DNA from: Rhizobium sp. Q54
Lineage (GTDB): Bacteria > Pseudomonadota > Alphaproteobacteria > UBA828
Length of the DNA stretch: 64,000 nucleotides
NCBI GenBank assembly: GCA_945902735.1
Contig: CAMDNF010000002.1
Coordinates: 1,400-65,399 of the forward strand
Reading direction: 5' to 3'
In this document: in pieces, positions 1 through 64,000 of the stretch
How the letters are laid out: every line of letters begins with the position of its first letter
How positions within the stretch are numbered: the stretch's first letter is position 1
Program-made: the position numbers and the translations under genes
The notes under the pieces: generated by a model
What the model saw: only the letters and a program-made list of their open reading frames with translations
Database searches by the model: none
What the model was told of the DNA's origin: nothing

Positions 1-177
1 CTCGGCCCGGTGTTGCTGCCGCCGATCCATGACTGGTTGGAAAGCTGGGAGGCGACTGGCGTGGTTTTCGGCGGCATCACGGCGCTCGGCATGGTTGGCG
101 CGGTGGCGCTCAAGCTCGTGACCAAACGAATCCGCGCCGCCGAATCCGCGCTGGCTCACACCATCAGTCGATAGCCG
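1..177 (+). CDS. 3' fragment of an upstream gene running off the window edge (hypothetical membrane protein C-terminus)
   Basis: Frame 1 is open from base 1 to TAG at 175-177 (…GVVFGGITALGMVGAVALKLVTKRIRAAESALAHTISR*). It overlaps the response-regulator gene on the opposite strand by ~20 nt. Too short to judge. Confidence 0.25.
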
Positions 178-845
178 CCACCATCGGTGATCAAGAGCTG
201 AGCGTTCGACGGATCGGTCTCGATCTTTTGGCGCAGGCGATAAATATGCGTTTCGAGCGTGTGCGTCGCGACTTGCGGGTTATAGCCCCACACCTCGTGG
301 AGTAGCACGTCGCGCGGCACGATTTGATCCTTGGCGCGATAAAGAAATTTTAGGATCGCGCTTTCTTTTTCAGTCAAGCGGACCTTGTCCTTGCCGTCGG
401 TGCTGACCAAAATTTTGGCGGCGGGGCGAAAGCTATAGCGACCGATCGTGAAGGTCGCGTCTTCGCTGCGCTCGAATTGGCGCAATTGGGCGCGAATGCG
501 GGCGAGCAAAACGCCGAGCTTAAACGGCTTCGGTACATAGTCATTGGCGCCTGAATCGAGACCGAGGATCGTGTCGGCCTCGCTGTCGGCCCCGGTCAAC
601 ATGAGCACCGGCACTTTGACGCCACTACGGCGAAGCAATTTGCAGAGCTCCCGCCCATCCATATCGGGCAGACCGACATCGAGGATGATCAGATCGAAAC
701 GTTGTTTCTTGACGGCGTCGAGCGCGGCGGCGCCGGTCACCGCCTCGACCACCACAAACTCCTCATGGAGCCGCAGCTGTTCAGCGAGCGCCTGACGCAG
801 CGCATCGTCATCATCCACTAGCAGGATGGTCTGGCCCGTGCTCAT
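156..845 (-). CDS. OmpR-family two-component response regulator (receiver + winged-helix DNA-binding domain; CenR-like)
   Basis: ORF 156..953; the plausible ATG is at 845 (MSTGQTILLVDDDDALRQ…). Receiver motifs LLVDDD / ILDVGLPDMDG / KPF, and a C-terminal winged helix (…LTEKESAILKFLYRA…HTLETHIYRLRQKIE…GGYRL). Confidence 0.85.
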   Translation of the reverse strand: MSTGQTILLVDDDDALRQALAEQLRLHEEFVVVEAVTGAAALDAVKKQRFDLIILDVGLPDMDGRELCKLLRRSGVKVPVLMLTGADSEADTILGLDSGANDYVPKPFKLGVLLARIRAQLRQFERSEDATFTIGRYSFRPAAKILVSTDGKDKVRLTEKESAILKFLYRAKDQIVPRDVLLHEVWGYNPQVATHTLETHIYRLRQKIETDPSNAQLLITDGGGYRLMV

Positions 846-934
846 ACTCGCTCGACTGTTCGTTGATCCTTGAATCGACGCGGAATAATGCGCCAAGCAC
901 AACCATCTGCAAAGCCGCCTGGCGGGCAACGCCC

Positions 935-1543
935 ATGACCAGATGGATAGCACCTACGACACTCGAGGGACGTTTTGTCACGCTTGAGGTGCTAAAGCTG
1001 GCCCATAGCGCCGAATTGCGCCCCTTGGTTGGCGATTCGCGCATTTTTGCCTATTTGTCGGTCGATCTTGGCGCGCCGGGCGCGCTCGACCGCTGGGTCG
1101 ATCAGGCGCTGGAGGCCATGGCGAGCGGCGATCAGCTTGTTTTCGTCAAACGACAGCACGCGACGGGGCAGTTGGTTGGCTCGACCCGCTATATGAACGT
1201 CGTGACGCAACATCGCCGCGTCGAAATCGGTTGGACCTGGCTTACCCCTTCGGCCTGGGGCGGCCCGATCAATACCGAGGCCAAGCTTCTCTTGCTATCC
1301 CATGCCTTTGAGGCTTTGGGGGCGCACCGGGTCGAATTCCGCACCGATTCGCGCAACTTACAAAGCCAAGCCGCGATCGCGGCGCTCGGCGCGACCAGAG
1401 AGGGCGTTTTTCGGCGCCATATGGTGGTGAAGGATGGTTATGTGCGGGATACCGTCCAATTCGCGATTGTCGACCAAGATTGGTCCAACATTCGGCCTCG
1501 CCTCGAGGCTCGTTTGGCCACCAAGGCACTCAAGCCGGCATGA
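935..1543 (+). CDS. GNAT-family N-acetyltransferase
   Basis: ORF 863..1543, internal ATG at 935. Acetyl-CoA-binding-like segment …RVEIGWTWLTPSAWGGPINTEAKLLLL…; diverges from the response-regulator gene. Confidence 0.6.
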   Translation: MTRWIAPTTLEGRFVTLEVLKLAHSAELRPLVGDSRIFAYLSVDLGAPGALDRWVDQALEAMASGDQLVFVKRQHATGQLVGSTRYMNVVTQHRRVEIGWTWLTPSAWGGPINTEAKLLLLSHAFEALGAHRVEFRTDSRNLQSQAAIAALGATREGVFRRHMVVKDGYVRDTVQFAIVDQDWSNIRPRLEARLATKALKPA

Positions 1544-1655
1544 ATCCACCGGCAGGATCTGCCGCAGGCACCGCGTTAACAATATAACGCATTGAAAATA
1601 TTGATAGATTTCTTGGCCTCGAACTTGCATTTAAGAGGGTCGAGGGACCTTCCGT

Positions 1656-2672
1656 ATGGCATTTGATCCAATTGAGCTGATGGGGCCGCGTGAGCGGCTC
1701 GCTTACAACATCAATATGCGACCCCGCGCGGCGGCCGACGGCGCCGCGGTGCCCCCGCCTTCGCATCACGCCAAGCCAAGTGGCGAGAATTATTTCGGCG
1801 AAGACGGTCTCCAGTTCAGCGATTTGGTCGATATTCTCAATCCACTGCAGCATTTGCCGCTGATCTCGATGGCCTATCGCTCGATCACGGGCGACGAGAT
1901 ATCGGCAGGGGCGCGCGTGGTTGGCGGCGCCATCTATGGTGGCGGCGTTGGCGTCTTTGTGGGGGCGATCGAAGCCGCTATTGCCGAAGCCTCGGGCGGC
2001 AAGGATCTTGGTGCCATCGCCTTGGATGCCGTAACCGGCTCCGATAAAACTGAAACCGCGAGTTCGGCCAGCGAACACAAGGAAGCGTCGATAACCGCGC
2101 TGAACGATATCATGCCCGCGGCCGGTGGTGGCGAGACGGCTCCCACGGCGCCTTCATGGATCTATAGAGATGCGCCCTTGGCGCCACTCGCGCCGGAGCC
2201 CGCGCCAACACCGGCATTGGCGAGCCCGGCAATTCAACAAAGTGCGGCGCCTTTGCTTCCGATAGGGCCGATGCCGATCCCGAGCACACCGGAATCCCAA
2301 TTGGATTCGATGCCGGAGCTCTCCCAGGATCAAATCTCGCTCTTGCTGCAATCGGTCGGCCTTGATCCCAAAACCGGCGCTTCAATGCCGAATTCAGCCA
2401 CCGCCCCCCGCTCCGACGGCCGCCATAGCGCCGCAAATACCGACGGCGCATTCGAACACACCGCCCGCCCGCGAGACTGTGCGTTTTGGGCTCGGCCCGA
2501 TGAAGCAAAACGACGTGCGTCCTCCCCCGGCGATCGATCGCGCCTATCCCACGCCGGTGGCACAGACGACACAAGCGCCCGAGACACCGGCGGTCATGAC
2601 CGCGACCACCGAGAACGATGGCGACCTCTCCGCCGCGATGGCGAGCGCCCTCGACAAATACAGACGTGGTAA
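1656..2672 (+). CDS. Pro/Ala-rich hypothetical protein; the 3' part is probably mis-framed and continues in frame +1 to 2727
   Basis: Long ORF whose N-terminus looks protein-like (hydrophobic GG-rich segment) and whose middle is Pro/Ala-rich and low-complexity. After ~2400 this frame looks nonsensical, whereas overlapping ORF 2362..2727 continues the Pro-rich character. Confidence 0.4.
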   Translation: MAFDPIELMGPRERLAYNINMRPRAAADGAAVPPPSHHAKPSGENYFGEDGLQFSDLVDILNPLQHLPLISMAYRSITGDEISAGARVVGGAIYGGGVGVFVGAIEAAIAEASGGKDLGAIALDAVTGSDKTETASSASEHKEASITALNDIMPAAGGGETAPTAPSWIYRDAPLAPLAPEPAPTPALASPAIQQSAAPLLPIGPMPIPSTPESQLDSMPELSQDQISLLLQSVGLDPKTGASMPNSATAPRSDGRHSAANTDGAFEHTARPRDCAFWARPDEAKRRASSPGDRSRLSHAGGTDDTSARDTGGHDRDHRERWRPLRRDGERPRQIQTW

Positions 2673-2713
2673 AGTGATGGAGCAGTCTGGCGAAGTGAAG
2701 GGTTCCCGCTTCA

Positions 2714-3265
2714 ATGGCGCTTACTGATCCGTCGACCAGCGCGACCACGCCCACCCCTATCGATCTCGTCGTCGTTCCGCCCGATATTCTGCACTGGCAG
2801 GACCGGTCGTTCGCTTGCGTGCTCGGCCGCTCGGGCATTCGCGCCGATAAGGTCGAGGGCGACGGCGCGACGCCAAGCGGTTCGTTCGCGTTACGCCGCG
2901 TGCTCTATCGGCCAGATCGGCTGCCGCCGCCGCGCACCGCGCTGCCGGTCGCCGCGCTCAACCCGCATGATGGCTGGTGCGATGACCCTGATGATTTGCT
3001 CTACAACCAACACATAAGGCTGCCATTTTCAGCGCGTCACGAAATTCTGTGGCGCGATGACGGGGTCTATGACGTGATCGTGATTCTCGGGCACAATGAC
3101 GCGCCTGTGGTGCCCCACAAGGGCAGCGCGATCTTCATGCACGTCGCAACCCCAGATCGTACGCCAACGGAAGGGTGCATCGCGCTGGCGCGCCAAGATC
3201 TACTGACGATTCTTGAGACGTGCGACCCGCGCGCACGTCTGATTATTCCGGCGCCACGCTCATAG
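2714..3265 (+). CDS. L,D-transpeptidase catalytic-domain (YkuD/ErfK-like) protein
   Basis: Catalytic-site pattern …GSAIFMHVATPDRTPTEGCIAL… (His … x-G-C) and the DGATPSGSF motif. Confidence 0.7.
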   Translation: MALTDPSTSATTPTPIDLVVVPPDILHWQDRSFACVLGRSGIRADKVEGDGATPSGSFALRRVLYRPDRLPPPRTALPVAALNPHDGWCDDPDDLLYNQHIRLPFSARHEILWRDDGVYDVIVILGHNDAPVVPHKGSAIFMHVATPDRTPTEGCIALARQDLLTILETCDPRARLIIPAPRS

Positions 3266-3958
3266 AGGATGTCGTGCACCGAAGATCGCGGTGCCTACCC
3301 TGACATGCGTCGCGCCGAAGCCGATCGCGATTTCAAAATCCGCCGTCATGCCCATGCTGAGAGAGGGCAAACCATGTCGACGCCCGAGCTCGCGCAGCAA
3401 GGCAAAATGCGGCGCGGGCTCGTCACCGACCGGCGGGATGCACATCAAGCCAATCACTGGTAGCGCCAGGCGTTTTCGACAATCCTCGATGAAGGCGGCG
3501 GCATCGCGCGGGCCGACGCCAGATTTTTGTGGCTCCTCGCCGATGTTGATCTGCACGAATAATTTGGGGCAGCGCTGGCTGCGATCGCGCTCGGCGGCGA
3601 TTGCTTCGGCAAGCTTCGGTCGGTCGAGCGCGTGGATGAACTCAGCGTTCGCAACGGCCTCCCGCACCTTGTTGGTTTGCAGCGGCCCGATCAGATGGAG
3701 CTCGAGATCGGCATGGCGTTCGCGAAGGGCCGGCCATTTCGCGAGCAATTCTTGCACGCGGTTTTCACCAAAAGCGCGCTGCCCGGCGTCGATGGCCGGC
3801 ACAATGCGTTCGACCGGAATCGTTTTCGAAACCGCGATCAAGGAGACGGAATTGGGCCGTCGACCGGTTTCAGCACAAGCCGCCGCAATGCGCGCGCGCA
3901 CCGCGGCCAAGGCCTCGGGCACCGGCGTCTCAATCAAGTTCATCGCGGCGTCGACCAT
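3260..3958 (-). CDS. yggS: YggS-family pyridoxal-phosphate homeostasis protein
   Basis: …SLIAVSKTIPVERI…FGENRVQEL…LIGPLQTNKV…LFVQINIGEE…LSMGMTADFEIAIGFGATHVRVGTAIFG. ATG at 3958 (MVDAAMNLIE). Confidence 0.85.
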   Translation of the reverse strand: MVDAAMNLIETPVPEALAAVRARIAAACAETGRRPNSVSLIAVSKTIPVERIVPAIDAGQRAFGENRVQELLAKWPALRERHADLELHLIGPLQTNKVREAVANAEFIHALDRPKLAEAIAAERDRSQRCPKLFVQINIGEEPQKSGVGPRDAAAFIEDCRKRLALPVIGLMCIPPVGDEPAPHFALLRELGRRHGLPSLSMGMTADFEIAIGFGATHVRVGTAIFGARHPL

Positions 3959-3960
3959 CG

Positions 3961-4599
3961 GTGTATCCTGATCTAATGAGGGGAACGACGCTAGCAAGCC
4001 TGGCCCAAGAGCTCAATTCACGCCACGTGGCACGCACCGAACGCGGGCGTGTTTTGCCGCCGCTTCTACTCATGACCGACGAGGCCCGCTTGCCAGACCC
4101 GTGCGCCGCCGCCGACCGCCTACCGGCGGGGGCCGGGATTATCTTACGCGCCTATGAGGGGCCCGCGCTCAGGCGCTTGGCCTACGCCCTTGCCGAGATC
4201 GCGCGGCAACGGAGGCTCGTGCTCTTGATTGCGCGCGATGCCGAATTGGCCGCGGAAGTGGGGGCCAATGGGGTGCATTTGCCGGAGGCCCTGGCTCACC
4301 TTGGGGCCGCTATGCGGCGCCGCGCCGATTGGTTGATCACCTGCGCCGCCCATTCGCTCCCCGCGCTGCATATGGCCGCCCGTGTCGGCGCCGATGCCGC
4401 GCTGCTCTCGCCGGTCTTCCCGACCGCGAGCCACCCCGATCGGCCAGCCTTGGGACCACATTATTTTGCCGCGCTCGTGGGACGCGCGGGCCTCCCGGTA
4501 TACGCCTTGGGCGGGATTAGCGAGACCAATGCGCCGCTGTTGCTGGCCAGTGGCGCGGTCGGCCTTGCGGGGATCAGCGGGTTTTCAGCGGGCGCTTAG
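3961..4599 (+). CDS. Thiamine-phosphate synthase (ThiE/TenI-family) protein
   Basis: TMP-TENI-like motifs …[10 protein letters not shown]…[12 protein letters not shown]…PVYALGGI…; the start is uncertain (GTG at 3961 or ATG at 3976). Confidence 0.6.
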
Positions 4600-6483
4600 C
4601 CCGAAATGTTTTTCGACATGAGCAACCAACGCAGCCACGCTCGCCTCGATCGATTGCGTGGCGGTGTCGATCACGAGATCAGGTTTGTCGGGCGGCTCAT
4701 AGGGGGCCGAGATGCCGGTAAACTCGCGAATTTCACCGGTACGCGCGCGGCGGTAAAGCCCCTTCGGGTCGCGCGTTTCGCACACGTTGAGCGGCGCATT
4801 GATGTAGATTTCGTGATACGCGCTTTGGTCGATACGCTCGGCCGCCGCGCGGGCCCGTTCGCGATCGGCGCGATAGGGTGAGATGAAGGCGGAAATTACC
4901 AACATGCCGGCATCGGCAAACAGCGCGGCAACTTCGCCGACGCGTCGGATGTTTTCTGCCCGGTCCTCGGGCGCGAAACCGAGATTGGCATTGAGGCCTG
5001 CGCGAACATTATCGCCATCCAGCACATAAACTTGATAGCCGCGACGGAACAATTCAGCCTCGACCTCGATCGCGATGGTCGATTTGCCGGCGCCTGAAAG
5101 CCCGGTGAGCCAGATGACGCCACCTTTGTGCGTGTTGCGTCGCGCGCGCTCGGTTCGACCGATGCGATGGCCGACCGCTTGAATATTGCTCGAGCGATCG
5201 GTAATCAGCGCGCGTTGATCGGGATAACCCTCCATGTTGATCTGGCCGCCGCCGGCGATGTCATCACCATCAACGAGCACGAAGCGGCCGGTGCGGGGCA
5301 AAGCGAGGTAGGTGTCGAAGGCCAGCATGGCCGGGCTTCTGAGCACAACCTCGGCAATGCCATTGCGCTCGACAAAGCCCGGCGGTTCGCTTGGAACGCC
5401 ATTTGCTTCAAGCACATCAATGTCAATCACGCGTTCGATCGACTGCACTTCAACCGGCACTTCGCGCGTGGCGAGTCGAAGCTTGTAGCGTCTGCCTGCT
5501 TCAAGCGGCGAGCGGCCGAGCCAAAAAATTGTCGCGCGGAACACATTGCTTTCGATCGGCGGGTGCGCGGCATGACTGGCGAGCCCACCGCGCTCGATGA
5601 AGAGTTGCTCGTCGAGTTGAATGCCGATCGATTCACCGGCCTCCGCATGATCCCGCGCCGGCGCATGCCAACGTTCGATGCTTGTTACACGCGCGGTTTT
5701 GTTCGATGGCGAAAAAAGCAGCGTGTCACCTTTTGCCAGACGCCCGCTTTCAATGCGGCCGACGAGAATGCGCCGCTCGTCAAAATGATAGACATCTTGA
5801 ATTGGAAAGCGGAGCGGCGCATCGGGCTGCAATGCAATCGATGTTAGGGCATCGAGTGCTTGAATGAGCGTTGGGCCCTTGTACCAAGGCGTCGCGGCCG
5901 AGCGCGCGATGAGATTGTCGCCGCCGCGCGCCGAGGTCGGCACGATTTGGGCTACATGCAGACCAAGCAATTTCAAATAAGCCGCGATCTCGTCGCCAAC
6001 CGCGCGAAACCGCGCCTCATCGAAGTTGATGAGATCTATTTTGTTGATCGCGACAATGACCTGATTGACGCCGATCAGACTCAGCAGATAGCCGTGACGG
6101 CGCGATTGCTCGCGCACGCCCTCCTTGGCGTCGATGACCAAAAGCGCGGCATCGGCGCTCGAGGCGCCGCTGACCATGTTCTTGATGAATTCCCGATGAC
6201 CGGGCGCATCGACCACGACATAGCGTCGCGCGGGCGAGGCGAACCAGACATGCGCGGCATCGATCGTGATGGTTTGATCGCGTTCGGCTTGAAAGGCATC
6301 GAGCGCGAAGGCCCATTCGAACGGCATGCCGCGCTTCTCGCTCATGGCTCGAATGGCCTCGAGCTTGCCCTCGGGCAGGGCCCCGGTATCGGCAAGAAGG
6401 CGGCCGAGCAACGACGATTTGCCATGATCGACATGGCCGACGATGACGAGCCGGAAAGGAGGTTTTGTTGGCGATGCGCTCAT
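4585..6483 (-). CDS. cysNC: Bifunctional sulfate adenylyltransferase subunit 1 / adenylylsulfate (APS) kinase (CysN/CysC fusion, NodQ-like)
   Basis: N-terminal GTPase ([25 protein letters not shown]) and a C-terminal APS-kinase P-loop ([11 protein letters not shown]…YVLDGDNVR). ATG at 6483 overlaps the cysD stop. Confidence 0.9.
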
Positions 6484-6490
6484 GGCGGAG

Positions 6491-7288
6491 TCACATATAA
6501 CCTTCGGCGCGCAGGCGCTCGAACGAATCTTCCGCCTCATGATCCATGGCGCGGCCAGCGCGTTCGGCGGTGCGGATGGTTTCTAGCTCGGTGATGATTT
6601 CATCGATCGACGCGGCGTTGCTGGCGATTGGATTGGTGATATCGGAGTCGCCAAGCGAGCGATAACGCTTGCCGCCGCGCGCGAGATAGAGCGGCACGAT
6701 GGGGATATTTTCACGCTTGGTGTAGCGCCAGATATCGAGCTCGGTCCAATGCAGCAAGGGGTGGATGCGGACATGGACGCCGGGCGGCATGTTGGCCTTG
6801 TAATAATCCCAGAATTCGGGCGGTTGATCGCGAAAATCCCATTGGCCTGATTCAGCGCGTGGGCTGAAGACGCGCTCCTTGGCGCGCGTCGATTCCTCAT
6901 CGCGCCGGATGCCGGCGAAGATGCCGGTGAATTTGTGTTCGCTGAGTACGGCCTTGAGACCATGGGTTTTGCGCGCGGCGGCGCGCGCGGCGGGCGGCAG
7001 GCTTTGGTCGACCGTTTCAATCGGCGGGCAGCCGCCAATGAGGAGCTTAAGACCCCATTCGCCGGCATAGCGGTCGCGGAAGTCATACATCTCGGGAAAT
7101 TTTTTGCCGGTGTCGACATGAATGACCGGAAACGGCACGGGGCCCAGGAACGCCTTGCGGCAGAGCCAGACCATGACGTTCGAATCCTTGCCGAGCGACC
7201 AGAGCAGGCCGGGCCGTTCAATCCGCGCATAGGCCTCGCGGATGATGAAGAGGCTTTGGCTTTCAAGTTGGTCAAGATGGTCGAGCAT
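6491..7288 (-). CDS. cysD: Sulfate adenylyltransferase subunit 2 (CysD/NodP)
   Basis: PAPS-reductase-fold motifs [11 protein letters not shown]…[21 protein letters not shown]…[15 protein letters not shown]…WTELDIWRY. Confidence 0.9.
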
Positions 7289-7296
7289 GACGCTGA

Positions 7297-8133
7297 TTAT
7301 CGACCTTCAGGCAGATAGTTGAAGCGTTTCATTTGCTCGCGGTGGCGTTTTACCAGGCGGTCGATTTGCGCGGCGGATAATTTCTCTCGCCATTCGCCCG
7401 ACTTGCCGGACCGGAAGAAACGATCTTGCACCGGCGTGCGCTCGACAAAGCCGGTTTTTTCCTCCTGCCCGCGTAGGGCGTCGAACGAAGAGAAGCGGAT
7501 AGCTTTTTCGAGACGCGCTTGATCGGGCGGCACGCCGAGAAATTGCGCAATGGCACCGAAATACCGCGCGGGGTCGGCTTGGAGATCTTCATAGCGTACC
7601 ACGTAAAGGGCCGGGCTTGGCGTTTGTGTCCAGCTTTTCACATGGGTCGACCAATCGCTTTGGTGTTCGGGTACGTGGGTTGCGCTCGCCGGCGTTTCAA
7701 ACCCGACGCGGCCCATGAGTTCGATGATGTCGTCAAACGAAACACCGAGATGATGTGCATAAGACAACGCGACATCGAGCGGGTTGCGCACGACATAGAT
7801 CGCGCCGGCGGTGAGCTCGAGCGTAATCATGCTTACACCCGCGACCGCGATTAGCGCGTTGTGGGTTTTTACCATGACGGTGTTGGGCGAACTTTCAGCG
7901 ATCAGACGATGCACGTGCGGGCGGAGCCTGGTGAGATCGGCGAGTGAGAGTGCCGTTGGGGGCCGCGGGTCGAGACGGGCATACCAATGCGCTTGCGAAT
8001 CACCGACCGTGAGTGCCGACATGCGATTGATCTCAAACGGCGCATCGGGATTCGACAGCAGATTATGAAGAAACGCGCGGACCCAGGTGTTGCCCGATTT
8101 CGGATAGGACGCGAGCCAAAGAAGATTAGCCAC
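7297..8133 (-). CDS. PAPS-dependent sulfotransferase (Sulfotransfer_1, StaL/Teg-like)
   Basis: 5'-PSB motif LWLASYPKSGNTW and 3'-PB motif VVRNPLDVALS. ORF 7297..8226, but the GTG at 8133 is the likely start because upstream sequence overlaps the paralog ending at 8139. Confidence 0.8.
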   Translation of the reverse strand: MANLLWLASYPKSGNTWVRAFLHNLLSNPDAPFEINRMSALTVGDSQAHWYARLDPRPPTALSLADLTRLRPHVHRLIAESSPNTVMVKTHNALIAVAGVSMITLELTAGAIYVVRNPLDVALSYAHHLGVSFDDIIELMGRVGFETPASATHVPEHQSDWSTHVKSWTQTPSPALYVVRYEDLQADPARYFGAIAQFLGVPPDQARLEKAIRFSSFDALRGQEEKTGFVERTPVQDRFFRSGKSGEWREKLSAAQIDRLVKRHREQMKRFNYLPEGR

Positions 8134-8138
8134 GGGGT

Positions 8139-9005
8139 CTAAATTCGGTAGCCGAATCTGGCCATCTGCGCGCCATGGCGGCCGACAATCTGCGCGGCCT
8201 GAGCCGGGGTTAGTACATCGCGCCAACCGTCCGCTTTGCCTTGGCGAAAAACTCTCTTCTGCGCCACTGTGCGCTCACGAAAATCTTCCTCAGCCTCTTG
8301 ACGGCTTAGTTGATCGAACGACGAAAACTCGATCGCTTTCATGAGTCGTTCCCGCGGCGGATCGAGCCCAAGGAAACGGCATAGAGCCCCGAATGCCTCA
8401 ACAGGCTGGGCCATCAAATCTTCGTACCGGACGACATGGAGGCCTGGGTGACTCACCTTGGTCCAACTATCGACATGGAGCGACCAGCTGCCGCGATATT
8501 CGTAAATGAACTTCTCGGTGTTCTCGGTCTGAACGTTTTGACCCAGTCGCATAATCGCTTCATCGATCGACATGCCGCTATGATCGGCATAGGAAATGAC
8601 CACGTCGAGGGGATAGCGCACGACGTAAATTGCCACGCCGGTATGCTCCATCGTAATCAAAGGCGTGCCGCGGTCGACAATAAGGGCGTTGTGGGTCTTA
8701 ACGAAAACGGAATCAGGATAAGTTCGCGTCAGCCTTTCATGAATTAAGGGGCGCAATTTCGCGATTTCATCCTTTGAAAGACTGTCTGCGCGTCGAACCG
8801 ACAATTTTTGATCGGATTCGTCAGCTTCCGCGCGGCTATCCAACACAGCCTGACACCAATCCGCATTCGAATCTTGGTGACAGAAGCGCACAAGGTTATT
8901 CAGCGGCACTGGCCGCTCTGGGTTCATGAAAAGATTGTGCAAGAACGCACGGAGCCACGTATTGCCGGATTTCGGATAGCTCGCGAGCCAAAGAATTTTT
9001 CCCAT
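8139..9005 (-). CDS. PAPS-dependent sulfotransferase (Sulfotransfer_1, StaL/Teg-like), tandem paralog
   Basis: Begins MGKILWLASYPKSGNTWLRAFLHNL; 3'-PB-like VVRYPLDVVIS. Same strand as, and directly upstream of, the first sulfotransferase, cysD and cysNC. Confidence 0.8.
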   Translation of the reverse strand: MGKILWLASYPKSGNTWLRAFLHNLFMNPERPVPLNNLVRFCHQDSNADWCQAVLDSRAEADESDQKLSVRRADSLSKDEIAKLRPLIHERLTRTYPDSVFVKTHNALIVDRGTPLITMEHTGVAIYVVRYPLDVVISYADHSGMSIDEAIMRLGQNVQTENTEKFIYEYRGSWSLHVDSWTKVSHPGLHVVRYEDLMAQPVEAFGALCRFLGLDPPRERLMKAIEFSSFDQLSRQEAEEDFRERTVAQKRVFRQGKADGWRDVLTPAQAAQIVGRHGAQMARFGYRI

Positions 9006-9121
9006 GACGTGTACGTTAGCAAATGACCCTTCTTAGGAGGAAAGATTCAGACAGGGAAAACCAAGGCGGTAAAAGGCAATAGAGCGCTTTCAAAGTTGGT
9101 TGAATCAGTCCAACTAACGTC

Positions 9122-9272
9122 GTCATTCCGGCCGCTAGGCGAGCCCGAAAGCCAACGGCTTTCGGACGCGAGCCCCCGATCCAGTCGGGGGCAGGCTCTT
9201 GAGAGCCGGAATCCATGATTGAGCGGCATGAGATCACGTCACGATGGATACCCGCTTTCGCGGGCATGACGA
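9122..9272. repeat. REP/RIME-like mosaic palindromic element (GTCAT…CCGG-palindromes…ATCCATG type)
   Basis: Nested inverted repeats: cattccggc(9124)…gccggaatc(9215) enclose hairpins ccgaaagcc-aac-ggctttcgg and cccccga…tcggggg. A second unit gtcacgatggatacccgctttcgcgggcatgacg follows. Spurious ORFs (MPAKAGIH…, MDTRFRGHDE…) read through it. Confidence 0.5.
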
Positions 9273-9332
9273 AAAATGGGAAGTGCGTACAACCAAACTG
9301 AAAACGGCCTCGTCGAGCGAACGTGCTCTACG

Positions 9333-9368
9333 ACAAAAAAAGACGGGAGCGGCATTGCCGCTCCCGTC
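9333..9368 (-). terminator. Rho-independent terminator downstream of the porin gene
   Basis: Perfect 12-bp GC-rich stem gacgggagcggc-att-gccgctcccgtc (9342-9368), followed on the minus strand by a T7 run (A-run 9335-9341 on the plus strand). It lies 23 nt past the porin stop. Confidence 0.65.
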
Positions 9369-9390
9369 CTCAAGAAACAAGACCTTGCGA

Positions 9391-10548
9391 TTAGAACGAC
9401 AGGGACGAGCCGATCATGAAGCTCGTGTAAACGTTGTCCAACGCGCCAGCCGTCTCATTTTCGAAATCGCCATGGTCGATCTGCGCCTGAATGCTCACGC
9501 CCGGCCCAAGGATATAGGTGCCGTTGAGCGCCATGATATCAAACGCCAGATCGTCGACTGCCGCCACGGTCGCTCCTTCGATCTCGGCCCGGCCATATTG
9601 AATGCCGATGCCCCACATGGCGTCCCAATAGGCCACGCCGATATCGAAGTCCTTACGATCACGACCGGGGCCAACTAGGCCTGTCACCGGCGTTGCATTG
9701 GCGACCAGGTCAGCATCGAGATAGCCGCCGCCGACTGAGAACTTCCCGAATGTGAGCGTGCCACCCACATTAAACGAGGCGGGCGAGTCTTCGCAATTAA
9801 CTACCGTGGGCGTCGCACCGCAACGATCGAGGTTGTAGGTCTCGTAACCAGCGGAGGCGCGGAGCTTAACGGCGCCGAAATCGTGATCAAACGCCGCGGC
9901 GACCGACAGCTGGTCGAGCAGCTGGCCGTTCACTTCGCGAGCGTTGGCACCATATTGGCTCTGGCCCTGATCTGACGGCGCATAACTCGCCGCGAAGCTG
10001 ACGCCACCGAATGAAGGCGAGAAATACACGATCTTCTGCGAATCTTCCGAGCCCAAACCATCGTTATAGGTGCGGACGTTGTAGATGTTTGAGCCGTTGC
10101 CCGGATTGCCGAAGATGAAGAACGGCGTGTTGACACCGAAAATGCCCGAGCCGCCCGGCGCCCATGAGATGAACTCTTGGCGCGCGCTCTCGGTTGCACC
10201 AACGCGGATTTGACCGAAATTGCCGCGGAAGAACACGAAGCGTTCGTCCATCGATTCGGAGTCGTCGCCGGTGGGGTTGCCTTCGATCACGGCCTTGAAG
10301 CCCGCGGTCAGGCCGTTATCGAACGTGGCGCTGCCGCCAATGTTGATTTCGACGTCTTGGCCCATCGCGCTTGAATTGAAGTTATTGGCGTATTCGTTAT
10401 CATTGCTCTGTTGGTCGATGATCGCGAACGCGCTCTGATAATAGCCACCGACGCTGACCGCAATCGGCTCGTCTTTGGCCTGCGCGGTGCCACCGGCAAT
10501 CATGCCCGCCGCTACAAGTGCGGTCGAACCCAAAAGAATCTTCTTCAT
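9391..10548 (-). CDS. Outer-membrane porin (alphaproteobacterial Porin_2/RopA-like β-barrel)
   Basis: Signal peptide MKKILLGSTALVAAGMIAGGTAQA, a Gly/Asn/Ser/Tyr-rich β-strand composition, and a C-terminal …SSLSF aromatic terminus. Confidence 0.8.
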   Translation of the reverse strand: MKKILLGSTALVAAGMIAGGTAQAKDEPIAVSVGGYYQSAFAIIDQQSNDNEYANNFNSSAMGQDVEINIGGSATFDNGLTAGFKAVIEGNPTGDDSESMDERFVFFRGNFGQIRVGATESARQEFISWAPGGSGIFGVNTPFFIFGNPGNGSNIYNVRTYNDGLGSEDSQKIVYFSPSFGGVSFAASYAPSDQGQSQYGANAREVNGQLLDQLSVAAAFDHDFGAVKLRASAGYETYNLDRCGATPTVVNCEDSPASFNVGGTLTFGKFSVGGGYLDADLVANATPVTGLVGPGRDRKDFDIGVAYWDAMWGIGIQYGRAEIEGATVAAVDDLAFDIMALNGTYILGPGVSIQAQIDHGDFENETAGALDNVYTSFMIGSSLSF

Positions 10549-10829
10549 TAGCGAACCTCCTCGGGAGAATTGTGTTTACTCGGTTACGCCCAAAAACCCG
10601 AACTAAAGTGTCTTGATCTCGTTTCGGCCATTCCAGTCCAGGCTTGCAGCCGGGGCGCCACTGATGACGCGGCCCCTTCCCCCCAGTAACGCTGGAGGGC
10701 TTGCAACGGGGCGACGGTAACCAAAACCGGTTAACGAGCAAACCGTAAAAATGTGCTCGCGCTTACAATCCCGTGCCTATGTGGCAGAAAAGCCGCAATG
10801 TTGCGTGGTTGCGGTTTGTAACCAAAGGG

Positions 10830-12449
10830 TCATGGCGCGAGGGCGTTTTGGCCCTCAGGGCCAAGGGCCTCGATGAGCGCACCAAGATAGGGTCTGTAGC
10901 GGGCCGCGCGACCAATCGATTCGGCATGAAGCGGTTGGCGCACCTGGGTTGCGCTCGCGGTCGCAACCCGTCCTTTATTGCGGTGGAAATCGAGGCAAAC
11001 GGCGTCCCATTTCAGGCCGCAATGGGCCAGCAGGGCCCGGATTTCGCGTTCCGGGTGGGCGATCAGGGCTTCGTAGTGAACGTCGTAAACTCGGCCAGGA
11101 AGCACGGCCTGCCAGTGCCGCATGGTCTCGGCATAAAGGCGGTAGCGCCGGCCAAGCGCGGCGAGATCATAAGACCACGCATTCCCTTCGGCGAAGCGTG
11201 TGCGATAGCAAGAGAGGCAAATATCCAACGGGTTCCGCCGGCAATGGATGATGATCGCGTTCGGCAGAATCAAGTGAATTAACCCGATATAGCGGAAATT
11301 GTCGGGCATTTTGTCGACCACGCGAGACGCGGCCGGATCGGCCAGGCGTGATAAGTCGGCCGCATAGGCCTCCCCTCGCTCGAATGCTGTGCTGCCGATC
11401 GTCAAGTCGATGCCCGTGGGCCCAATCCAACCTTCGAGGCAACGGCCAAGCACCTTAAGTTCGCCGGCACCCACAACTTCTGGGTGTGCCGCCAGAATTT
11501 GCTCTATCAATGTGGTGCCGGAGCGCGGCATGCCGACCACAAAAATCGGCCGGGTGGAGGGGCAGCCCTCGGCCGCTCGACCGAGAATTTCAGGCATCAA
11601 GGCCGCCTTGATGGCGTCAATCAACGCGATTTCCACCACCTCATCATAGGGATGACGGGCGTGTTGAAGCGCCGCGCCATCGGCAAAATGGGTTATGGCC
11701 TGCGCGGGATCGTCGAGGTCGTCGTAGATTTTGCCGAGGGCAAAAGCGAGCTCGATTCGGGCTGGCGGCGGAAGATCGGCCCGGCGCGACTCCACCGTCC
11801 GCACCAGGCCAAGGAGCGCATCATCGAGTCGAAAACGATGCACATTCGCCAGATTGGCGAACGCCGCGCTCGAGCGAGGATCAAGCTCGAGAGCCTGTCG
11901 AAAAGCATTTTCGGCGCCCGCAATATCCCCAAGTTCGCGCAGCACGACCCCGAGACCGTTGTGACTATCGCTGTGCTTGGGGCGAAAACGGATGGCCGTG
12001 CGATAGGCGGCGGCTGCTTCCTGGGCCCGGCCCAAACGGCGCAGCGTATTTGCCAGATTATATTGCGCCGCAGCGAAATTCGGCTTCGACGCCAAGGCCG
12101 ACGCAAAATAATGCACCGCATCCGCGTCACGCCCCAAATCGACCAGAGCACATCCCAGGTTGAACGCGGCTTCGACCAATTTGGGGTCACGGTCGAATGC
12201 TTCCCGATAGGCGGTGATGGCGTCTTCATGGCGGCCGAGGCCCTGGAAGGCCGCACCGAAATTGAGCCAGAGACGGGAATCGGTCGGATCGGCCGCAAGC
12301 AGGGCCTGGTAGCGCGGGATTACGGCTTGCAACGCGCCCTCGGCGTGGAGAGCCAGAACGGCCGCAATATCTCGCTTGCGCGCCGAGGTGGTCGTTCCGA
12401 GCCTTGTCTCGCTCTTGCCAGGCCGTTGGCCCGACCTATTTGTCGGCAT
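10830..12449 (-). CDS. TPR-repeat protein fused to a PAPS-dependent sulfotransferase domain (Sulfotransfer_3-like)
   Basis: N-terminal TPR repeats (…AITAYREAFDRDPKLVEAAFNLGCAL…AAAQYNLANTL…). C-terminal sulfotransferase motifs: 5'-PSB FVVGMPRSGTTL and 3'-PB CRRNPLDICLS. Confidence 0.8.
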   Translation of the reverse strand: MPTNRSGQRPGKSETRLGTTTSARKRDIAAVLALHAEGALQAVIPRYQALLAADPTDSRLWLNFGAAFQGLGRHEDAITAYREAFDRDPKLVEAAFNLGCALVDLGRDADAVHYFASALASKPNFAAAQYNLANTLRRLGRAQEAAAAYRTAIRFRPKHSDSHNGLGVVLRELGDIAGAENAFRQALELDPRSSAAFANLANVHRFRLDDALLGLVRTVESRRADLPPPARIELAFALGKIYDDLDDPAQAITHFADGAALQHARHPYDEVVEIALIDAIKAALMPEILGRAAEGCPSTRPIFVVGMPRSGTTLIEQILAAHPEVVGAGELKVLGRCLEGWIGPTGIDLTIGSTAFERGEAYAADLSRLADPAASRVVDKMPDNFRYIGLIHLILPNAIIIHCRRNPLDICLSCYRTRFAEGNAWSYDLAALGRRYRLYAETMRHWQAVLPGRVYDVHYEALIAHPEREIRALLAHCGLKWDAVCLDFHRNKGRVATASATQVRQPLHAESIGRAARYRPYLGALIEALGPEGQNALAP

Positions 12450-12625
12450 ATCGATCGACTCTATCTAGCCGTGTCATGGACACCCTAGAACCCATGCTGA
12501 CTGCGACGCAATCACGCGGCGGTTTTCCCACAGGGCGGTATATTGTAGAGTTATAGGCATGGAAAAGGCGGTCTCGCCGCAATCGGCGCGCCGCCTAATG
12601 ACGATCAGCTCAGGATAATGTCGCG

Positions 12626-13186
12626 ATGGTCTCTTGGATTGGCGGCCTTAGGGCGGCGCGGACTTGGCTTATTGCGTTGAGCGGCGTAGCGCTGCTCGCC
12701 GCGTGCGGCGATGCCGACCTCGCCGGCACCGCCGGGCCGGACCCCAAATATTCCGACAATAAGAAGGCCCGCGATCCGGTCTATAAGCAGAGCGTCTTTG
12801 GCGAAGGCGGGCTTAGCCTCGGTGGATCTTCCGGGCCGGTCGGCCAAGAGGGCGCGACGGGGCTAGGCGTCAATACGTTCCTCTGGCGCGCCACGTTGGA
12901 CACGCTGTCTTTCATGCCGCTTGCCTCGGCCGATCCGTTTGGCGGGGTCATCATCACCGATTGGTACGCCCCACCCGATGCCCCCGAAGAGCGCTTCAAG
13001 GCGACCGCCTATATTCTCGACCGCACTTTAAGGTCTGACGGGATCAGGGTGGCGCTTTTCCGGCAGGTTCGCGGTTCGGCCGGCGATTGGATCGATGCGG
13101 CGACCAACCCCCGCACCTCGACCGACCTCGAAGAGAAAATTCTGGAGCGGGCGCGGCAGCTCAAAATCTCCAGCGTCGGCGAATAG
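12626..13186 (+). CDS. Lipoprotein (DUF3576-like, conserved upstream of leuS in alphaproteobacteria)
   Basis: Lipobox LLAACG after a signal sequence. Confidence 0.55.
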   Translation: MVSWIGGLRAARTWLIALSGVALLAACGDADLAGTAGPDPKYSDNKKARDPVYKQSVFGEGGLSLGGSSGPVGQEGATGLGVNTFLWRATLDTLSFMPLASADPFGGVIITDWYAPPDAPEERFKATAYILDRTLRSDGIRVALFRQVRGSAGDWIDAATNPRTSTDLEEKILERARQLKISSVGE

Positions 13187-13234
13187 TCGAGCGCGCTTGC
13201 CGCGCGCGCGGCCGTGCGGTAGGAACCGGCGGCC

Positions 13235-15802
13235 ATGAGCGAGCGATATAATCCGCGCGAAATCGAGGCGAGTTGGCAGGCCTTCTGGGAACAGGAGGGT
13301 CTGTTCCATGCGCGCGAGGACGACAGCCGTCCAAAATATTACGTGCTCGAGATGTTTCCCTATCCGTCGGGACGCATCCACATGGGCCATGTGCGCAATT
13401 ACACGTTGGGCGATGTGGTGGCCCGCTATAAGCGGGCGCTCGGCTTTAATGTGCTGCACCCGATGGGGTGGGATGCCTTCGGCCTGCCGGCGGAGAATGC
13501 CGCGCGCGATCAAAAGACCCACCCGGCAACCTGGACCTACGCCAATATCGCGACGATGCGCGCCGAGCTCAAGCGCATGGGGCTCTCGCTCGATTGGAGT
13601 CGCGAGATTGCGACGTGCCATCCGGGCTATTACAAGCACGAACAAAAGCTGTTCCTCGATTTCCTCAAGGCTGGGTTGGTCTATCGCAAGGAATCCTTCG
13701 TCAATTGGGACCCGGTCGACCACACCGTGCTCGCCAATGAGCAGGTGATCGAGGGGCGCGGCTGGCGCTCGGGCGCGTTGGTCGAACGGCGCAAATTGTC
13801 GCAATGGTTTCTCAAGATCACGGCCTTCTCCGACGATCTATTGGCCGCGTTGAACGGGCTCGAACGCTGGCCCGAGCGCGTGCGCCTGATGCAGGAAAAT
13901 TGGATCAATCGATCCGAGGGCCTGCGCGTGGCGTTCGACCTCGATGCCCGCGACGAGACGATCGAAATTTTCACGACGCGCCATGACACGCTATTTGGTG
14001 CAAGCTTCCTCGCGCTTTCACCCAATCATCCGTTTGCCGAAAAGCTTGCCGCGAAGGATGCCGCACTCGCGTCTTTTATTGCCGAATGCAATCGGCTCGG
14101 CACGTCGGAAGCCGCGATCGAGCATGCCGAAAAGAAGGGTTATGATACCGGGCTGAAGGTGCGCCACCCGTTGATGCCGGGCCGGCTATTGCCGCTCTAT
14201 GTCGCCAATTTCGTGTTGATGGATTATGGCACGGGCGCGATTTTCGGCTGTCCGGCGCATGACCAGCGCGACCTCGATTTCGCGCGCAAATATAAACTCG
14301 ACGTGATTCCCGTCGTGGCGCCACCGGGCAGCGATCCGAGCGCGGTTACGATCGGCGATGAGGCCTATGTCGGCGAGGGCGTTCATATCAATTCGGGCTT
14401 TATCGACGGCACGAGCGTCGCCGACGGCAAAGAACGCGTCGCGGCGAAACTCGAAGGCGAGCGCCGCGCGAAGCGCGAAGTATTGTTTCGCCTGCGCGAT
14501 TGGGGCGTCTCGCGCCAACGCTATTGGGGCTGCCCGATCCCGATCGTGCATTGCGGTGCTTGCGGCATCGTGCCCGTCGCCGAGACCGATTTGCCGGTGA
14601 TCCTGCCGGAGGATGTGAGCTTCGATCGGCCGGGCAATCCGCTCGATCATCACCCGCGCTGGAAACATGTGGCCTGCCCATCATGCGGCAAGCCGGCGAC
14701 GCGCGAGACCGATACGTTCGACACCTTCGTCGATTCGTCGTGGTACTTCGCGCGCTTCTGTTCGCCGCGCGCCGATCAACCGGTGGTGCAAAGCGCGGTC
14801 GATTATTGGTTGCCGGTCGATCAATATATCGGCGGCATCGAGCATGCGATTTTGCATTTGCTCTATTCGCGCTTCTTCACGCGCGCCATGCGATTGACCG
14901 GGCATGTCAAACTCGACGAACCGTTCGATGGTTTGTTCACCCAGGGCATGGTGTGTCACGAATCCTATCAGAGCGAAGACGGCAAATGGCTTTATCCGGA
15001 GGACGTGACGAAACGCGATGATGGCAGCGCGGTGCAAACCGAGACCGGGCGACCGGTCAAGGTGGGGCGGCGCGAAGTGATGAGCAAATCGAAGAAAAAT
15101 GTGGTGGCGCCGTCGGTCATCATCGATGGCTATGGCGCCGATACCGCGCGGCTTTTCATGCTCTCCGACAGCCCGCCGGAACGCGATCTCGATTGGTCGG
15201 ATGCCGGCGTCAAAGGGGCGTGGCGTTATCTGGGTTCGCTCTGGCGCATGGTCGCGCTACCCGCGGTCGCCTTGCCGCCGCCCGATATGGCGATCGTCGA
15301 TGGTCTCGACCCGCGGCTAAATGAGGTTCGACGCTTGGTTCATCGCACCATCGTGGGCGTGACCGGCGATCTCGATCGCTTTCATTTCAATCGCGCGGTC
15401 GCGCGCGTTCGCGAATTGACCAATGGTCTGCTCGAAATGCCGACCGATGCGGCGGGGGCGGGGAGCGTGCTGCGCGAGGGCCTGGAGATTGTCACGCGCT
15501 TGATCGGGCCGATGACGCCGCACATCGCCGAATCATTGTGGCGTATGCTGGGTCATTCGGAGTCTTTGGCGTTGGTGCCTTGGCCGAAAGCCGATGAGGC
15601 GCTTGTCGCGGCCGAGACCGTGACGCTCGCGGTGCAAGTGAACGGTAAATTGCGCGCCACGATCATGTTGCCGAAGACGCATGAGAAAAAGGAAGCGGAA
15701 GATGCGGCGATCGCCTCAGCCCAGGTACAACGCGCGATTGAGGGCCGCCCGATTAAGCGGGTCATCGTCGTGCCAGGGAAGATCGTCAATGTGGTGGTCT
15801 GA
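13235..15802 (+). CDS. leuS: Leucine--tRNA ligase
   Basis: 855 aa with the HIGH motif ([15 protein letters not shown]) and KMSKS (VMSKSKKN); typical LeuS N-terminus [15 protein letters not shown]. Confidence 0.95.
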
Positions 15803-16361
15803 TCGACGCGCCTTGGTCGTCGCCCTCGCGCTCCTATCGATTGTCGGGCTTAGCGCCTGCGGTTTCGAGCCGGTCTATGGGCGCGGCAATGGAGCGGCTC
15901 GTCACGCCGAACTCTCAGCGATCGAAATTGGGGCGATCAATGGCAAGGCTAGTCCGGGCGCGATTTCCGATGGCAATAGCGAGCTCGGCCGTGCCGGCCT
16001 CGAAATGCGTAAACGGCTGCTCGAATCGCTCAGCTCGGAACGGGCCGAGCCTCGCTATCGGCTTGGCGTTGTGCTTGAAGAATCGCAAGGTGCCTTCGCT
16101 ATTCAAGCCGACGACCGGGTGACACGCTATCAACTTTCCCTGACGGCGGCGTTTAGTTTGGTCGAGATCGGTTCGGATAAAGCCGTCTATTCGGGTTCGA
16201 GGCGCTCGATCGGCAGCTACAATGTGGTGTCGTCGGATTTCGCGACGGTGGTGTCCGAAGCGGACGCACGCAAGCGCGCCGCGCTCGATTTGGCGGACAA
16301 TATTCGGGAGCTCCTGATCGCCTATTTTTCGCGTGAACCCGCCGCCGCGGCGACCCCGTGA
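15789..16361 (+). CDS. lptE: LPS-assembly lipoprotein LptE
   Basis: ATG at 15789 overlaps the leuS stop. [26 protein letters not shown] lipobox, sitting in the conserved leuS-lptE-holA context. Confidence 0.7.
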
Positions 16362-17404
16362 AAATCGACGGCCGCAAGGCCGACGGGTTTTGCCGCGCGC
16401 CGGGCAAAGAGATCAGAGCGATTCTCTGTTACGGACCGAATGAGGGCCTTGTGCGCGAGCGCGCCGAGGCGGCGGCGCGGGCCGTGGTGCCCGATGCGCG
16501 CGATCCGTTTCGTCTGTGCACGCTGAGCCCGGCTACCCTCAAAGACGACCCAGCCCGTCTTGCCGACGAAATTGGCGCGTTGGCGTTTGGCGGCGGTCGG
16601 CGTGTCGTACAAATCAGCGGCGCGGGGGATGGGTTGTCGGCCGCGATTCAATCGGCGCTCGGTATCGTTGGCGATGCGTTGTTGATCGTCGAGGCCGGTG
16701 AACTCAGCCCACGGTCGAGTTTGCGCAAATTGTTCGAGGCCGCGGACAAAGCCGTGGCCGCGGTGCCTTGCTATGACGACACAAGCCAAAACGCGGCCGC
16801 ATTGATCGAGACTCATCTGGGTGCTCTGGGCGGCGCGATCGACGATGATGCCGCGGCCTGGCTGATCGAGCGTTTGAGCGGCGATCGTGCGCAGATTCGG
16901 GGCGAACTCGACAAATTGATGCTCTATGTCGGCTCGAACGGCGGCGGGCGCCTGGTGATCGACAAGGCATCGGCGCAGGCCGTGGTCGGTGATGGTGGAG
17001 AGCTTTCGCTCGATGCGGTTTGCGATGCGATCGCGCTCGGCGATCTGGCCGCGCTCGATCGCGCTATTATGCGTGCGGAGACCCAGGGGATGAATGCGAT
17101 CACCATGCTGCGCGCGGTGGCGCGTCATTTGATGCGGCTGCATGGGGCGGCCGGCCGTGTCGCGGCGGGACAATCGGTCGATGCGGTGATGGCGAGTTTG
17201 CGCCCGCCGGTCTTTTTTACCGCGCAAGCAGCGTTTCGTCGTCAGATCGCGCAATGGTCGCCCGCGCGATTGGCGGAGGCGCTGCAACTCGTGCTCGAGG
17301 CCGAGGCCGACTGCAAGACCACCGGCATGCCGGCCGATGCAGTAGCGGCGCGTGCCCTATTGCGTTTGGCCGGCGCCGCCCGGAGTGGCCGCGCCTCGGG
17401 ATAA
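16358..17404 (+). CDS. holA: DNA polymerase III delta subunit
   Basis: Position after leuS-lptE, with delta-subunit-like N-terminal (…ILCYGPNEGLVRERAEA…) and C-terminal helical regions. Confidence 0.8.
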   Translation: MKIDGRKADGFCRAPGKEIRAILCYGPNEGLVRERAEAAARAVVPDARDPFRLCTLSPATLKDDPARLADEIGALAFGGGRRVVQISGAGDGLSAAIQSALGIVGDALLIVEAGELSPRSSLRKLFEAADKAVAAVPCYDDTSQNAAALIETHLGALGGAIDDDAAAWLIERLSGDRAQIRGELDKLMLYVGSNGGGRLVIDKASAQAVVGDGGELSLDAVCDAIALGDLAALDRAIMRAETQGMNAITMLRAVARHLMRLHGAAGRVAAGQSVDAVMASLRPPVFFTAQAAFRRQIAQWSPARLAEALQLVLEAEADCKTTGMPADAVAARALLRLAGAARSGRASG

Positions 17405-17409
17405 GGGGT

Positions 17410-18315
17410 TCAGCGCGGGCCGAGCCGGCGCAATAATTCGTCGAGTTGCTCGGCGCTCCGATAGCGAAAAATCATTTCACCCGAACCATCGGCCTTGGTT
17501 TCGATGCTGACCTTAAGACCGAGGCTGGTGGAGAGCTTTAGCTCAAGATCACGCACATTGGGGTCTCGCGCCGCGCGAACGCGGGGCGGCCGGGGCACCC
17601 GCGTCGCCTCGCGAGCCAATGCTTCGGTCTGCCGCACATTCAAGTTCCGCGCGACGATGGTTTCGGCGAGCGCGACCGGATCGCGGGCGTTCAGAAGCGC
17701 GCGCGCATGACCCATGCTGAGCTGGCCATTGCCGAGCAGTGTTTTGACATAGGGCGGTAATTCCAAAAGCCGGATCATGTTGGTGACATGGCTGCGGCTC
17801 TTGCCGATCGCTTGGGCGACGGCATCTTGGGTATGGCCGAAGCGCGCGATGAGGCGCTGAAAGGCTTCGGCCTCTTCCAGGGGATTCAAATCCTCGCGCT
17901 GGATATTTTCAACGAGCGCTACCTCGAGCGCCTGATCATCGTCGAACTCGCGCACGATGGCCGGCAATTCATGGATCCCGGCGCGTTGCGCCGCGCGCCA
18001 ACGGCGCTCGCCGGCAATGATTTCATAACCACCGCCACTACGCTGACGCACCAGGATCGGCTGAAGCACACCGTTTTGTTTGATGGATTGGGCGAGCTCA
18101 TCGAGCTCCGCCTCGTCAAACACGGTGCGCGGTTGGATTGGGCTTGGGCGCAGCGAATCGATCGGGAGCGTGCGTAAATTTCCGGTGGTGCGCGGCTCCG
18201 CCTCGGCGCGCGCCGTCGCGCTATTGGCCGGCGCCACATCGCCAAGCAGCGCCGCGAGCCCCTTGCCGAGTCCGCCGCGCGGTTTCAATCCGCCATCACC
18301 TTGGGGGGCACTCAT
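17410..18315 (-). CDS. parB: Chromosome-partitioning protein ParB
   Basis: ParB box …GVLQPILVR…YEIIAGERRWRAAQRAG… and HTH (…SRSHVTNMIRLLELP…). Confidence 0.9.
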   Translation of the reverse strand: MSAPQGDGGLKPRGGLGKGLAALLGDVAPANSATARAEAEPRTTGNLRTLPIDSLRPSPIQPRTVFDEAELDELAQSIKQNGVLQPILVRQRSGGGYEIIAGERRWRAAQRAGIHELPAIVREFDDDQALEVALVENIQREDLNPLEEAEAFQRLIARFGHTQDAVAQAIGKSRSHVTNMIRLLELPPYVKTLLGNGQLSMGHARALLNARDPVALAETIVARNLNVRQTEALAREATRVPRPPRVRAARDPNVRDLELKLSTSLGLKVSIETKADGSGEMIFRYRSAEQLDELLRRLGPR

Positions 18316-19199
18316 GACGGTCTCTCCTCGGCCCCTTCGCGGCGCAACATTTCGCTCGCCAAGTGCGCATAGGCTTGGGCGCCGGCGCAGCTGATGTCGT
18401 AGAGCAGCACGGGCATGCCGAAGGACGGCGCCTCGGAGACGCGCACATTGCGCGGGATCACGGTGTCATAAACTTGGGCGCCGAAATGCGCGCGGACATC
18501 GGCCGCGACCTGGCCCGATAGCCGGTTACGATTATCGTACATCGTCAGGACGATTCCTTGGATTTTCAACTTAGCGTTGAAATTGCTACGGACTACATCA
18601 ACCGTGTGGAGGAGCTCGCTCAGGCCATCGAGGGCGAGAAATTCGCACTGCAGCGGCACGATGAGTGAGTCCGCCGCGACGAGGGCGTTGAGGGTCAAAA
18701 GGGTGAGGGAGGGCGGGCAATCGATCAGAACGTAATCGAAGCCCGGTCTCGAAGTTTCAGAGGGGCCATCGGGAAACGCGAATTCGCCTAATATATCAAT
18801 GGCTTCAGTTAAGCGGTGGGCGCGGTGCTCGGCGTCGACCAATTCGATTTCGGCACCCGACAAATCGCGGTTGGCCGGGACCAAAAAGAGATTGGGAACC
18901 GATGAGGTAACCATCGCTTCGCTGAGGCTCGCGCGGCCGATCAAGACCCCATAGGAGCCCGGTTGGCGCGCGGTTTTGTCAATGCCGAGGCCGGTTGACG
19001 CGTTGCCCTGGGGATCGAGGTCGATCAACAGCACGTGGCGGCCGGTGGCGGCCAGGGCCGTGCCGAGGTTGATTGCCGTGGTGGTCTTACCAACACCGCC
19101 TTTTTGATTGACCACCGCGATGACGCGGGGTCGTTGCGGCGCCGATGTGGTGATCGGCGTCAGACTGTCGGATTCACTGCTAAGTACTTGAGACACCAA
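18312..19199 (-). CDS. parA: Chromosome-partitioning ATPase ParA
   Basis: Deviant Walker A VIAVVNQKGGVGKTTTAINLGTALA. It overlaps the parB start by 4 nt; the start codon is non-ATG (TTG/GTG). Confidence 0.9.
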   Translation of the reverse strand: MVSQVLSSESDSLTPITTSAPQRPRVIAVVNQKGGVGKTTTAINLGTALAATGRHVLLIDLDPQGNASTGLGIDKTARQPGSYGVLIGRASLSEAMVTSSVPNLFLVPANRDLSGAEIELVDAEHRAHRLTEAIDILGEFAFPDGPSETSRPGFDYVLIDCPPSLTLLTLNALVAADSLIVPLQCEFLALDGLSELLHTVDVVRSNFNAKLKIQGIVLTMYDNRNRLSGQVAADVRAHFGAQVYDTVIPRNVRVSEAPSFGMPVLLYDISCAGAQAYAHLASEMLRREGAEERPS

Positions 19200-19761
19200 T
19201 CAAATTACTCAGTATGAGGATGACCCCTTTGGGGTCGGTGAGGCTCGGGGCCGTTAGAAGACGAAAATGCCAGCGCTTGCGCGCTGCGTCTAGCTCGGCC
19301 TCGGCTCTCGATCCTTTTAACATAACGCAAAGGGTCTGACTGTCAATCAAAGGACGAGCGAAATCGAGGAAGAGATCAAGCGGCGCGACCGCGCGCGCGA
19401 CAATCACCCGTCGTACTGGCCATCCGGCGGGCGGCGGGGTGAGGGCTTCGGCTCGGCAGGGGATGATATTGACCGTGGCGCCGGTCAGACGCGCGGCCTC
19501 GCGCAGAAAAGTGCATTTTCGTTGATCGCTCTCGACGAGATTTACAGCGGGCGAGCCCAAGAGCGCGAGGATAAGGCCAGGGAATCCCGCGCCGCTGCCG
19601 ATGTCGTAGAGCGCGTCATAGGATTGCGGGAGATGACGGAGAATCTGGCCGCTATCGAGGAAATGGCGGCGCCAAAGATCGTCTAAGGTTGATTCCCCGA
19701 TAAGGTTAATGGATTTTTGCCATCGTCGGAGCAGCGCCTCATAGGCGTCGAAGCTCGCCAA
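19180..19761 (-). CDS. rsmG: 16S rRNA (guanine527-N7)-methyltransferase RsmG (GidB)
   Basis: SAM-binding DIGSGAGFPGLILALL; gidA-gidB-parAB context. Confidence 0.9.
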   Translation of the reverse strand: MASFDAYEALLRRWQKSINLIGESTLDDLWRRHFLDSGQILRHLPQSYDALYDIGSGAGFPGLILALLGSPAVNLVESDQRKCTFLREAARLTGATVNIIPCRAEALTPPPAGWPVRRVIVARAVAPLDLFLDFARPLIDSQTLCVMLKGSRAEAELDAARKRWHFRLLTAPSLTDPKGVILILSNLIGVSST

Positions 19762-19777
19762 GGTTTCACGTGAAACA
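19762..19777. promoter_or_regulatory. parS: parS centromere-like site (ParB binding)
   Basis: gGTTTCACGTGAAACa matches the 16-bp parS palindrome tGTTTCACGTGAAACa at 14/16 positions, with a perfect palindromic core. It sits directly at the rsmG start, upstream of parAB. Confidence 0.7.
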
Positions 19778-19829
19778 TTGAGGTCCCGGGCGAAGGATTC
19801 ACGGCCGTAGGTCGACGTCAGAGCCTCCT

Positions 19830-21716
19830 CTAGGCTGTTCCGCGAGACCCTTGGGCTCGAGTCCGCCTCACATGCCCGAGCAACGCCGTGACCGCCGCAG
19901 GCGTTATCCCCGACATCCGCGAGGCCGCGCCAAGCGTTGCCGGCCGGGCCAGGCTCAGCTTCTCCCGCACCTCGGTCGACAGGCTCGGGATATGGTGATA
20001 GTCCAAATCGCCGGGCAGCGCCAAATCCTCGTCGCGCCTAAAGGCCGCGATGTCGGCCGCCTGGCGCTCCACGTAGCTCGTGTAATGCGATTCAATTTCA
20101 AGGCTTTCCGCGATATCTGGCGGCGCGGTCGCGAACTCCGGCCAGAGCCGGGTTATGGTCCGCCAGCCGGTCTCCGCCTGGCCCAGCAGGGTAAAGCCGT
20201 CCCGCCGCTGGCCGTCCAAATTAACCATGAGGCCCTTGGCCCGTAGCTCGCTCGGCGTTAGGCTCGCGGCCTTCAAACGCGCGCGGGTCGCCGCTACATC
20301 TGTCCGCTTCCGCTCATAGACGGCGCGGCGGATCGGGCCGACACAGCCGATCTCGATGCCTCGGTCGGTCAACCGAAGGTCGGCATTATCGGGGCGGAGA
20401 GTCAGACGATATTCCGCGCGCGAGGAAAACATTCGATAGGGCTCGGTCACGCCCTGGGTCACCAGATCGTCGATCATCACGCCCAACATGGCGTCCGCCC
20501 GATCTGGCACGAAGGGCGCGCTACCCCCCACCGCTAGAGCTGCATTTAGGCCAGCCACAAGACCTTGTGCTCCGGCTTCTTCATAACCGGTCGTGCCATT
20601 AATCTGGCCGGCGAAATAGAGGCCGCGCACACGCTTGGTTTCAAGCGTCGGGTGCAATTCGCGCGGATCGACATAATCATATTCGATCGCATAGCCCGGT
20701 CGGATGATCGTCGCGCGCTCAAGGCCCGGTATGGTGGCGAGGAAAGCCGCCTGAATTTCCCGCGGCAGCGAGGTCGAAAGCCCGTTGGGATAGACGGTGT
20801 GGTCGTTCAGCCCTTCAGGCTCCAGGAAGATTTGGTGCCGATCGCGCTCGGCGAAGCGCACCACCTTATCCTCGATCGAGGGGCAATAGCGGGGCCCGCG
20901 ACCCTCGATCTGGCCGGAATAAATAGGGGCCCGATGTAAATTCGCGCGGATTAGGTCATGGGCCTTGGGCCCCGTCGCCGTGATGTGGCAGGCGATCTGC
21001 GGCTGGGTGATCGCTTCGGTCAGATAGGAAAACGGCACGGGCGGTTGGTCGCCCGGTTGGGCCTCGAGCGCGGCCCAATCGATGGTGCGCCCGTCGAGCC
21101 GGGGCGGCGTGCCGGTTTTCAGGCGCCCAAGACGAAATCCCTTGTCATACAAATACTTAGATAGGCCCATCGCGGGCGCTTCGCCAACCCGGCCGGCGGG
21201 GATTTTCTCTTCGCCGATATGAATCAAACCGCGCAAAAAAGTGCCCGTGGTCAAGATCACGCGATTGGCCGCGATGGTCTCGTCCGCCGCCGTGATCACC
21301 CCGGCAATGCCGCCTGAGGCGTCGAACGCCAGGGCCTCGATTGCGGACGCGCGGATTTCGAGATTGGGCTGGACGGCCAACGCCGCTTGCATGGCGGTCT
21401 TATAGAGCTGCCGATCCTGCTGGGCGCGGGGCCCGCGTACGGCCGGCCCTTTGCTCCGGTTCAGCACACGAAATTGAATGCCGCCGGCATCGGCGACGCG
21501 GCCCATCAGCCCATCCAACGCATCGATCTCGCGCACCAGCGTGCCTTTGGCCAGGCCGCCAATCGCCGGGTTGCACGACATTTCACCGATCGTATCGAGC
21601 CGGTGGGTCACCAAAAGCGTGCGCGCGCCAAGGCGCGCCGAGGCGGAAGCGGCTTCGCAGCCCGCATGGCCCCCGCCGATTACGATGACGTCGAAAGAAT
21701 TCGCGCGATTTGGCAT
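19830..21716 (-). CDS. mnmG: tRNA uridine 5-carboxymethylaminomethyl modification enzyme MnmG (GidA)
   Basis: FAD-binding [16 protein letters not shown]; 628 aa. Confidence 0.95.
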
Positions 21717-21774
21717 GAGAGGAGGGACGCGTCCTTATTGCGCGCCCTCTCCTAGCAAAACCCGGCGGGTACCG

Positions 21775-23115
21775 CTACTTGCCGATGCAGAACGAGCGAA
21801 AAACCTCGTCCAGCACATCCTCGACATCGACCCGGCCCGTGATCCGGCCCAGCGCACGCGCGGCGAGGCGAAGATCCTCGGCGCAGAGCTCAACCCCCGT
21901 CGCGTCGCGGGCACGTTGCAACGCCGCCCGCGCCTCTTCCAGCGCGCGGCGATGGCGTATTTGCGTCAAGGCCGGCGAAGCCGCCTCCGCCATCAATTTC
22001 GCGGCCTCGGTTGCGAGCCGTGCGATCAAACCGTCCAGGCCAGAGCCGGTTATGCAAGATACTGGTTCGATGGGGATTCCTTGAACCGATCGCGGCGCGG
22101 CGGCGGCCAAGAGATCGGCTTTGTTGAGAATGATCATTGCCTTGCTATCTATTAGCGCCTCGGCCTTTGGGTCGATCGTCGGCCAGGTCGCGCCATCGAG
22201 CACGATCAGCTTGAGATCGGCCCGTTCCGCCCGCGCCAAAGCGCGTTTGATGCCCTCGGCCTCAATCTCGTCGGTCGCCTCGCGCAGGCCGGCGGTATCG
22301 GCAAGCAGCACGGGATAACCGCCGAGATCGAGCCTGATCTCGACCACATCGCGCGTGGTGCCAGCGGTTGCCGCCACAATCGCCACATCGCGTCGCGCGA
22401 TCGCGTTCAGAAGGCTAGACTTCCCGGCATTGGGCGGACCCAGAATGGCGATCTCCAAGCCATCGCGCACCAGCTCGCCCCGTCGCCCATCGTCGAGATG
22501 GGCTGAAAGGGCCGCGACCAGGCGGTCGATGCCTCGCTTTATCTTTTCCTCCAGCCCGGCGGGTAAATCCTGGTCGGAAAAGTCGAGCCCGGCCTCGGCC
22601 AGGGCCATCACCTCGATGATACCGGCGCGCCAGCCGTCATAGAGCGCGCCAAGTGCGCCGCCCATTTGGCCGAGGGCCTGGCGGCGCTGGGCCCCGGTTT
22701 CCGCCGCGATAAGATCGGCCAAACCTTCCGCCGCGACCAAATCGAGCCGCCCCTGATCGAAGGCGCGACGCGCAAACTCCCCGGGCTCCGCCGGGCGGAG
22801 ACCCTCGATCTCGCTCAAGGATTCCAGCACCCCGGCGATCACGGCGCGACCGCCATGGACATGGAGCTCCGCCATATCCTCGCCGGTAAAGCTCGACGGC
22901 GCGGGGAAGTAGAGGGTCAAGGCCTGATCGAGCGCCTCGCCAGTACGCGGGTGGCGCAGCGCCCGCACAATCGCCTGACGTGCCGCCCCCAGGGGCCGAC
23001 CGCTCAGCAGTGTGAGCGATTCGCCCGCTTTCGGGCCCGATAGTCGAATAACCGCGATCGCGCCGCGCCCCGGCCCGGTCGATAGCGCAAAAATCGTATC
23101 GAGCGCCGAACCCAC
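21775..23115 (-). CDS. mnmE: tRNA modification GTPase MnmE (TrmE)
   Basis: DTIFALSTGPGRGAIAVIRLSG N-domain, G-domain GPPNAGKSSLLN…DTAG, and a C-terminal …FCIGK. Confidence 0.9.
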   Translation of the reverse strand: MGSALDTIFALSTGPGRGAIAVIRLSGPKAGESLTLLSGRPLGAARQAIVRALRHPRTGEALDQALTLYFPAPSSFTGEDMAELHVHGGRAVIAGVLESLSEIEGLRPAEPGEFARRAFDQGRLDLVAAEGLADLIAAETGAQRRQALGQMGGALGALYDGWRAGIIEVMALAEAGLDFSDQDLPAGLEEKIKRGIDRLVAALSAHLDDGRRGELVRDGLEIAILGPPNAGKSSLLNAIARRDVAIVAATAGTTRDVVEIRLDLGGYPVLLADTAGLREATDEIEAEGIKRALARAERADLKLIVLDGATWPTIDPKAEALIDSKAMIILNKADLLAAAAPRSVQGIPIEPVSCITGSGLDGLIARLATEAAKLMAEAASPALTQIRHRRALEEARAALQRARDATGVELCAEDLRLAARALGRITGRVDVEDVLDEVFRSFCIGK

Positions 23116-23121
23116 CGCCTC

Positions 23122-23490
23122 TTAGCCGCTCGCGGCCTTATCGGGCAGCTTTTGCTCCGGCTGAAGAATCAGGCGTTTGACCCGCCCGCCATCACGCAAA
23201 TGGGTGCTCAGGATCTCGTCGATATCGGCGGTGGTCCGATAGCTATACCAAACGCCTTCGGGGTAGATCACCAAGGTCGGGCCGAGCTCGCACCGATCAA
23301 GACAGCCGGCGATGTTGACCCGGACGCCATCAAGCCCGAGCTCCTTTGCCCGCGCCTTCATGTGATCGCGCAATTTGACCGCGCCCTTCTCGGCGCAGCA
23401 GCCCCGTGTATGCCCGGGCGGGCGCACATTGGTGCAGCAAAACACATGGGCGTCGTAATAGGGCTTCGGGTCATCCGGCCGGCTTGCCAT
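23122..23490 (-). CDS. Thioredoxin-like [2Fe-2S] ferredoxin-family protein
   Basis: Cys pattern HVFCCTN…GCCAE…AGCLDRCELGP, typical of thioredoxin-like [2Fe-2S] ferredoxins. Confidence 0.65.
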   Translation of the reverse strand: MASRPDDPKPYYDAHVFCCTNVRPPGHTRGCCAEKGAVKLRDHMKARAKELGLDGVRVNIAGCLDRCELGPTLVIYPEGVWYSYRTTADIDEILSTHLRDGGRVKRLILQPEQKLPDKAASG

Positions 23491-23499
23491 GGCGAGTGC

Positions 23500-23754
23500 T
23501 CAGTCCTTCTTGTTGTCTTTCATGCCGAGGCCGCCCATGCCGCCCCAAAACGTCTTTTGCAGCTCCTCGAAGCCTTTCATCATTGATGGGCCCCAATTGC
23601 GCATCAAGGCCTCGGGCTCCATACCGGCGATCGCGGTGCGCATGCGCTGTTCGATATCGGCCATCACGGCCTTTTGCATGGGCTCAACATCGGGCAGGCC
23701 GAAGAAGGCGCGCGCCTCTTGGGGCGAGCATTCGATATCAATATGAAATTTCAT
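23500..23754 (-). CDS. Small hypothetical protein (84 aa)
   Basis: ORF 23500..23865, likely ATG at 23754 ([22 protein letters not shown]…). Gly/Met-rich C-terminus; no recognised family. Confidence 0.4.
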
Positions 23755-23821
23755 GGCGCTCTCCGGCATTGGCGCGGGTGACTCAACGAGGCGCCCGCCT
23801 ATATTGTGGGCGAGGCCCGGC

Positions 23822-25891
23822 ATGACTGCAAGCCGCGCACCCAAGGAGTCTCCTTTGAGCCGCAACCGCCTCGCCGAAGAAGCCAGCCCCTATCTCCAAC
23901 AGCACAGCGACAACCCCGTGCACTGGCAGGCCTGGGGCCCCGAGGCGCTCGCGGAATCGAAGGCAAGCGGCAAACCCATATTGCTGTCGGTCGGCTATTC
24001 CTCATGCCATTGGTGCCATGTCATGGCGCATGAAAGCTTCGAGGACGCCGAGACCGCGGCGCTCATGAACAAGCTCTATATCAACATCAAGGTCGACCGC
24101 GAGGAACGCCCGGATCTCGACGCGGTCTATCAGCGCGCCCTCGCGCTGATGGGTCAACAGGGCGGTTGGCCGCTCACCATGTTTTTGACGCCCGAGGGCG
24201 AGCCATTTTGGGGCGGCACGTATTTTCCGCCCGAGGCGAAATGGGGCCGGCCGAGTTTTCGCGACGTCCTCGCGATGGTCGATGAGGCCTATCACAACGA
24301 GCCCGAGAAGATCGACAAGAACCGCGGCGCGCTCAAGAACGGCCTCGCCGCGATGGGCCAATCGCGCCCGGGCGGCGAGATCACCAAGGTTCAGATCAAT
24401 TCCTGCGCCGACACCATGCTGCATGAAATCGACGGCAAGCATGGCGGCATTGGTGGCGCGCCGAAATTTCCCAACACCACGATGTTGGACATGCTTTGGC
24501 GCAATTACAGGCGCACCGGCTCCCAGCTGATGCGCACCGCCGTGCTGCTCACCATGGAACGAATGAGCCAGGGCGGTATTTACGATCATCTCGGCGGCGG
24601 CTATGCGCGCTATTCGACCGATGAGCGCTGGCTCGCGCCGCATTTTGAGAAAATGCTCTACGACAACGCGCAGATTCTCGATTTGCTCGGCCAGGTCTGG
24701 CTCGATACCGAGAACGCGCTGTTCCGCCGGCGCGCACGAGAGACCGTCGAATGGCTGTTGCGCGAAATGCTGACGGGGGAAGGGGCCTTCGCCTCCGCAC
24801 TCGATGCCGATAGCGAGGGCGAGGAAGGCACATTCTATGTCTGGGGCGAGGCCGAGATCGACGCGGTTTTGGGCGCGGACGCGGCTGTCTTCAAAGCGGT
24901 CTATGATGTTTCCGCGCACGGCAATTGGGAGCACGCCAATATTTTGAACCGGCTACGCCCGCCGCGTCTTGGCGCGAAGGTCGATGAAGCCGCGCTCAAA
25001 ACAATGCGCGCCAAATTGTTGGCCGAGCGCGCCAAGCGCGAACGCCCATCGTGGGACGATAAAGTCCTCGCCGATTGGAATGGCCTGATAATCGCCGCGA
25101 TGGCGGAGACCTCGCAAATTTTCGCTGAACCAACTTGGCTCGCGGCCGCGCGCAAGGCCTATCATTATGTCGTCAATGTGATGGGCGAGGGCGGGCGGCT
25201 GCGCCATGCGGCGCGCCACGGCAAGGTCAAGCCCGCCGAATTTCTCGATGATTACGCCAATATGGCGCGCGCGGCGCTTGCACTTTATGAGGCCACGGGC
25301 GAAGCGGTTTATATCGATGATGCGCGGCGCTTCGTGCTCCACCTCGATCAAGATTATTGGGATAATGCGAGCGGCGGTTATTTTTATGCGCCGACCGGCG
25401 CCGAAACGATTTTGGTGCGCACCAAAACAGCGCATGACAGCGCCACGCCGGCCGGCAATGGCACCATGGTCGGTGTGCTCGCGCGGCTCTTTTTTCTCAC
25501 TGGCGACAATGCCTATGGCAAACGCGCCGAGGCTTTGATGAAGGCGTTCTCGGGCGAACTTGAAGGCAATTTCGCGCCGATCGCCTGCTTGATCAATAAT
25601 GCCGAGCTCCTGATGGGCGCGGTGCAAGTGGCGATTATCGGCCGACGTGGCGAAGCAGGCACGGACGCGCTGATCCGCGCGGCCTATTCGGTCGCGGCGC
25701 CCAACCGCGTGCTCTTGGTCGCGGCGCCCGATGCCACGCTGCCGATCGGCCATCCCGCCAGTTTCAAACCGCAGATCGATGGCAAACCGACCGCCTATGT
25801 GTGCGTGGGCACCACATGCTCGCTTCCGGTGACTGATGAAGCCTCGCTCAAGGCCGAAATCGAGGCGGCCTCAGAGCGTGTGTTGGGGTGA
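23822..25891 (+). CDS. Thioredoxin-domain protein YyaL (DUF255 + six-hairpin glycosidase-like domain)
   Basis: N-terminal [22 protein letters not shown]…[22 protein letters not shown] (thioredoxin-like CxxC), followed by the long α/α-toroid region typical of YyaL. Confidence 0.85.
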
Positions 25892-25914
25892 GAAGGCGCG
25901 ACATCATCTGCTGC

Positions 25915-25940
25915 CCCCTCTCCCGCACGCGGGAGAGGGG
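25915..25940. repeat. GC-rich palindromic hairpin (REP-like unit)
   Basis: cccctctcccg-cacg-cgggagagggg between yyaL and ogt. Same stem family as the hairpins at 28384-28408 and 27266-27293. No flanking T-tract. Confidence 0.4.
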
Positions 25941-25952
25941 AAAAGCAAGTTC

Positions 25953-26474
25953 ATGCATGCCATGGCTACGCGGCTGATTTCTTCACCGATTGGGCCGATC
26001 GAGCTGCGCACCCAAGATGGGGCGTTGGTCGCGCTCACCATGTTGCCGAAGGCGGCAAAGCCCACGCCGCGTTTGGACAATGAGCCCATGTCGCCCGACG
26101 ATCGTGCGGTGCTGGATGAAGCCGAACGCCAATTGGTTGATTACTTCGCCGGTAGAAGGCGTGACTTTGACTTACCGCTCAAGCCCGAGGGCACCGCGTT
26201 TCGCCTGCGTGTATGGCGGGCCTTGAGCGAAATCCCCTATGGCGAGGTGCGCACCTATGGCGACCTTGCCATAAAACTCAAAACCGCGCCGCGCGCGGTC
26301 GGCGGTGCGTGTGGCGCCAACCCGATCGGGATCGTGGTGCCGTGCCATCGCGTGGTTGGCGGCAAAGGCGCGCTTGTCGGGTTTTCCGCCGGCGATGGCT
26401 GTGATACCAAAAAGGTGCTGCTCGCGCTCGAAGCGCAGGGCCCCTTGTTTGAACAACAACACGCACGGAATTAG
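25953..26474 (+). CDS. ogt: Methylated-DNA--protein-cysteine methyltransferase
   Basis: Active-site PCHRVVG, and the …YGEVRTYGDLA…NPIGIVVPCHRVVGGKGALVGF… region. Confidence 0.85.
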   Translation: MHAMATRLISSPIGPIELRTQDGALVALTMLPKAAKPTPRLDNEPMSPDDRAVLDEAERQLVDYFAGRRRDFDLPLKPEGTAFRLRVWRALSEIPYGEVRTYGDLAIKLKTAPRAVGGACGANPIGIVVPCHRVVGGKGALVGFSAGDGCDTKKVLLALEAQGPLFEQQHARN

Positions 26475-26486
26475 GGAGAACAGTGC

Positions 26487-27188
26487 ATGCCCGGACGCAT
26501 GATCACGATCAAGGCCAAGGACGGCGGTAGTTTTCAAGGGTTCCTCGCGACGCCCGATTCCGGCAAGGGTCCCAGCATTGTCGTGTTGCAGGAAATCTTC
26601 GGCGTCAATTATGTGATGCGTGAGATTTGCCACACGCTCGCGGCGCAAGGCTATATCGCGCTCTGCCCTGATCTCTTTTGGCGCATGGAGCCGAATTGCG
26701 AGCTATCCGACCGCACCGAAGGCGAGTGGGGTCGCGCGTTCAAATTCTATCAGGGTTTCGATGTGGCGAAGGGCGTTGACGATATCGCGGCTGGCGTCGA
26801 GGCCGCGCGCAAAGTGAAGGGCGCGACCGGCAAGGTTGGTGCGGTGGGTTATTGTTTGGGCGGCAAGCTCGCTTATTTGACCGCCACGCGCACCAATGCC
26901 GATTGCTCGGTCAGCTATTACGGCGTCGGCATCGAGGAATTGCTCAGCGAGGCCAAGACCATCAAATCGCCGCATATGCAGCACATCGCCGAGCAGGACA
27001 AATTCGTGCCGCCCGAGGCGCAAGCCAAAATCAAGGACGGTCTGAAGGGCAACAAGCTCGTCACGCTGCACAGTTATGCGGGCTGCGATCATGCCTTCGC
27101 GCGCTGGGGCGGCGAGCATTACGACGCCAAAGCGGCCAAGACGGCGAACGATCGGACGTACGAATTCTTCAAGACGCATTTAAGCTGA
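26487..27188 (+). CDS. Dienelactone hydrolase-family protein
   Basis: …GPSIVVLQEIFGVNYVMREICHTLAAQGYIALCPDLF…GYCLGG… nucleophile elbow. Confidence 0.8.
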   Translation: MPGRMITIKAKDGGSFQGFLATPDSGKGPSIVVLQEIFGVNYVMREICHTLAAQGYIALCPDLFWRMEPNCELSDRTEGEWGRAFKFYQGFDVAKGVDDIAAGVEAARKVKGATGKVGAVGYCLGGKLAYLTATRTNADCSVSYYGVGIEELLSEAKTIKSPHMQHIAEQDKFVPPEAQAKIKDGLKGNKLVTLHSYAGCDHAFARWGGEHYDAKAAKTANDRTYEFFKTHLS

Positions 27189-27192
27189 ATAT

Positions 27193-27293
27193 CCTTCCCC
27201 CGATATGGGGGAGGGGTGAGCCTAGAGCGGGCTACGCCCGCTTTCGTATCCACCCTCCAACCCAACCCTTCCTCCCGCCAGCGGGAGGAAGGG
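27193..27293. repeat. Mosaic REP-like element, copy 1 (three hairpins)
   Basis: Hairpins ccttccccc-gatat-gggggaggg, gagcgggc-tac-gcccgctt and cccttcctcccgc-ca-gcgggaggaaggg (a 13-bp stem followed by cttttcc). It is homologous, with compensatory stem changes, to 28301-28408. Confidence 0.6.
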
Positions 27294-27315
27294 CTTTTCC
27301 AGCGGAGTAGTTTTT

Positions 27316-28290
27316 ATGGTCAAGGCTGTTCGCATCCATAAACCCGGCGGTCCTGAGGCCATGGTCTATGAAGACGTTGACCTCGCGCCGCCGGGCGCGG
27401 GCGAGGCGCGAATCGTGCACAAGGCGATCGGCATCAACTTCATCGATGTCTATCACCGCACGGGGCTCTATCCGCTCGCGGCCTATCCCGGCGTGATCGG
27501 CATGGAGGGGGCGGGCCTTGTCGAGGCCGTTGGCACTGGTGTGACTGAAGTAAAAGCCGGTGATCGCGTCGCCTATGCCTCGCCGCCGCCCGGTGCCTAT
27601 GCCGAGGCGCGCAATCTCAAAGCCGCTTCTTTGGTCAAACTGCCGGCCGAAATTCCGTTCGAGAACGCCGCCGGCATGATGCTGCAAGGCATGACCGTCG
27701 AATATCTCCTGCGCCGCACCTATCAGGTGAAAGCGGGCGAGACGATTTTGATTCATGCCGCGGCCGGTGGCGTTGGGCTCATTCTTTGCCAATGGGCCAA
27801 GCATATCGGCGCGACGGTGATCGGCACGGTATCGAGCGAAGCCAAGGCTGAGCTCGCGCGCGCCCATGGCTGTCATCACCCGATCATCTACACCAAGGAA
27901 AATTTCGTCGAGCGCGTCAAGGAGATCACCAACGGGAAATTGCTCCCCGTGGTCTATGATTCGATTGGCAAGGATACGCTGATGAAATCGATGGAGTGCC
28001 TGCGCACGCGGGGGCTTCTGGTCAGCTTCGGTCAGGCCTCAGGCAAGCTCGACAATTTCGATACCGCCTCGCTCGCGCCGCGCTCGCTTTATTTAACGCG
28101 CCCGGGCCTGTTCAATTACATCGCGACACGGGCCGAGCTCGACGAATCGGCGAACGCGCTGTTCGATGTGGTGCGCGCGGGCAAGGTGAAAATCGACATC
28201 CATCACAAATATGCGCTGAAGGACGTGCGCCGAGCCCATATCGAGCTCGAGAGCCGCAAGACCACCGGCGGGCATATTTTGGTGCCGTGA
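27316..28290 (+). CDS. qor: NADPH:quinone oxidoreductase (zinc-type alcohol dehydrogenase superfamily)
   Basis: MVKAVRIHKPGGPEAMVYEDVDLAPPGAGEARIVHKAIGINFIDVYHRTGLYP…AAGGVGLILCQWAKHIGATVIG. Confidence 0.85.
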   Translation: MVKAVRIHKPGGPEAMVYEDVDLAPPGAGEARIVHKAIGINFIDVYHRTGLYPLAAYPGVIGMEGAGLVEAVGTGVTEVKAGDRVAYASPPPGAYAEARNLKAASLVKLPAEIPFENAAGMMLQGMTVEYLLRRTYQVKAGETILIHAAAGGVGLILCQWAKHIGATVIGTVSSEAKAELARAHGCHHPIIYTKENFVERVKEITNGKLLPVVYDSIGKDTLMKSMECLRTRGLLVSFGQASGKLDNFDTASLAPRSLYLTRPGLFNYIATRAELDESANALFDVVRAGKVKIDIHHKYALKDVRRAHIELESRKTTGGHILVP

Positions 28291-28300
28291 GAACACCCAT

Positions 28301-28408
28301 CCGCCCTTGAGGGCGGAACGGCCGGGGATGGTGGGTGACCTTAGAGCGGCCGAAGGCCGCTATGCTTCAACCCCACTCCCAACCCTCTCCCCGCTCACGG
28401 GGAGAGGG
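28301..28408. repeat. Mosaic REP-like element, copy 2
   Basis: ccgccc-ttga-gggcgg, gcggcc-gaa-ggccgc and ccctctccccg-ctca-cggggagaggg, with the shared backbone tgaSCYtagagcgg…ccgct…cc.ccctcccaaccc. The DMT gene's stop codon lies in the last hairpin. Confidence 0.6.
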
Positions 28409-29300
28409 CTCTCCGCTTCATCAGCATCGCCTCTCTTCGCGCGATATAGAGCCCACTGCCGATCAGTAGGGCCGCGCCGATCCAGGTCCAGAGATCGGGA
28501 AATTCGGCGAACACCAAATAGCCGAGAAAGGTCGCCCCGATCAGCTGGCCATAATCGAACGGCCCGACGATCGAGGCCTGGCCCAGCTGATAGGCCTTGA
28601 CCATGAAATAATGACCTATCCCGCCCGCCACACCCATTGAGGCGAACAGGCCCCAATCGACGAGATTGTGCGGCGTCGTCCAGAAAAACGGCACGGCGAT
28701 CGCGGATGCGACGAGGCTTACGGTGATGGTGTAGATGCCGGTCGTGCGCGGCGAATCATAGAGCGCGATGCGGCGCGTCAAAAGTTGATAGGCGGCATAA
28801 CAAAGCGCCGAACCGATGACGAGAAAATCCGCCCAATGCATCACCTCGCCACCGGGGCGAATGATCACAATCGCGCCGATGAACCCGACCATCACGGCGG
28901 CCCAGCGGCGGGGACCAACTTTTTCGCCAAGCATCGGGCCCGATAGAGCGACCACCAGTAGCGGCGCGGTGAAGGCGACGGTGGTTGCGGTCGTGAGCGG
29001 AATGAAGGTGAGCGCGACGGTATAAAACCCGGTCGAGGCGCATTGCAGGCTCGAGCGGCCAAGTTGCCAGCCAAGCCGCCTGGTGCGAAAGATCGCGAGA
29101 CCATGGCCCGGCAAGAGCATGGCAAGCATGACCAATAAATGCCCGGCCGAGCGCATGAAGACGACTTCGACCACGCCATATTCGATCGCGAGATGTTTCA
29201 TCGCCGTGTTGAGACACGGAAACATCACGATCGTGGTCGCGCACATGAACAAAATCGCGACGAGCGGGCGATTCAGCGCGGGGCGCAGGGGATCGACCAT
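28395..29300 (-). CDS. DMT-superfamily (EamA-like) transporter
   Basis: About 10 predicted TM segments and duplicated EamA-like halves. ATG at 29300 (MVDPLRPALNRPLVAILFM…). Confidence 0.75.
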   Translation of the reverse strand: MVDPLRPALNRPLVAILFMCATTIVMFPCLNTAMKHLAIEYGVVEVVFMRSAGHLLVMLAMLLPGHGLAIFRTRRLGWQLGRSSLQCASTGFYTVALTFIPLTTATTVAFTAPLLVVALSGPMLGEKVGPRRWAAVMVGFIGAIVIIRPGGEVMHWADFLVIGSALCYAAYQLLTRRIALYDSPRTTGIYTITVSLVASAIAVPFFWTTPHNLVDWGLFASMGVAGGIGHYFMVKAYQLGQASIVGPFDYGQLIGATFLGYLVFAEFPDLWTWIGAALLIGSGLYIARREAMLMKRRALSP

Positions 29301-29356
29301 GGGATCAGTCCAAGACCCTTCCGTCCCGCGCCCCGCGGGCAAAGGATTCGGCCTTT

Positions 29357-30613
29357 TTAGGTATTCATGCTTTCGAAGAAATCGCTATTGCCCTTGGTGC
29401 TCTTGAGCTTATCGACCAGGAATTCCATGCCGTCGATCGTGCCCATGGGCATCAAGATACGCCGCAGCACCCACATTTTGGAGAGCGTTGCCTTATCGAC
29501 CAAGAGCTCTTCCTTGCGTGTGCCCGAGCGCGCGATGTCGATCGAGGGGAAGGTGCGCTTATCGGCGAGCTTGCGATCCAGAATGATTTCCGAATTGCCG
29601 GTGCCCTTGAACTCTTCGAAAATTACTTCATCCATGCGCGAGCCGGTATCGATCAGGGCCGTCGCGATGATGGTGAGTGAGCCGCCCTCTTCGATGTTGC
29701 GCGCGGCACCAAAGAAGCGCTTCGGCCGTTGCAACGCATTGGCGTCAACACCGCCGGTCAACACCTTGCCCGATGACGGCACGACGGTGTTATAGGCGCG
29801 AGCCAAGCGCGTAATTGAATCCAAAAGGATTACCACGTCGCGTTTGTGCTCGACCAGGCGCTTCGCCTTATCGATCACCATTTCGGCGACCTGAACATGG
29901 CGCGTTGCCGGTTCGTCGAAGGTCGAGGACACCACTTCGCCCTTCACCGAGCGAATCATGTCGGTCACTTCTTCGGGCCGCTCATCGATCAACAACACGA
30001 TCAGGAAACATTCGGGATGATTGACTTCGATCGAGCGCGCGATGTTTTGTAACATCACGGTCTTGCCGGTGCGGGGCGGCGCCACGATCAACCCGCGCTG
30101 ACCCTTGCCCAAGGGCGCGACGAGATCGATGATGCGGCAGGTCATATCCTTGATGGTCGGTTTTTCGATTTCGAGCTTGAATCGCTCGTCCGGATACAGC
30201 GGCGTCAGATTGTCGAAATTGACCTTGTGCCGGGTTGCCTCCGGATTGTCGAAATTGATCGAATTCAGCTTCAGGAGCGCGAAATAGCGCTCGCCATCCT
30301 TAGGCGCGCGGATCTGGCCATCGAGTGTATCGCCGGTGCGGAGCGCAAAACGGCGGATCTGGCTCGGGCTGACATAAATATCATCCGGCCCGGGCAGATA
30401 ATTCGCTTCCGGTGAGCGCAGGAAGCCGAAACCATCCTGCAGAATTTCGAGCACGCCATCGCCGAAGATGCCCTCATCCTTCTCGGCGAGCTGCTTCAGA
30501 ATGGCGAACATCAGATCCTGTCGCCGCATCGTATTGGCGTTCTCGATCTGCAGCCGCTCGGCGAACTCCAAGAGCTCGGTCGGTGGCTTTTTCTTCAATT
30601 CTTTCAATTGCAT
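29357..30613 (-). CDS. rho: Transcription termination factor Rho
   Basis: N-terminal [25 protein letters not shown], Walker [15 protein letters not shown] loops; 418 aa. Confidence 0.95.
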
Positions 30614-30871
30614 GGGGATTCAACGCGCAATGGTGGAAGGGACCTGGCGTGAGCCTGGATGGAACCGGCGGAAGGGCTGACGCACGGTAGAGGCGGGGAG
30701 GAAACCGAGTGGAGGAGAGACGCCGTTCTTGGGCTACCGGGTCTTTGCGCCCGGCTAACGCGCCTCCAGGACTAGATTTATCGACCCAGAGGGCTGAAAG
30801 TCAAGCCGCCCGCCAATCGTCTGTCCGGAGCACGCCGATTTAACGGCACGCTCAGTCTGTCGCGGGATTGG
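30614..30871 (-). promoter_or_regulatory. Long rho leader / promoter region
   Basis: ~258-nt untranslated region upstream of rho. Long structured leaders mediating Rho autoregulation are established in other bacteria; nothing specific was verified here. Confidence 0.3.
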
Positions 30872-31312
30872 TTAAAAGGGTCTTACCACAACAAAAATCA
30901 CGATGCCGATCATGAGAACAGCGGGGGCCTCGTTGAGGATTCTGAAATAGCGCGTGCTCTTAGTGTTGCGGTCCTCCGCGAATTCGCGGCGATGACGCGA
31001 TAGAAGGCCGTGAAGACCGCCCAGCGCCGCAACGAAGGCAAGCTTTGCGTAAATCCAGCCCGCCGACCAATCAACCAAATCCGAGACGAACAGAAGCGCG
31101 ACGCCAAGCGCGACACTCGCGATCATCGCCGGGTTCATGATAGCGCGCATCAAGCGCCGTTCCATCACCTTGAGCCGTTCGGAGAGTTCCGACTCTTTCG
31201 CTGCGTCGACGTGGTAGACGAAAAGCCGCGGCAAATAGAGCATGCCCGCCATCCACGCGATGACCGCGATGATATGCAAGGCCTTGAGCCACAAATAATC
31301 CGCGTCCATCAC
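30872..31312 (-). CDS. hemJ: Protoporphyrinogen IX oxidase HemJ (CopD-like, UPF0093)
   Basis: MMDADYLWLKALHIIAVIAWMAGMLYLPRLFVYH… 4-TM protein, adjacent to hemH-hemE. Confidence 0.75.
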   Translation of the reverse strand: MMDADYLWLKALHIIAVIAWMAGMLYLPRLFVYHVDAAKESELSERLKVMERRLMRAIMNPAMIASVALGVALLFVSDLVDWSAGWIYAKLAFVAALGGLHGLLSRHRREFAEDRNTKSTRYFRILNEAPAVLMIGIVIFVVVRPF

Positions 31313-32355
31313 GGCCGCTCAAGCGCGCAGCCGCGATGCACGGACGGACAAAGTCTGCCGCCGCGCGCCGAGCAAATCTTTGTTCCGCTGTTTGGCATCT
31401 TCGTGAGTGCGCCGCGCACCAAATCGGCGAGCGCATTGATGAACGGATCCCACGTGCCAACGGTGGCGACGCGCGCATAATGGGGCACGCCGTGTTCGAG
31501 TGCGAGCTTGCGATATTCGATGTCGAGCTCGACCAGCGTTTCAGAATGTTCCGAAACAAACGCAATCGGCACGATCACCACCGGCCGCTTCTCCGCGCCG
31601 GCGCGTTTGATTTCATCGTCGGTCGACGGGCCGATCCACTCGAGCGGGCCGACGCGGCTTTGATAGCACACGCGCCAATCCAAATCCTCCCTGTCGAGAC
31701 GCTCGACGATGTGGCGTGCCGTCTCCTCGATTTGCCATTGATAAGGATCGCCGGCCTCAACGATTTTCTTCGGCAGGCCATGGGCGGATAGCAGGAGACG
31801 CGGCGTGCCATGCGCACGCGCGCCTTCAAGCGCAGGCTTGATCAACGCTACCAGCGCCTCGATAAATCCGTCTTCCGCAGGATAGCAACACAGGGCAACG
31901 CTGGGCTGCGTCAGGCCGACTTTGCGCGCCGCTTTCTTCCAGGCGGTGAGCGATGAGGCCACGGTCGTCGTTGAATATTGCGGGTAAAGCGGCAAGAGCA
32001 CGATCCGATCCGGTGCAAAGGCGCTTACTTGGAACGCGGTCTCCTCGCTCATCGGGTGCCAATAGCGCATGGCGATAAAGATCTTCACCGTGCCGAGATC
32101 CGTCAGCGCGCGTTCGAGCGCGCGGGCCTGTGCCTGGGTTTGCGGCAGAATCGTCGAGCTACCGCCCATTTGCTGGTAGATCGCGCGTGCGATCGGGGCG
32201 CGACGGCGTGAAATCAATTTCGCGATCAAATAGCGGATTGGTTTGGGCGCCTGGATGATCGCACGGTCGTTGAACAGATTGAACAAGAACGGCTTGACCG
32301 CATCGAGCGCGTTCGGTCCGCCAAGGTTAAACAACACGATCGCGGTTTTGGTCAT
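31309..32355 (-). CDS. hemH: Ferrochelatase
   Basis: …TAIVLFNLGGPNALDAVKPFLFNLFND…; the ATG at 32355 (MTKTAIVL) is more likely than the TTG at 32361. Confidence 0.9.
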   Translation of the reverse strand: MTKTAIVLFNLGGPNALDAVKPFLFNLFNDRAIIQAPKPIRYLIAKLISRRRAPIARAIYQQMGGSSTILPQTQAQARALERALTDLGTVKIFIAMRYWHPMSEETAFQVSAFAPDRIVLLPLYPQYSTTTVASSLTAWKKAARKVGLTQPSVALCCYPAEDGFIEALVALIKPALEGARAHGTPRLLLSAHGLPKKIVEAGDPYQWQIEETARHIVERLDREDLDWRVCYQSRVGPLEWIGPSTDDEIKRAGAEKRPVVIVPIAFVSEHSETLVELDIEYRKLALEHGVPHYARVATVGTWDPFINALADLVRGALTKMPNSGTKICSARGGRLCPSVHRGCALERP

Positions 32356-32357
32356 GT

Positions 32358-33389
32358 TCAATCGCGCCGAAAATCGCGAATGAATTGGCTAAGCGCGCCG
32401 ACATTCTCGGGCGGCGTTTCCGGCACCACGCCGTGACCGAGATTAAAGATCAGCGGTCCGTTGTTCAGACCGCGCAAAATACGTTCAGCGTCAGCCAGCA
32501 TCGCAGCGCCACCGAGGATAACAAGCAAGGGATCGAGATTACCCTGCACGACGCATGTCGGTTGCAGCTCATTCGCGGCCCAATCAATTGGCACGGTGGT
32601 GTCGAGCCCGATCGCATCCGCCCCGGCGTGTTTCGCGGCATTCACATAATTGGCGCCGGCCCCGCGCGGAAACGCAATGATAGGGATGGTCGGGTGGCGG
32701 TGTTTTACGGCATCCACGATGGCGCGTATGGGTCTGGTCGACCAGCGCTCAAATTGCTGGTCCGATAACACGCCGGCCCAGCTATCGAAGAGTTGCACAA
32801 CTTCGGCGCCGGCGCTGATTTGTGCCGAAAGGTGTTCAATCGTCGCGTTGACAATCACATCGATGAGCCGCTCAAAGCCCTTTGGGTTGCCATAGGCCCA
32901 GGCCTTGGTTCGGGCAAAGTCGCGGCTCGAGCCGCCCTCAACCATATAAGTTGCAACGGTCCAGGGCGCACCGGCAAAGCCGATCAAGGTTGTTTCGGGC
33001 TCAAGACGCGACGCGATCAACGAAACGGCTTCGTAGACCGGGTCTAGTTTGGTCTTGAACTGGTCGGTTTCTAGGGTGGGAAGTCGATCGAGCGTTTCGA
33101 GCCGATCAAGTTTGGGGCCTTCGCCCTCTTCGAACCTTACCCCCATGCCAAGCCCATAAGGTACGACGAGAATATCGGAGAACAGGATCGCCGCATCCAT
33201 GCCAAAGCGGCGGACCGGTTGCAGCGTCACGTCCGTCGCGAGCTCAGGATTAAAACAGAGATCGAGGAATCCGCCGGCCTGTGCCCGGACCTGGCGATAT
33301 TCAGGCAAATACCGCCCAGCCTGACGCATGTACCAAAACGGCACACGAGCCGAGCGTTCACCTCGCAGCGCCGCGAGCAATGGTTTCAT
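32358..33389 (-). CDS. hemE: Uroporphyrinogen decarboxylase
   Basis: …VPFWYMRQAGRYLPEYR…; the ATG at 33389 (MKPLLAALRGE) is more likely than the TTG at 33407. Confidence 0.9.
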   Translation of the reverse strand: MKPLLAALRGERSARVPFWYMRQAGRYLPEYRQVRAQAGGFLDLCFNPELATDVTLQPVRRFGMDAAILFSDILVVPYGLGMGVRFEEGEGPKLDRLETLDRLPTLETDQFKTKLDPVYEAVSLIASRLEPETTLIGFAGAPWTVATYMVEGGSSRDFARTKAWAYGNPKGFERLIDVIVNATIEHLSAQISAGAEVVQLFDSWAGVLSDQQFERWSTRPIRAIVDAVKHRHPTIPIIAFPRGAGANYVNAAKHAGADAIGLDTTVPIDWAANELQPTCVVQGNLDPLLVILGGAAMLADAERILRGLNNGPLIFNLGHGVVPETPPENVGALSQFIRDFRRD

Positions 33390-33407
33390 GGGGTATGAGC
33401 CGGGCAA

Positions 33408-33816
33408 ACCGAGCCAATTTGTCGGTGCATAGTGGGTTTAGGGTTCGCCCTTCTTCTACTTCTAACTAGATTCTTAGGAAAGGATGATGTTGTAGATGGT
33501 GGCCTCGAATACGGTGATCCCCGCAATGGGTGAAAAGATGCAGGTTTGTGGACCTGAAACGCCATGCGATGCCAGAATGAGGACAATAGATAGGACCTAA
33601 TCTGAAGAGGCTTGGTGAGTGTGGCGTTTGGGTGCAAGGAATTATGGGGACTGATTATAGGATTCAAAGACGATGCCCGTGATTCACCCTGTCCAAACGA
33701 TCCTGCTCCGGATCTCTAACCCGGTACATGAAAGGACATGAACCTGCGGATAACTCGGCCCATGATTTCACCCCCATGGTCATCGGGCTCTTATCCACAG
33801 ACATTGTTCAGTTCCT
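33408..33816. other. oriC: Candidate chromosomal replication origin (oriC) between hemE and the DUF299/PSRP gene
   Basis: The only long non-coding gap (~410 bp) in the hem/maf/dnaQ neighbourhood. GC is markedly below flanks (AT-rich block 33430-33480). Perfect DnaA box TTATCCACA at 33791-33799, one-mismatch box TTATCCGCA on the reverse strand at 33745-33753, and three GANTC sites. The conserved hemE-oriC-DUF299 arrangement is described for alphaproteobacteria. Confidence 0.55.
33791..33799 (+). promoter_or_regulatory. Consensus DnaA box TTATCCACA
   Basis: Exact 9-mer match, 18 nt upstream of the DUF299 gene start, inside the AT-rich gap. Confidence 0.5.
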
Positions 33817-34644
33817 ATGGTTGATCAAAACCGCACGCTCCACCTCCATCTAGTTTCCGATGCGACAGGCGAAACCGCGATGGTGCTGGCGCGCGCGGCG
33901 CTCGCCCAGTTTGAAGGTGTTGCGCCGGTCGAGCATTTATGGCCGCTCGTGCGCAGTCAAAGCCAATTGCGCCGCGTCCTGGCCGGCATCGAGGCCAATC
34001 CCGGTGTCGTGTTCTATACCTTTGTCGAGGGCGAGCTAAGGCGAGATCTCGAGACCGGTTGCCGCATGGTGAGCGCCCCGTGTCTCGGTCTCCTTGATCC
34101 GATCATCGATGTGTTGCGCGGCTATCTCGGTATTGAGAGCCGCAATCTGCCCGGGCGACAACATGTGATGGATGCGCAATATTTCCAGCGTATCGAAGCG
34201 ATGAATTTCGCGCTGACGCATGATGATGGCCAAGCTGTTTCGACGCTTGATGACGCCGATATCGTGCTGGTGGGCGTTTCCCGCACGTCGAAAACACCGA
34301 CCTGCTTCTATCTTGCCAATCGTGGCCTCAAGGCCGCCAATGTGCCGATCGTGCCTGATTGTCCGCCGCCGGAGGCTTTGCTTCAACTGAGCAAACCGCT
34401 CATCGTTGGTCTAACGCGCGGCGCGGACCAACTCGTCGATATTCGCCGCTCGCGCTTGCGCACGCTTGGTCGCGATGACGAAACCGCTTATGTCGATCCC
34501 GAGGCGGTTGGTACGGAGGTTAAAGAGGCCCGGCGTCTGTTCGCCCGCGCGGGCTGGCCGGTGATCGATGTCAGCCGGCGCTCGATTGAGGAGACTGCGG
34601 CCGCTATTCTGCAATTGCATACGCGCCGGCTCGGGGAAGCCTGA
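33817..34644 (+). CDS. Pyruvate,phosphate dikinase / PEP synthase regulatory protein-family (DUF299 kinase/pyrophosphorylase)
   Basis: P-loop VGVSRTSKTPTCFYLANRGLKAANVPIV; 275 aa. Confidence 0.85.
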   Translation: MVDQNRTLHLHLVSDATGETAMVLARAALAQFEGVAPVEHLWPLVRSQSQLRRVLAGIEANPGVVFYTFVEGELRRDLETGCRMVSAPCLGLLDPIIDVLRGYLGIESRNLPGRQHVMDAQYFQRIEAMNFALTHDDGQAVSTLDDADIVLVGVSRTSKTPTCFYLANRGLKAANVPIVPDCPPPEALLQLSKPLIVGLTRGADQLVDIRRSRLRTLGRDDETAYVDPEAVGTEVKEARRLFARAGWPVIDVSRRSIEETAAAILQLHTRRLGEA

Positions 34645-34684
34645 TGCCCCGTCTATCCACCACCAGCGATATGAGAAACCTATA

Positions 34685-35284
34685 ATGCGTGTGGTTCTCG
34701 CCTCGGCCAGTAAAACGCGTGCCCAATTGTTGCGCAATGCCGGGATCGATTTCGATGTCGTGCCCGCCCATGCCGATGAGGCCTCGCTGAAAGAGGCGTT
34801 AAGGGCAGAGGGTGCAAACGCGCGCGGCGTTGCACTCGCGCTCGCCGAACTCAAGGCATCGCGTATCAGTGTCGCGCAGCCGAGTGATTTGGTGATCGGC
34901 TGCGATCAGTTGCTGGATTGTCAGGGCGCGTGGTTCGATAAGGCGGTCGACCGTGCCGATGCGGGGCGGCAGATCGCTCGGCTTCAGAGCAAAAGCCACG
35001 AACTCGCGACCGCTGTGTGTGTTCTGCGCGATGGCCGCCGGCTTTGGCATCGGGTCGAAGCCCCGGCGCTCACCATGCGCGTGTTCGATGCGGCGGGGAT
35101 CGAAGGTTATCTCAGCGCCGCCGGCGATGAAGTGATTGGTTGTGTCGGCGGGTACAGGCTCGAAGGGATCGGCATTCAGTTGTTCACAAAAATAGAGGGC
35201 GATTATTTTTCGATCCTCGGCCTGCCGCTTCTGCCACTGCTCGATTTTTTGCGTGACCAAGGGATCGGCGCATGGCGATCCTAA
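34685..35284 (+). CDS. maf: Maf-like nucleoside-triphosphate pyrophosphatase
   Basis: MRVVLASASKTRAQLL… N-terminus and Maf fold motifs; ATG at 34685. Confidence 0.85.
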   Translation: MRVVLASASKTRAQLLRNAGIDFDVVPAHADEASLKEALRAEGANARGVALALAELKASRISVAQPSDLVIGCDQLLDCQGAWFDKAVDRADAGRQIARLQSKSHELATAVCVLRDGRRLWHRVEAPALTMRVFDAAGIEGYLSAAGDEVIGCVGGYRLEGIGIQLFTKIEGDYFSILGLPLLPLLDFLRDQGIGAWRS

Positions 35285-36123
35285 GCGGTCGTGCCAAACT
35301 TGCCGGCGTCATGGGCTGGCCGGTTAGCCATTCGCGTTCACCGCGTTTACACGGCTATTGGCTCGAACATTATGGCGTTGACGGCGCCTATGTGCCGCTC
35401 GCGGTCGCGCCTGACCGGCTGCGCGACGCGATCGGCGGGCTTGTTGCGCTGGGTTTTCGCGGCGTCAATCTGACGCTGCCGCACAAAGAAGCGGCGCTTG
35501 ATCATGTCGACGACTTGTCGGCCACCGCGCGGCGGATCGGCGCGGTCAACACGATTGTTGTTGGGGCCGATGGCAAGCTCCGTGGCGACAACACCGATGC
35601 ATTCGGCTTTCTCGAACATTTGAAAGCCAGTGCCCCGCAATGGCGCGCCGACGCCCACCCGGTCGCGGTGCTCGGGGCTGGCGGAGCGGCGCGCGCGGTG
35701 ATCGTCGCTCTGCTTGATGAGGGCGTCAAAGAGCTACGCTTGATCAATCGGTCGCCCGAGCGCGCGTCCAAGCTCCGCGAGGCGTTTGGCCCTGCAATCA
35801 CAGTCGTCAATTGGGCCGCGCGTTCAACCGCGTTGTCCGATGTTTCCCTATTGGTCAATGCCACGAGCCTTGGCATGAGCGCTCAGGCGCCGCTCGATCT
35901 CGCGCTCGATCGGCTGAACCAAACCACCGTGGTTTATGATCTGGTCTATGCGCCGCTCGACACGCCGCTTCTGAAGGCTGCGCGTCAACGCGGCAATGCG
36001 GTGGTCGATGGGTTGGGCATGCTCTTGCACCAGGCGCGGCCGGGCTTTCAAGCCTGGTTTGGCGTCGAGCCCGAGGTGACGGCGGCGTTGCGCGCCTTCG
36101 TGCTCGACGATCTCAAGGCGTGA
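35272..36123 (+). CDS. aroE: Shikimate dehydrogenase
   Basis: …LAGVMGWPVSHSRSPRLHGYWL…NLTLPHKE…VLGAGGAARAV…. Confidence 0.85.
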   Translation: MAILSGRAKLAGVMGWPVSHSRSPRLHGYWLEHYGVDGAYVPLAVAPDRLRDAIGGLVALGFRGVNLTLPHKEAALDHVDDLSATARRIGAVNTIVVGADGKLRGDNTDAFGFLEHLKASAPQWRADAHPVAVLGAGGAARAVIVALLDEGVKELRLINRSPERASKLREAFGPAITVVNWAARSTALSDVSLLVNATSLGMSAQAPLDLALDRLNQTTVVYDLVYAPLDTPLLKAARQRGNAVVDGLGMLLHQARPGFQAWFGVEPEVTAALRAFVLDDLKA

Positions 36124-36752
36124 CCCAAATGGTCGTCCTTGGATTGACCGGATCGATCGGCATGGGCAAAAGCACGGCCGCGCGCGCGTTCGTCAAAATG
36201 GGTGCTGCGCTGTGGGACGCCGATGAGGCGGTACATCGCGCGCTCGGGCCGGGTGGCGCCGCGGTCAATGCTGTGATCGCGGCATTCCCCTCAACGCGGC
36301 GCGACACGCCGGACGGCCCCTCGGTCGATCGACGGGCGCTCGGGCAAATCGTGTTCAAGAACGAGGCCGCGTTGAGGCGGCTCGAGGCGATCGTGCATCC
36401 CTTGGTCCGCCGCGAACAAAGAGCGTTTCTCGCGGCCGCGCGGCGAAGCCGCAAGAAACTCGTCGTGCTCGATATTCCTCTGTTGTTCAAATCATCCAAT
36501 CGCACGCGCATCGACGCGTCAGTCGTCGTGTCGGCGCCGATGCGGATTCAGCGCACGCGCGTGATGAAGCGCGCCGGCATGACGGCGGCGAAGTTCGACG
36601 GTATACTGCGCCAGCAATTGGCCGATGGCGAAAAACGCCGACGCGCGGATTTTGTCGTGCCGACCGGCCTCGGCAAGCGTGACTCTCTCCGCGCCGTGCG
36701 CCGCATCGTCAAACGCGTCGCGCCGCGCCGTCAGGATTTAGGATTGGATTGA
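36120..36752 (+). CDS. coaE: Dephospho-CoA kinase
   Basis: P-loop [12 protein letters not shown]; it overlaps the aroE stop and the dnaQ start. Confidence 0.85.
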
Positions 36753-37441
36753 CCGTCATGCGTGAAATCGTGCTCGATACGGAAACGACCGGCCTCGATC
36801 CATCGTCCGGCCACCGCATTGTCGAGATCGGCTGCATCGAGCTCGACAACCATGTACCGACCGGCGCGAGCTATCAACAATATCTCAATCCCGAGCGCGA
36901 TATGCCGATCGAGGCTGAACGCGTGCACGGTCTCTCGAGCGCCTTCTTGCGCGAGAAACCGAAATTCGCCGAGATCGTCGACGGGTTGATGAGTTTTGTC
37001 CGCGATTCCCCGCTCGTCATCCACAACGCGTCATTCGACCTTGGCTTTCTGAATATGGAGCTTGGGCGCCTTGGCCGGGCGCCGATCGCCATGACACGCG
37101 CGCTCGATACGGTCGGCCTGGCGCGGCGCAAAATCCCGGCGGGCGCGCCGGCGAGCCTCGATGCGCTGTGCCGGCGCTTCGGGATCGATAACGCCGGGCG
37201 GGAACTTCATGGCGCGTTGCTCGATGCGAGGCTGCTTGCGGATGTCTATTTAAGTTTGCTCGGCGGGCGGCAGGCGACGCTCGCGCTCGATCGCGGCCCG
37301 CGCGCCATGGCCGCCGCCGCCGAGGCCGCGCGCGTTCGCTCCGCCACGCGCACGCCGCGTGCCCACGCGCCAACGGCCGACGAAGAAGCGGCTCATGCCG
37401 CCTTCATTGGCACCATCAAGAACGCAATCTGGAAAACTTGA
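36749..37441 (+). CDS. dnaQ: DNA polymerase III epsilon subunit (3'-5' exonuclease)
   Basis: Exo [15 protein letters not shown], Exo [14 protein letters not shown], Exo [17 protein letters not shown]. Confidence 0.9.
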
Positions 37442-37450
37442 TCGAGAGAA

Positions 37451-37972
37451 TTAGGTTGGTGGCGCACTCTGCGGTGCTTTGCCCTGAGCGGCGGTGCGTT
37501 GCTGGCGATAGAGCGAGATAAAATCGATCGGGCTCAGTAACAAGGGCGGGAAGCCGCCATCGCGCGTCGCGTCGGCGATCACGCGTCGGGCGAAGGGAAA
37601 CAACATGCGCGGGCACTCAACCAACAGGATCGCCGGCAACACTTCGCGTGACGCGTTGGTGATGGCGAATTGACCGGCATAGACAAGATCGGTCACGAAG
37701 GCGGTCGTCTCGCCTGAATGCGCCGTGGCTGAAATATGCAGCACGACTTCGTACGTGCCGTCCTTTAAGGCCTCGGCATTGACCGCGACATTGACCTTGA
37801 TTTCGGGTTGTGTCGAAGCGAGCTGCAGACTCGCCGGCGCGTTCGGGTTCTCGAACGAGAGGTCTTTGACATATTGTGACACGACATTGATGAGCGGGCG
37901 CACCTCTCCGCCGGTGTTAGTGCCATTCGTCGAACTTGTGCCGGGACTTGGCTGTGCGTCGTTGTCGCTCAT
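37451..37972 (-). CDS. secB: Protein-export chaperone SecB
   Basis: …INVVSQYVKDLSFENPNAP…; ATG at 37972 (MSDNDAQ…). Confidence 0.85.
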   Translation of the reverse strand: MSDNDAQPSPGTSSTNGTNTGGEVRPLINVVSQYVKDLSFENPNAPASLQLASTQPEIKVNVAVNAEALKDGTYEVVLHISATAHSGETTAFVTDLVYAGQFAITNASREVLPAILLVECPRMLFPFARRVIADATRDGGFPPLLLSPIDFISLYRQQRTAAQGKAPQSAPPT

Positions 37973-38037
37973 TGGGCGGTCCTCCATCGGAACGAAGGGC
38001 AACCGCTAACACGGGCCATCCCACCCGGCAAGCTGGC

Positions 38038-38511
38038 TCAGTTTCTTTCGGGTGGTGTTGGGCCTCCTGAATCAATGGACGGCGGGCGCTCGGGCGGCAC
38101 CTCGGAAAAGGTCGCGTCAATGGTCGTCGTATTGTTCGCCGCCGCGCTTGCGCCGCCGCGACGAAGGCGCGCCGCGATGGATTTGGCGACCACGCCGATC
38201 AACGCGCGGCGCACCGGCGGCACCAGCAATAAGAGCCCAAGCGCATCGGTGATCATGCCGGGCGCGATCAACAAAAGGCCCGCGAGCAAGACCGCGACGC
38301 CCTCGATGATCGGGCCAGCAGGCTCTTTGCCTTCAAGGAGCGATGAACGGGCCCGCAATAGCAGCGCGAAACCCTGAAATCTCAGGATCGCCGAGCCGGC
38401 CACAATGGCGCCCAGAACCGCGCCCAAGGTCGACCAGGCGCCAATCGAGCCGCCCAAAAGGACGTAAAGGTAAACTTCGAGCGCCGGAAAGAGCAGAAAG
38501 AGTAGCGGCAC
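38038..38511 (-). CDS. fxsA: FxsA-family membrane protein
   Basis: …VPLLFLLFPALEVYLYVLLGGSIGAW…. GTG at 38511 is preferred, because the longer ORF would abut the divergent Tim44 gene with no room for a promoter. Confidence 0.65.
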   Translation of the reverse strand: MPLLFLLFPALEVYLYVLLGGSIGAWSTLGAVLGAIVAGSAILRFQGFALLLRARSSLLEGKEPAGPIIEGVAVLLAGLLLIAPGMITDALGLLLLVPPVRRALIGVVAKSIAARLRRGGASAAANNTTTIDATFSEVPPERPPSIDSGGPTPPERN

Positions 38512-38600
38512 GAGTCCCTCATCTTGCGATGCCCCAATGGAGGGGCTATCTAGTGTTAGACTGTGCGTCGGAAAGCGGCGCTGCTTCAAGGATTGCGGCT

Positions 38601-39371
38601 ATGTCCGACGGTTTTCAGTTCTGGGATATTCTATTTTTCGCCTTGATCGCGATTTTCGTGATCCTGCGCCTGCGGGCGGTTTTGGGCCGGCGCACCGGCA
38701 ATGAGCGGAAACCGACCGATATCTTCACACGGACACCCGAGGGCCAGCGCGAGCGGCCGGGCCAGGTCGTGCACCTGCCCGGGCGCGGGACCGGGGCCGA
38801 GCAAGCGGGCGCGCCCGACGATATTCTCGAGCGCGATCAATCTCCTAGAGGTTTTGGCCGGGACGAAGAGCCGGCCAATGACATAGATGAGACCCCAAAG
38901 GCCGGCAGCGCCAGCCAGGATATTCGGGCCGGCTTCACCCAAATCAAACTGGCGGATCCGAGCTTCGATGCGCGTGATTTTGCCCAAGGCGCCCGTGCCG
39001 CCTATGGCATGATCGTCGAGGCCTTCGCCAAAGGCGATACCGCGACGCTCCGGCCGCTTTTGGGCGATGAGGCCTATGATCGCTTCTCCGCTGAGGTCCG
39101 CACCCGCCTTGCCGCGGGCAAGACCCAGGACACCAAGATCAACGATATCAAATCGGCTGAGATCATCGCGGCGCGCATGACTGGTCGTACCGCCTTCGTT
39201 ATCGTTCGGTTTGTGAGCCAGCAAACCAGCGCGACGCGCGCGGCGACCGGCGAGGTCATCTCGGGCGATCCCGATAAATCCGTCGAGGTGGTCGAAGAGT
39301 GGACCTTCTCGCGTAACACGCGCTCGCGCGACCCCAATTGGTCGCTGGTCGAAACCCGCGCGGTGGCATGA
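38601..39371 (+). CDS. Tim44-like domain protein
   Basis: N-terminal TM helix MSDGFQFWDILFFALIAIFVILRL and a C-terminal Tim44/NTF2-like region. Confidence 0.7.
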   Translation: MSDGFQFWDILFFALIAIFVILRLRAVLGRRTGNERKPTDIFTRTPEGQRERPGQVVHLPGRGTGAEQAGAPDDILERDQSPRGFGRDEEPANDIDETPKAGSASQDIRAGFTQIKLADPSFDARDFAQGARAAYGMIVEAFAKGDTATLRPLLGDEAYDRFSAEVRTRLAAGKTQDTKINDIKSAEIIAARMTGRTAFVIVRFVSQQTSATRAATGEVISGDPDKSVEVVEEWTFSRNTRSRDPNWSLVETRAVA

Positions 39372-40606
39372 GGGCGCCCTTGCGTGTCCTCGGGCTTAGT
39401 TTGGCCCTCGGTTCTTTGCTGTTGGTCGGCGCGTGTGCGCCCGGCGTGGTGCCAAAACCGCCGGAGACCAAACCAGTCCACAAATTATCCTTGGCACGCG
39501 CGAGCTTCGCCGATCTCGATGGCTGGGCGGAGGATCGGCAGAGCGCCGCGCTCGGCACGTTTTTGAAAAGCTGCGTGCGGATTGAAAAGCTGCCCGATGA
39601 GCGCTCAATGGGCGGCTTGGCCCTGAAAGACTCGGAGGGCGGTTTCGCCGGCACGATCGCGGCGTGGAAACCACTTTGTGCCGAAGCGCGCAAGATTGCA
39701 CAGAATGACGACGGCGCGGCACGGGGCTTTTTCGAGGCACGCTTCGCGCCCTTCGAGGTGCGGGGCGATGACAAGCCCGAGGGTCTCTTCACCGGCTATT
39801 ACGAGCCCGAGCTCAAGGCCGCGCTCAAAAAAGATGCGCGCTTTCGCGTGCCGCTTCATGGCAGACCGAGCGATCTGGTGACGGTCGATCTCGGCCAGTT
39901 TCGCGACGCCTGGAAGGGCGAACGCATCGCGGGGCGCGTCGATCAGGATCGCCTTGTGCCCTATGAGGCGCGGGCTGAGATCGAGGCCGGCGCGCTCGAT
40001 GGCCGCGCGCCCGTGCTCGCCTGGGTCGATGATCCGGTCGATGCGTTTTTCTTGCAAATCCAGGGTTCGGGCCGGCTCGCGCTGGCTGATGGGTCGATGC
40101 GGCGGATCGGCTATGAGGTGGCCAATGGCCGGCCCTATGTCGCGGTCGGCAAGGTGCTTTTGGATGATGGCGCGCTCGAAAAGGGCAAGGTCTCGATGCA
40201 GACCATTCGCGCCTGGCTCGCGCAACACCCGGCCAAGGCGCCGGGGGTGATGAACAAGAACCCGTCCTATGTGTTTTTCCGCTGGCAGGACGGGCTCAAT
40301 GCGAGCGATGGGCCGATTGGCGCGCAAGGTATTCCGCTCACCGCCGGGCGCTCGCTCGCGGTCGATCGTAAGCTCATGCCGTTCGGCGCGCCGCTCTGGC
40401 TCGAAACCTCATCGCTCGAGGCGCCCGATGGCAAATTACGGCGGCTGATGATCGCGCAAGATACTGGCGGCGCGATTGTGGGCCCGGTGCGTGGCGATAT
40501 CTTCTTCGGCACCGGCGATAAAGCCGGCGAGCACGCGGGGGTGATGAACGCGCCGGGGCGGTATTATGTGTTGCTGCCGAAGGGCGTTGGGGTGGCGGCC
40601 GAGTAG
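39368..40606 (+). CDS. mltA: Membrane-bound lytic murein transglycosylase A
   Basis: Lipobox LLLVGACAP, and MltA/3D-domain motifs (…GYYEPELKA…QDTGGAIVGPVRGDIFFG…). Confidence 0.8.
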   Translation: MRAPLRVLGLSLALGSLLLVGACAPGVVPKPPETKPVHKLSLARASFADLDGWAEDRQSAALGTFLKSCVRIEKLPDERSMGGLALKDSEGGFAGTIAAWKPLCAEARKIAQNDDGAARGFFEARFAPFEVRGDDKPEGLFTGYYEPELKAALKKDARFRVPLHGRPSDLVTVDLGQFRDAWKGERIAGRVDQDRLVPYEARAEIEAGALDGRAPVLAWVDDPVDAFFLQIQGSGRLALADGSMRRIGYEVANGRPYVAVGKVLLDDGALEKGKVSMQTIRAWLAQHPAKAPGVMNKNPSYVFFRWQDGLNASDGPIGAQGIPLTAGRSLAVDRKLMPFGAPLWLETSSLEAPDGKLRRLMIAQDTGGAIVGPVRGDIFFGTGDKAGEHAGVMNAPGRYYVLLPKGVGVAAE

Positions 40607-40672
40607 CTTGCCTTCCGTCCCCTCGCGGGCCATTGTCTCGGCCTTCGCACCCACCAGTGAATTGCCAACGCC

Positions 40673-41491
40673 ATGACCGAGAAAAAGCCCCGTGTCGGGC
40701 TGTTCGTCACCTGCCTCGTGGATCTGTTTCGCCCGAGCGTCGGTTTCGCCGCCGTCACGCTGATCGAGCGCGCCGGCTGCACGGTCGAGGTGCCCGAGGC
40801 GCAAACCTGCTGCGGCCAGCCGGCCTATAATTCGGGCGCGCGCCAGCACACGAAGGATATCGCCCGCCAGGTTATCGCGCTGTTCGAGGGTTATGACTAT
40901 GTGGTCGCGCCGTCCGGCAGTTGCGGCGGCATGATCAAGGCGCATTACCCCGATCTGTTCTCCGACGAGCCGTCATGGCACGCGCGCGCGGAGAAACTCG
41001 CGGCCAAAACCCATGAGCTGATCTCGTTCCTGGTCGATGTGCGCGGCATGAAAACGGTCGAGGCGCGCTTCGATGGCGCGGTCACCTACCATGATTCATG
41101 CTCAGGGCTGCGCGAGCTCAACGTTCACGCCCAACCGCGTAAGTTACTGGCGAGCGTCACCGGCCTCGCGCTGAAAGAATTGCCCGGCGCGCACATCTGC
41201 TGCGGCTTTGGCGGCACGTTTTGTATCAAATATCCTGAAATCTCGACTCGCATGGTGTCGGACAAGACCGCCGATATCGCCGCGACCGGCGCCGGCACGG
41301 TGCTTGCGGGTGATCTCGGCTGTTTGATGAACATGGCCGGGCGCTTGAGCCGCGAGGGCCGGCCGATCAAGGCGCGCCATGTCGCCGAAGTGCTGGCCGG
41401 CATGGGCGACCGTCCCGCGATCGGCGAGCCGGTTGTTCCTAATTCGCCGCATAAGCGGCGCGGCGCGGTCGCGCCGGCCAAATCTCGATGA
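40673..41491 (+). CDS. lutA: Lactate utilization protein A (Fe-S oxidoreductase, CCG domains)
   Basis: Duplicated Cys-rich CCG motifs (…VGLFVTCLVD…TCCGQPAYNSG… / …YHDSCSGLRELN…CCGFGG…). Confidence 0.8.
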   Translation: MTEKKPRVGLFVTCLVDLFRPSVGFAAVTLIERAGCTVEVPEAQTCCGQPAYNSGARQHTKDIARQVIALFEGYDYVVAPSGSCGGMIKAHYPDLFSDEPSWHARAEKLAAKTHELISFLVDVRGMKTVEARFDGAVTYHDSCSGLRELNVHAQPRKLLASVTGLALKELPGAHICCGFGGTFCIKYPEISTRMVSDKTADIAATGAGTVLAGDLGCLMNMAGRLSREGRPIKARHVAEVLAGMGDRPAIGEPVVPNSPHKRRGAVAPAKSR

Positions 41492-41537
41492 GTCAGGCTC
41501 ATCGAGATTTGGTGTAGGACCATACACGCACGCCGCC

Positions 41538-42938
41538 ATGGAGCCGCACAGCATCGACTTCAAAGAAGCCGCGAAGCGCGCGCTCGCCGATACCGAGCTG
41601 CAAAAATCGCTGAGCAGTTTCAAAGTCGGCTTTTCGCTGAAGCGTCTCGAAGCGATTCAAAAACTGCCGGAATTCGAAAATTTGCGCGATGAGGGCATCG
41701 CGATCAAACAACACACGCTCGCGCATCTCGATTTTTATTTGGGGCGCTTTGCCGAGAAGGTCGAAGCGGCCGGCGGCACGGTGCATTGGTGCCCGACACC
41801 CGATGATGGCCGCCGCGCGATTCTGGAAATCCTCCGCACCCATGGCGCCAAGACCGCGACCAAATCGAACTCGATGGTGGCGGAGGAATTGGGCCTCAAC
41901 GAATTCCTCGAAGCCAATGACATCGAGCCGGTCGAAACCGATCTCGGCGAATATATTATTCAACTCGCACATGAGCGGCCGAGCCACATTTTGGCGCCCG
42001 CCGTGCACAAGACCAAGGAGCAGGTCTCCGATCTTTTCTTCGAGCATCACAAGACGCGGCATTTGACCGAAGCGAGCGACATGGTGGCCGAGGCGCGGCA
42101 GTTTTTGCGCCCGCGTTATCTCGCGGCCGGCGCCGGTATTACGGGCGCGAATTTTCTGGTCGCCGAAACCGGCTCGATCGTGCTCGTGACCAATGAGGGT
42201 AATGCTGAGCTGACGCAGATTCTGCCCAAGGTTCATATTGTGCTCGCGACCGTCGAGAAGGTTGTCCCGACGCTCGAAGACGCCGCGACGCTGCTGCGGC
42301 TCCTCGCGCGCTCGGCCACGGGCCAGGAATTCGGCACCTATACGACGCTGGCGACCGGGCCGAAACAAATTGGCGATCAAGATGGGCCTGAGGCGTTTCA
42401 TGTCATTCTGCTCGACAATGGGCGCACGAAGATTCTTGGTGGCGAGTTTCGTGAGGTGCTGCGCTGTATCAAATGCGCGGCGTGCATGAACCATTGCCCG
42501 GTCTATTCCGCGGTCGGCGGCCATGCCTATGGCTGGGTCTATCCGGGGCCGATCGGCGCCGCGCTCGCGCCCAATTTGATCGGCCTCGAAGAAGCGCGCC
42601 ATTTGCCCAATGCCTCGACCTTTTGCGGGCGCTGCGAATCGGTCTGCCCGATGCGTATTCCGCTGCCCAAATTGATGCGCCAATGGCGCGAGCAGGAGCA
42701 CGAGAAAAAACTTTCGCCGCCGCGCTTTCGGCTCGGGCTCGATGCTTGGGCGTTCCTCGCCAAGCGCCCGGCGCTCTATGCTCTCGCGACCAAATTTGGC
42801 ATTGGTGTGTTGAGCGTCTTTGGCGGCGCCGGTCGCTTCAGCGCGCTGCCGCTGGCCTCGGGGTGGACCGCGACGCGCGATTTTCCGGCGCCCGAAGGCG
42901 CAACGTTCCGCGCCGCCTGGAAGAAGGCACGGGGCTGA
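41538..42938 (+). CDS. lutB: Lactate utilization protein B (Fe-S cluster-binding, DUF162/LUD + 4Fe-4S)
   Basis: …CIKCAACMNHCPVY…FCGRCESVCPM… ferredoxin motifs; ATG at 41538. Confidence 0.85.
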   Translation: MEPHSIDFKEAAKRALADTELQKSLSSFKVGFSLKRLEAIQKLPEFENLRDEGIAIKQHTLAHLDFYLGRFAEKVEAAGGTVHWCPTPDDGRRAILEILRTHGAKTATKSNSMVAEELGLNEFLEANDIEPVETDLGEYIIQLAHERPSHILAPAVHKTKEQVSDLFFEHHKTRHLTEASDMVAEARQFLRPRYLAAGAGITGANFLVAETGSIVLVTNEGNAELTQILPKVHIVLATVEKVVPTLEDAATLLRLLARSATGQEFGTYTTLATGPKQIGDQDGPEAFHVILLDNGRTKILGGEFREVLRCIKCAACMNHCPVYSAVGGHAYGWVYPGPIGAALAPNLIGLEEARHLPNASTFCGRCESVCPMRIPLPKLMRQWREQEHEKKLSPPRFRLGLDAWAFLAKRPALYALATKFGIGVLSVFGGAGRFSALPLASGWTATRDFPAPEGATFRAAWKKARG

Positions 42939-42939
42939 G

Positions 42940-44346
42940 ATGCCGGGATTGACCAGCGAGAATTTCCGCGCCAATTCGGTCAAGGCGCTGGCCAATCCGC
43001 AGCTGCAACGCGCGCTCGACAATATTCGGCGTGATTTCGTCGATTTTCGCGGCCGCGCGGTTGGTGAATTGCCGGAATATGATGAATTGAAGCGCCAGGC
43101 CATCGCGCTCAAGGATCATACGCTCGAAAACCTGGATTTCTATCTCGATGCCTTCGCGAACAATGTCGAGGCTTCGGGCGGTCATGTCCATTGGTGTCAG
43201 ACGGCGGGCGAAGCGCGCGAGGCGATCGTCGCGATTTGCAAGAAGCGCGGCGCCAAGACCATGGCCAAAGGCAAATCCATGGTCGGCGAGGAGATCGGGC
43301 TCAACGCCTATCTCGAGGCCGCCGGGTTGACCCCAATCGAAACCGATCTCGGCGAATATATCATTCAGATGCGCGGCGAAACGCCGAGCCATATCACGGC
43401 GCCCGCGATCCATCTGACCAAGGAAGATGTTGCCGATCTGTTTGCCGAGCGGCACAAGCGCCCGCGCAAGACCGAAATCCCGGCGCTGATCGCCGAGGCG
43501 CGAGAAATGTTGCGCCCGCGTTATCACGAGGCCGATATCGGCCTCACGGGCGCGAATTTTTTGATCGCAGAAACCGGCTCAAGCATGATCATCACGAACG
43601 AGGGCAATGGCGATCTGTCGCAAGTCTTGCCGCACACACACATCGTGCTGGCCAGCATCGACAAAATCGTGCCGACCATTGAGGACGCGCTAACGGTCGC
43701 GCGCATTTTGGCGCGTACCTCATCGGGCCAGGAATTCACGGTCTACAACACGTTTTCAACCGGCGCGCGCCAGCCCGGCGATTTGGACGGGCCGGAGGAA
43801 TTCCACGTCGTGTTGCTCGATAATGGTCGCAGCGCCCTGATGGGCACCAAGCAACAGGCGATGTTGCGGTGCATAAGGTGCGCGGCGTGCCTCAATCATT
43901 GCCCGGTCTATAAATCAGTCGGCGGGCACGCTTATGGCGCGGTCTATACCGGGCCGATGGGCGCGGTTCTGACGCCCACCATGGTCGGCCTCGACAAAGC
44001 GGGGCCGCTGCCCAATGCCTCGACCTTTTGCGGGCGCTGCGAATCGGTGTGCCCGATGGGCATTCCGCTGCCGGCTCTCATGCGCGATTGGCGCGAGCGC
44101 GAATTCGAACGCGCCGAGGCGCTGGCCACATTGCGAAAAGGCATCAATGCGTGGGCCTATTTGGCCAAACGCCCGATGCTCTATGCGCTCGCGACGCGGT
44201 TTGCCGCTGTCGCGCTCAAACTATTGGGCGGGCAACGTGGACGATTGGCCAGCCTGCCGCTCGGCGCGGGGTGGACCGCGACGCGTGATTTTCCGGCGCC
44301 CGAGGGCGCAACATTTCGCGCGCAATGGCGGCGCGCCAGGGGGTGA
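42940..44346 (+). CDS. Second LutB paralog (Fe-S cluster-binding lactate utilization protein B)
   Basis: Collinear with the upstream LutB and clearly similar (…CIRCAACLNHCPVY…FCGRCESVCPM…WTATRDFPAPEGATFRA…). It starts 2 nt after the first lutB stop. Confidence 0.85.
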   Translation: MPGLTSENFRANSVKALANPQLQRALDNIRRDFVDFRGRAVGELPEYDELKRQAIALKDHTLENLDFYLDAFANNVEASGGHVHWCQTAGEAREAIVAICKKRGAKTMAKGKSMVGEEIGLNAYLEAAGLTPIETDLGEYIIQMRGETPSHITAPAIHLTKEDVADLFAERHKRPRKTEIPALIAEAREMLRPRYHEADIGLTGANFLIAETGSSMIITNEGNGDLSQVLPHTHIVLASIDKIVPTIEDALTVARILARTSSGQEFTVYNTFSTGARQPGDLDGPEEFHVVLLDNGRSALMGTKQQAMLRCIRCAACLNHCPVYKSVGGHAYGAVYTGPMGAVLTPTMVGLDKAGPLPNASTFCGRCESVCPMGIPLPALMRDWREREFERAEALATLRKGINAWAYLAKRPMLYALATRFAAVALKLLGGQRGRLASLPLGAGWTATRDFPAPEGATFRAQWRRARG

Positions 44347-44348
44347 GT

Positions 44349-45017
44349 ATGAGTAGCGGTCGAGCGGCGATCCTCGGCAATATTCAACGCGCGCTCGGGC
44401 GCGGCGAATTGAAGGGCGAGGCGCGCGCCTCATGCGAGGCGCGGCTGAAGAATCACGCGCGAAATCTTATTCCCGCGCGTGGGCAATTGCCGCGAGAGGA
44501 ACAAATCGCGTTGTTCATTCGCATGGCCCTGGCGGTGAAGGCCAGCGTCTCGCGCGTCGCCAAGGCTGACGACGTGCCCGAGGCGGTGGTCGCTTATTTG
44601 AAGGGCCAGAATCTGCCGGCCGATGTGATCATGGCGCCAGACCCCGCGCTTGATCGCTATGGTTGGTCGAGCCAGAAAATGCTCGCGATCCGCCGCGGCA
44701 AGCCCTTGGATGCGGATCAAGTTGGCGTCACCGGCGCGGTATGCGGCATTGCCGAAACCGGCACGTTGATGATGGCATCAAGCCCTGAGCACCCGACCAC
44801 GCTCAATTTCATGCCCGAGACGCATGTGGTCGTGCTGCGCGCCGCGCAAATGGTTGGCGCTTATGAAGAAGGATTCGATATGTTGCGCGCCAAGGGCGCC
44901 ATGCCGCGCACGGTGAATTTGATCACCGGCCCATCGCGCACCGGCGACATCGAGCAAAAGATCGAGCTCGGCGCGCACGGCCCGCGCCGGCTGCATATTG
45001 TGATCGTGGATGATTGA
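44349..45017 (+). CDS. lutC: Lactate utilization protein C (LUD domain)
   Basis: MSSGRAAILGNIQRALGR…; position after lutB. Confidence 0.75.
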   Translation: MSSGRAAILGNIQRALGRGELKGEARASCEARLKNHARNLIPARGQLPREEQIALFIRMALAVKASVSRVAKADDVPEAVVAYLKGQNLPADVIMAPDPALDRYGWSSQKMLAIRRGKPLDADQVGVTGAVCGIAETGTLMMASSPEHPTTLNFMPETHVVVLRAAQMVGAYEEGFDMLRAKGAMPRTVNLITGPSRTGDIEQKIELGAHGPRRLHIVIVDD

Positions 45018-45023
45018 TGGTGT

Positions 45024-45575
45024 ATGGGGAAGCGGAAACTCAGTGATGAAGACCGCGCGCTTTGGCAGCGTATCGCGGCCAATGTCGAGCCGCTGAAGCG
45101 CGTCACCACGCGCGTCGCGACCAAACCACCGGCACCATCAATCACGCCGGCAAAACCGTCGCGCGCCCGTCTCAAGCCCGATCTCGCGCCGGCAACGCCA
45201 ATTCGTGCGCCCTCACCGCCGCCGGCGGTCGTGATCAGCGCGCCGCCCAATGCGTCCGGTATTGACCGACGCACTACGTCGAAACTCCGAAGGGGCCACA
45301 TCGCGATCGAAGGCAAGCTCGATCTGCACGGCATGACTCAGCGCGAAGCGCATGACGCGCTCAACCGCTTCATCGCCGGAAGCCAGGAGCGCGGCAAACG
45401 CTGCGTGCTGGTGGTGACGGGCGTTGGCAAATCGGGCGTCGGCGTGTTGCGCGGCGCCGTGCCACGTTGGCTCGCCGAGGCTTCTTTATGCGACGCCGTG
45501 ATGAGCTTCGCGCCGGCCGAGCCCAATCATGGCGGCCAAGGCGCGCTCTATGTGTTGCTCCGGAAGAAGCGGTAG
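45024..45575 (+). CDS. Smr-domain protein
   Basis: …LDLHGMTQREAHDALNRFIAGSQERGKRCVLVVTGVG… Smr (MutS2 C-terminal-like) domain. Confidence 0.75.
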   Translation: MGKRKLSDEDRALWQRIAANVEPLKRVTTRVATKPPAPSITPAKPSRARLKPDLAPATPIRAPSPPPAVVISAPPNASGIDRRTTSKLRRGHIAIEGKLDLHGMTQREAHDALNRFIAGSQERGKRCVLVVTGVGKSGVGVLRGAVPRWLAEASLCDAVMSFAPAEPNHGGQGALYVLLRKKR

Positions 45576-45601
45576 CGCACCAAGCCAACCAAACTCTCAG
45601 C

Positions 45602-45677
45602 CGTCATGCCCGGCCTTGAGCCGGGCATCCAGGCCAACAGAAATCCTGGATTGCCGGGTCGAGCCCGGCAATGACGA
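45602..45677. repeat. Inverted pair of REP-like units (GTCATGCCCGGC…GCCGGGCATCCAGG / CCTGGATTGCCGGG…CCCGGCAATGACG)
   Basis: Two ~32-bp units in opposite orientation, separated by ccaacagaaat. Each unit is itself a hairpin (atgcccggc-cttga-gccgggcat; ttgccggg-tcga-gcccggcaa). The units differ by compensatory substitutions. Confidence 0.55.
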
Positions 45678-45735
45678 ATGAGGGAAGGGGACGTCTACAA
45701 AATAAAATTGCTCAGAATGAAAGAAGTGTAGGGCG

Positions 45736-46347
45736 TCAACCGCCCTTAAGCTCAAGCATGATCTCATTGCGCCGCAGGAACCACGGCGTAAACGGCGGGT
45801 CGTAGCGCGCCCAGATGGGCTCTCCGACCGTTTCAAGATTTTCGCGCGCCATCGCCGCCCTGAGCTTGGCGAGTTGCTCCTCATAGAGGCTCTGCGACGA
45901 TGTGCCGGAATAACGGATCGCGGCAAAGCGCTGTGCCGGCATGGCCCGAAGCGTGATGGTGGGGTCATCCGGCTTCGGCAATGTGGAAAGCGTGAATGAA
46001 CCGGGCATGACGAACTGCATCACAATGCCGCCATCGCGGTTCTGTTGGGTGACCGGGGCGGTCATGGCGATTTTCTGTGGCGTCGTGGTCACCGGCGCGG
46101 TCATCGAAATTTCCTGCGCGCCCGAATTCTTGCCGCTGATATAGTCGAACAACCGACGGAACCCGGCATTGCTGGCAGTCTCGACGTCGCCTTGCATCAC
46201 CGTCTCGGCCGCGACATAGGGCGCGTAATCGCGCAGCTCGAAATCCTCGAACGCGCGGCTCACAGTATAGGCCGGCTGCTCATAGGCCGAGCTACAGCCC
46301 ACCAGCGCCAAGACAAACGCAAACACGATGGAGGTCCTTTTGCCCAT
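45736..46347 (-). CDS. SOUL heme-binding-family lipoprotein
   Basis: Signal peptide + lipobox (FVLALVGCSS), and SOUL/HBP-family sequence (…YEQPAYTVSRAFEDFELRDYAP…). Confidence 0.75.
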   Translation of the reverse strand: MGKRTSIVFAFVLALVGCSSAYEQPAYTVSRAFEDFELRDYAPYVAAETVMQGDVETASNAGFRRLFDYISGKNSGAQEISMTAPVTTTPQKIAMTAPVTQQNRDGGIVMQFVMPGSFTLSTLPKPDDPTITLRAMPAQRFAAIRYSGTSSQSLYEEQLAKLRAAMARENLETVGEPIWARYDPPFTPWFLRRNEIMLELKGG

Positions 46348-46460
46348 GACGGGGCTCCGATCCTATAGGCGATATAGGTGATAGGCCCTGCCCCGGCGAG
46401 CGGATCACCAAAATTTCAAAATCAGACATGTGTCGCGCGAGCTTAACCGGACAGCCGTGG

Positions 46461-46530
46461 GTCAAGCCTGGCAATGACGAAAAGCAGAACGAAGAAGAGA
46501 GGGCCGACCTCTACAAAATAAACTTGCTCA
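46461..46530. repeat. Partial REP unit + hslU 3'-end motif (second copy of the segment at 45664-45717)
   Basis: …gcctggcaatgacgaa…gagggccgacctctacaaaataaacttgctca (it encodes the hslU C-terminus KFIL*), versus 45664-45717 …gcccggcaatgacgaatgagggaaggggacgtctacaaaataaaattgctca. Confidence 0.5.
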
Positions 46531-47827
46531 AATCCGCGTTCTTGGCGAGCGCGCCGACATGCTCGCGCACATAGGCGCCATCGATCAGCGCGATGGTGCC
46601 GCTCTTCTCGCTGGCATCGAAACTGACGTCTTCCAGCAGTTTTTCCATCACGGTGTGGAGCCGTCGCGCGCCGATATTCTCGACCGAGCGATTCACCTCG
46701 GCGGCCAGGTCGGCGATCGTATCGAGCGCGTCAGCCGTGATGTCGAGCGTGACCTCCTCGGTCTTCATCAGGGCGACATATTGCTTGAGCAAACTATTCT
46801 CGGGCTCGGTCAGAATGCGCTTCAGATCGTCGCGGCTGAGCGCCTTCAGCTCCACGCGGATGGGCAGGCGCCCTTGAAGTTCCGGCAATAGGTCGGACGG
46901 CTTGGCGAGGTGAAACGCGCCCGAGGCGATGAAGAGAATATGATCGGTTCTCACCGTGCCGTGCTTGGTCGAGACCGGCGTGCCTTCGATCAGGGGCAAC
47001 AGATCGCGCTGCACGCCCTCGCGGCTAACGTCGCCGCCAATGCGATGCTCGCCGCCACGGCCGCAAATCTTGTCGATCTCATCGATGAAGACGATGCCGT
47101 GATTCTCGACCCGCTCGATCGCCGCGCGCACCACGCGCTCATTGTCCAACAGCTTGTCGCTCTCCTCGGCGATCAACAGCTCATAGGAATCGGCGACGCT
47201 GAGCTTTTTCTTTTTGGTGCGCCCGCCAAAGGCTTTGCCGAGCATATCGCCCAGATTCAGCATGCCCATCTGCGCGCCCGGCATGCCGGGCACTTCGAAG
47301 GTGGGGAGAGTCGGTGCGGTGTTATCGCCGACCTCAAGCTCGATCTCCTTTTCGGCGAACTCGCCATCGCGTAGGCGTTTCCTGAATTTCGTGCGGGTCT
47401 CGGCGCTGGCGCCCTCGCCGACCAGCACGTCAAGCACGCGCTCCTCGGCGGCAAGCTCGGCCTTGGCGGTCACTTCCCTCCGCATCGAATCGCGCTGCAT
47501 ATGGATGCCGATTTCGAGAAGGTCGCGCACGATCTGCTCAACATCGCGGCCGACATAACCAACCTCGGTGAATTTGGTCGCCTCGACCTTGATGAACGGC
47601 GCCTGGGCGAGCCGTGCGAGGCGCCGCGCGATTTCGGTTTTGCCCACGCCGGTCGGCCCGATCATCAGAATATTTTTCGGCATCACCTCTTCGCGCAATT
47701 CGGGCATGAGCTGCTGGCGGCGCCAGCGATTGCGTAGCGCGATGGCGACCGCGCGTTTGGCCTCGCGCTGGCCAACGATGAAGCGGTCGAGCTCGGAAAC
47801 GATCTCGCGGGGGCTGAATGAACTCAC
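46511..47827 (-). CDS. hslU: ATP-dependent protease ATPase subunit HslU
   Basis: …[15 protein letters not shown]…, Walker [19 protein letters not shown]-terminal …KFIL. Probable GTG start at 47827, 14 nt after the hslV stop. Confidence 0.9.
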
Positions 47828-47841
47828 GGTTTTTGCTTGTC

Positions 47842-48396
47842 CTATTTGGGCAGGCGCTCGATCAGGATCGAGCGATTGGTGTAGATGCAAAGATCGGCGG
47901 CGATGCCCATGGCCTTTTTGGCGATGGTCTCGGCATCGAACGAATCGATATCAATCAAGGCGCGCGCGGCGGCCAACGCATAGGCGCCGCCCGACCCAAT
48001 GCCGATCAAGCCATCCTCGGGCTCCAGCACGTCGCCCATGCCGGTCAGAACGAGCGAGGTGCCCTCATCGGCGACCGCCATCATGGCTTCGAGCCGGCGC
48101 AGATAACGATCCGTGCGCCAATCCTTGGCGAGCTCGACACAGGCGCGGGTGAGTTGGGCCGGGTATTGTTCGAGCTTGGCCTCGAGCCGCTCGAAGAGGG
48201 TGAAGGCATCGGCGGTTGCGCCGGCAAAGCCCGCGATCACCGAGCCATCGCCCAAGCGCCGCACTTTCCGCGCGTTCGATTTGAGCACGATCGTGCCGAG
48301 CGTGACCTGGCCATCGCCCGCGATCACCACCTCGCGGCCCTTGCGGATGGAGAGGATGGTGGTGCCGTGGGCGACGGGCGGGCGGTTTTCCGACAT
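47842..48396 (-). CDS. hslV: ATP-dependent protease subunit HslV
   Basis: …[25 protein letters not shown]… with the catalytic Thr after the propeptide. ATG at 48396. Confidence 0.9.
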
Positions 48397-48588
48397 GGCG
48401 ACTCCTGGGCGACTCCTGGGCGACACCCGGGGGTGGGCGAGGCCCTAGGATGTAGAGGGGCGGGCCGCCGCATTCAAGGCCAAGGCCGCGACGCTGGGCC
48501 GGAGGGGGTGGCGCGGCGGGGCGCGACTTGGTACAAGGAGCCCTCTTTAAAGCCCCGATCCGAGCGGGTGCCAACCGATTCCTGTGCC

Positions 48589-49206
48589 ATGACCGTCACA
48601 TCACGCCGGGCCCGCGTCGAGCGGGTCACCAAGGAAACCAATATTTCGGTCGAGCTCGATCTCGACGGCACCGGCCGTTATGAGATTTCGACCGGCATCG
48701 GCTTTCTCGATCACATGCTGGAGCAGCTCTCGCGCCACAGCCTGATTGACCTTGTGTGTCGCGCGAAGGGCGATCTACACATCGATTTCCACCACACGAC
48801 CGAAGATACCGGCATCGCGATTGGCGAGGCGGTCTCGCAGGCGCTCGGCGATCGGCGCGGCATCAGGCGCTATGGCGCGGCCATCATTCCGATGGATGAA
48901 ACCTGCTCGCGCGTCTCGCTCGATGTGTCGAACCGGCCCTATTTGATTTGGAAGGTACGGTTCGAGCGGCCAAAGCTCGGCGAAATGGATACGGAACTGT
49001 TCAAGGAATGGTTCCAAGCTTTCGCACAGGCCGCCGGCATCACGCTCCACATTGAAAATATCTATGGCGAGAATGCCCATCACATCGTCGAATCCTGCTT
49101 CAAGGGGCTGGCGCGCGCGTTGCGCGAGGCAACCGAGCTCGATCAGCGGGCGCTCGCCGCGGTGCCCTCGACCAAAGGCACGCTGACCGGCTCGCTCAAG
49201 AGCTAG
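48589..49206 (+). CDS. hisB: Imidazoleglycerol-phosphate dehydratase
   Basis: [29 protein letters not shown]…GFLDHML…[10 protein letters not shown]… The ORF-track entry 47818..49206 is this gene with a spurious upstream extension antisense to hslV. Confidence 0.9.
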
Positions 49207-49210
49207 GTCC

Positions 49211-49705
49211 ATGCGCCTTTACGCGATCTACCGCCCGAGCTTCGCCCGAAGCAGCGGCGTGGGTGCCGAAGGCCCCATTGACGCCACCTCAGCGCGCGAC
49301 CTTGTGCTGGTGCGCGAGGGCTTCGATTGGCTCGCGTTTTTCTTTGCGCCCTTTCATGCGATTGGCTGCGGCGCGTGGACGGCCGCCCTCGGCACACTTG
49401 CCCTGCTGGCGGTCACGATTGGCGTGCCTGAGCTGCTCGACCTCGATCCGCTCGCGCGCGTTCTGGCCGTGCTGGGCGGGCAAATTCTCTGCGGTGTATC
49501 GGCCCATGATGTGCGGCGTCTTTCGCTCGAGGCGCGTGGTTTCACGCTGATTGATGTGATCGCCGGGGCGGATCGCGCGCACGCGCTCATCCGCTTGGTC
49601 GAGCGCCAGGTCAGCCCGCCATCGATGCCGCCCGAAGCGCCGCATGTACCAACACGGCGATCGCCGCCGTTCGATCTCGGCCCATCGCCGGGTTTCTGGT
49701 CATGA
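49211..49705 (+). CDS. DUF2628-like membrane protein (conserved between hisB and hisH in alphaproteobacteria)
   Basis: Two hydrophobic segments; position inside the his cluster. Confidence 0.5.
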
Positions 49706-50346
49706 AGGTCGCGATCATCGATTATGGCTCGGGCAATCTGCGGTCGGCGGCGAAGGCGTTTGAGCGCGCGGCGCGCGATAGTGCGCGTGACGCCGCGATC
49801 GAGGTGACGGGCGATGCCGCGGCCTTGAAAAACGCGAGCCATATCGTGCTGCCCGGCGTCGGCGCGTTCGCCGATTGTCGCGCCGGGCTCAAACGCTTGC
49901 CCGGCCTGTGGGAAGCGCTCGACGAAGCCGTGACGCGCCAGGGCAAACCTTTTCTCGGAATCTGCGTTGGCATGCAATTGATGGCGCGCGTCGGGCGCGA
50001 ACATGGCATGCATCAGGGCTTCGGTTGGATCGATGGCGAGGTGATCCACCTCCAGCCCAGCGATGCCTCGCTCAAAGTGCCGCATATGGGTTGGAACGAT
50101 CTCAAGATCGCGGCGCCCAATCATCCGGTGCTGCGTGGTATTGCGAGTGGTGAACACGCCTATTTCGTGCACAGCTATCACCTCGCAATGACGACCGGCT
50201 CGGCCGCGTTGGCGAACGTGGATTATGGCGGTTCGGTCACGGCGATCGTGGGACGCGATAATATGGTGGGTACACAATTTCACCCCGAGAAAAGCCAAGC
50301 GCTCGGACTAAAACTGATCGCGAATTTCTTGGCCTGGCAGGCCTGA
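49702..50346 (+). CDS. hisH: Imidazole glycerol phosphate synthase, glutamine amidotransferase subunit
   Basis: [15 protein letters not shown]…, catalytic GICVGMQ, and …[10 protein letters not shown]. Confidence 0.9.
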
Positions 50347-50357
50347 GGGTTGGATCG

Positions 50358-50891
50358 ATGGCGGAACAGGAAACCAAGGCAAAAATAAGCGTCGAGAAGG
50401 TCACGACGCTCAATCGGCGTGATCTTAGCGACCTCTGCGACGCGGCGGCCGCGGCGATCATGGATGGCGCGGGCTTTGGCTGGGTGCGCGCGCCCGAGCG
50501 CGATATTTTCGAACGCTATTGGCGCGGCGTGTTGATCATTCCCGAACGCACGTTGTTTTTGGCGAAGCTCGATGATGTGGTCGCCGGCTCGATCCAATTG
50601 GTCAGCCCGCCGCGTCAGAAAGAAGCCTGGGCGCATGCCTGCCTGGTCGATACGCATTTCGTCGCGCCCTGGGCGCGCGGCCATGGTTTGGCCCGCGCTT
50701 TGCTCGAGGCCGCCATCGCCGACGCCCGTGAACGCGGCTTTGAAGTGATGAACCTCTCGGTGCGTGAAACGCAAAGCGCCGCGATCACGCTCTATGAGGG
50801 CATGAGCTTCAAACGCTGGGGCCGGCATTCCCAATATGCCAAGGTCGGCGGCGCGTTGATCGCCGGCCTCTATTATTCAAAAGACCTCTGA
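50358..50891 (+). CDS. GNAT-family N-acetyltransferase
   Basis: …[34 protein letters not shown]… acetyl-CoA-binding motif; inserted between hisH and hisA. Confidence 0.7.
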
Positions 50892-50910
50892 CACGGTACG
50901 TGGTCGCGCG

Positions 50911-51660
50911 ATGATCCTGTTTCCCGCCATTGATTTGAAAGACAACGCCTGTGTGCGCCTGGTGCAGGGCGACATGGCGCAGGCGACCGTGTTTTCCAAC
51001 GACCCCGCGCAACAGGCGAGCGACTTTCAAGCCCAAGGCTTCGAATGGCTCCATATCGTCGATCTCAATGGTGCGTTCGCGGGCCGGCCGTTGAACGGCC
51101 CGGCGGTCGCGGCGGTCCTGGGCGCCGTTCAGATTCCGGTTCAGCTCGGTGGTGGCATTCGCGATCTGGCGACGATCGAAGCCTGGCTCGAACACGGCGT
51201 GGCGCGCGTCATTCTCGGCACCGCGGCGGTGAAGAATCCGGACCTCGTGCGCGAAGCCTGCCGTTTGTTTCCAGATCGGATCGCGGTCGGGATCGATGCG
51301 CGCGCCGGGCTTGTCGCGGTCGGGGGCTGGGCAGAGAGTTCAACCATCACCGCGCTTGAGCTCGCCAAGGCGTTCGAAGATGCTGGCGTCGTGGCCGTTA
51401 TCTATACCGACATCGAACGCGATGGCGCGCTCGAAGGCCTGAATGTCGAGGCCACCGCCGAACTCGCGCGGGCGATCAAAACGCCGGTGATCGCGTCGGG
51501 CGGGCTCTCCAGCCTCGGTGATTTGCACCGGCTCAAGGCAGTGGAATCCACCGGCATCATCGGCGTGATCTCGGGCCGCGCGCTTTATGATAGGCGGATC
51601 GACCCGGCAGAGGCGTTGCGGATCCTCAAGCATCCCTCCCCCCGAGGGAGCAAGGCTTAG
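50911..51660 (+). CDS. hisA: ProFAR isomerase
   Basis: [22 protein letters not shown]…. Confidence 0.9.
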
Positions 51661-51668
51661 GCGCGGCC

Positions 51669-52421
51669 ATGTTGAAGATGCGCGTCATTCCTTGTTTGGA
51701 TGTTCATGCCGGCCGCGTGGTCAAAGGCGTGCGCTTCGTCGATTTGAAGGACGCGGGCGATCCGGTCGAGCAGGCCACGCTTTATGACGCGCAAGGCGCG
51801 GACGAGCTCTGCTTCCTCGACATCACGGCAAGCCATGAGGCGCGCGATATTCTCTATGACGTGGTCAAACGCACCGCCGAGGCGTGCTTTATGCCGTTGA
51901 CGGTGGGCGGCGGCGTGCGCGTGATCGAGGATGTGAGAAAATTATTGCTGGCCGGCGCCGACAAGGTTTCGATCAACACCGAGGCAGTTCGCCGGCCTGA
52001 GTTCGTCAAGGAGGTGGCCGAGAAATTCGGCAGCCAATGCATCGTCGTCGCGATTGATGCCAAGCGCGCGGGCGAACGCTTCGAGATCTTCACCCATGGC
52101 GGGCGCAACGCGACTGGGCTCGATGCGATCGACTGGGCGCGCCGCATGGTGGCGGCCGGGGCAGGCGAGCTCCTCATCACTTCGATGGACCGCGACGGCA
52201 CCAAGGCAGGCTATGACATTCCGCTCACGCGCGGCATCGCCGATGCCGTTCCCGTGCCGGTGATCGCCTCGGGTGGTGTGGGCACGCTCGATCACATGAT
52301 CGCCGGTATTCGCGACGGCCATGCCACCGCGGTGTTGGCGGCGTCGATCTTTCACTTCGGTACGTATTCGATTCAGCAAGCCAAACAGCACATGCAACGC
52401 GCCGGTATTCCGGTACGCTGA
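51669..52421 (+). CDS. hisF: Imidazole glycerol phosphate synthase, cyclase subunit
   Basis: [26 protein letters not shown]…. Confidence 0.9.
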
Positions 52422-52447
52422 GACGTCTTTGTCGGAGAGAGGCAATC

Positions 52448-53842
52448 ATGGCGCTGAACGATGCCCGCGGCGAACCCACCAGTAGCAGCAACCACGCCGC
52501 GCTCGATGGTTTTGAGACAGCCTTGGCCGAGCTCAATGCCTATGTCGGTGATCCGCTCGCCACCATCAATGGCGTGATCGAGGCCGATCCTTCCTTTGTG
52601 CTCGGGCCTATATTGAAGGCACATATTCTCTCGCTCTCGACCGAGCGTGCCGCCGAACCTGAATTGAGACGTACGGTCGAAGCCGCCGAGGCGCTCGACA
52701 ACAACGCCAATGCGCGCGAGCGCGGGCATATCCGCGCTGTGCGCGCCTGGCTCGATGGCCAATATCACGAGATGCCCAATCTTTTGGAAAAGGTGTTGAT
52801 CGACCACCCGCGCGATCTATTGGCGCTGCAAATCGCGCATATCGGTGACTTTTTTGTCGGCGACGCGCTGAATTCGCGCGATCGCATCGCGCGCGTGCTG
52901 CCGCTGTGGGACGATCGGGTGCCGGGCTATGGTTATGCCCTCAGCATGCACGCCTTTGGCCTCGAAGAGATGGGCGATTATGGCGCGGCCGAGAAAGCGG
53001 CGAAGCGCGCCATCGCGCTCAACCCGAAAGATGCCTGGGGCATCCACGCTTTTGCCCATGTGTGCGAAATGCAGGCGCGTCACGCCGATGGCGTTGCCTG
53101 GCTCGAAAGCCGGGAGAAGGATTGGGCGCCGGGTAATTTTTTTCAAATCCACAATTGGTGGCACTTGGCGCTCTATTATCTCGATCGCGGCGATATCGCG
53201 AAGGTTCTGGCGCTCTATGACGGGCCGATTCGGAGCGGCCACTCCAAAATCGCGCTCGATATGTTGGATGCCGCGGCGCTTTTGTGGCGCCTCCATCTGC
53301 TCGATGTCGATTGCGGCGCGCGCTGGGACGAGCTTGCCACGCTTTATTCGCCATTGACCGATGATGCCTATTACGCCTTCAACGACATGCACGCGATGAT
53401 GTGCTTTACCGCGAGCGGGCGCGCGGCCGAGGCCGCCAAATTGCTCGCCGCGCAAGAAACCCTCGCGCGCGAATGGTCTGGCACCAATGCCATGATGACG
53501 CGTGAAATTGGCTTGCCTGTGTGTCAGGCGATGCATGCCTTCGGTCATGGCGATTATGCGAAAGCGGTCGATCTATTGTTGAGCCTTCGCTCGAAGGCCA
53601 ATCGCTTCGGCGGCAGCCATGCGCAACGCGATGTGTTGACGCAAACGCTGATCGTCGCAGCCTTGAAAAGCGGTCAACACCGGCTCGCGCGCGCGCTTGG
53701 CCATGAACGGATCGCCTTGAAGCCCGCGAGCGCGAGCGGTCATGGTTTTCTCGCGCGGGCTTTGGCGGCGCTCGGCGATCAGGCCGGTGCCGCGCGAGAA
53801 GAAGCCAAAACGGCCTCGCTGCGCGGCCCGATCAAACACTAG
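52448..53842 (+). CDS. TPR-like protein (TTC38-family)
   Basis: 464 aa, helical-repeat composition, no catalytic motifs recognised; sits between hisF and hisE. Confidence 0.55.
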   Translation: MALNDARGEPTSSSNHAALDGFETALAELNAYVGDPLATINGVIEADPSFVLGPILKAHILSLSTERAAEPELRRTVEAAEALDNNANARERGHIRAVRAWLDGQYHEMPNLLEKVLIDHPRDLLALQIAHIGDFFVGDALNSRDRIARVLPLWDDRVPGYGYALSMHAFGLEEMGDYGAAEKAAKRAIALNPKDAWGIHAFAHVCEMQARHADGVAWLESREKDWAPGNFFQIHNWWHLALYYLDRGDIAKVLALYDGPIRSGHSKIALDMLDAAALLWRLHLLDVDCGARWDELATLYSPLTDDAYYAFNDMHAMMCFTASGRAAEAAKLLAAQETLAREWSGTNAMMTREIGLPVCQAMHAFGHGDYAKAVDLLLSLRSKANRFGGSHAQRDVLTQTLIVAALKSGQHRLARALGHERIALKPASASGHGFLARALAALGDQAGAAREEAKTASLRGPIKH

Positions 53843-53855
53843 AGAGGAACGGTCG

Positions 53856-54194
53856 ATGGCTGGAGAAAAATCCAACGCCGCGATTTTGGACGAGCTTTAT
53901 GCCGTGATCGAAAGCCGCAGAGGCGGCGACCCCGCCACCTCATACACCGCCAAATTGTTCGCCAAGGGGCGCGACCATATCGCGAAGAAATTTGGCGAGG
54001 AGGCGGTTGAGGCCGTAATTGCCGCGACCAGCCAGAGCAAGCCCGAACTCATTGCCGAAAGCGCCGACGTGTTGTTCCATTTGCTCGTGCTTTGGGCCGA
54101 GCGCGACATCAAACCGGCCGAGGTGTTCGCCGCGCTTGCGATACGCAAAAGCCAGTCCGGGATCGAGGAAAAGAAAAACCGGAAGAATACTTAG
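53856..54194 (+). CDS. hisE: Phosphoribosyl-ATP pyrophosphatase
   Basis: MAGEKSNAAILDELYAVIESRRGGDPATSYTAKLFAKG…EAADVLFHLLVLW…. Confidence 0.85.
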   Translation: MAGEKSNAAILDELYAVIESRRGGDPATSYTAKLFAKGRDHIAKKFGEEAVEAVIAATSQSKPELIAESADVLFHLLVLWAERDIKPAEVFAALAIRKSQSGIEEKKNRKNT

Positions 54195-54243
54195 TTCCTC
54201 GCCGCCTTCGCTGGCGGGCGAGCGTTTTCGAGGGAGCGTGCCG

Positions 54244-54606
54244 ATGCGCTATGACACGACCAACATCTTCGCTCGCATTTTGCGTGGGGAGTTGCCGGCG
54301 ACGAAGGTTTATGAGGATGACCATGTGCTCGCCTTCAACGACATCGCGCCCAAGGCGCCGGTGCATGTGTTGGTGATTCCGAAGCAGCCTTTTGTCTCGA
54401 TGGATGATTTTTCGCGCATTGCCGGGCCGGAGGAGGTCGGGCGCTTTTTCAAAACGGTCGGCGAGATCGCGCGCCAATTGGGCCTCGCCCCAAACGGCTA
54501 TCGCCTGATCCTCAATATCGGCGGTCATGGCGGCCAGGAAGTGCCCCACATCCATGTCCATATTCTGGGCGGTCGGCCGATCGGCCCCATGGTGATGGTG
54601 CGCTAA
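54244..54606 (+). CDS. HIT-family (histidine triad) protein
   Basis: …IFARILRGELPATKVYEDDHVLAFNDIAPKAPVHVLVIPK… and the HIHVHILGG triad. Confidence 0.85.
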   Translation: MRYDTTNIFARILRGELPATKVYEDDHVLAFNDIAPKAPVHVLVIPKQPFVSMDDFSRIAGPEEVGRFFKTVGEIARQLGLAPNGYRLILNIGGHGGQEVPHIHVHILGGRPIGPMVMVR

Positions 54607-54666
54607 TCCGATTTGACGAACGCGCCTAGGCGCGCTCAAACAGGCGACGCAAAAAGGAAACCCGCC

Positions 54667-56178
54667 ATGAAGGTTGCGTTGCCCACGCCTGAGGAAATCG
54701 CACACATCGCCGCGCAATGCGGCTTTCACCTGACAGCCGACGAGATCGCGGCCTATCGCGGCCTGATGCCGATTTACATCGCGAGCTATAATTACGTCGA
54801 TGGCCTGGCCGAGGATCCGCCGCGCGTGAAATACCCGCGCGGGCGAGGGCACCGGCCAGCTGCGGCCGAGAACAAATATGGCGCCTGGGCCTGGAAGGCG
54901 CGGGTCGAAGGGGCGGCGAATGGTCCGCTCAAGGGCAAGACGGTCGCGTTGAAGGATAGCGTGATGCTCGCCGGCGTGCCGATGATGAATGGCGCGCGCC
55001 CGCTCGAAGGCTTCGTGCCGGACCATGACGCGACGGTGGTCGAGCGCCTGCTCGATGCCGGCGCGACGATTTTGGGCAAGGCGGAGTGCGAGGCGCTTGG
55101 CCTTTCCGGCGCGAGCCACACGAGCCCCTTCGGCCCCGTGCATAACCCGCGCAAATTCGGCTATTCGGCGGGCGGCTCGTCCTCCGGTTGCGCGACGCTG
55201 GTTGGGCTCGGCGAGGTGGATATGGCGCTCGGCGGCGATCAGGGTGGCTCGATCCGCATGCCGGCGTCCTATTCCGGCGTATGCGGCATGAAGCCGACCT
55301 ACGGCCTCGTGCCCTATACCGGCATCATGCCGATGGAAATCACGGTCGATCATGCCGGGCCGATCACAGCGACCGTGCGCGACAATGCGCTGATGCTCGA
55401 GGCCATCGCGGGGCCCGATGGCATCGACCCGCGCCAGCGCGATGTGATCGTGCATCCTTATGCCGCGATGCTCGATGGTGGGGTGAAGGGCTTGCGCATC
55501 GGCGTCGTGAAGGAGGGCTTCGGATGGCCGACCTCGGAGCCCGATGTCGATGACAGCGTGCGCCGCGCCGCAGAATTGTTCCGCAAGCTCGGCGCCAATG
55601 TGCATGAGATTTCAATTCCGCTGCATCGGAATGGCATCGATATTTGGCAGCCGGTCGCGCTTGATGGAATCATGGCGACCGCGATGTGGGGCGAGGGCCA
55701 GGGCGCGAGCCGCCTCGACCGCTACGCGGTCGGTCTCATGGCGCGCATGCGCGATTGGCCCAAACGCGGCGATGAGCTGCCCCACACGGTCAAAATGATG
55801 ACCGTGCTCGGCACCTATATCAAACAACGCCATGGCCTGCATTTTTATGGCAAGGCGATGAATCTGTGGGACCGTTTGCGCGGCGCCTATGATGCGGCGC
55901 TGAACGAGTGCGATCTGTTGCTGATGCCGACGCTGCCCTTGAAGGCAACCAAGCTGCCGACGGCTGATGCCGGCCCGACCGAAATCGTGCGCCGCGCGCA
56001 TGAGATGCTCTTGAACGTAGCGCCGTTCGACGCGAGCCATCATCCGGCGATGTCAATCCCGTGCGGCCTGAGCGACGGTCTGCCGATCGGGGTGATGCTG
56101 ATCGCCAAGCATTTCGACGAGCCGACGATCTATCGCGCGGCTTATGCGTTCGAGCAGGCCGAGGATTGGACGCGCTAA
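54667..56178 (+). CDS. Amidase (amidase-signature family)
   Basis: AS-family signature …GGSSSGCATLVG… with the Ser-cisSer-Lys context; ATG at 54667. Confidence 0.85.
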   Translation: MKVALPTPEEIAHIAAQCGFHLTADEIAAYRGLMPIYIASYNYVDGLAEDPPRVKYPRGRGHRPAAAENKYGAWAWKARVEGAANGPLKGKTVALKDSVMLAGVPMMNGARPLEGFVPDHDATVVERLLDAGATILGKAECEALGLSGASHTSPFGPVHNPRKFGYSAGGSSSGCATLVGLGEVDMALGGDQGGSIRMPASYSGVCGMKPTYGLVPYTGIMPMEITVDHAGPITATVRDNALMLEAIAGPDGIDPRQRDVIVHPYAAMLDGGVKGLRIGVVKEGFGWPTSEPDVDDSVRRAAELFRKLGANVHEISIPLHRNGIDIWQPVALDGIMATAMWGEGQGASRLDRYAVGLMARMRDWPKRGDELPHTVKMMTVLGTYIKQRHGLHFYGKAMNLWDRLRGAYDAALNECDLLLMPTLPLKATKLPTADAGPTEIVRRAHEMLLNVAPFDASHHPAMSIPCGLSDGLPIGVMLIAKHFDEPTIYRAAYAFEQAEDWTR

Positions 56179-56741
56179 TCGATCAGATGGTCGGATTGGT
56201 TTCTATGGTCAGACACGCATTCGATGCAAGATACATGCTGCCCAATATCGTAAAGAATGTAGCACTCCCCCGGCTCTGTGTTCCTGAATCTTTTTATGTG
56301 TTCGACCAATTCGTATAAAATCTCTCCTGACTTTAAAGTTGTCTTGTGATGAGATTCGTATCCCGGCGCTGAAAATACGAAAAACTTGAGGGGCGCCTTG
56401 CCGATCAGAAGCTTATTAAAATCCTTCATTATTTCGTCTTTTTTTCGCGCCAGCTCTATTTCACAAATCAATAATACATCACGAAATATGTCACCTTTAG
56501 ATCGTGCCCACACAACGTCAAATAAGAACTCGCGCTTACCTCTTTCGCCCGATGCAAAAAACTCTGAATCGTTAGGAGAATGGTCTCGGAATACGCCCTT
56601 AATTTCTGAGGTGTTCGCTTTTGTTTTATCGAGCGCTGATATGATGGAATTTATATTAGAAAATAATCCCTCTCGCCGCCACGAAGTCAAAGTTAAAAAT
56701 TCCAGATCTTCGTCCTCGTACAGATCGTCATCGTCGTCCAT
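56175..56741 (-). CDS. Orphan hypothetical protein encoded on an AT-rich islet (poly-acidic N-terminus; possible restriction-endonuclease-like core, unverified)
   Basis: 188-aa ORF uninterrupted through a ~40% GC segment, against ~65% in flanks. N-terminus MDDDDDLYEDEDLEF. Segment …GERGKREFLFDVVW…DVLLICEIELARKKDE… weakly resembles a PD-(D/E)xK β-β-α core. C-terminal C/H cluster C-x10-H-x2-C-x2-C-x3-H. No family recognised by eye. Confidence 0.55.
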   Translation of the reverse strand: MDDDDDLYEDEDLEFLTLTSWRREGLFSNINSIISALDKTKANTSEIKGVFRDHSPNDSEFFASGERGKREFLFDVVWARSKGDIFRDVLLICEIELARKKDEIMKDFNKLLIGKAPLKFFVFSAPGYESHHKTTLKSGEILYELVEHIKRFRNTEPGECYILYDIGQHVSCIECVSDHRNQSDHLID

Positions 56742-56817
56742 CTAATTGCTCCACTAAGATGCGAATGCTCCCCGCTGCTCCAGTTAGCGTATCTTGCGAG
56801 ACAAGTGACGAACAACG

Positions 56818-57315
56818 ATGAATGCAATGCAGCTGCAAATCCGCCCCGCCACACGCGCGGACGACGAAGCGGTTTGGCGCGTGATCGAACCGATGATCCG
56901 CGAGGGCGAAACCTATCCGCTGCCGCACGACATGACGCGGGACGCCGCGCTCGCGCATTTCCACCAGCCGGGTCATGAGATGTTCGTGGCCGAGGTCGAT
57001 GGCATCGTTCTCGGCACGTATTATTTGCGGCGCAATACCGGGGGTGGCGGCAGCCATGTGGCGAATTGCGGCTATGTCACCTTGCCAGCGTCGCGCGGGC
57101 TTGGCGTCGCGCGCGCCATGTGCCTCCATTCGCTCGATCACGCAAGAACGCACGGTTACCGTGCGATGCAATTCAATTTCGTGATCAGCACCAACGAGGC
57201 CGCCGTGCATTTGTGGCAGGCCTGCGGCTTTGCCATTGTCGGGCTCTTGCCCGGCGCGTTTCTCTCTCCCCGTCATGGCTATGTCGATGCGCTGGTGTTT
57301 TATCAGGCGCTATAG
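56818..57315 (+). CDS. GNAT-family N-acetyltransferase
   Basis: …VTLPASRGLGVARAMCLHSLDHARTHGYRAMQFN…. Confidence 0.75.
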   Translation: MNAMQLQIRPATRADDEAVWRVIEPMIREGETYPLPHDMTRDAALAHFHQPGHEMFVAEVDGIVLGTYYLRRNTGGGGSHVANCGYVTLPASRGLGVARAMCLHSLDHARTHGYRAMQFNFVISTNEAAVHLWQACGFAIVGLLPGAFLSPRHGYVDALVFYQAL

Positions 57316-57330
57316 GATTAGAGGCCTGCC

Positions 57331-58440
57331 ATGAAGACCATCAAGATCGACCGCGCTAGTCATCTCTGCGAGCAGCCCGAGACCGGGCACAATCGCTGGC
57401 ACCCCGATCTCGCGCCGCTGTTCGAGGTTGCAGAGGGCGAGGAGCTCAGTATCGAAACCCGCGATTCGAGCGATGGCTATCTGCCGGCGGGCGCGACGGT
57501 GGCCGATATGACCAAGTTCTCACCCAACGTGGTGCACCCCTTGACCGGGCCGATCGCGATCAAGGGGGCCAAGCCCGGCGATCTGTTGGAAATCGAGTTT
57601 CTCGACATCATCCCACGGGCGCGCGGCTTCTCGGTCATCGTGCCGGGCCTGGGCTATTTGCCCGATTTGTTTCCTGAGCGCTTTCTGGTGCATTGGACGC
57701 TGAAAGACGGCTTCGCGATCTCGGCGCAAATTCCGGGTGTGCGCATTCCCGCCGCGCCGTTCATGGGCATATCGGGCGTTGCGCCTTCGCATGACCAACT
57801 GGCGGCCTGGACCAAACGCGAGGCGGCGCTGGTCAAGGCCGGTGGCCACGCCTTCCCGCCCGAGCCCGAGGCTGCGGTGCCGGCGGGTGGGACGATCGCG
57901 ACGCATGGTCTCCGCACCGTGCCGCCGCGCGAGAATGGCGGCAATTTCGACGTCAAGCAGCTGACCAAGGGCGCCAAGCTTTTTTTGCCGGTCGCGGTCG
58001 AGGGCGCGCTGTTCTCGACCGGCGATAGCCATTTCGCGCAGGGCGATGGCGAGGTTTGTTTGAGCGCGATCGAAATGGGGGCGACCTGCGTGGTGCGGTT
58101 CAAGCTGCACCAGGGGGCGGCCGAGCGGCGCAAAATAAAATGGCCGATGTTCGCGCGCGACAGCTATTTCGCCGAGCCGCGCTTCGCCATGCCGGAGCGC
58201 TTCACCGCGACCATGGGCATGCCGATCGACGATGATGGCGTCAATCACAATGGCGATCTCAGTCTCGCCACGCGCAATGCGCTCATCGCCATGCTCGCGC
58301 TGTTGCAGGAGCGCGGCTATTCCAAAGAACAGGCCTATGTGATTTGCAGCGTCGCGGTCGACCTCAAAATCTCGAACGTGGTCGACGGGCCGAACTTCGT
58401 GGTCAGCGCCTTCCTGCCCGAGGCGATTTTCGACGCTTGA
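57331..58440 (+). CDS. Acetamidase/formamidase-family protein (FmdA/AmdA)
   Basis: MKTIKIDRASHLCEQPETGHNRWHPDL… and the conserved …GGNFDVKQLTKGAKLFLPV… region. Confidence 0.85.
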   Translation: MKTIKIDRASHLCEQPETGHNRWHPDLAPLFEVAEGEELSIETRDSSDGYLPAGATVADMTKFSPNVVHPLTGPIAIKGAKPGDLLEIEFLDIIPRARGFSVIVPGLGYLPDLFPERFLVHWTLKDGFAISAQIPGVRIPAAPFMGISGVAPSHDQLAAWTKREAALVKAGGHAFPPEPEAAVPAGGTIATHGLRTVPPRENGGNFDVKQLTKGAKLFLPVAVEGALFSTGDSHFAQGDGEVCLSAIEMGATCVVRFKLHQGAAERRKIKWPMFARDSYFAEPRFAMPERFTATMGMPIDDDGVNHNGDLSLATRNALIAMLALLQERGYSKEQAYVICSVAVDLKISNVVDGPNFVVSAFLPEAIFDA

Positions 58441-58463
58441 GCGATCGGCCCGCGCGGCAGGAT

Positions 58464-59984
58464 TCATCGCGGCAATTCGATGCGCCGATAGGAAACCGCT
58501 TCGGCGATGTGGACGCGGCGAAGGCCATCCATGCCTTCCAGATCGGCCAGGGTGCGGGCCAGGCGCAACACGCGGTGATAGCCGCGCGCGGAAAGTTTCA
58601 AGCGCTCGACCGCCTCGGATAATAGCGTCTTGCCCTTGTCGTCGGGCTGCGCGATCTGGTCGAGCAATTCGCCCTCGGCCTCGGCATTGGTGCGCACGCG
58701 CGGCCAGGCGCCGAGCGATTTGAAGCGCGAGGCCTGCACCTCGCGCGCTTTTGCGATGCGCGCGGCGACCATGGCGGAATTTTCCTTCGGTGGCGGCAGA
58801 GCGAGATCGTTCGCTGAAAGCTCGCCAACCTCGACATGCTGGTCGATGCGGTCATAAAGCGGGCCCGAGATGCGGGTTTGATAGTCGCCCGCGCATTTGG
58901 GTGCGCGCGTGCAAGCGCGCGAGGGGTCCGACAAATAGCCGCAGCGGCAGGGGTTCATCGCGGCGATCAATTGAAACCGCGCGGGGTAGGTGACGTGCGC
59001 ATTGGCGCGTGCGATCGAAACACGCCCCGCCTCGATCGGCTGGCGCAGCGCGTCCAACACCTGGCGCGGGAATTCGGGCAGCTCATCCAAAAACAACACG
59101 CCCTTATGCGCGAGCGACACCTCGCCGGGTTTCGCGCGCAAGCCGCCGCCGACCATCGCCGGCATCGATATGCCATGATGCGGGTCGCGAAAGGGCCGGC
59201 GGCGCGTGAGCTTGCCATCGGTCAATTGCCCGGCGACCGAGGCGATCAAACTCACCTCCAGGGCCTCGGTCGGATCAAGCGGCGGCAAGAGGCCTGGCAG
59301 GCGTTGCGCCAACATGGATTTACCCGCACCGGGCGGCCCGATCATCAAGAGGTTATGCGCGCCGGCGGCGGCCACTTCGAGCGCGCGCTTGGCGCTCTCC
59401 TGGCCCTTCACATCGGCGAGATCCGGATAGCGCGTCGCGTCATCGGCGAGCAGCGGCTTGGGCGCGGCCAATAGCTGGGTGCCCTTGAAATGATTGATCA
59501 GGGCTAGGAGCGAGGGCGCCGCGATCACCTCGGCGCCGCCGGCCCAGGCCGCCTCGCCGCCATTGCCCGCCGGGCAGATCAGACCCAGTCCCTTGGCGTG
59601 GGCGGCCATGGCCGCCGGCAATGCACCGGCGACCGGGATCAACGCGCCGTCCAGGCCCAGCTCACCCAGCGCGGCATAGCCCGCGATTTCCTCTTCGGGC
59701 AAAACGGCCATGGCGGCCAGAAGACCAAGCGCGATTGGCAGGTCGTAATGGCTGCCCTCTTTCAAAATATCGGCTGGTGCGAGGTTGACCGTGATGCGCC
59801 GCGTCGGGAGCGATAGCCCGAGCGCCGAAATCGCCGCGCGCACGCGTTCGCGCGATTCGCCCACCGCCTTGTCGGGCAGGCCGACCACCCTGAAATTCGG
59901 CATGCCGGCGCCGATGTGGACCTGCACGTCGACCGGCTCGGCCTCGATGCCGATGAAGGCGACGGTGTTGATATGCGCGACCAT
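58464..59984 (-). CDS. YifB/ComM-family Mg-chelatase-like AAA+ ATPase
   Basis: N-terminal Lon-like domain, Walker A LLMIGPPGAGKSMLA, and a C-terminal Mg-chelatase ChlI-like region. Confidence 0.85.
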   Translation of the reverse strand: MVAHINTVAFIGIEAEPVDVQVHIGAGMPNFRVVGLPDKAVGESRERVRAAISALGLSLPTRRITVNLAPADILKEGSHYDLPIALGLLAAMAVLPEEEIAGYAALGELGLDGALIPVAGALPAAMAAHAKGLGLICPAGNGGEAAWAGGAEVIAAPSLLALINHFKGTQLLAAPKPLLADDATRYPDLADVKGQESAKRALEVAAAGAHNLLMIGPPGAGKSMLAQRLPGLLPPLDPTEALEVSLIASVAGQLTDGKLTRRRPFRDPHHGISMPAMVGGGLRAKPGEVSLAHKGVLFLDELPEFPRQVLDALRQPIEAGRVSIARANAHVTYPARFQLIAAMNPCRCGYLSDPSRACTRAPKCAGDYQTRISGPLYDRIDQHVEVGELSANDLALPPPKENSAMVAARIAKAREVQASRFKSLGAWPRVRTNAEAEGELLDQIAQPDDKGKTLLSEAVERLKLSARGYHRVLRLARTLADLEGMDGLRRVHIAEAVSYRRIELPR

Positions 59985-60012
59985 GGCGGCCTCAAAATTC
60001 GGCGCGCGCCGC

Positions 60013-60849
60013 TCAGGTGCGGTGCGCGGTCACGCCCGTGTCGCGATAATAGATTTGGCGCTGCTGCTCTTCGGCGCGCCGATGAAAGGCCACCGCCTCG
60101 TCATCGAAATCGCCTTTAGGCAGCGGCTCGTGCGTGACATGGTTGTAGCGGTCTTGGCCACGCACCAGCGCCGCGCTATCCCAGGCGGAGAGGGTCTGGC
60201 GCGTCTCGGGCGGGATATAGCGCAGCACGATCGCGATGCGCCGGTCGTCGCTCTGGTTGGGCGGCGAGCTATGCGCGATGCCAAAGGCAAACAACGCCGC
60301 CTCGCCGGTGTCGAGCGTGATATCGACGGCCTTCGCTTCATCGACCGTCACCGCGATCTCCTGGCCGCGCGTCAGCATGTTGTCCTGATGAAAGGTATCC
60401 TTGTGCGGCAGAGTCGGCCCGACATGGCTGCCGGGCACGAGCCGCATACAGCCGCTCATCACGGTTGCCGGCGATAAGGCGATCCACACGCTCACGAGCT
60501 TTTTGGTGTCGAGGCCCCAATAATTATTGTCCTGGTGCCATGAGACGAAATTGGCCGAGCGCGGCTCCTTGATGAACCAATTGGTGTTCCAACACAGAAT
60601 GTCGGGGCCGATCAAATCCTCAACCATATCGAGGATAGTGGGCGCGCGGATCAGGTCGGCCAGCCATTTGAAGAGCAGATGACTTTTGAACCGATAGGCG
60701 CCCTTGAGCGCGCCGCCATGCGCCGCCTCGAAGGCTTCGAGGTGTTGGCGGTAGGACAAGGCCGTGGTCGCGTCGAGCGCGCGGATCGGGAAGATCACGC
60801 CGTCGCGCCGATATCGCTCAATCGCTTGAGGCGCCAGGCTTCGGGGCAT
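60013..60849 (-). CDS. Phytanoyl-CoA dioxygenase (PhyH)-family Fe(II)/2OG oxygenase
   Basis: …SWHQDNNYW… HxD motif region; PhyH-family N-terminus. Confidence 0.75.
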   Translation of the reverse strand: MPRSLAPQAIERYRRDGVIFPIRALDATTALSYRQHLEAFEAAHGGALKGAYRFKSHLLFKWLADLIRAPTILDMVEDLIGPDILCWNTNWFIKEPRSANFVSWHQDNNYWGLDTKKLVSVWIALSPATVMSGCMRLVPGSHVGPTLPHKDTFHQDNMLTRGQEIAVTVDEAKAVDITLDTGEAALFAFGIAHSSPPNQSDDRRIAIVLRYIPPETRQTLSAWDSAALVRGQDRYNHVTHEPLPKGDFDDEAVAFHRRAEEQQRQIYYRDTGVTAHRT

Positions 60850-60927
60850 GGCTCGCTCCCTGCTGTGGCCATCATCATGCCGCGCCGGCCCCGCCCCGTC
60901 GAGGGGTAGGGGCGGGGCCCTGGCCGC

Positions 60928-61440
60928 CTAAACGAACAAAGACGGGTTGATTTTGAGGCCCCGGTCGCGGCAATAGCTCGTGTAGTGGTTGATCATCCAG
61001 AAGACGTCGAGCACGAGCGTGAGGTTATCGGCCTCGTCGAAGAATTCGAGCGCGCCCTGAATGCGGAAATAGGTCTTCATGCCGGGCTCGGCCACGAGTG
61101 TGTGGATCACGCCCGGGCTCTCATGAATGAAGCTGCCGGGCCGTGCCACCCAATCATATTCCAAATAGCGCCAACTGCCCTCGAGCACAAGCCCATCGAC
61201 CGGCCCCCGGTGGCGATGACGGCCGATCATGCCGCCGTCCGGCACATAGGTGATGTTGGTGAAGGCGTTGTTGCGCACGTCGAAACTGAGGTGGCGCACA
61301 AAGACGCCGGGAAAAATCGGCATCATCAGGCCATCATTGCCATCAGGCGCGATGTGCACGTCGGGCTGGCCATAGGCCTGGGTGATGCGCGCGATCTCGT
61401 CGCCGCCGAATGCCGCCGAGGGTTCCGGTGTGGTTGTCAT
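60928..61440 (-). CDS. Cupin-domain protein (2,4'-dihydroxyacetophenone dioxygenase-like)
   Basis: Cupin His cluster …[18 protein letters not shown]…; ATG at 61440 overlaps the gshB stop (ATGA). Confidence 0.65.
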
Positions 61441-62408
61441 GCGCGAATGCCGCCCGCGCGCTTTTGCGTCTTGCGCCGGTTTTCGATCGCGTCCCACACC
61501 TTGGCGGCGAGGTTGGTGCCATCGAAGCGCGAGATTTCCTGAAGGCCGGTCGGCGAGGTGACGTTGATCTCGGTTAGATAATCGCCGATCACGTCGATGC
61601 CGACGAAAACAAGCCCACGCGATTTCAGCGCCGGGCCGATCGCCGCGCAAATATCGTGGTCGCGCCGCGTCAGCTTGGCGGGCTCGGCCCTGGCGCCGAC
61701 ATGAAGATTGGCGCGCGCCTCGCCCGGCGGCGGCACGCGCATGACCGCGCCAACCGGCTCGCCATCGACCAGAATGATGCGCTTGTCACCCTGGCGCACC
61801 GCCGGCACATAACGCTGCACGATGATCGGTTCGCGCGAGCGGCTGGTGAACATTTCGATCAAGGCGTTCAGATTCTCATCATCGGGCATGATGTGAAACA
61901 CGCCGGCGCCACCATTGCCGAACAAGGGCTTGACCACAATGTCCTTGTGAACGCCGCGGAATTCATGGATCAGCGATGGATCAGCGGTGATCAAGGTCGG
62001 CGGCATCAGGTCGGAAAAATGGGTGACGTAGAGCTTCTCGGGCGCGTTCCTGACATGCACGGGATCGTTGATCACGAGCGTCGTGCGTTTGACGTGCTCC
62101 AACAAATGCGTTGCGGTGATATAGGCCATATCGAAAGGCGGGTCCTGACGCATCAGGATCACATCGAAGGTCTCGAGCTCGATCACGCGGGGCGCGCCGA
62201 GCGTGAAATGATCACCCTTCACGCGGCGCACTTCGAGCGGGTGAGCGCGGGCCACGACGCGGCCTTCCCGGAGCGCCAGCGCGCTTGGCAAATAGTGGTA
62301 CAGCAAATGGCCGCGCGCGGTTGCTTCAAGCGCCAGCGCGAAAGTCGAATCGCCGTCGATGTTGATGGAATCCATTGGGTCCATCTGAATGGCAATTGCG
62401 AGGCTCAT
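61437..62408 (-). CDS. gshB: Glutathione synthetase
   Basis: …[25 protein letters not shown]… N-domain and an ATP-grasp C-domain. Confidence 0.9.
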
Positions 62409-62409
62409 G

Positions 62410-63243
62410 TCAATTCAGGCTCCCCTTCAGGCGCTTCAAGAGCGCCGCAGCCTTTTCGGCTTCTTTGGTTTCCGGCGCGAGCGAGAGAAATTTTTCAAGC
62501 GCGGTCATCGCGTGACGAATATTGCCGACATGGGCTTCCACCATGCCGAGCTCGCGCCAGGTCTCGGGCGTGTCGGGCGCGATCATCGTCATGCGTTTCA
62601 AAATCGTCGCGGCGCGCGGCGGATCGTTGTTTTGTAGCGCGCGGGCTTTGAGGTTGTTCTGAAGGCGCAGCAGAATGTCTCGGTTGGTTATCGCGGCATA
62701 GTGCTTCGGCCCAAGCTCGGCCGCGGCACCCTGAAATTGCTTCAACAAATCGCGCAAATGACCGGCCTCGAGCGGTTGGCCTGCGTGGAACGGATCGATA
62801 ATCAGACGCCGCGCCTCGAAATCGAGCCTGACCAAAAAATGGCCGGGAAAGGCGAGACCGGCGATCGGCCAACCTTGCGCATTGGCGAGGTGAATATAGA
62901 GAATCCCGAGGCTCACCGGCAGGCCGACCCGGCGGTCGATCACGCGAATTAGATTGGCATTGTCCGGGTCGTCATAGGATTCGGTATCGCCGCCATAACC
63001 AAAGCGGCGATAGAGCACATCATTGATGCTTTGGGCGCGGGCATCAATGCGTTCCGCCTCGGTGCCGATCGATTCAGCGACCGCCTCGACCAACACCGCC
63101 AAATGAGCCCGATAGGGTGTGAGATCAACCGACGGTTTGTCGAGCGCGCCGAGGAGAAGCGCCGCTTCGGCGAGATCGATCGAATCGGCAGGCAATTTTC
63201 CAATTTCAGTGAGCGCGGCCTCGATGGCGGCGACACCCCTCAC
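62410..63243 (-). CDS. Transglutaminase-like/TPR protein (SirB1/UPF0162-family)
   Basis: N-terminal transglutaminase-like region (…[13 protein letters not shown]…GHFLVR…) plus C-terminal TPR-like helices. Confidence 0.6.
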
Positions 63244-63881
63244 GGTTTTTTTCCCCGCGATGGATCGTTCTTGGTGATGACGTGGCTAACCACTTCGACG
63301 ACGTTGGGCACCTCGCGGGCGATCGCGATCACGCGATCAATCTCTTTTTGATTTTGCGCGATGCCCATCAGGTAGATCGTGCCATTCACGGTCTCGACGC
63401 TGTAATTGACTGACTGCACGTCCTTCGCAAATAACATTTTGGTTTTGAGCTGCGTGGAAATCCAGGTGTCCTTGGCATAATCGACTACGCCGCCTTGATC
63501 GGTCACCTGAATTTCGTTGATCACCTCGCGCACGCCGGCGGCGCGCCAGGCGAGCTTGGTTGCGGTGATGCGATGTTCGGGTTTTTCGACCGAACCTTTC
63601 AACAACACACGGCCTTCGACCACGCTAAAGCTGATATCGTTGTAAAGGCCAAGACTCTCATCGAGGAATAGTTTGTTCAAGGTGGTCCGTATGGTCAGAT
63701 CATCGACTGCCTCGCCGACCGAACGTTCCTGCGCAACCACCGCGACACCGGTTGCCGCCGCGCCAACCGCAGCCACAACGCAGCCGCTGAGCGCCACCAC
63801 AAGGAGAAGCGGCACGGCCAGTCGCATGGCGACGACATTGAGCGGAAGATTTTGAAGGGCGGGCAATCGTCTATTGGTCAT
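63240..63881 (-). CDS. BON-domain (OsmY-like) periplasmic protein
   Basis: Signal sequence, two BON-like repeats (…VEGRVLLKGSV…, …TVNGTIYLMGIAQNQ…). ATG at 63881, with GGAG 8 nt upstream. Confidence 0.7.
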   Translation of the reverse strand: MTNRRLPALQNLPLNVVAMRLAVPLLLVVALSGCVVAAVGAAATGVAVVAQERSVGEAVDDLTIRTTLNKLFLDESLGLYNDISFSVVEGRVLLKGSVEKPEHRITATKLAWRAAGVREVINEIQVTDQGGVVDYAKDTWISTQLKTKMLFAKDVQSVNYSVETVNGTIYLMGIAQNQKEIDRVIAIAREVPNVVEVVSHVITKNDPSRGKKP

Positions 63882-64000
63882 AATTGGCTCCGTGTTGACG
63901 TTAGGGCCGCTCTGGGCGCCAGGCATCTTTGAGATGACGTGGCAGGCGCCACGGGCGAAGGACCATGACGTCGAATCGTGGCGAAACTTTGCTCCATTCG

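Follow-up and report, generated by a model that had tools for sequence, protein, structure and literature searches.

Type IIP restriction endonucleases such as BamHI and OkrAI (PF02923; PDB 1BAM and 3ODH) carry an E-x-E variant of the PD-(D/E)xK catalytic motif, and the enzymes of type II restriction-modification (R-M) systems have a cognate adjacent methyltransferase. NucC (PDB 6P7P and 7ZGV), from the same structural branch, is a cA3-activated DNase of CBASS and type III CRISPR systems that works as a trimer/hexamer assembly. Other PD-(D/E)xK toxins and effectors act inside larger systems, among them CdiA-CT of EC869 and Bp1026b, HamA of Hachiman, and Can2, whose partners are the CDI delivery machinery and immunity protein, the HamB helicase, and a CARF sensor, respectively. 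PD-(D/E)xK homing endonucleases are also known, for example I-Ssp6803I. In toxin-first higBA type II toxin-antitoxin modules, the toxin, HigB, is a RelE-fold RNase.

The gene described here lies in the window, the whole 64-kb stretch of DNA that was analysed, and has no adjacent methyltransferase or C-protein and none of the partners of CdiA-CT, HamA, or Can2. We put at about even odds (probability roughly 0.5) the reading that it is a recent single-gene insertion encoding a stand-alone Mg2+-dependent DNA endonuclease with a likely toxic or defensive role.

Insertion of a single AT-rich gene at an operon junction

The locus comprises the following features.

54613..56178, plus strand, amidase (Pfam Amidase, 1.2e-89), upstream half of the interrupted operon
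56175..56178, left insertion boundary, CTAA, where the amidase gene and the inserted ORF converge and their stop codons overlap
56175..56741, minus strand, inserted ORF, intact, ATG start, 188 aa, stop codon included
56742..56817, 76-bp spacer between the divergent ATG codons of the ORF and the GNAT gene, carrying the Shine-Dalgarno sequence of the ORF
56818..56830, plus strand, approximate right insertion boundary, from junction alignment A3
56818-57315, plus strand, GNAT acetyltransferase (Pfam), downstream half of the interrupted operon
57331-58440, plus strand, FmdA/AmdA-type amidase (Pfam), downstream half of the interrupted operon

The islet at 56179-56817 has a GC content of 0.433 against a window mean of 0.616, and it is the GC minimum among all 640-bp windows of the 64 kb, whose mean is 0.616 with an sd of 0.032; the islet falls short of that mean by about 5.7 sd. 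The GC content of the inserted ORF is 0.422, and its GC3 is 0.47 compared with 0.74-0.81 in the adjoining genes. The sharp AT-rich drop recorded in the initial annotation is thus present, but the values given there (about 40% in a genome of about 65%) are replaced by 43% and 61.6%. The single uninterrupted minus-strand ORF is also as described, its TAG stop codon (56175-56177) overlapping the TAA stop codon of the amidase (56176-56178, plus strand). The ATG is preceded, at a distance of 7 nt, by a Shine-Dalgarno sequence (GGAG, minus strand, 56749-56752). The gap upstream of the ORF had been thought to hold the gene's own promoter; the 76-bp gap exists, but a promoter scan found no consensus promoter in it, with scan totals at chance level.

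Amidase orthologs 77-95% identical to that of the window were found in four metagenome-assembled genomes, and the junction alignment showed that homology with these relatives stops directly after the amidase stop codon. The first GNAT codons (MNAMQ) are non-homologous to the relatives, and homology returns near 56831 (…ATCCGCCCCGC…). In two relatives belonging to other species (L012 and L013), the amidase stop codon overlaps the GNAT start codon (GTGA) and the junction is uninterrupted, whereas in the closest relative, with an amidase 95% identical, a MAPEG gene occupies the same junction. The junction thus occurs in four states among five related genomes: coupled (n = 2), filled with repeats, occupied by the MAPEG gene, or occupied by the gene under study. 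Because the gene is missing from the relatives and the amidase-GNAT junction is translationally coupled where it is uninterrupted, the islet is an insertion, in agreement with the horizontal acquisition proposed earlier. The gene appears to have entered recently, at the translationally coupled stop/start junction of an amidase-GNAT(-formamidase) operon, and the locus offers a clean natural case of such a junction as an insertion hot spot.

The insert fits precisely between the amidase stop and the GNAT start, and the gene fills nearly all of it. As noted before, no tRNA gene (in the whole window), no integrase near the islet, and no direct repeats beyond short chance-level matches at its boundaries were found; the same held for inverted repeats, and a target-site duplication was also absent at the boundaries. 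The gene copy is identical in 14 conspecific contigs from several samples, all retrieved by means of the protein itself; these contigs are at least 99.96% identical and represent a nearly clonal population, which leaves little variation for a SNP comparison of the islet with its flanks.

Predicted nuclease fold and catalytic residues

The following features were assigned within the ORF, all on the minus strand.

56412..56531, predicted catalytic core, from family conservation and an alignment-based model
56529-56531, E71 codon
56517-56519, D75 codon
56460-56462, E94 codon
56454-56456, E96 codon
56412-56414, K110 codon
56697..56741, acidic N-terminal tail, codons 1-15, MDDDDDLYEDEDLEF, with which the product begins; predicted disordered

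In an alignment of 58 family sequences, D75, E94, and E96 are invariant, and E71, W78, D107, F108, K110, L111, and Y161 are conserved in at least 90% of the sequences, giving the family motif E-[WF]-L-x-D ... E-x-E-W ... D-F-x-K-L-L. The single-sequence AlphaFold model was unusable, with a pLDDT of 35; the alignment-based structure model contains the alpha-beta-beta-beta-alpha-beta core of the PD-(D/E)xK superfamily. In this model, D75 is placed just ahead of strand 76-82 (beta2) and E94/E96 at the end of strand 85-96 (beta3), so that the acidic residues typical of the superfamily are present, with E instead of K at the last motif position, as in BamHI and OkrAI. The suggestion that the central segment resembles a PD-(D/E)xK core was thus borne out by the model, with the amendment that the motif is E-x-E of the BamHI type where E-x-K was expected. 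D75 and E94-x-E96, probably together with E71, would form the metal site of this rare variant.

The gene could instead be a xenogeneic passenger that is silent or in decay, or encode a non-nuclease with a generic alpha/beta fold, functionless in its present host. This is quite improbable, given that the reading frame is undamaged, that its Shine-Dalgarno sequence is good, and that the window copy keeps all three invariant and all seven highly conserved positions; moreover, it is difficult to see why three acidic residues on neighbouring strands should be invariant unless they form a metal site. The identity of the copy across the 14 contigs points the same way, but weakly, the population being nearly clonal.

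The folds nearest to the predicted model are those of the type IIP enzymes OkrAI (194 aa), BamHI (213 aa), BstYI, and BglII, and the family is predicted to share this BamHI-like restriction-endonuclease fold. D75/E94/E96 fit the D/E-x-E pattern of BamHI and its register, but sequence homology is not detectable: Pfam returned no match, and hhalign of the family alignment (A1) gave a probability of 1% against the BamHI sequence and 0.2% against a 28-sequence BamHI profile. The first acidic residue lies 15-17 residues before the Asp in BamHI and OkrAI, whereas E71 lies only 4 before D75 and is not at the sequence position of BamHI E77.

These similarities in fold, size, and catalytic motif would also suit a conventional sequence-specific restriction endonuclease, from which the host is protected by an unlinked methyltransferase or which cuts only modified DNA in a type IV-like manner, and two homologs do lie within or beside type I R-M loci. 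However, no methyltransferase was found within about 10 kb of the ORF, and none dedicated to the nuclease stands beside the homologs examined, where only type I hsdM genes of other systems occur. The DNA-recognition segment of BamHI (ETGNISSAHR and LTDR), invariant in the BamHI alignment (A4), is absent from the family alignment, and the protein has no modification-reading domain. Palindrome depletion in the window is limited to the generic CTAG, in a test of low power at 64 kb. Taken together, these observations make a conventional enzyme a poor candidate, about as improbable as an inert passenger.

The structural branch of the predicted fold also includes NucC, and the protein might be pictured as an effector nuclease that a CBASS or type III CRISPR system located elsewhere activates through a cyclic-oligonucleotide signal. 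This is very improbable: PADLOC gave no match to NucC or to CBASS/CRISPR effector models for the protein or its family, no cyclase or CRISPR genes occur within about 10 kb or beside the homologs examined, NucC is longer by about 50 aa, and nothing in the protein points to a cA3 pocket or to trimer/hexamer assembly.

A rare family of mostly solitary genes

The protein was described initially as an orphan. This holds for searches of curated or word-indexed collections, in which a word-indexed homolog search returned only the protein itself and its profile version 8 unnamed proteins, but is wrong in the strict sense because exhaustive HMMER searching yielded 92 remote homologs. Pfam had no matches for the protein or any of 58 relatives; PADLOC, PHROGs, and PDB sequence searches yielded no consistent match to either the protein or the family; and NCBIfam, searched with the window protein alone, gave no match that was consistent or significant. 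Phages and plasmids in GenBank had no match by tblastn, and degenerate-motif scans of viral contigs gave chance matches only, none coding for a family member. Two giant "homologs" (P0045 and P0070) were discarded as spurious matches to Ig-like repeat proteins. The protein therefore belongs to a rare family missing from the curated libraries searched, and we found no description of this family in the literature.

The homologs are likewise AT-rich and mostly solitary genes. Close homologs each occupy a different housekeeping junction; P0006, for example, is wedged between a lipid-A acyltransferase gene and queE, 4-5 bp from both. Other members lie in a prophage, a defence/integrase island, and a decayed type I R-M locus. 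One (P0011) stands in the toxin position of a higBA module, followed after 14 bp by the gene of a bona fide HigA antitoxin (TIGR02607, 104.6 bits), and another adjoins a HigB/HTH pair. These placements recall toxin-first higBA modules, but the predicted PD-(D/E)xK fold differs from the RelE fold of HigB, and neither the window ORF (in the same orientation) nor most other members have an adjacent antitoxin gene. A conserved small partner gene upstream was also considered and rejected, as the small ORFs found at three loci (L091, L092, and L106) are mutually unrelated and look non-coding. The contexts thus accord with the toxin or defence character proposed in the initial annotation.

A further candidate explanation is a free-standing, homing-endonuclease-like selfish gene, whose product would cleave the uninterrupted amidase/GNAT junction at a long, rare site; repair from a gene-carrying allele would then copy the gene into the cut junction. 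As the insertion destroys the site, the host would be immune without a methyltransferase or an antitoxin. The precise single-gene insert, the wedged position of P0006, the AT-rich close homologs at differing housekeeping junctions, and the existence of PD-(D/E)xK homing endonucleases are consistent with this explanation. Against it, the same gene was found at the same junction in no second genome, and no empty-site allele of the same species was seen, a metagenome scan for the 3′ end of the amidase giving 0 matches. The unrelated cargo at the junction in relatives (the MAPEG gene and repeat filler) suggests a generally permissive hot spot, not a nuclease-specific target, and other members lie in toxin-antitoxin-like, prophage, and defence-island contexts. 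Moreover, a BamHI-like dimer of a 188-aa protein should recognise about 6 bp, a length at which homing would not be safe. Homing is thus unlikely, though it deserves somewhat more weight than a conventional restriction enzyme.

Possible role and protection of the host

The preferred reading is that the gene encodes a small DNA endonuclease, Mg2+-dependent and acting alone, from the BamHI/OkrAI/BglII/BstYI/NucC structural branch, and that its relatives travel on mobile or defence DNA as lone AT-rich genes with no methyltransferase dedicated to them. Judged from predicted fold and genomic context, the likeliest role of the product would be that of a toxic or defensive nuclease, serving either as a restriction-like or abortive-infection-like effector or as an addiction toxin. 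A solitary nuclease of restriction fold without a methyltransferase raises the question of how the host tolerates it. Candidate safeguards are specificity for a sequence or a modification; low expression, the gene being convergent with an operon that must read through it; and autoinhibition by the acidic N-terminal tail.

In the 58-sequence alignment the wider family lacks the tail (pLDDT about 55 for residues 1-20), but acidic N-termini with the pattern D-[DE]-Y ... (T/S)R(T)..RL also occur in P0002, P0003, P0004, and the L109 member, which form the closest subfamily with the window gene; BamHI and OkrAI do not share this feature. In this subfamily, each protein could conceivably combine a toxin with a cis-acting antitoxin in one polypeptide, the tail (DDDDD-Y ... 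TRT..RL) serving as an intramolecular DNA mimic that shields host DNA from the E-x-E nuclease until phage infection or proteolysis removes it; alternatively, the subfamily genes may have spread to housekeeping operon junctions by homing. This proposal is speculative, and we consider it more doubtful than any of the rivals above except a NucC-like effector. If the tail does act in this manner, a lone nuclease gene could settle at housekeeping operon junctions without a methyltransferase or antitoxin.

Should the endonuclease reading be correct, the family would be a new, rare sequence family of BamHI-like (E-x-E) PD-(D/E)xK nucleases. Its members would pass from one bacterium to another as single AT-rich genes with no methyltransferase and, in most cases, no antitoxin. 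The family would offer defence catalogues a candidate single-gene defence or toxin module that PADLOC and Pfam now miss, and enzymologists possibly a new small nuclease.

The C-terminal Cys/His cluster, for which a metal-binding role had been suggested, has the spacing C160-x8-H169-x2-C172-x2-C175-x3-H179, with x8 in place of the x10 first given. It lies in a low-confidence region of the model and is not conserved even in the closest homologs, so that a conserved metal site there is not supported. An antisense shadow ORF of 119 aa runs on the plus strand within the islet (56386..56745), and the other neighbours of the inserted ORF include a ComM-like Mg-chelatase gene, a HIT gene, and his genes.

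An AT-rich insertion at the amidase-GNAT junction

The AT-rich islet separates an amidase gene from a GNAT acetyltransferase gene, and contains a single ORF on the minus strand. The following features were assigned:

54613-56178, amidase gene, convergent with the 188-aa ORF, TAA stop
56741 (ATG) to 56175, minus strand, 188-aa ORF, protein N-terminus MDDDDDLYEDEDLEF
56749-56752, minus strand, GGAG Shine-Dalgarno sequence read from sequence, 7 nt upstream of the ORF ATG

The TAG stop of the ORF and the TAA stop of the amidase gene share the tetranucleotide CTAA, and a 76-bp spacer lies between the ORF ATG and the divergent GNAT ATG (56818). The GC content of 56179-56817 was 0.433 versus 0.616 in the window, the minimum among all 640-bp windows (mean 0.616, sd 0.032) and approximately 5.7 sd below the mean, and the GC3 of the ORF was 0.47 versus 0.74-0.81 for three neighbouring genes. 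The sequence and the GC scan thus bore out the minus-strand ORF, the stop overlap and the low-GC islet of the initial annotation, though the background GC is about 62% rather than the ~65% given there. As it had also noted, flanking tRNA genes and direct repeats were absent: no tRNA was found in the 64 kb, and no repeat at the islet boundaries exceeded chance. Promoter and terminator matches were at chance level, and no promoter was found for the ORF. A weak terminator-like hairpin (56179-56194, plus strand; 6 pairs, 3 of them G-C, followed by ATTGGTTTCT), of a kind occurring at chance count, lies directly after the amidase stop within the 3′ end of the inserted gene; if functional, it would separate GNAT and FmdA from the amidase promoter. 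An antisense 119-aa ORF inside the gene (56386-56745, plus strand) has no independent support and is most likely a shadow ORF of AT-rich coding sequence.

The identical protein was encoded on 14 metagenomic or MAG contigs with at least 99.96% DNA identity and the same housekeeping surroundings (his genes, hslUV, gshB, rsmI), and these contigs represent one nearly clonal species. A short conspecific contig (L009:1-419, ERZ27280328 k141_66384) matched the window only to ~97 bp into GNAT and continued in frame into unrelated sequence, molybdopterin-oxidoreductase-like by eye; a chimeric assembly is the probable cause, with a true rearrangement less likely.

A search with the amidase as the probe retrieved 79 related loci. 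Four alphaproteobacterial MAGs shared the hisE-HIT-amidase-GNAT synteny, with amidase identities of 95, 86, 82 and 77% (best segment) and an FmdA and/or ComM-like gene downstream of GNAT in each. In two relatives (L012 and L013), GTGA forms the amidase stop overlapping the GNAT start, which indicates translational coupling of the two genes. A third (L011) carried about 165 bp of non-coding G/C-rich filler at the junction (~4510-4690) with paired CCTCCCCC...GGGGGAGG palindromes, which looks like a REP/MITE-like element. In the closest relative (L014, amidase 95%), exactly the same junction was filled by a different cargo:

L014:7676-8077, plus strand, MAPEG-family membrane protein gene, 133 aa, normal GC, Pfam 3.4e-18

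Therefore, the amidase-GNAT stop/start junction, which has four states among five related genomes, is a small recurrent hot spot for insertion or replacement. Homology between the window and its relatives stops just past the amidase stop and restarts about 13 bp inside GNAT. The family HMM described below detected a single copy in the window and none at the 79 amidase loci retrieved from other species. As conserved synteny at normal GC was absent in the relatives, the horizontal acquisition proposed in the initial annotation is supported, and the islet is regarded as a lineage-specific insertion into the operon junction.

A family of small proteins with an invariant acidic triad

The 188-aa protein generated no match in Pfam, NCBIfam, PADLOC or PDB sequences, and a word-indexed search of 5.8 billion proteins returned only itself. 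Its description as an orphan holds for those searches but not for phmmer, which, run exhaustively on 1.84 billion cluster representatives, returned 92 proteins at E<1e-3 (nine of them at E<1e-10), nearly all 120-240 aa long; the best non-self match was 1.6e-23, with 50% identity over residues 63-171. Fifty-eight of the 92, 23-41% identical to the window protein, were aligned. D75, E94 and E96 were invariant, and E71, W78, D107, F108, K110, L111 and Y161 were at least 90% conserved, giving the signature E-[WF]-L-x-D-x-x-W ... E-x-E-W ... D-F-x-K-L-L. The 58 members had no consistent Pfam, PHROG or PADLOC family match, their source annotations gave no name beyond 'hypothetical protein', and full-text literature searches yielded no description of the family. 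The family thus appears undescribed, being absent from Pfam, PADLOC and PHROGs, with no NCBIfam match for the window protein.

The acidic N-terminus recurs, with D-[DE]-Y then (T/S)R(T)..RL, in the subfamily nearest to the window protein (P0002-P0004 and the member at locus L109), which also has a P-x-H-H-x-T loop in common. The C-terminal Cys/His cluster, previously suggested to bind metal and given a C-x10-H spacing, actually reads C160-x8-H169-x2-C172-x2-C175-x3-H179; as it is unconserved even within this subfamily, the metal site was dropped.

Predicted fold and comparison with BamHI

AlphaFold gave a pLDDT of 35 from the single sequence and a confident model with the 58-sequence alignment (pLDDT 83, pTM 0.81, 107 residues at pLDDT ≥90), in which residues 1-20 and the last 10 are disordered. 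The modelled topology (H27-38, H44-53, E60-63, E76-82, E85-96, H101-113, E118-123, H138-151, E160-165, E169-174) is that of a restriction-endonuclease core, alpha-beta-beta-beta-alpha-beta, in agreement with the PD-(D/E)xK core guessed initially. D75 marks the start of beta2, and beta3 ends with E94-x-E96.

The catalytic sets are E77/D94/E111/E113 in BamHI and E71/D86/E99/E101 in OkrAI, and Glu at the last catalytic position is known only from BamHI isoschizomers and BtsCI (PMC3025578). Hence, the invariant D...E-x-E of the family is of this rare BamHI type. In hhalign, the family profile matched the BamHI sequence (identical to 1BAM chain A) with a probability of 1%, and a 28-sequence BamHI-family profile from a fresh search with 0.2%. 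The best-scoring alignment, which is non-significant, placed E94/E96 on E111/E113, K110-L111 on K126-L127 and the 'GE-Y-L-L' strand on 'PFIFIGF', a register that agrees with the fold prediction. The local strings read E-I-E-(12)-N-K-L-L-I-G in the window protein and E-F-E-(11)-N-K-L-L-L-G in BamHI. The family alignment lacks ETGNISSAHR and LTDR, through which BamHI recognises its site. As both a profile match and these segments are missing, BamHI-family membership was rejected at the sequence level; a BamHI-type two-metal mode of action is plausible, and the specificity is not inferable.

Genomic context of homologs and proposed function

About a dozen homolog loci were inspected, including the following:

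P0006, 4 bp downstream of a lipid-A acyltransferase gene, with convergent queE 5 bp further on; solitary, housekeeping
P0062, adjoining lpxB; solitary, housekeeping
P0011, L096:8001-8907 (also L097), two-gene AT-rich cassette, HigA-family antitoxin gene starting 14 bp downstream
P0008, adjoining a HigB/HTH pair; toxin-antitoxin (TA)-like
P0002, downstream of a weak MazE/AbrB-like ORF; TA-like
P0016, within a Mu-like prophage; mobile or defence DNA
P0027 (WP_139555997.1, Methylotetracoccus oryzae), island with type I hsdRMS, VapBC, an HNH gene, Rep_trans and integrase; mobile or defence DNA
P0075, L110:603-1250, chimeric ORF joining an HsdR C-terminal fragment to the family domain, hsdM fragment upstream; mobile or defence DNA

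The HigA neighbour of P0011 scored 104.6 bits on TIGR02607 (cutoff 47.7), and the cassette resembles a toxin-first TA module with a BamHI-like protein standing in for the usual HigB RNase. The P0027 island also holds a TIR-like gene (sub-threshold match). Residues 1-102 of P0075 are a type I restriction R-subunit C-terminal fragment (T1RH-like_C, 3.6e-35) running straight into the family domain without its N-terminal helices; the locus looks like a decayed type I restriction-modification locus invaded by, or fused with, a nuclease gene. Small ORFs beside several members were mutually unrelated. Precise, repeat-free, single-gene insertions would also suit a selfish gene resembling a homing endonuclease. 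Against this reading, relatives carry unrelated cargo at the amidase-GNAT junction, and homologs lie in TA and defence contexts.

At six of seven measured homolog loci, the family gene was AT-rich relative to its host (gene versus host GC 0.46/0.69, 0.41/0.56, 0.42/0.61 and 0.49/0.63); thus, at every place where members were seen, the family behaves like mobile cargo. Neither tblastn of the window protein against GenBank phages and plasmids nor degenerate motif patterns of limited sensitivity in IMG/VR revealed a member. Alternatively, the inserted gene could be a silent or non-nuclease passenger.

We favour, at a probability of roughly 0.5, an acquired stand-alone nuclease serving as a toxin or defence factor. 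The window protein is likely a metal-dependent nuclease; its toxic or defensive role is a more tentative assignment. Acquired horizontally and acting alone, it would be an Mg2+-dependent DNA endonuclease, probably a dimer, whose active site is predicted to be BamHI-type D/E-x-E. The insertion, the family, its invariant acidic triad on beta2 and beta3, the predicted fold and the homolog contexts come directly from the analysis; catalysis, the substrate, toxicity or defence and the sparing of the host are inferred. A PD-(D/E)xK nuclease on acquired DNA is of an already known kind; beyond routine are the BamHI-type E-x-E site in a solitary gene without a methyltransferase, a family member paired with HigA in the toxin slot, and an operon junction acting as a clean hot spot.

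No dedicated adjacent methyltransferase, cyclase or CARF partner was found at the dozen or so homolog loci. One rival explanation is an ordinary restriction enzyme relying on remote methylation, or else an enzyme of the type IV-like kind; another is a NucC-like signal-activated effector, for which supporting context and model match are both absent. For the proposed toxic or defensive nuclease, the host may be spared in three ways. One is sequence or modification specificity; a low-power test revealed no palindrome depletion in the window apart from CTAG. Another is low expression: the ORF is antisense to the operon, where transcripts presumably must still read through to GNAT and the formamidase gene, so that its expression could be kept down by antisense transcription or transcriptional interference. 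The third is autoinhibition by the acidic disordered N-terminal tail, which is conserved in the solitary subfamily.

Elsewhere in the window, a 464-aa gene with no Pfam match on record (~52448-53842, plus strand; L001 12900-14294) is embedded among the histidine-biosynthesis genes, flanked by hisE and a His_biosynth (hisF/hisA-type) gene. The second-lowest GC stretch (0.50-0.56) comprises two genes and is possibly another acquired or surface-related segment:

8139-9005, minus strand, sulfotransferase (PF00685, 1.3e-25)
9391-10548, minus strand, Gram-negative porin (PF13609, 1.8e-34)
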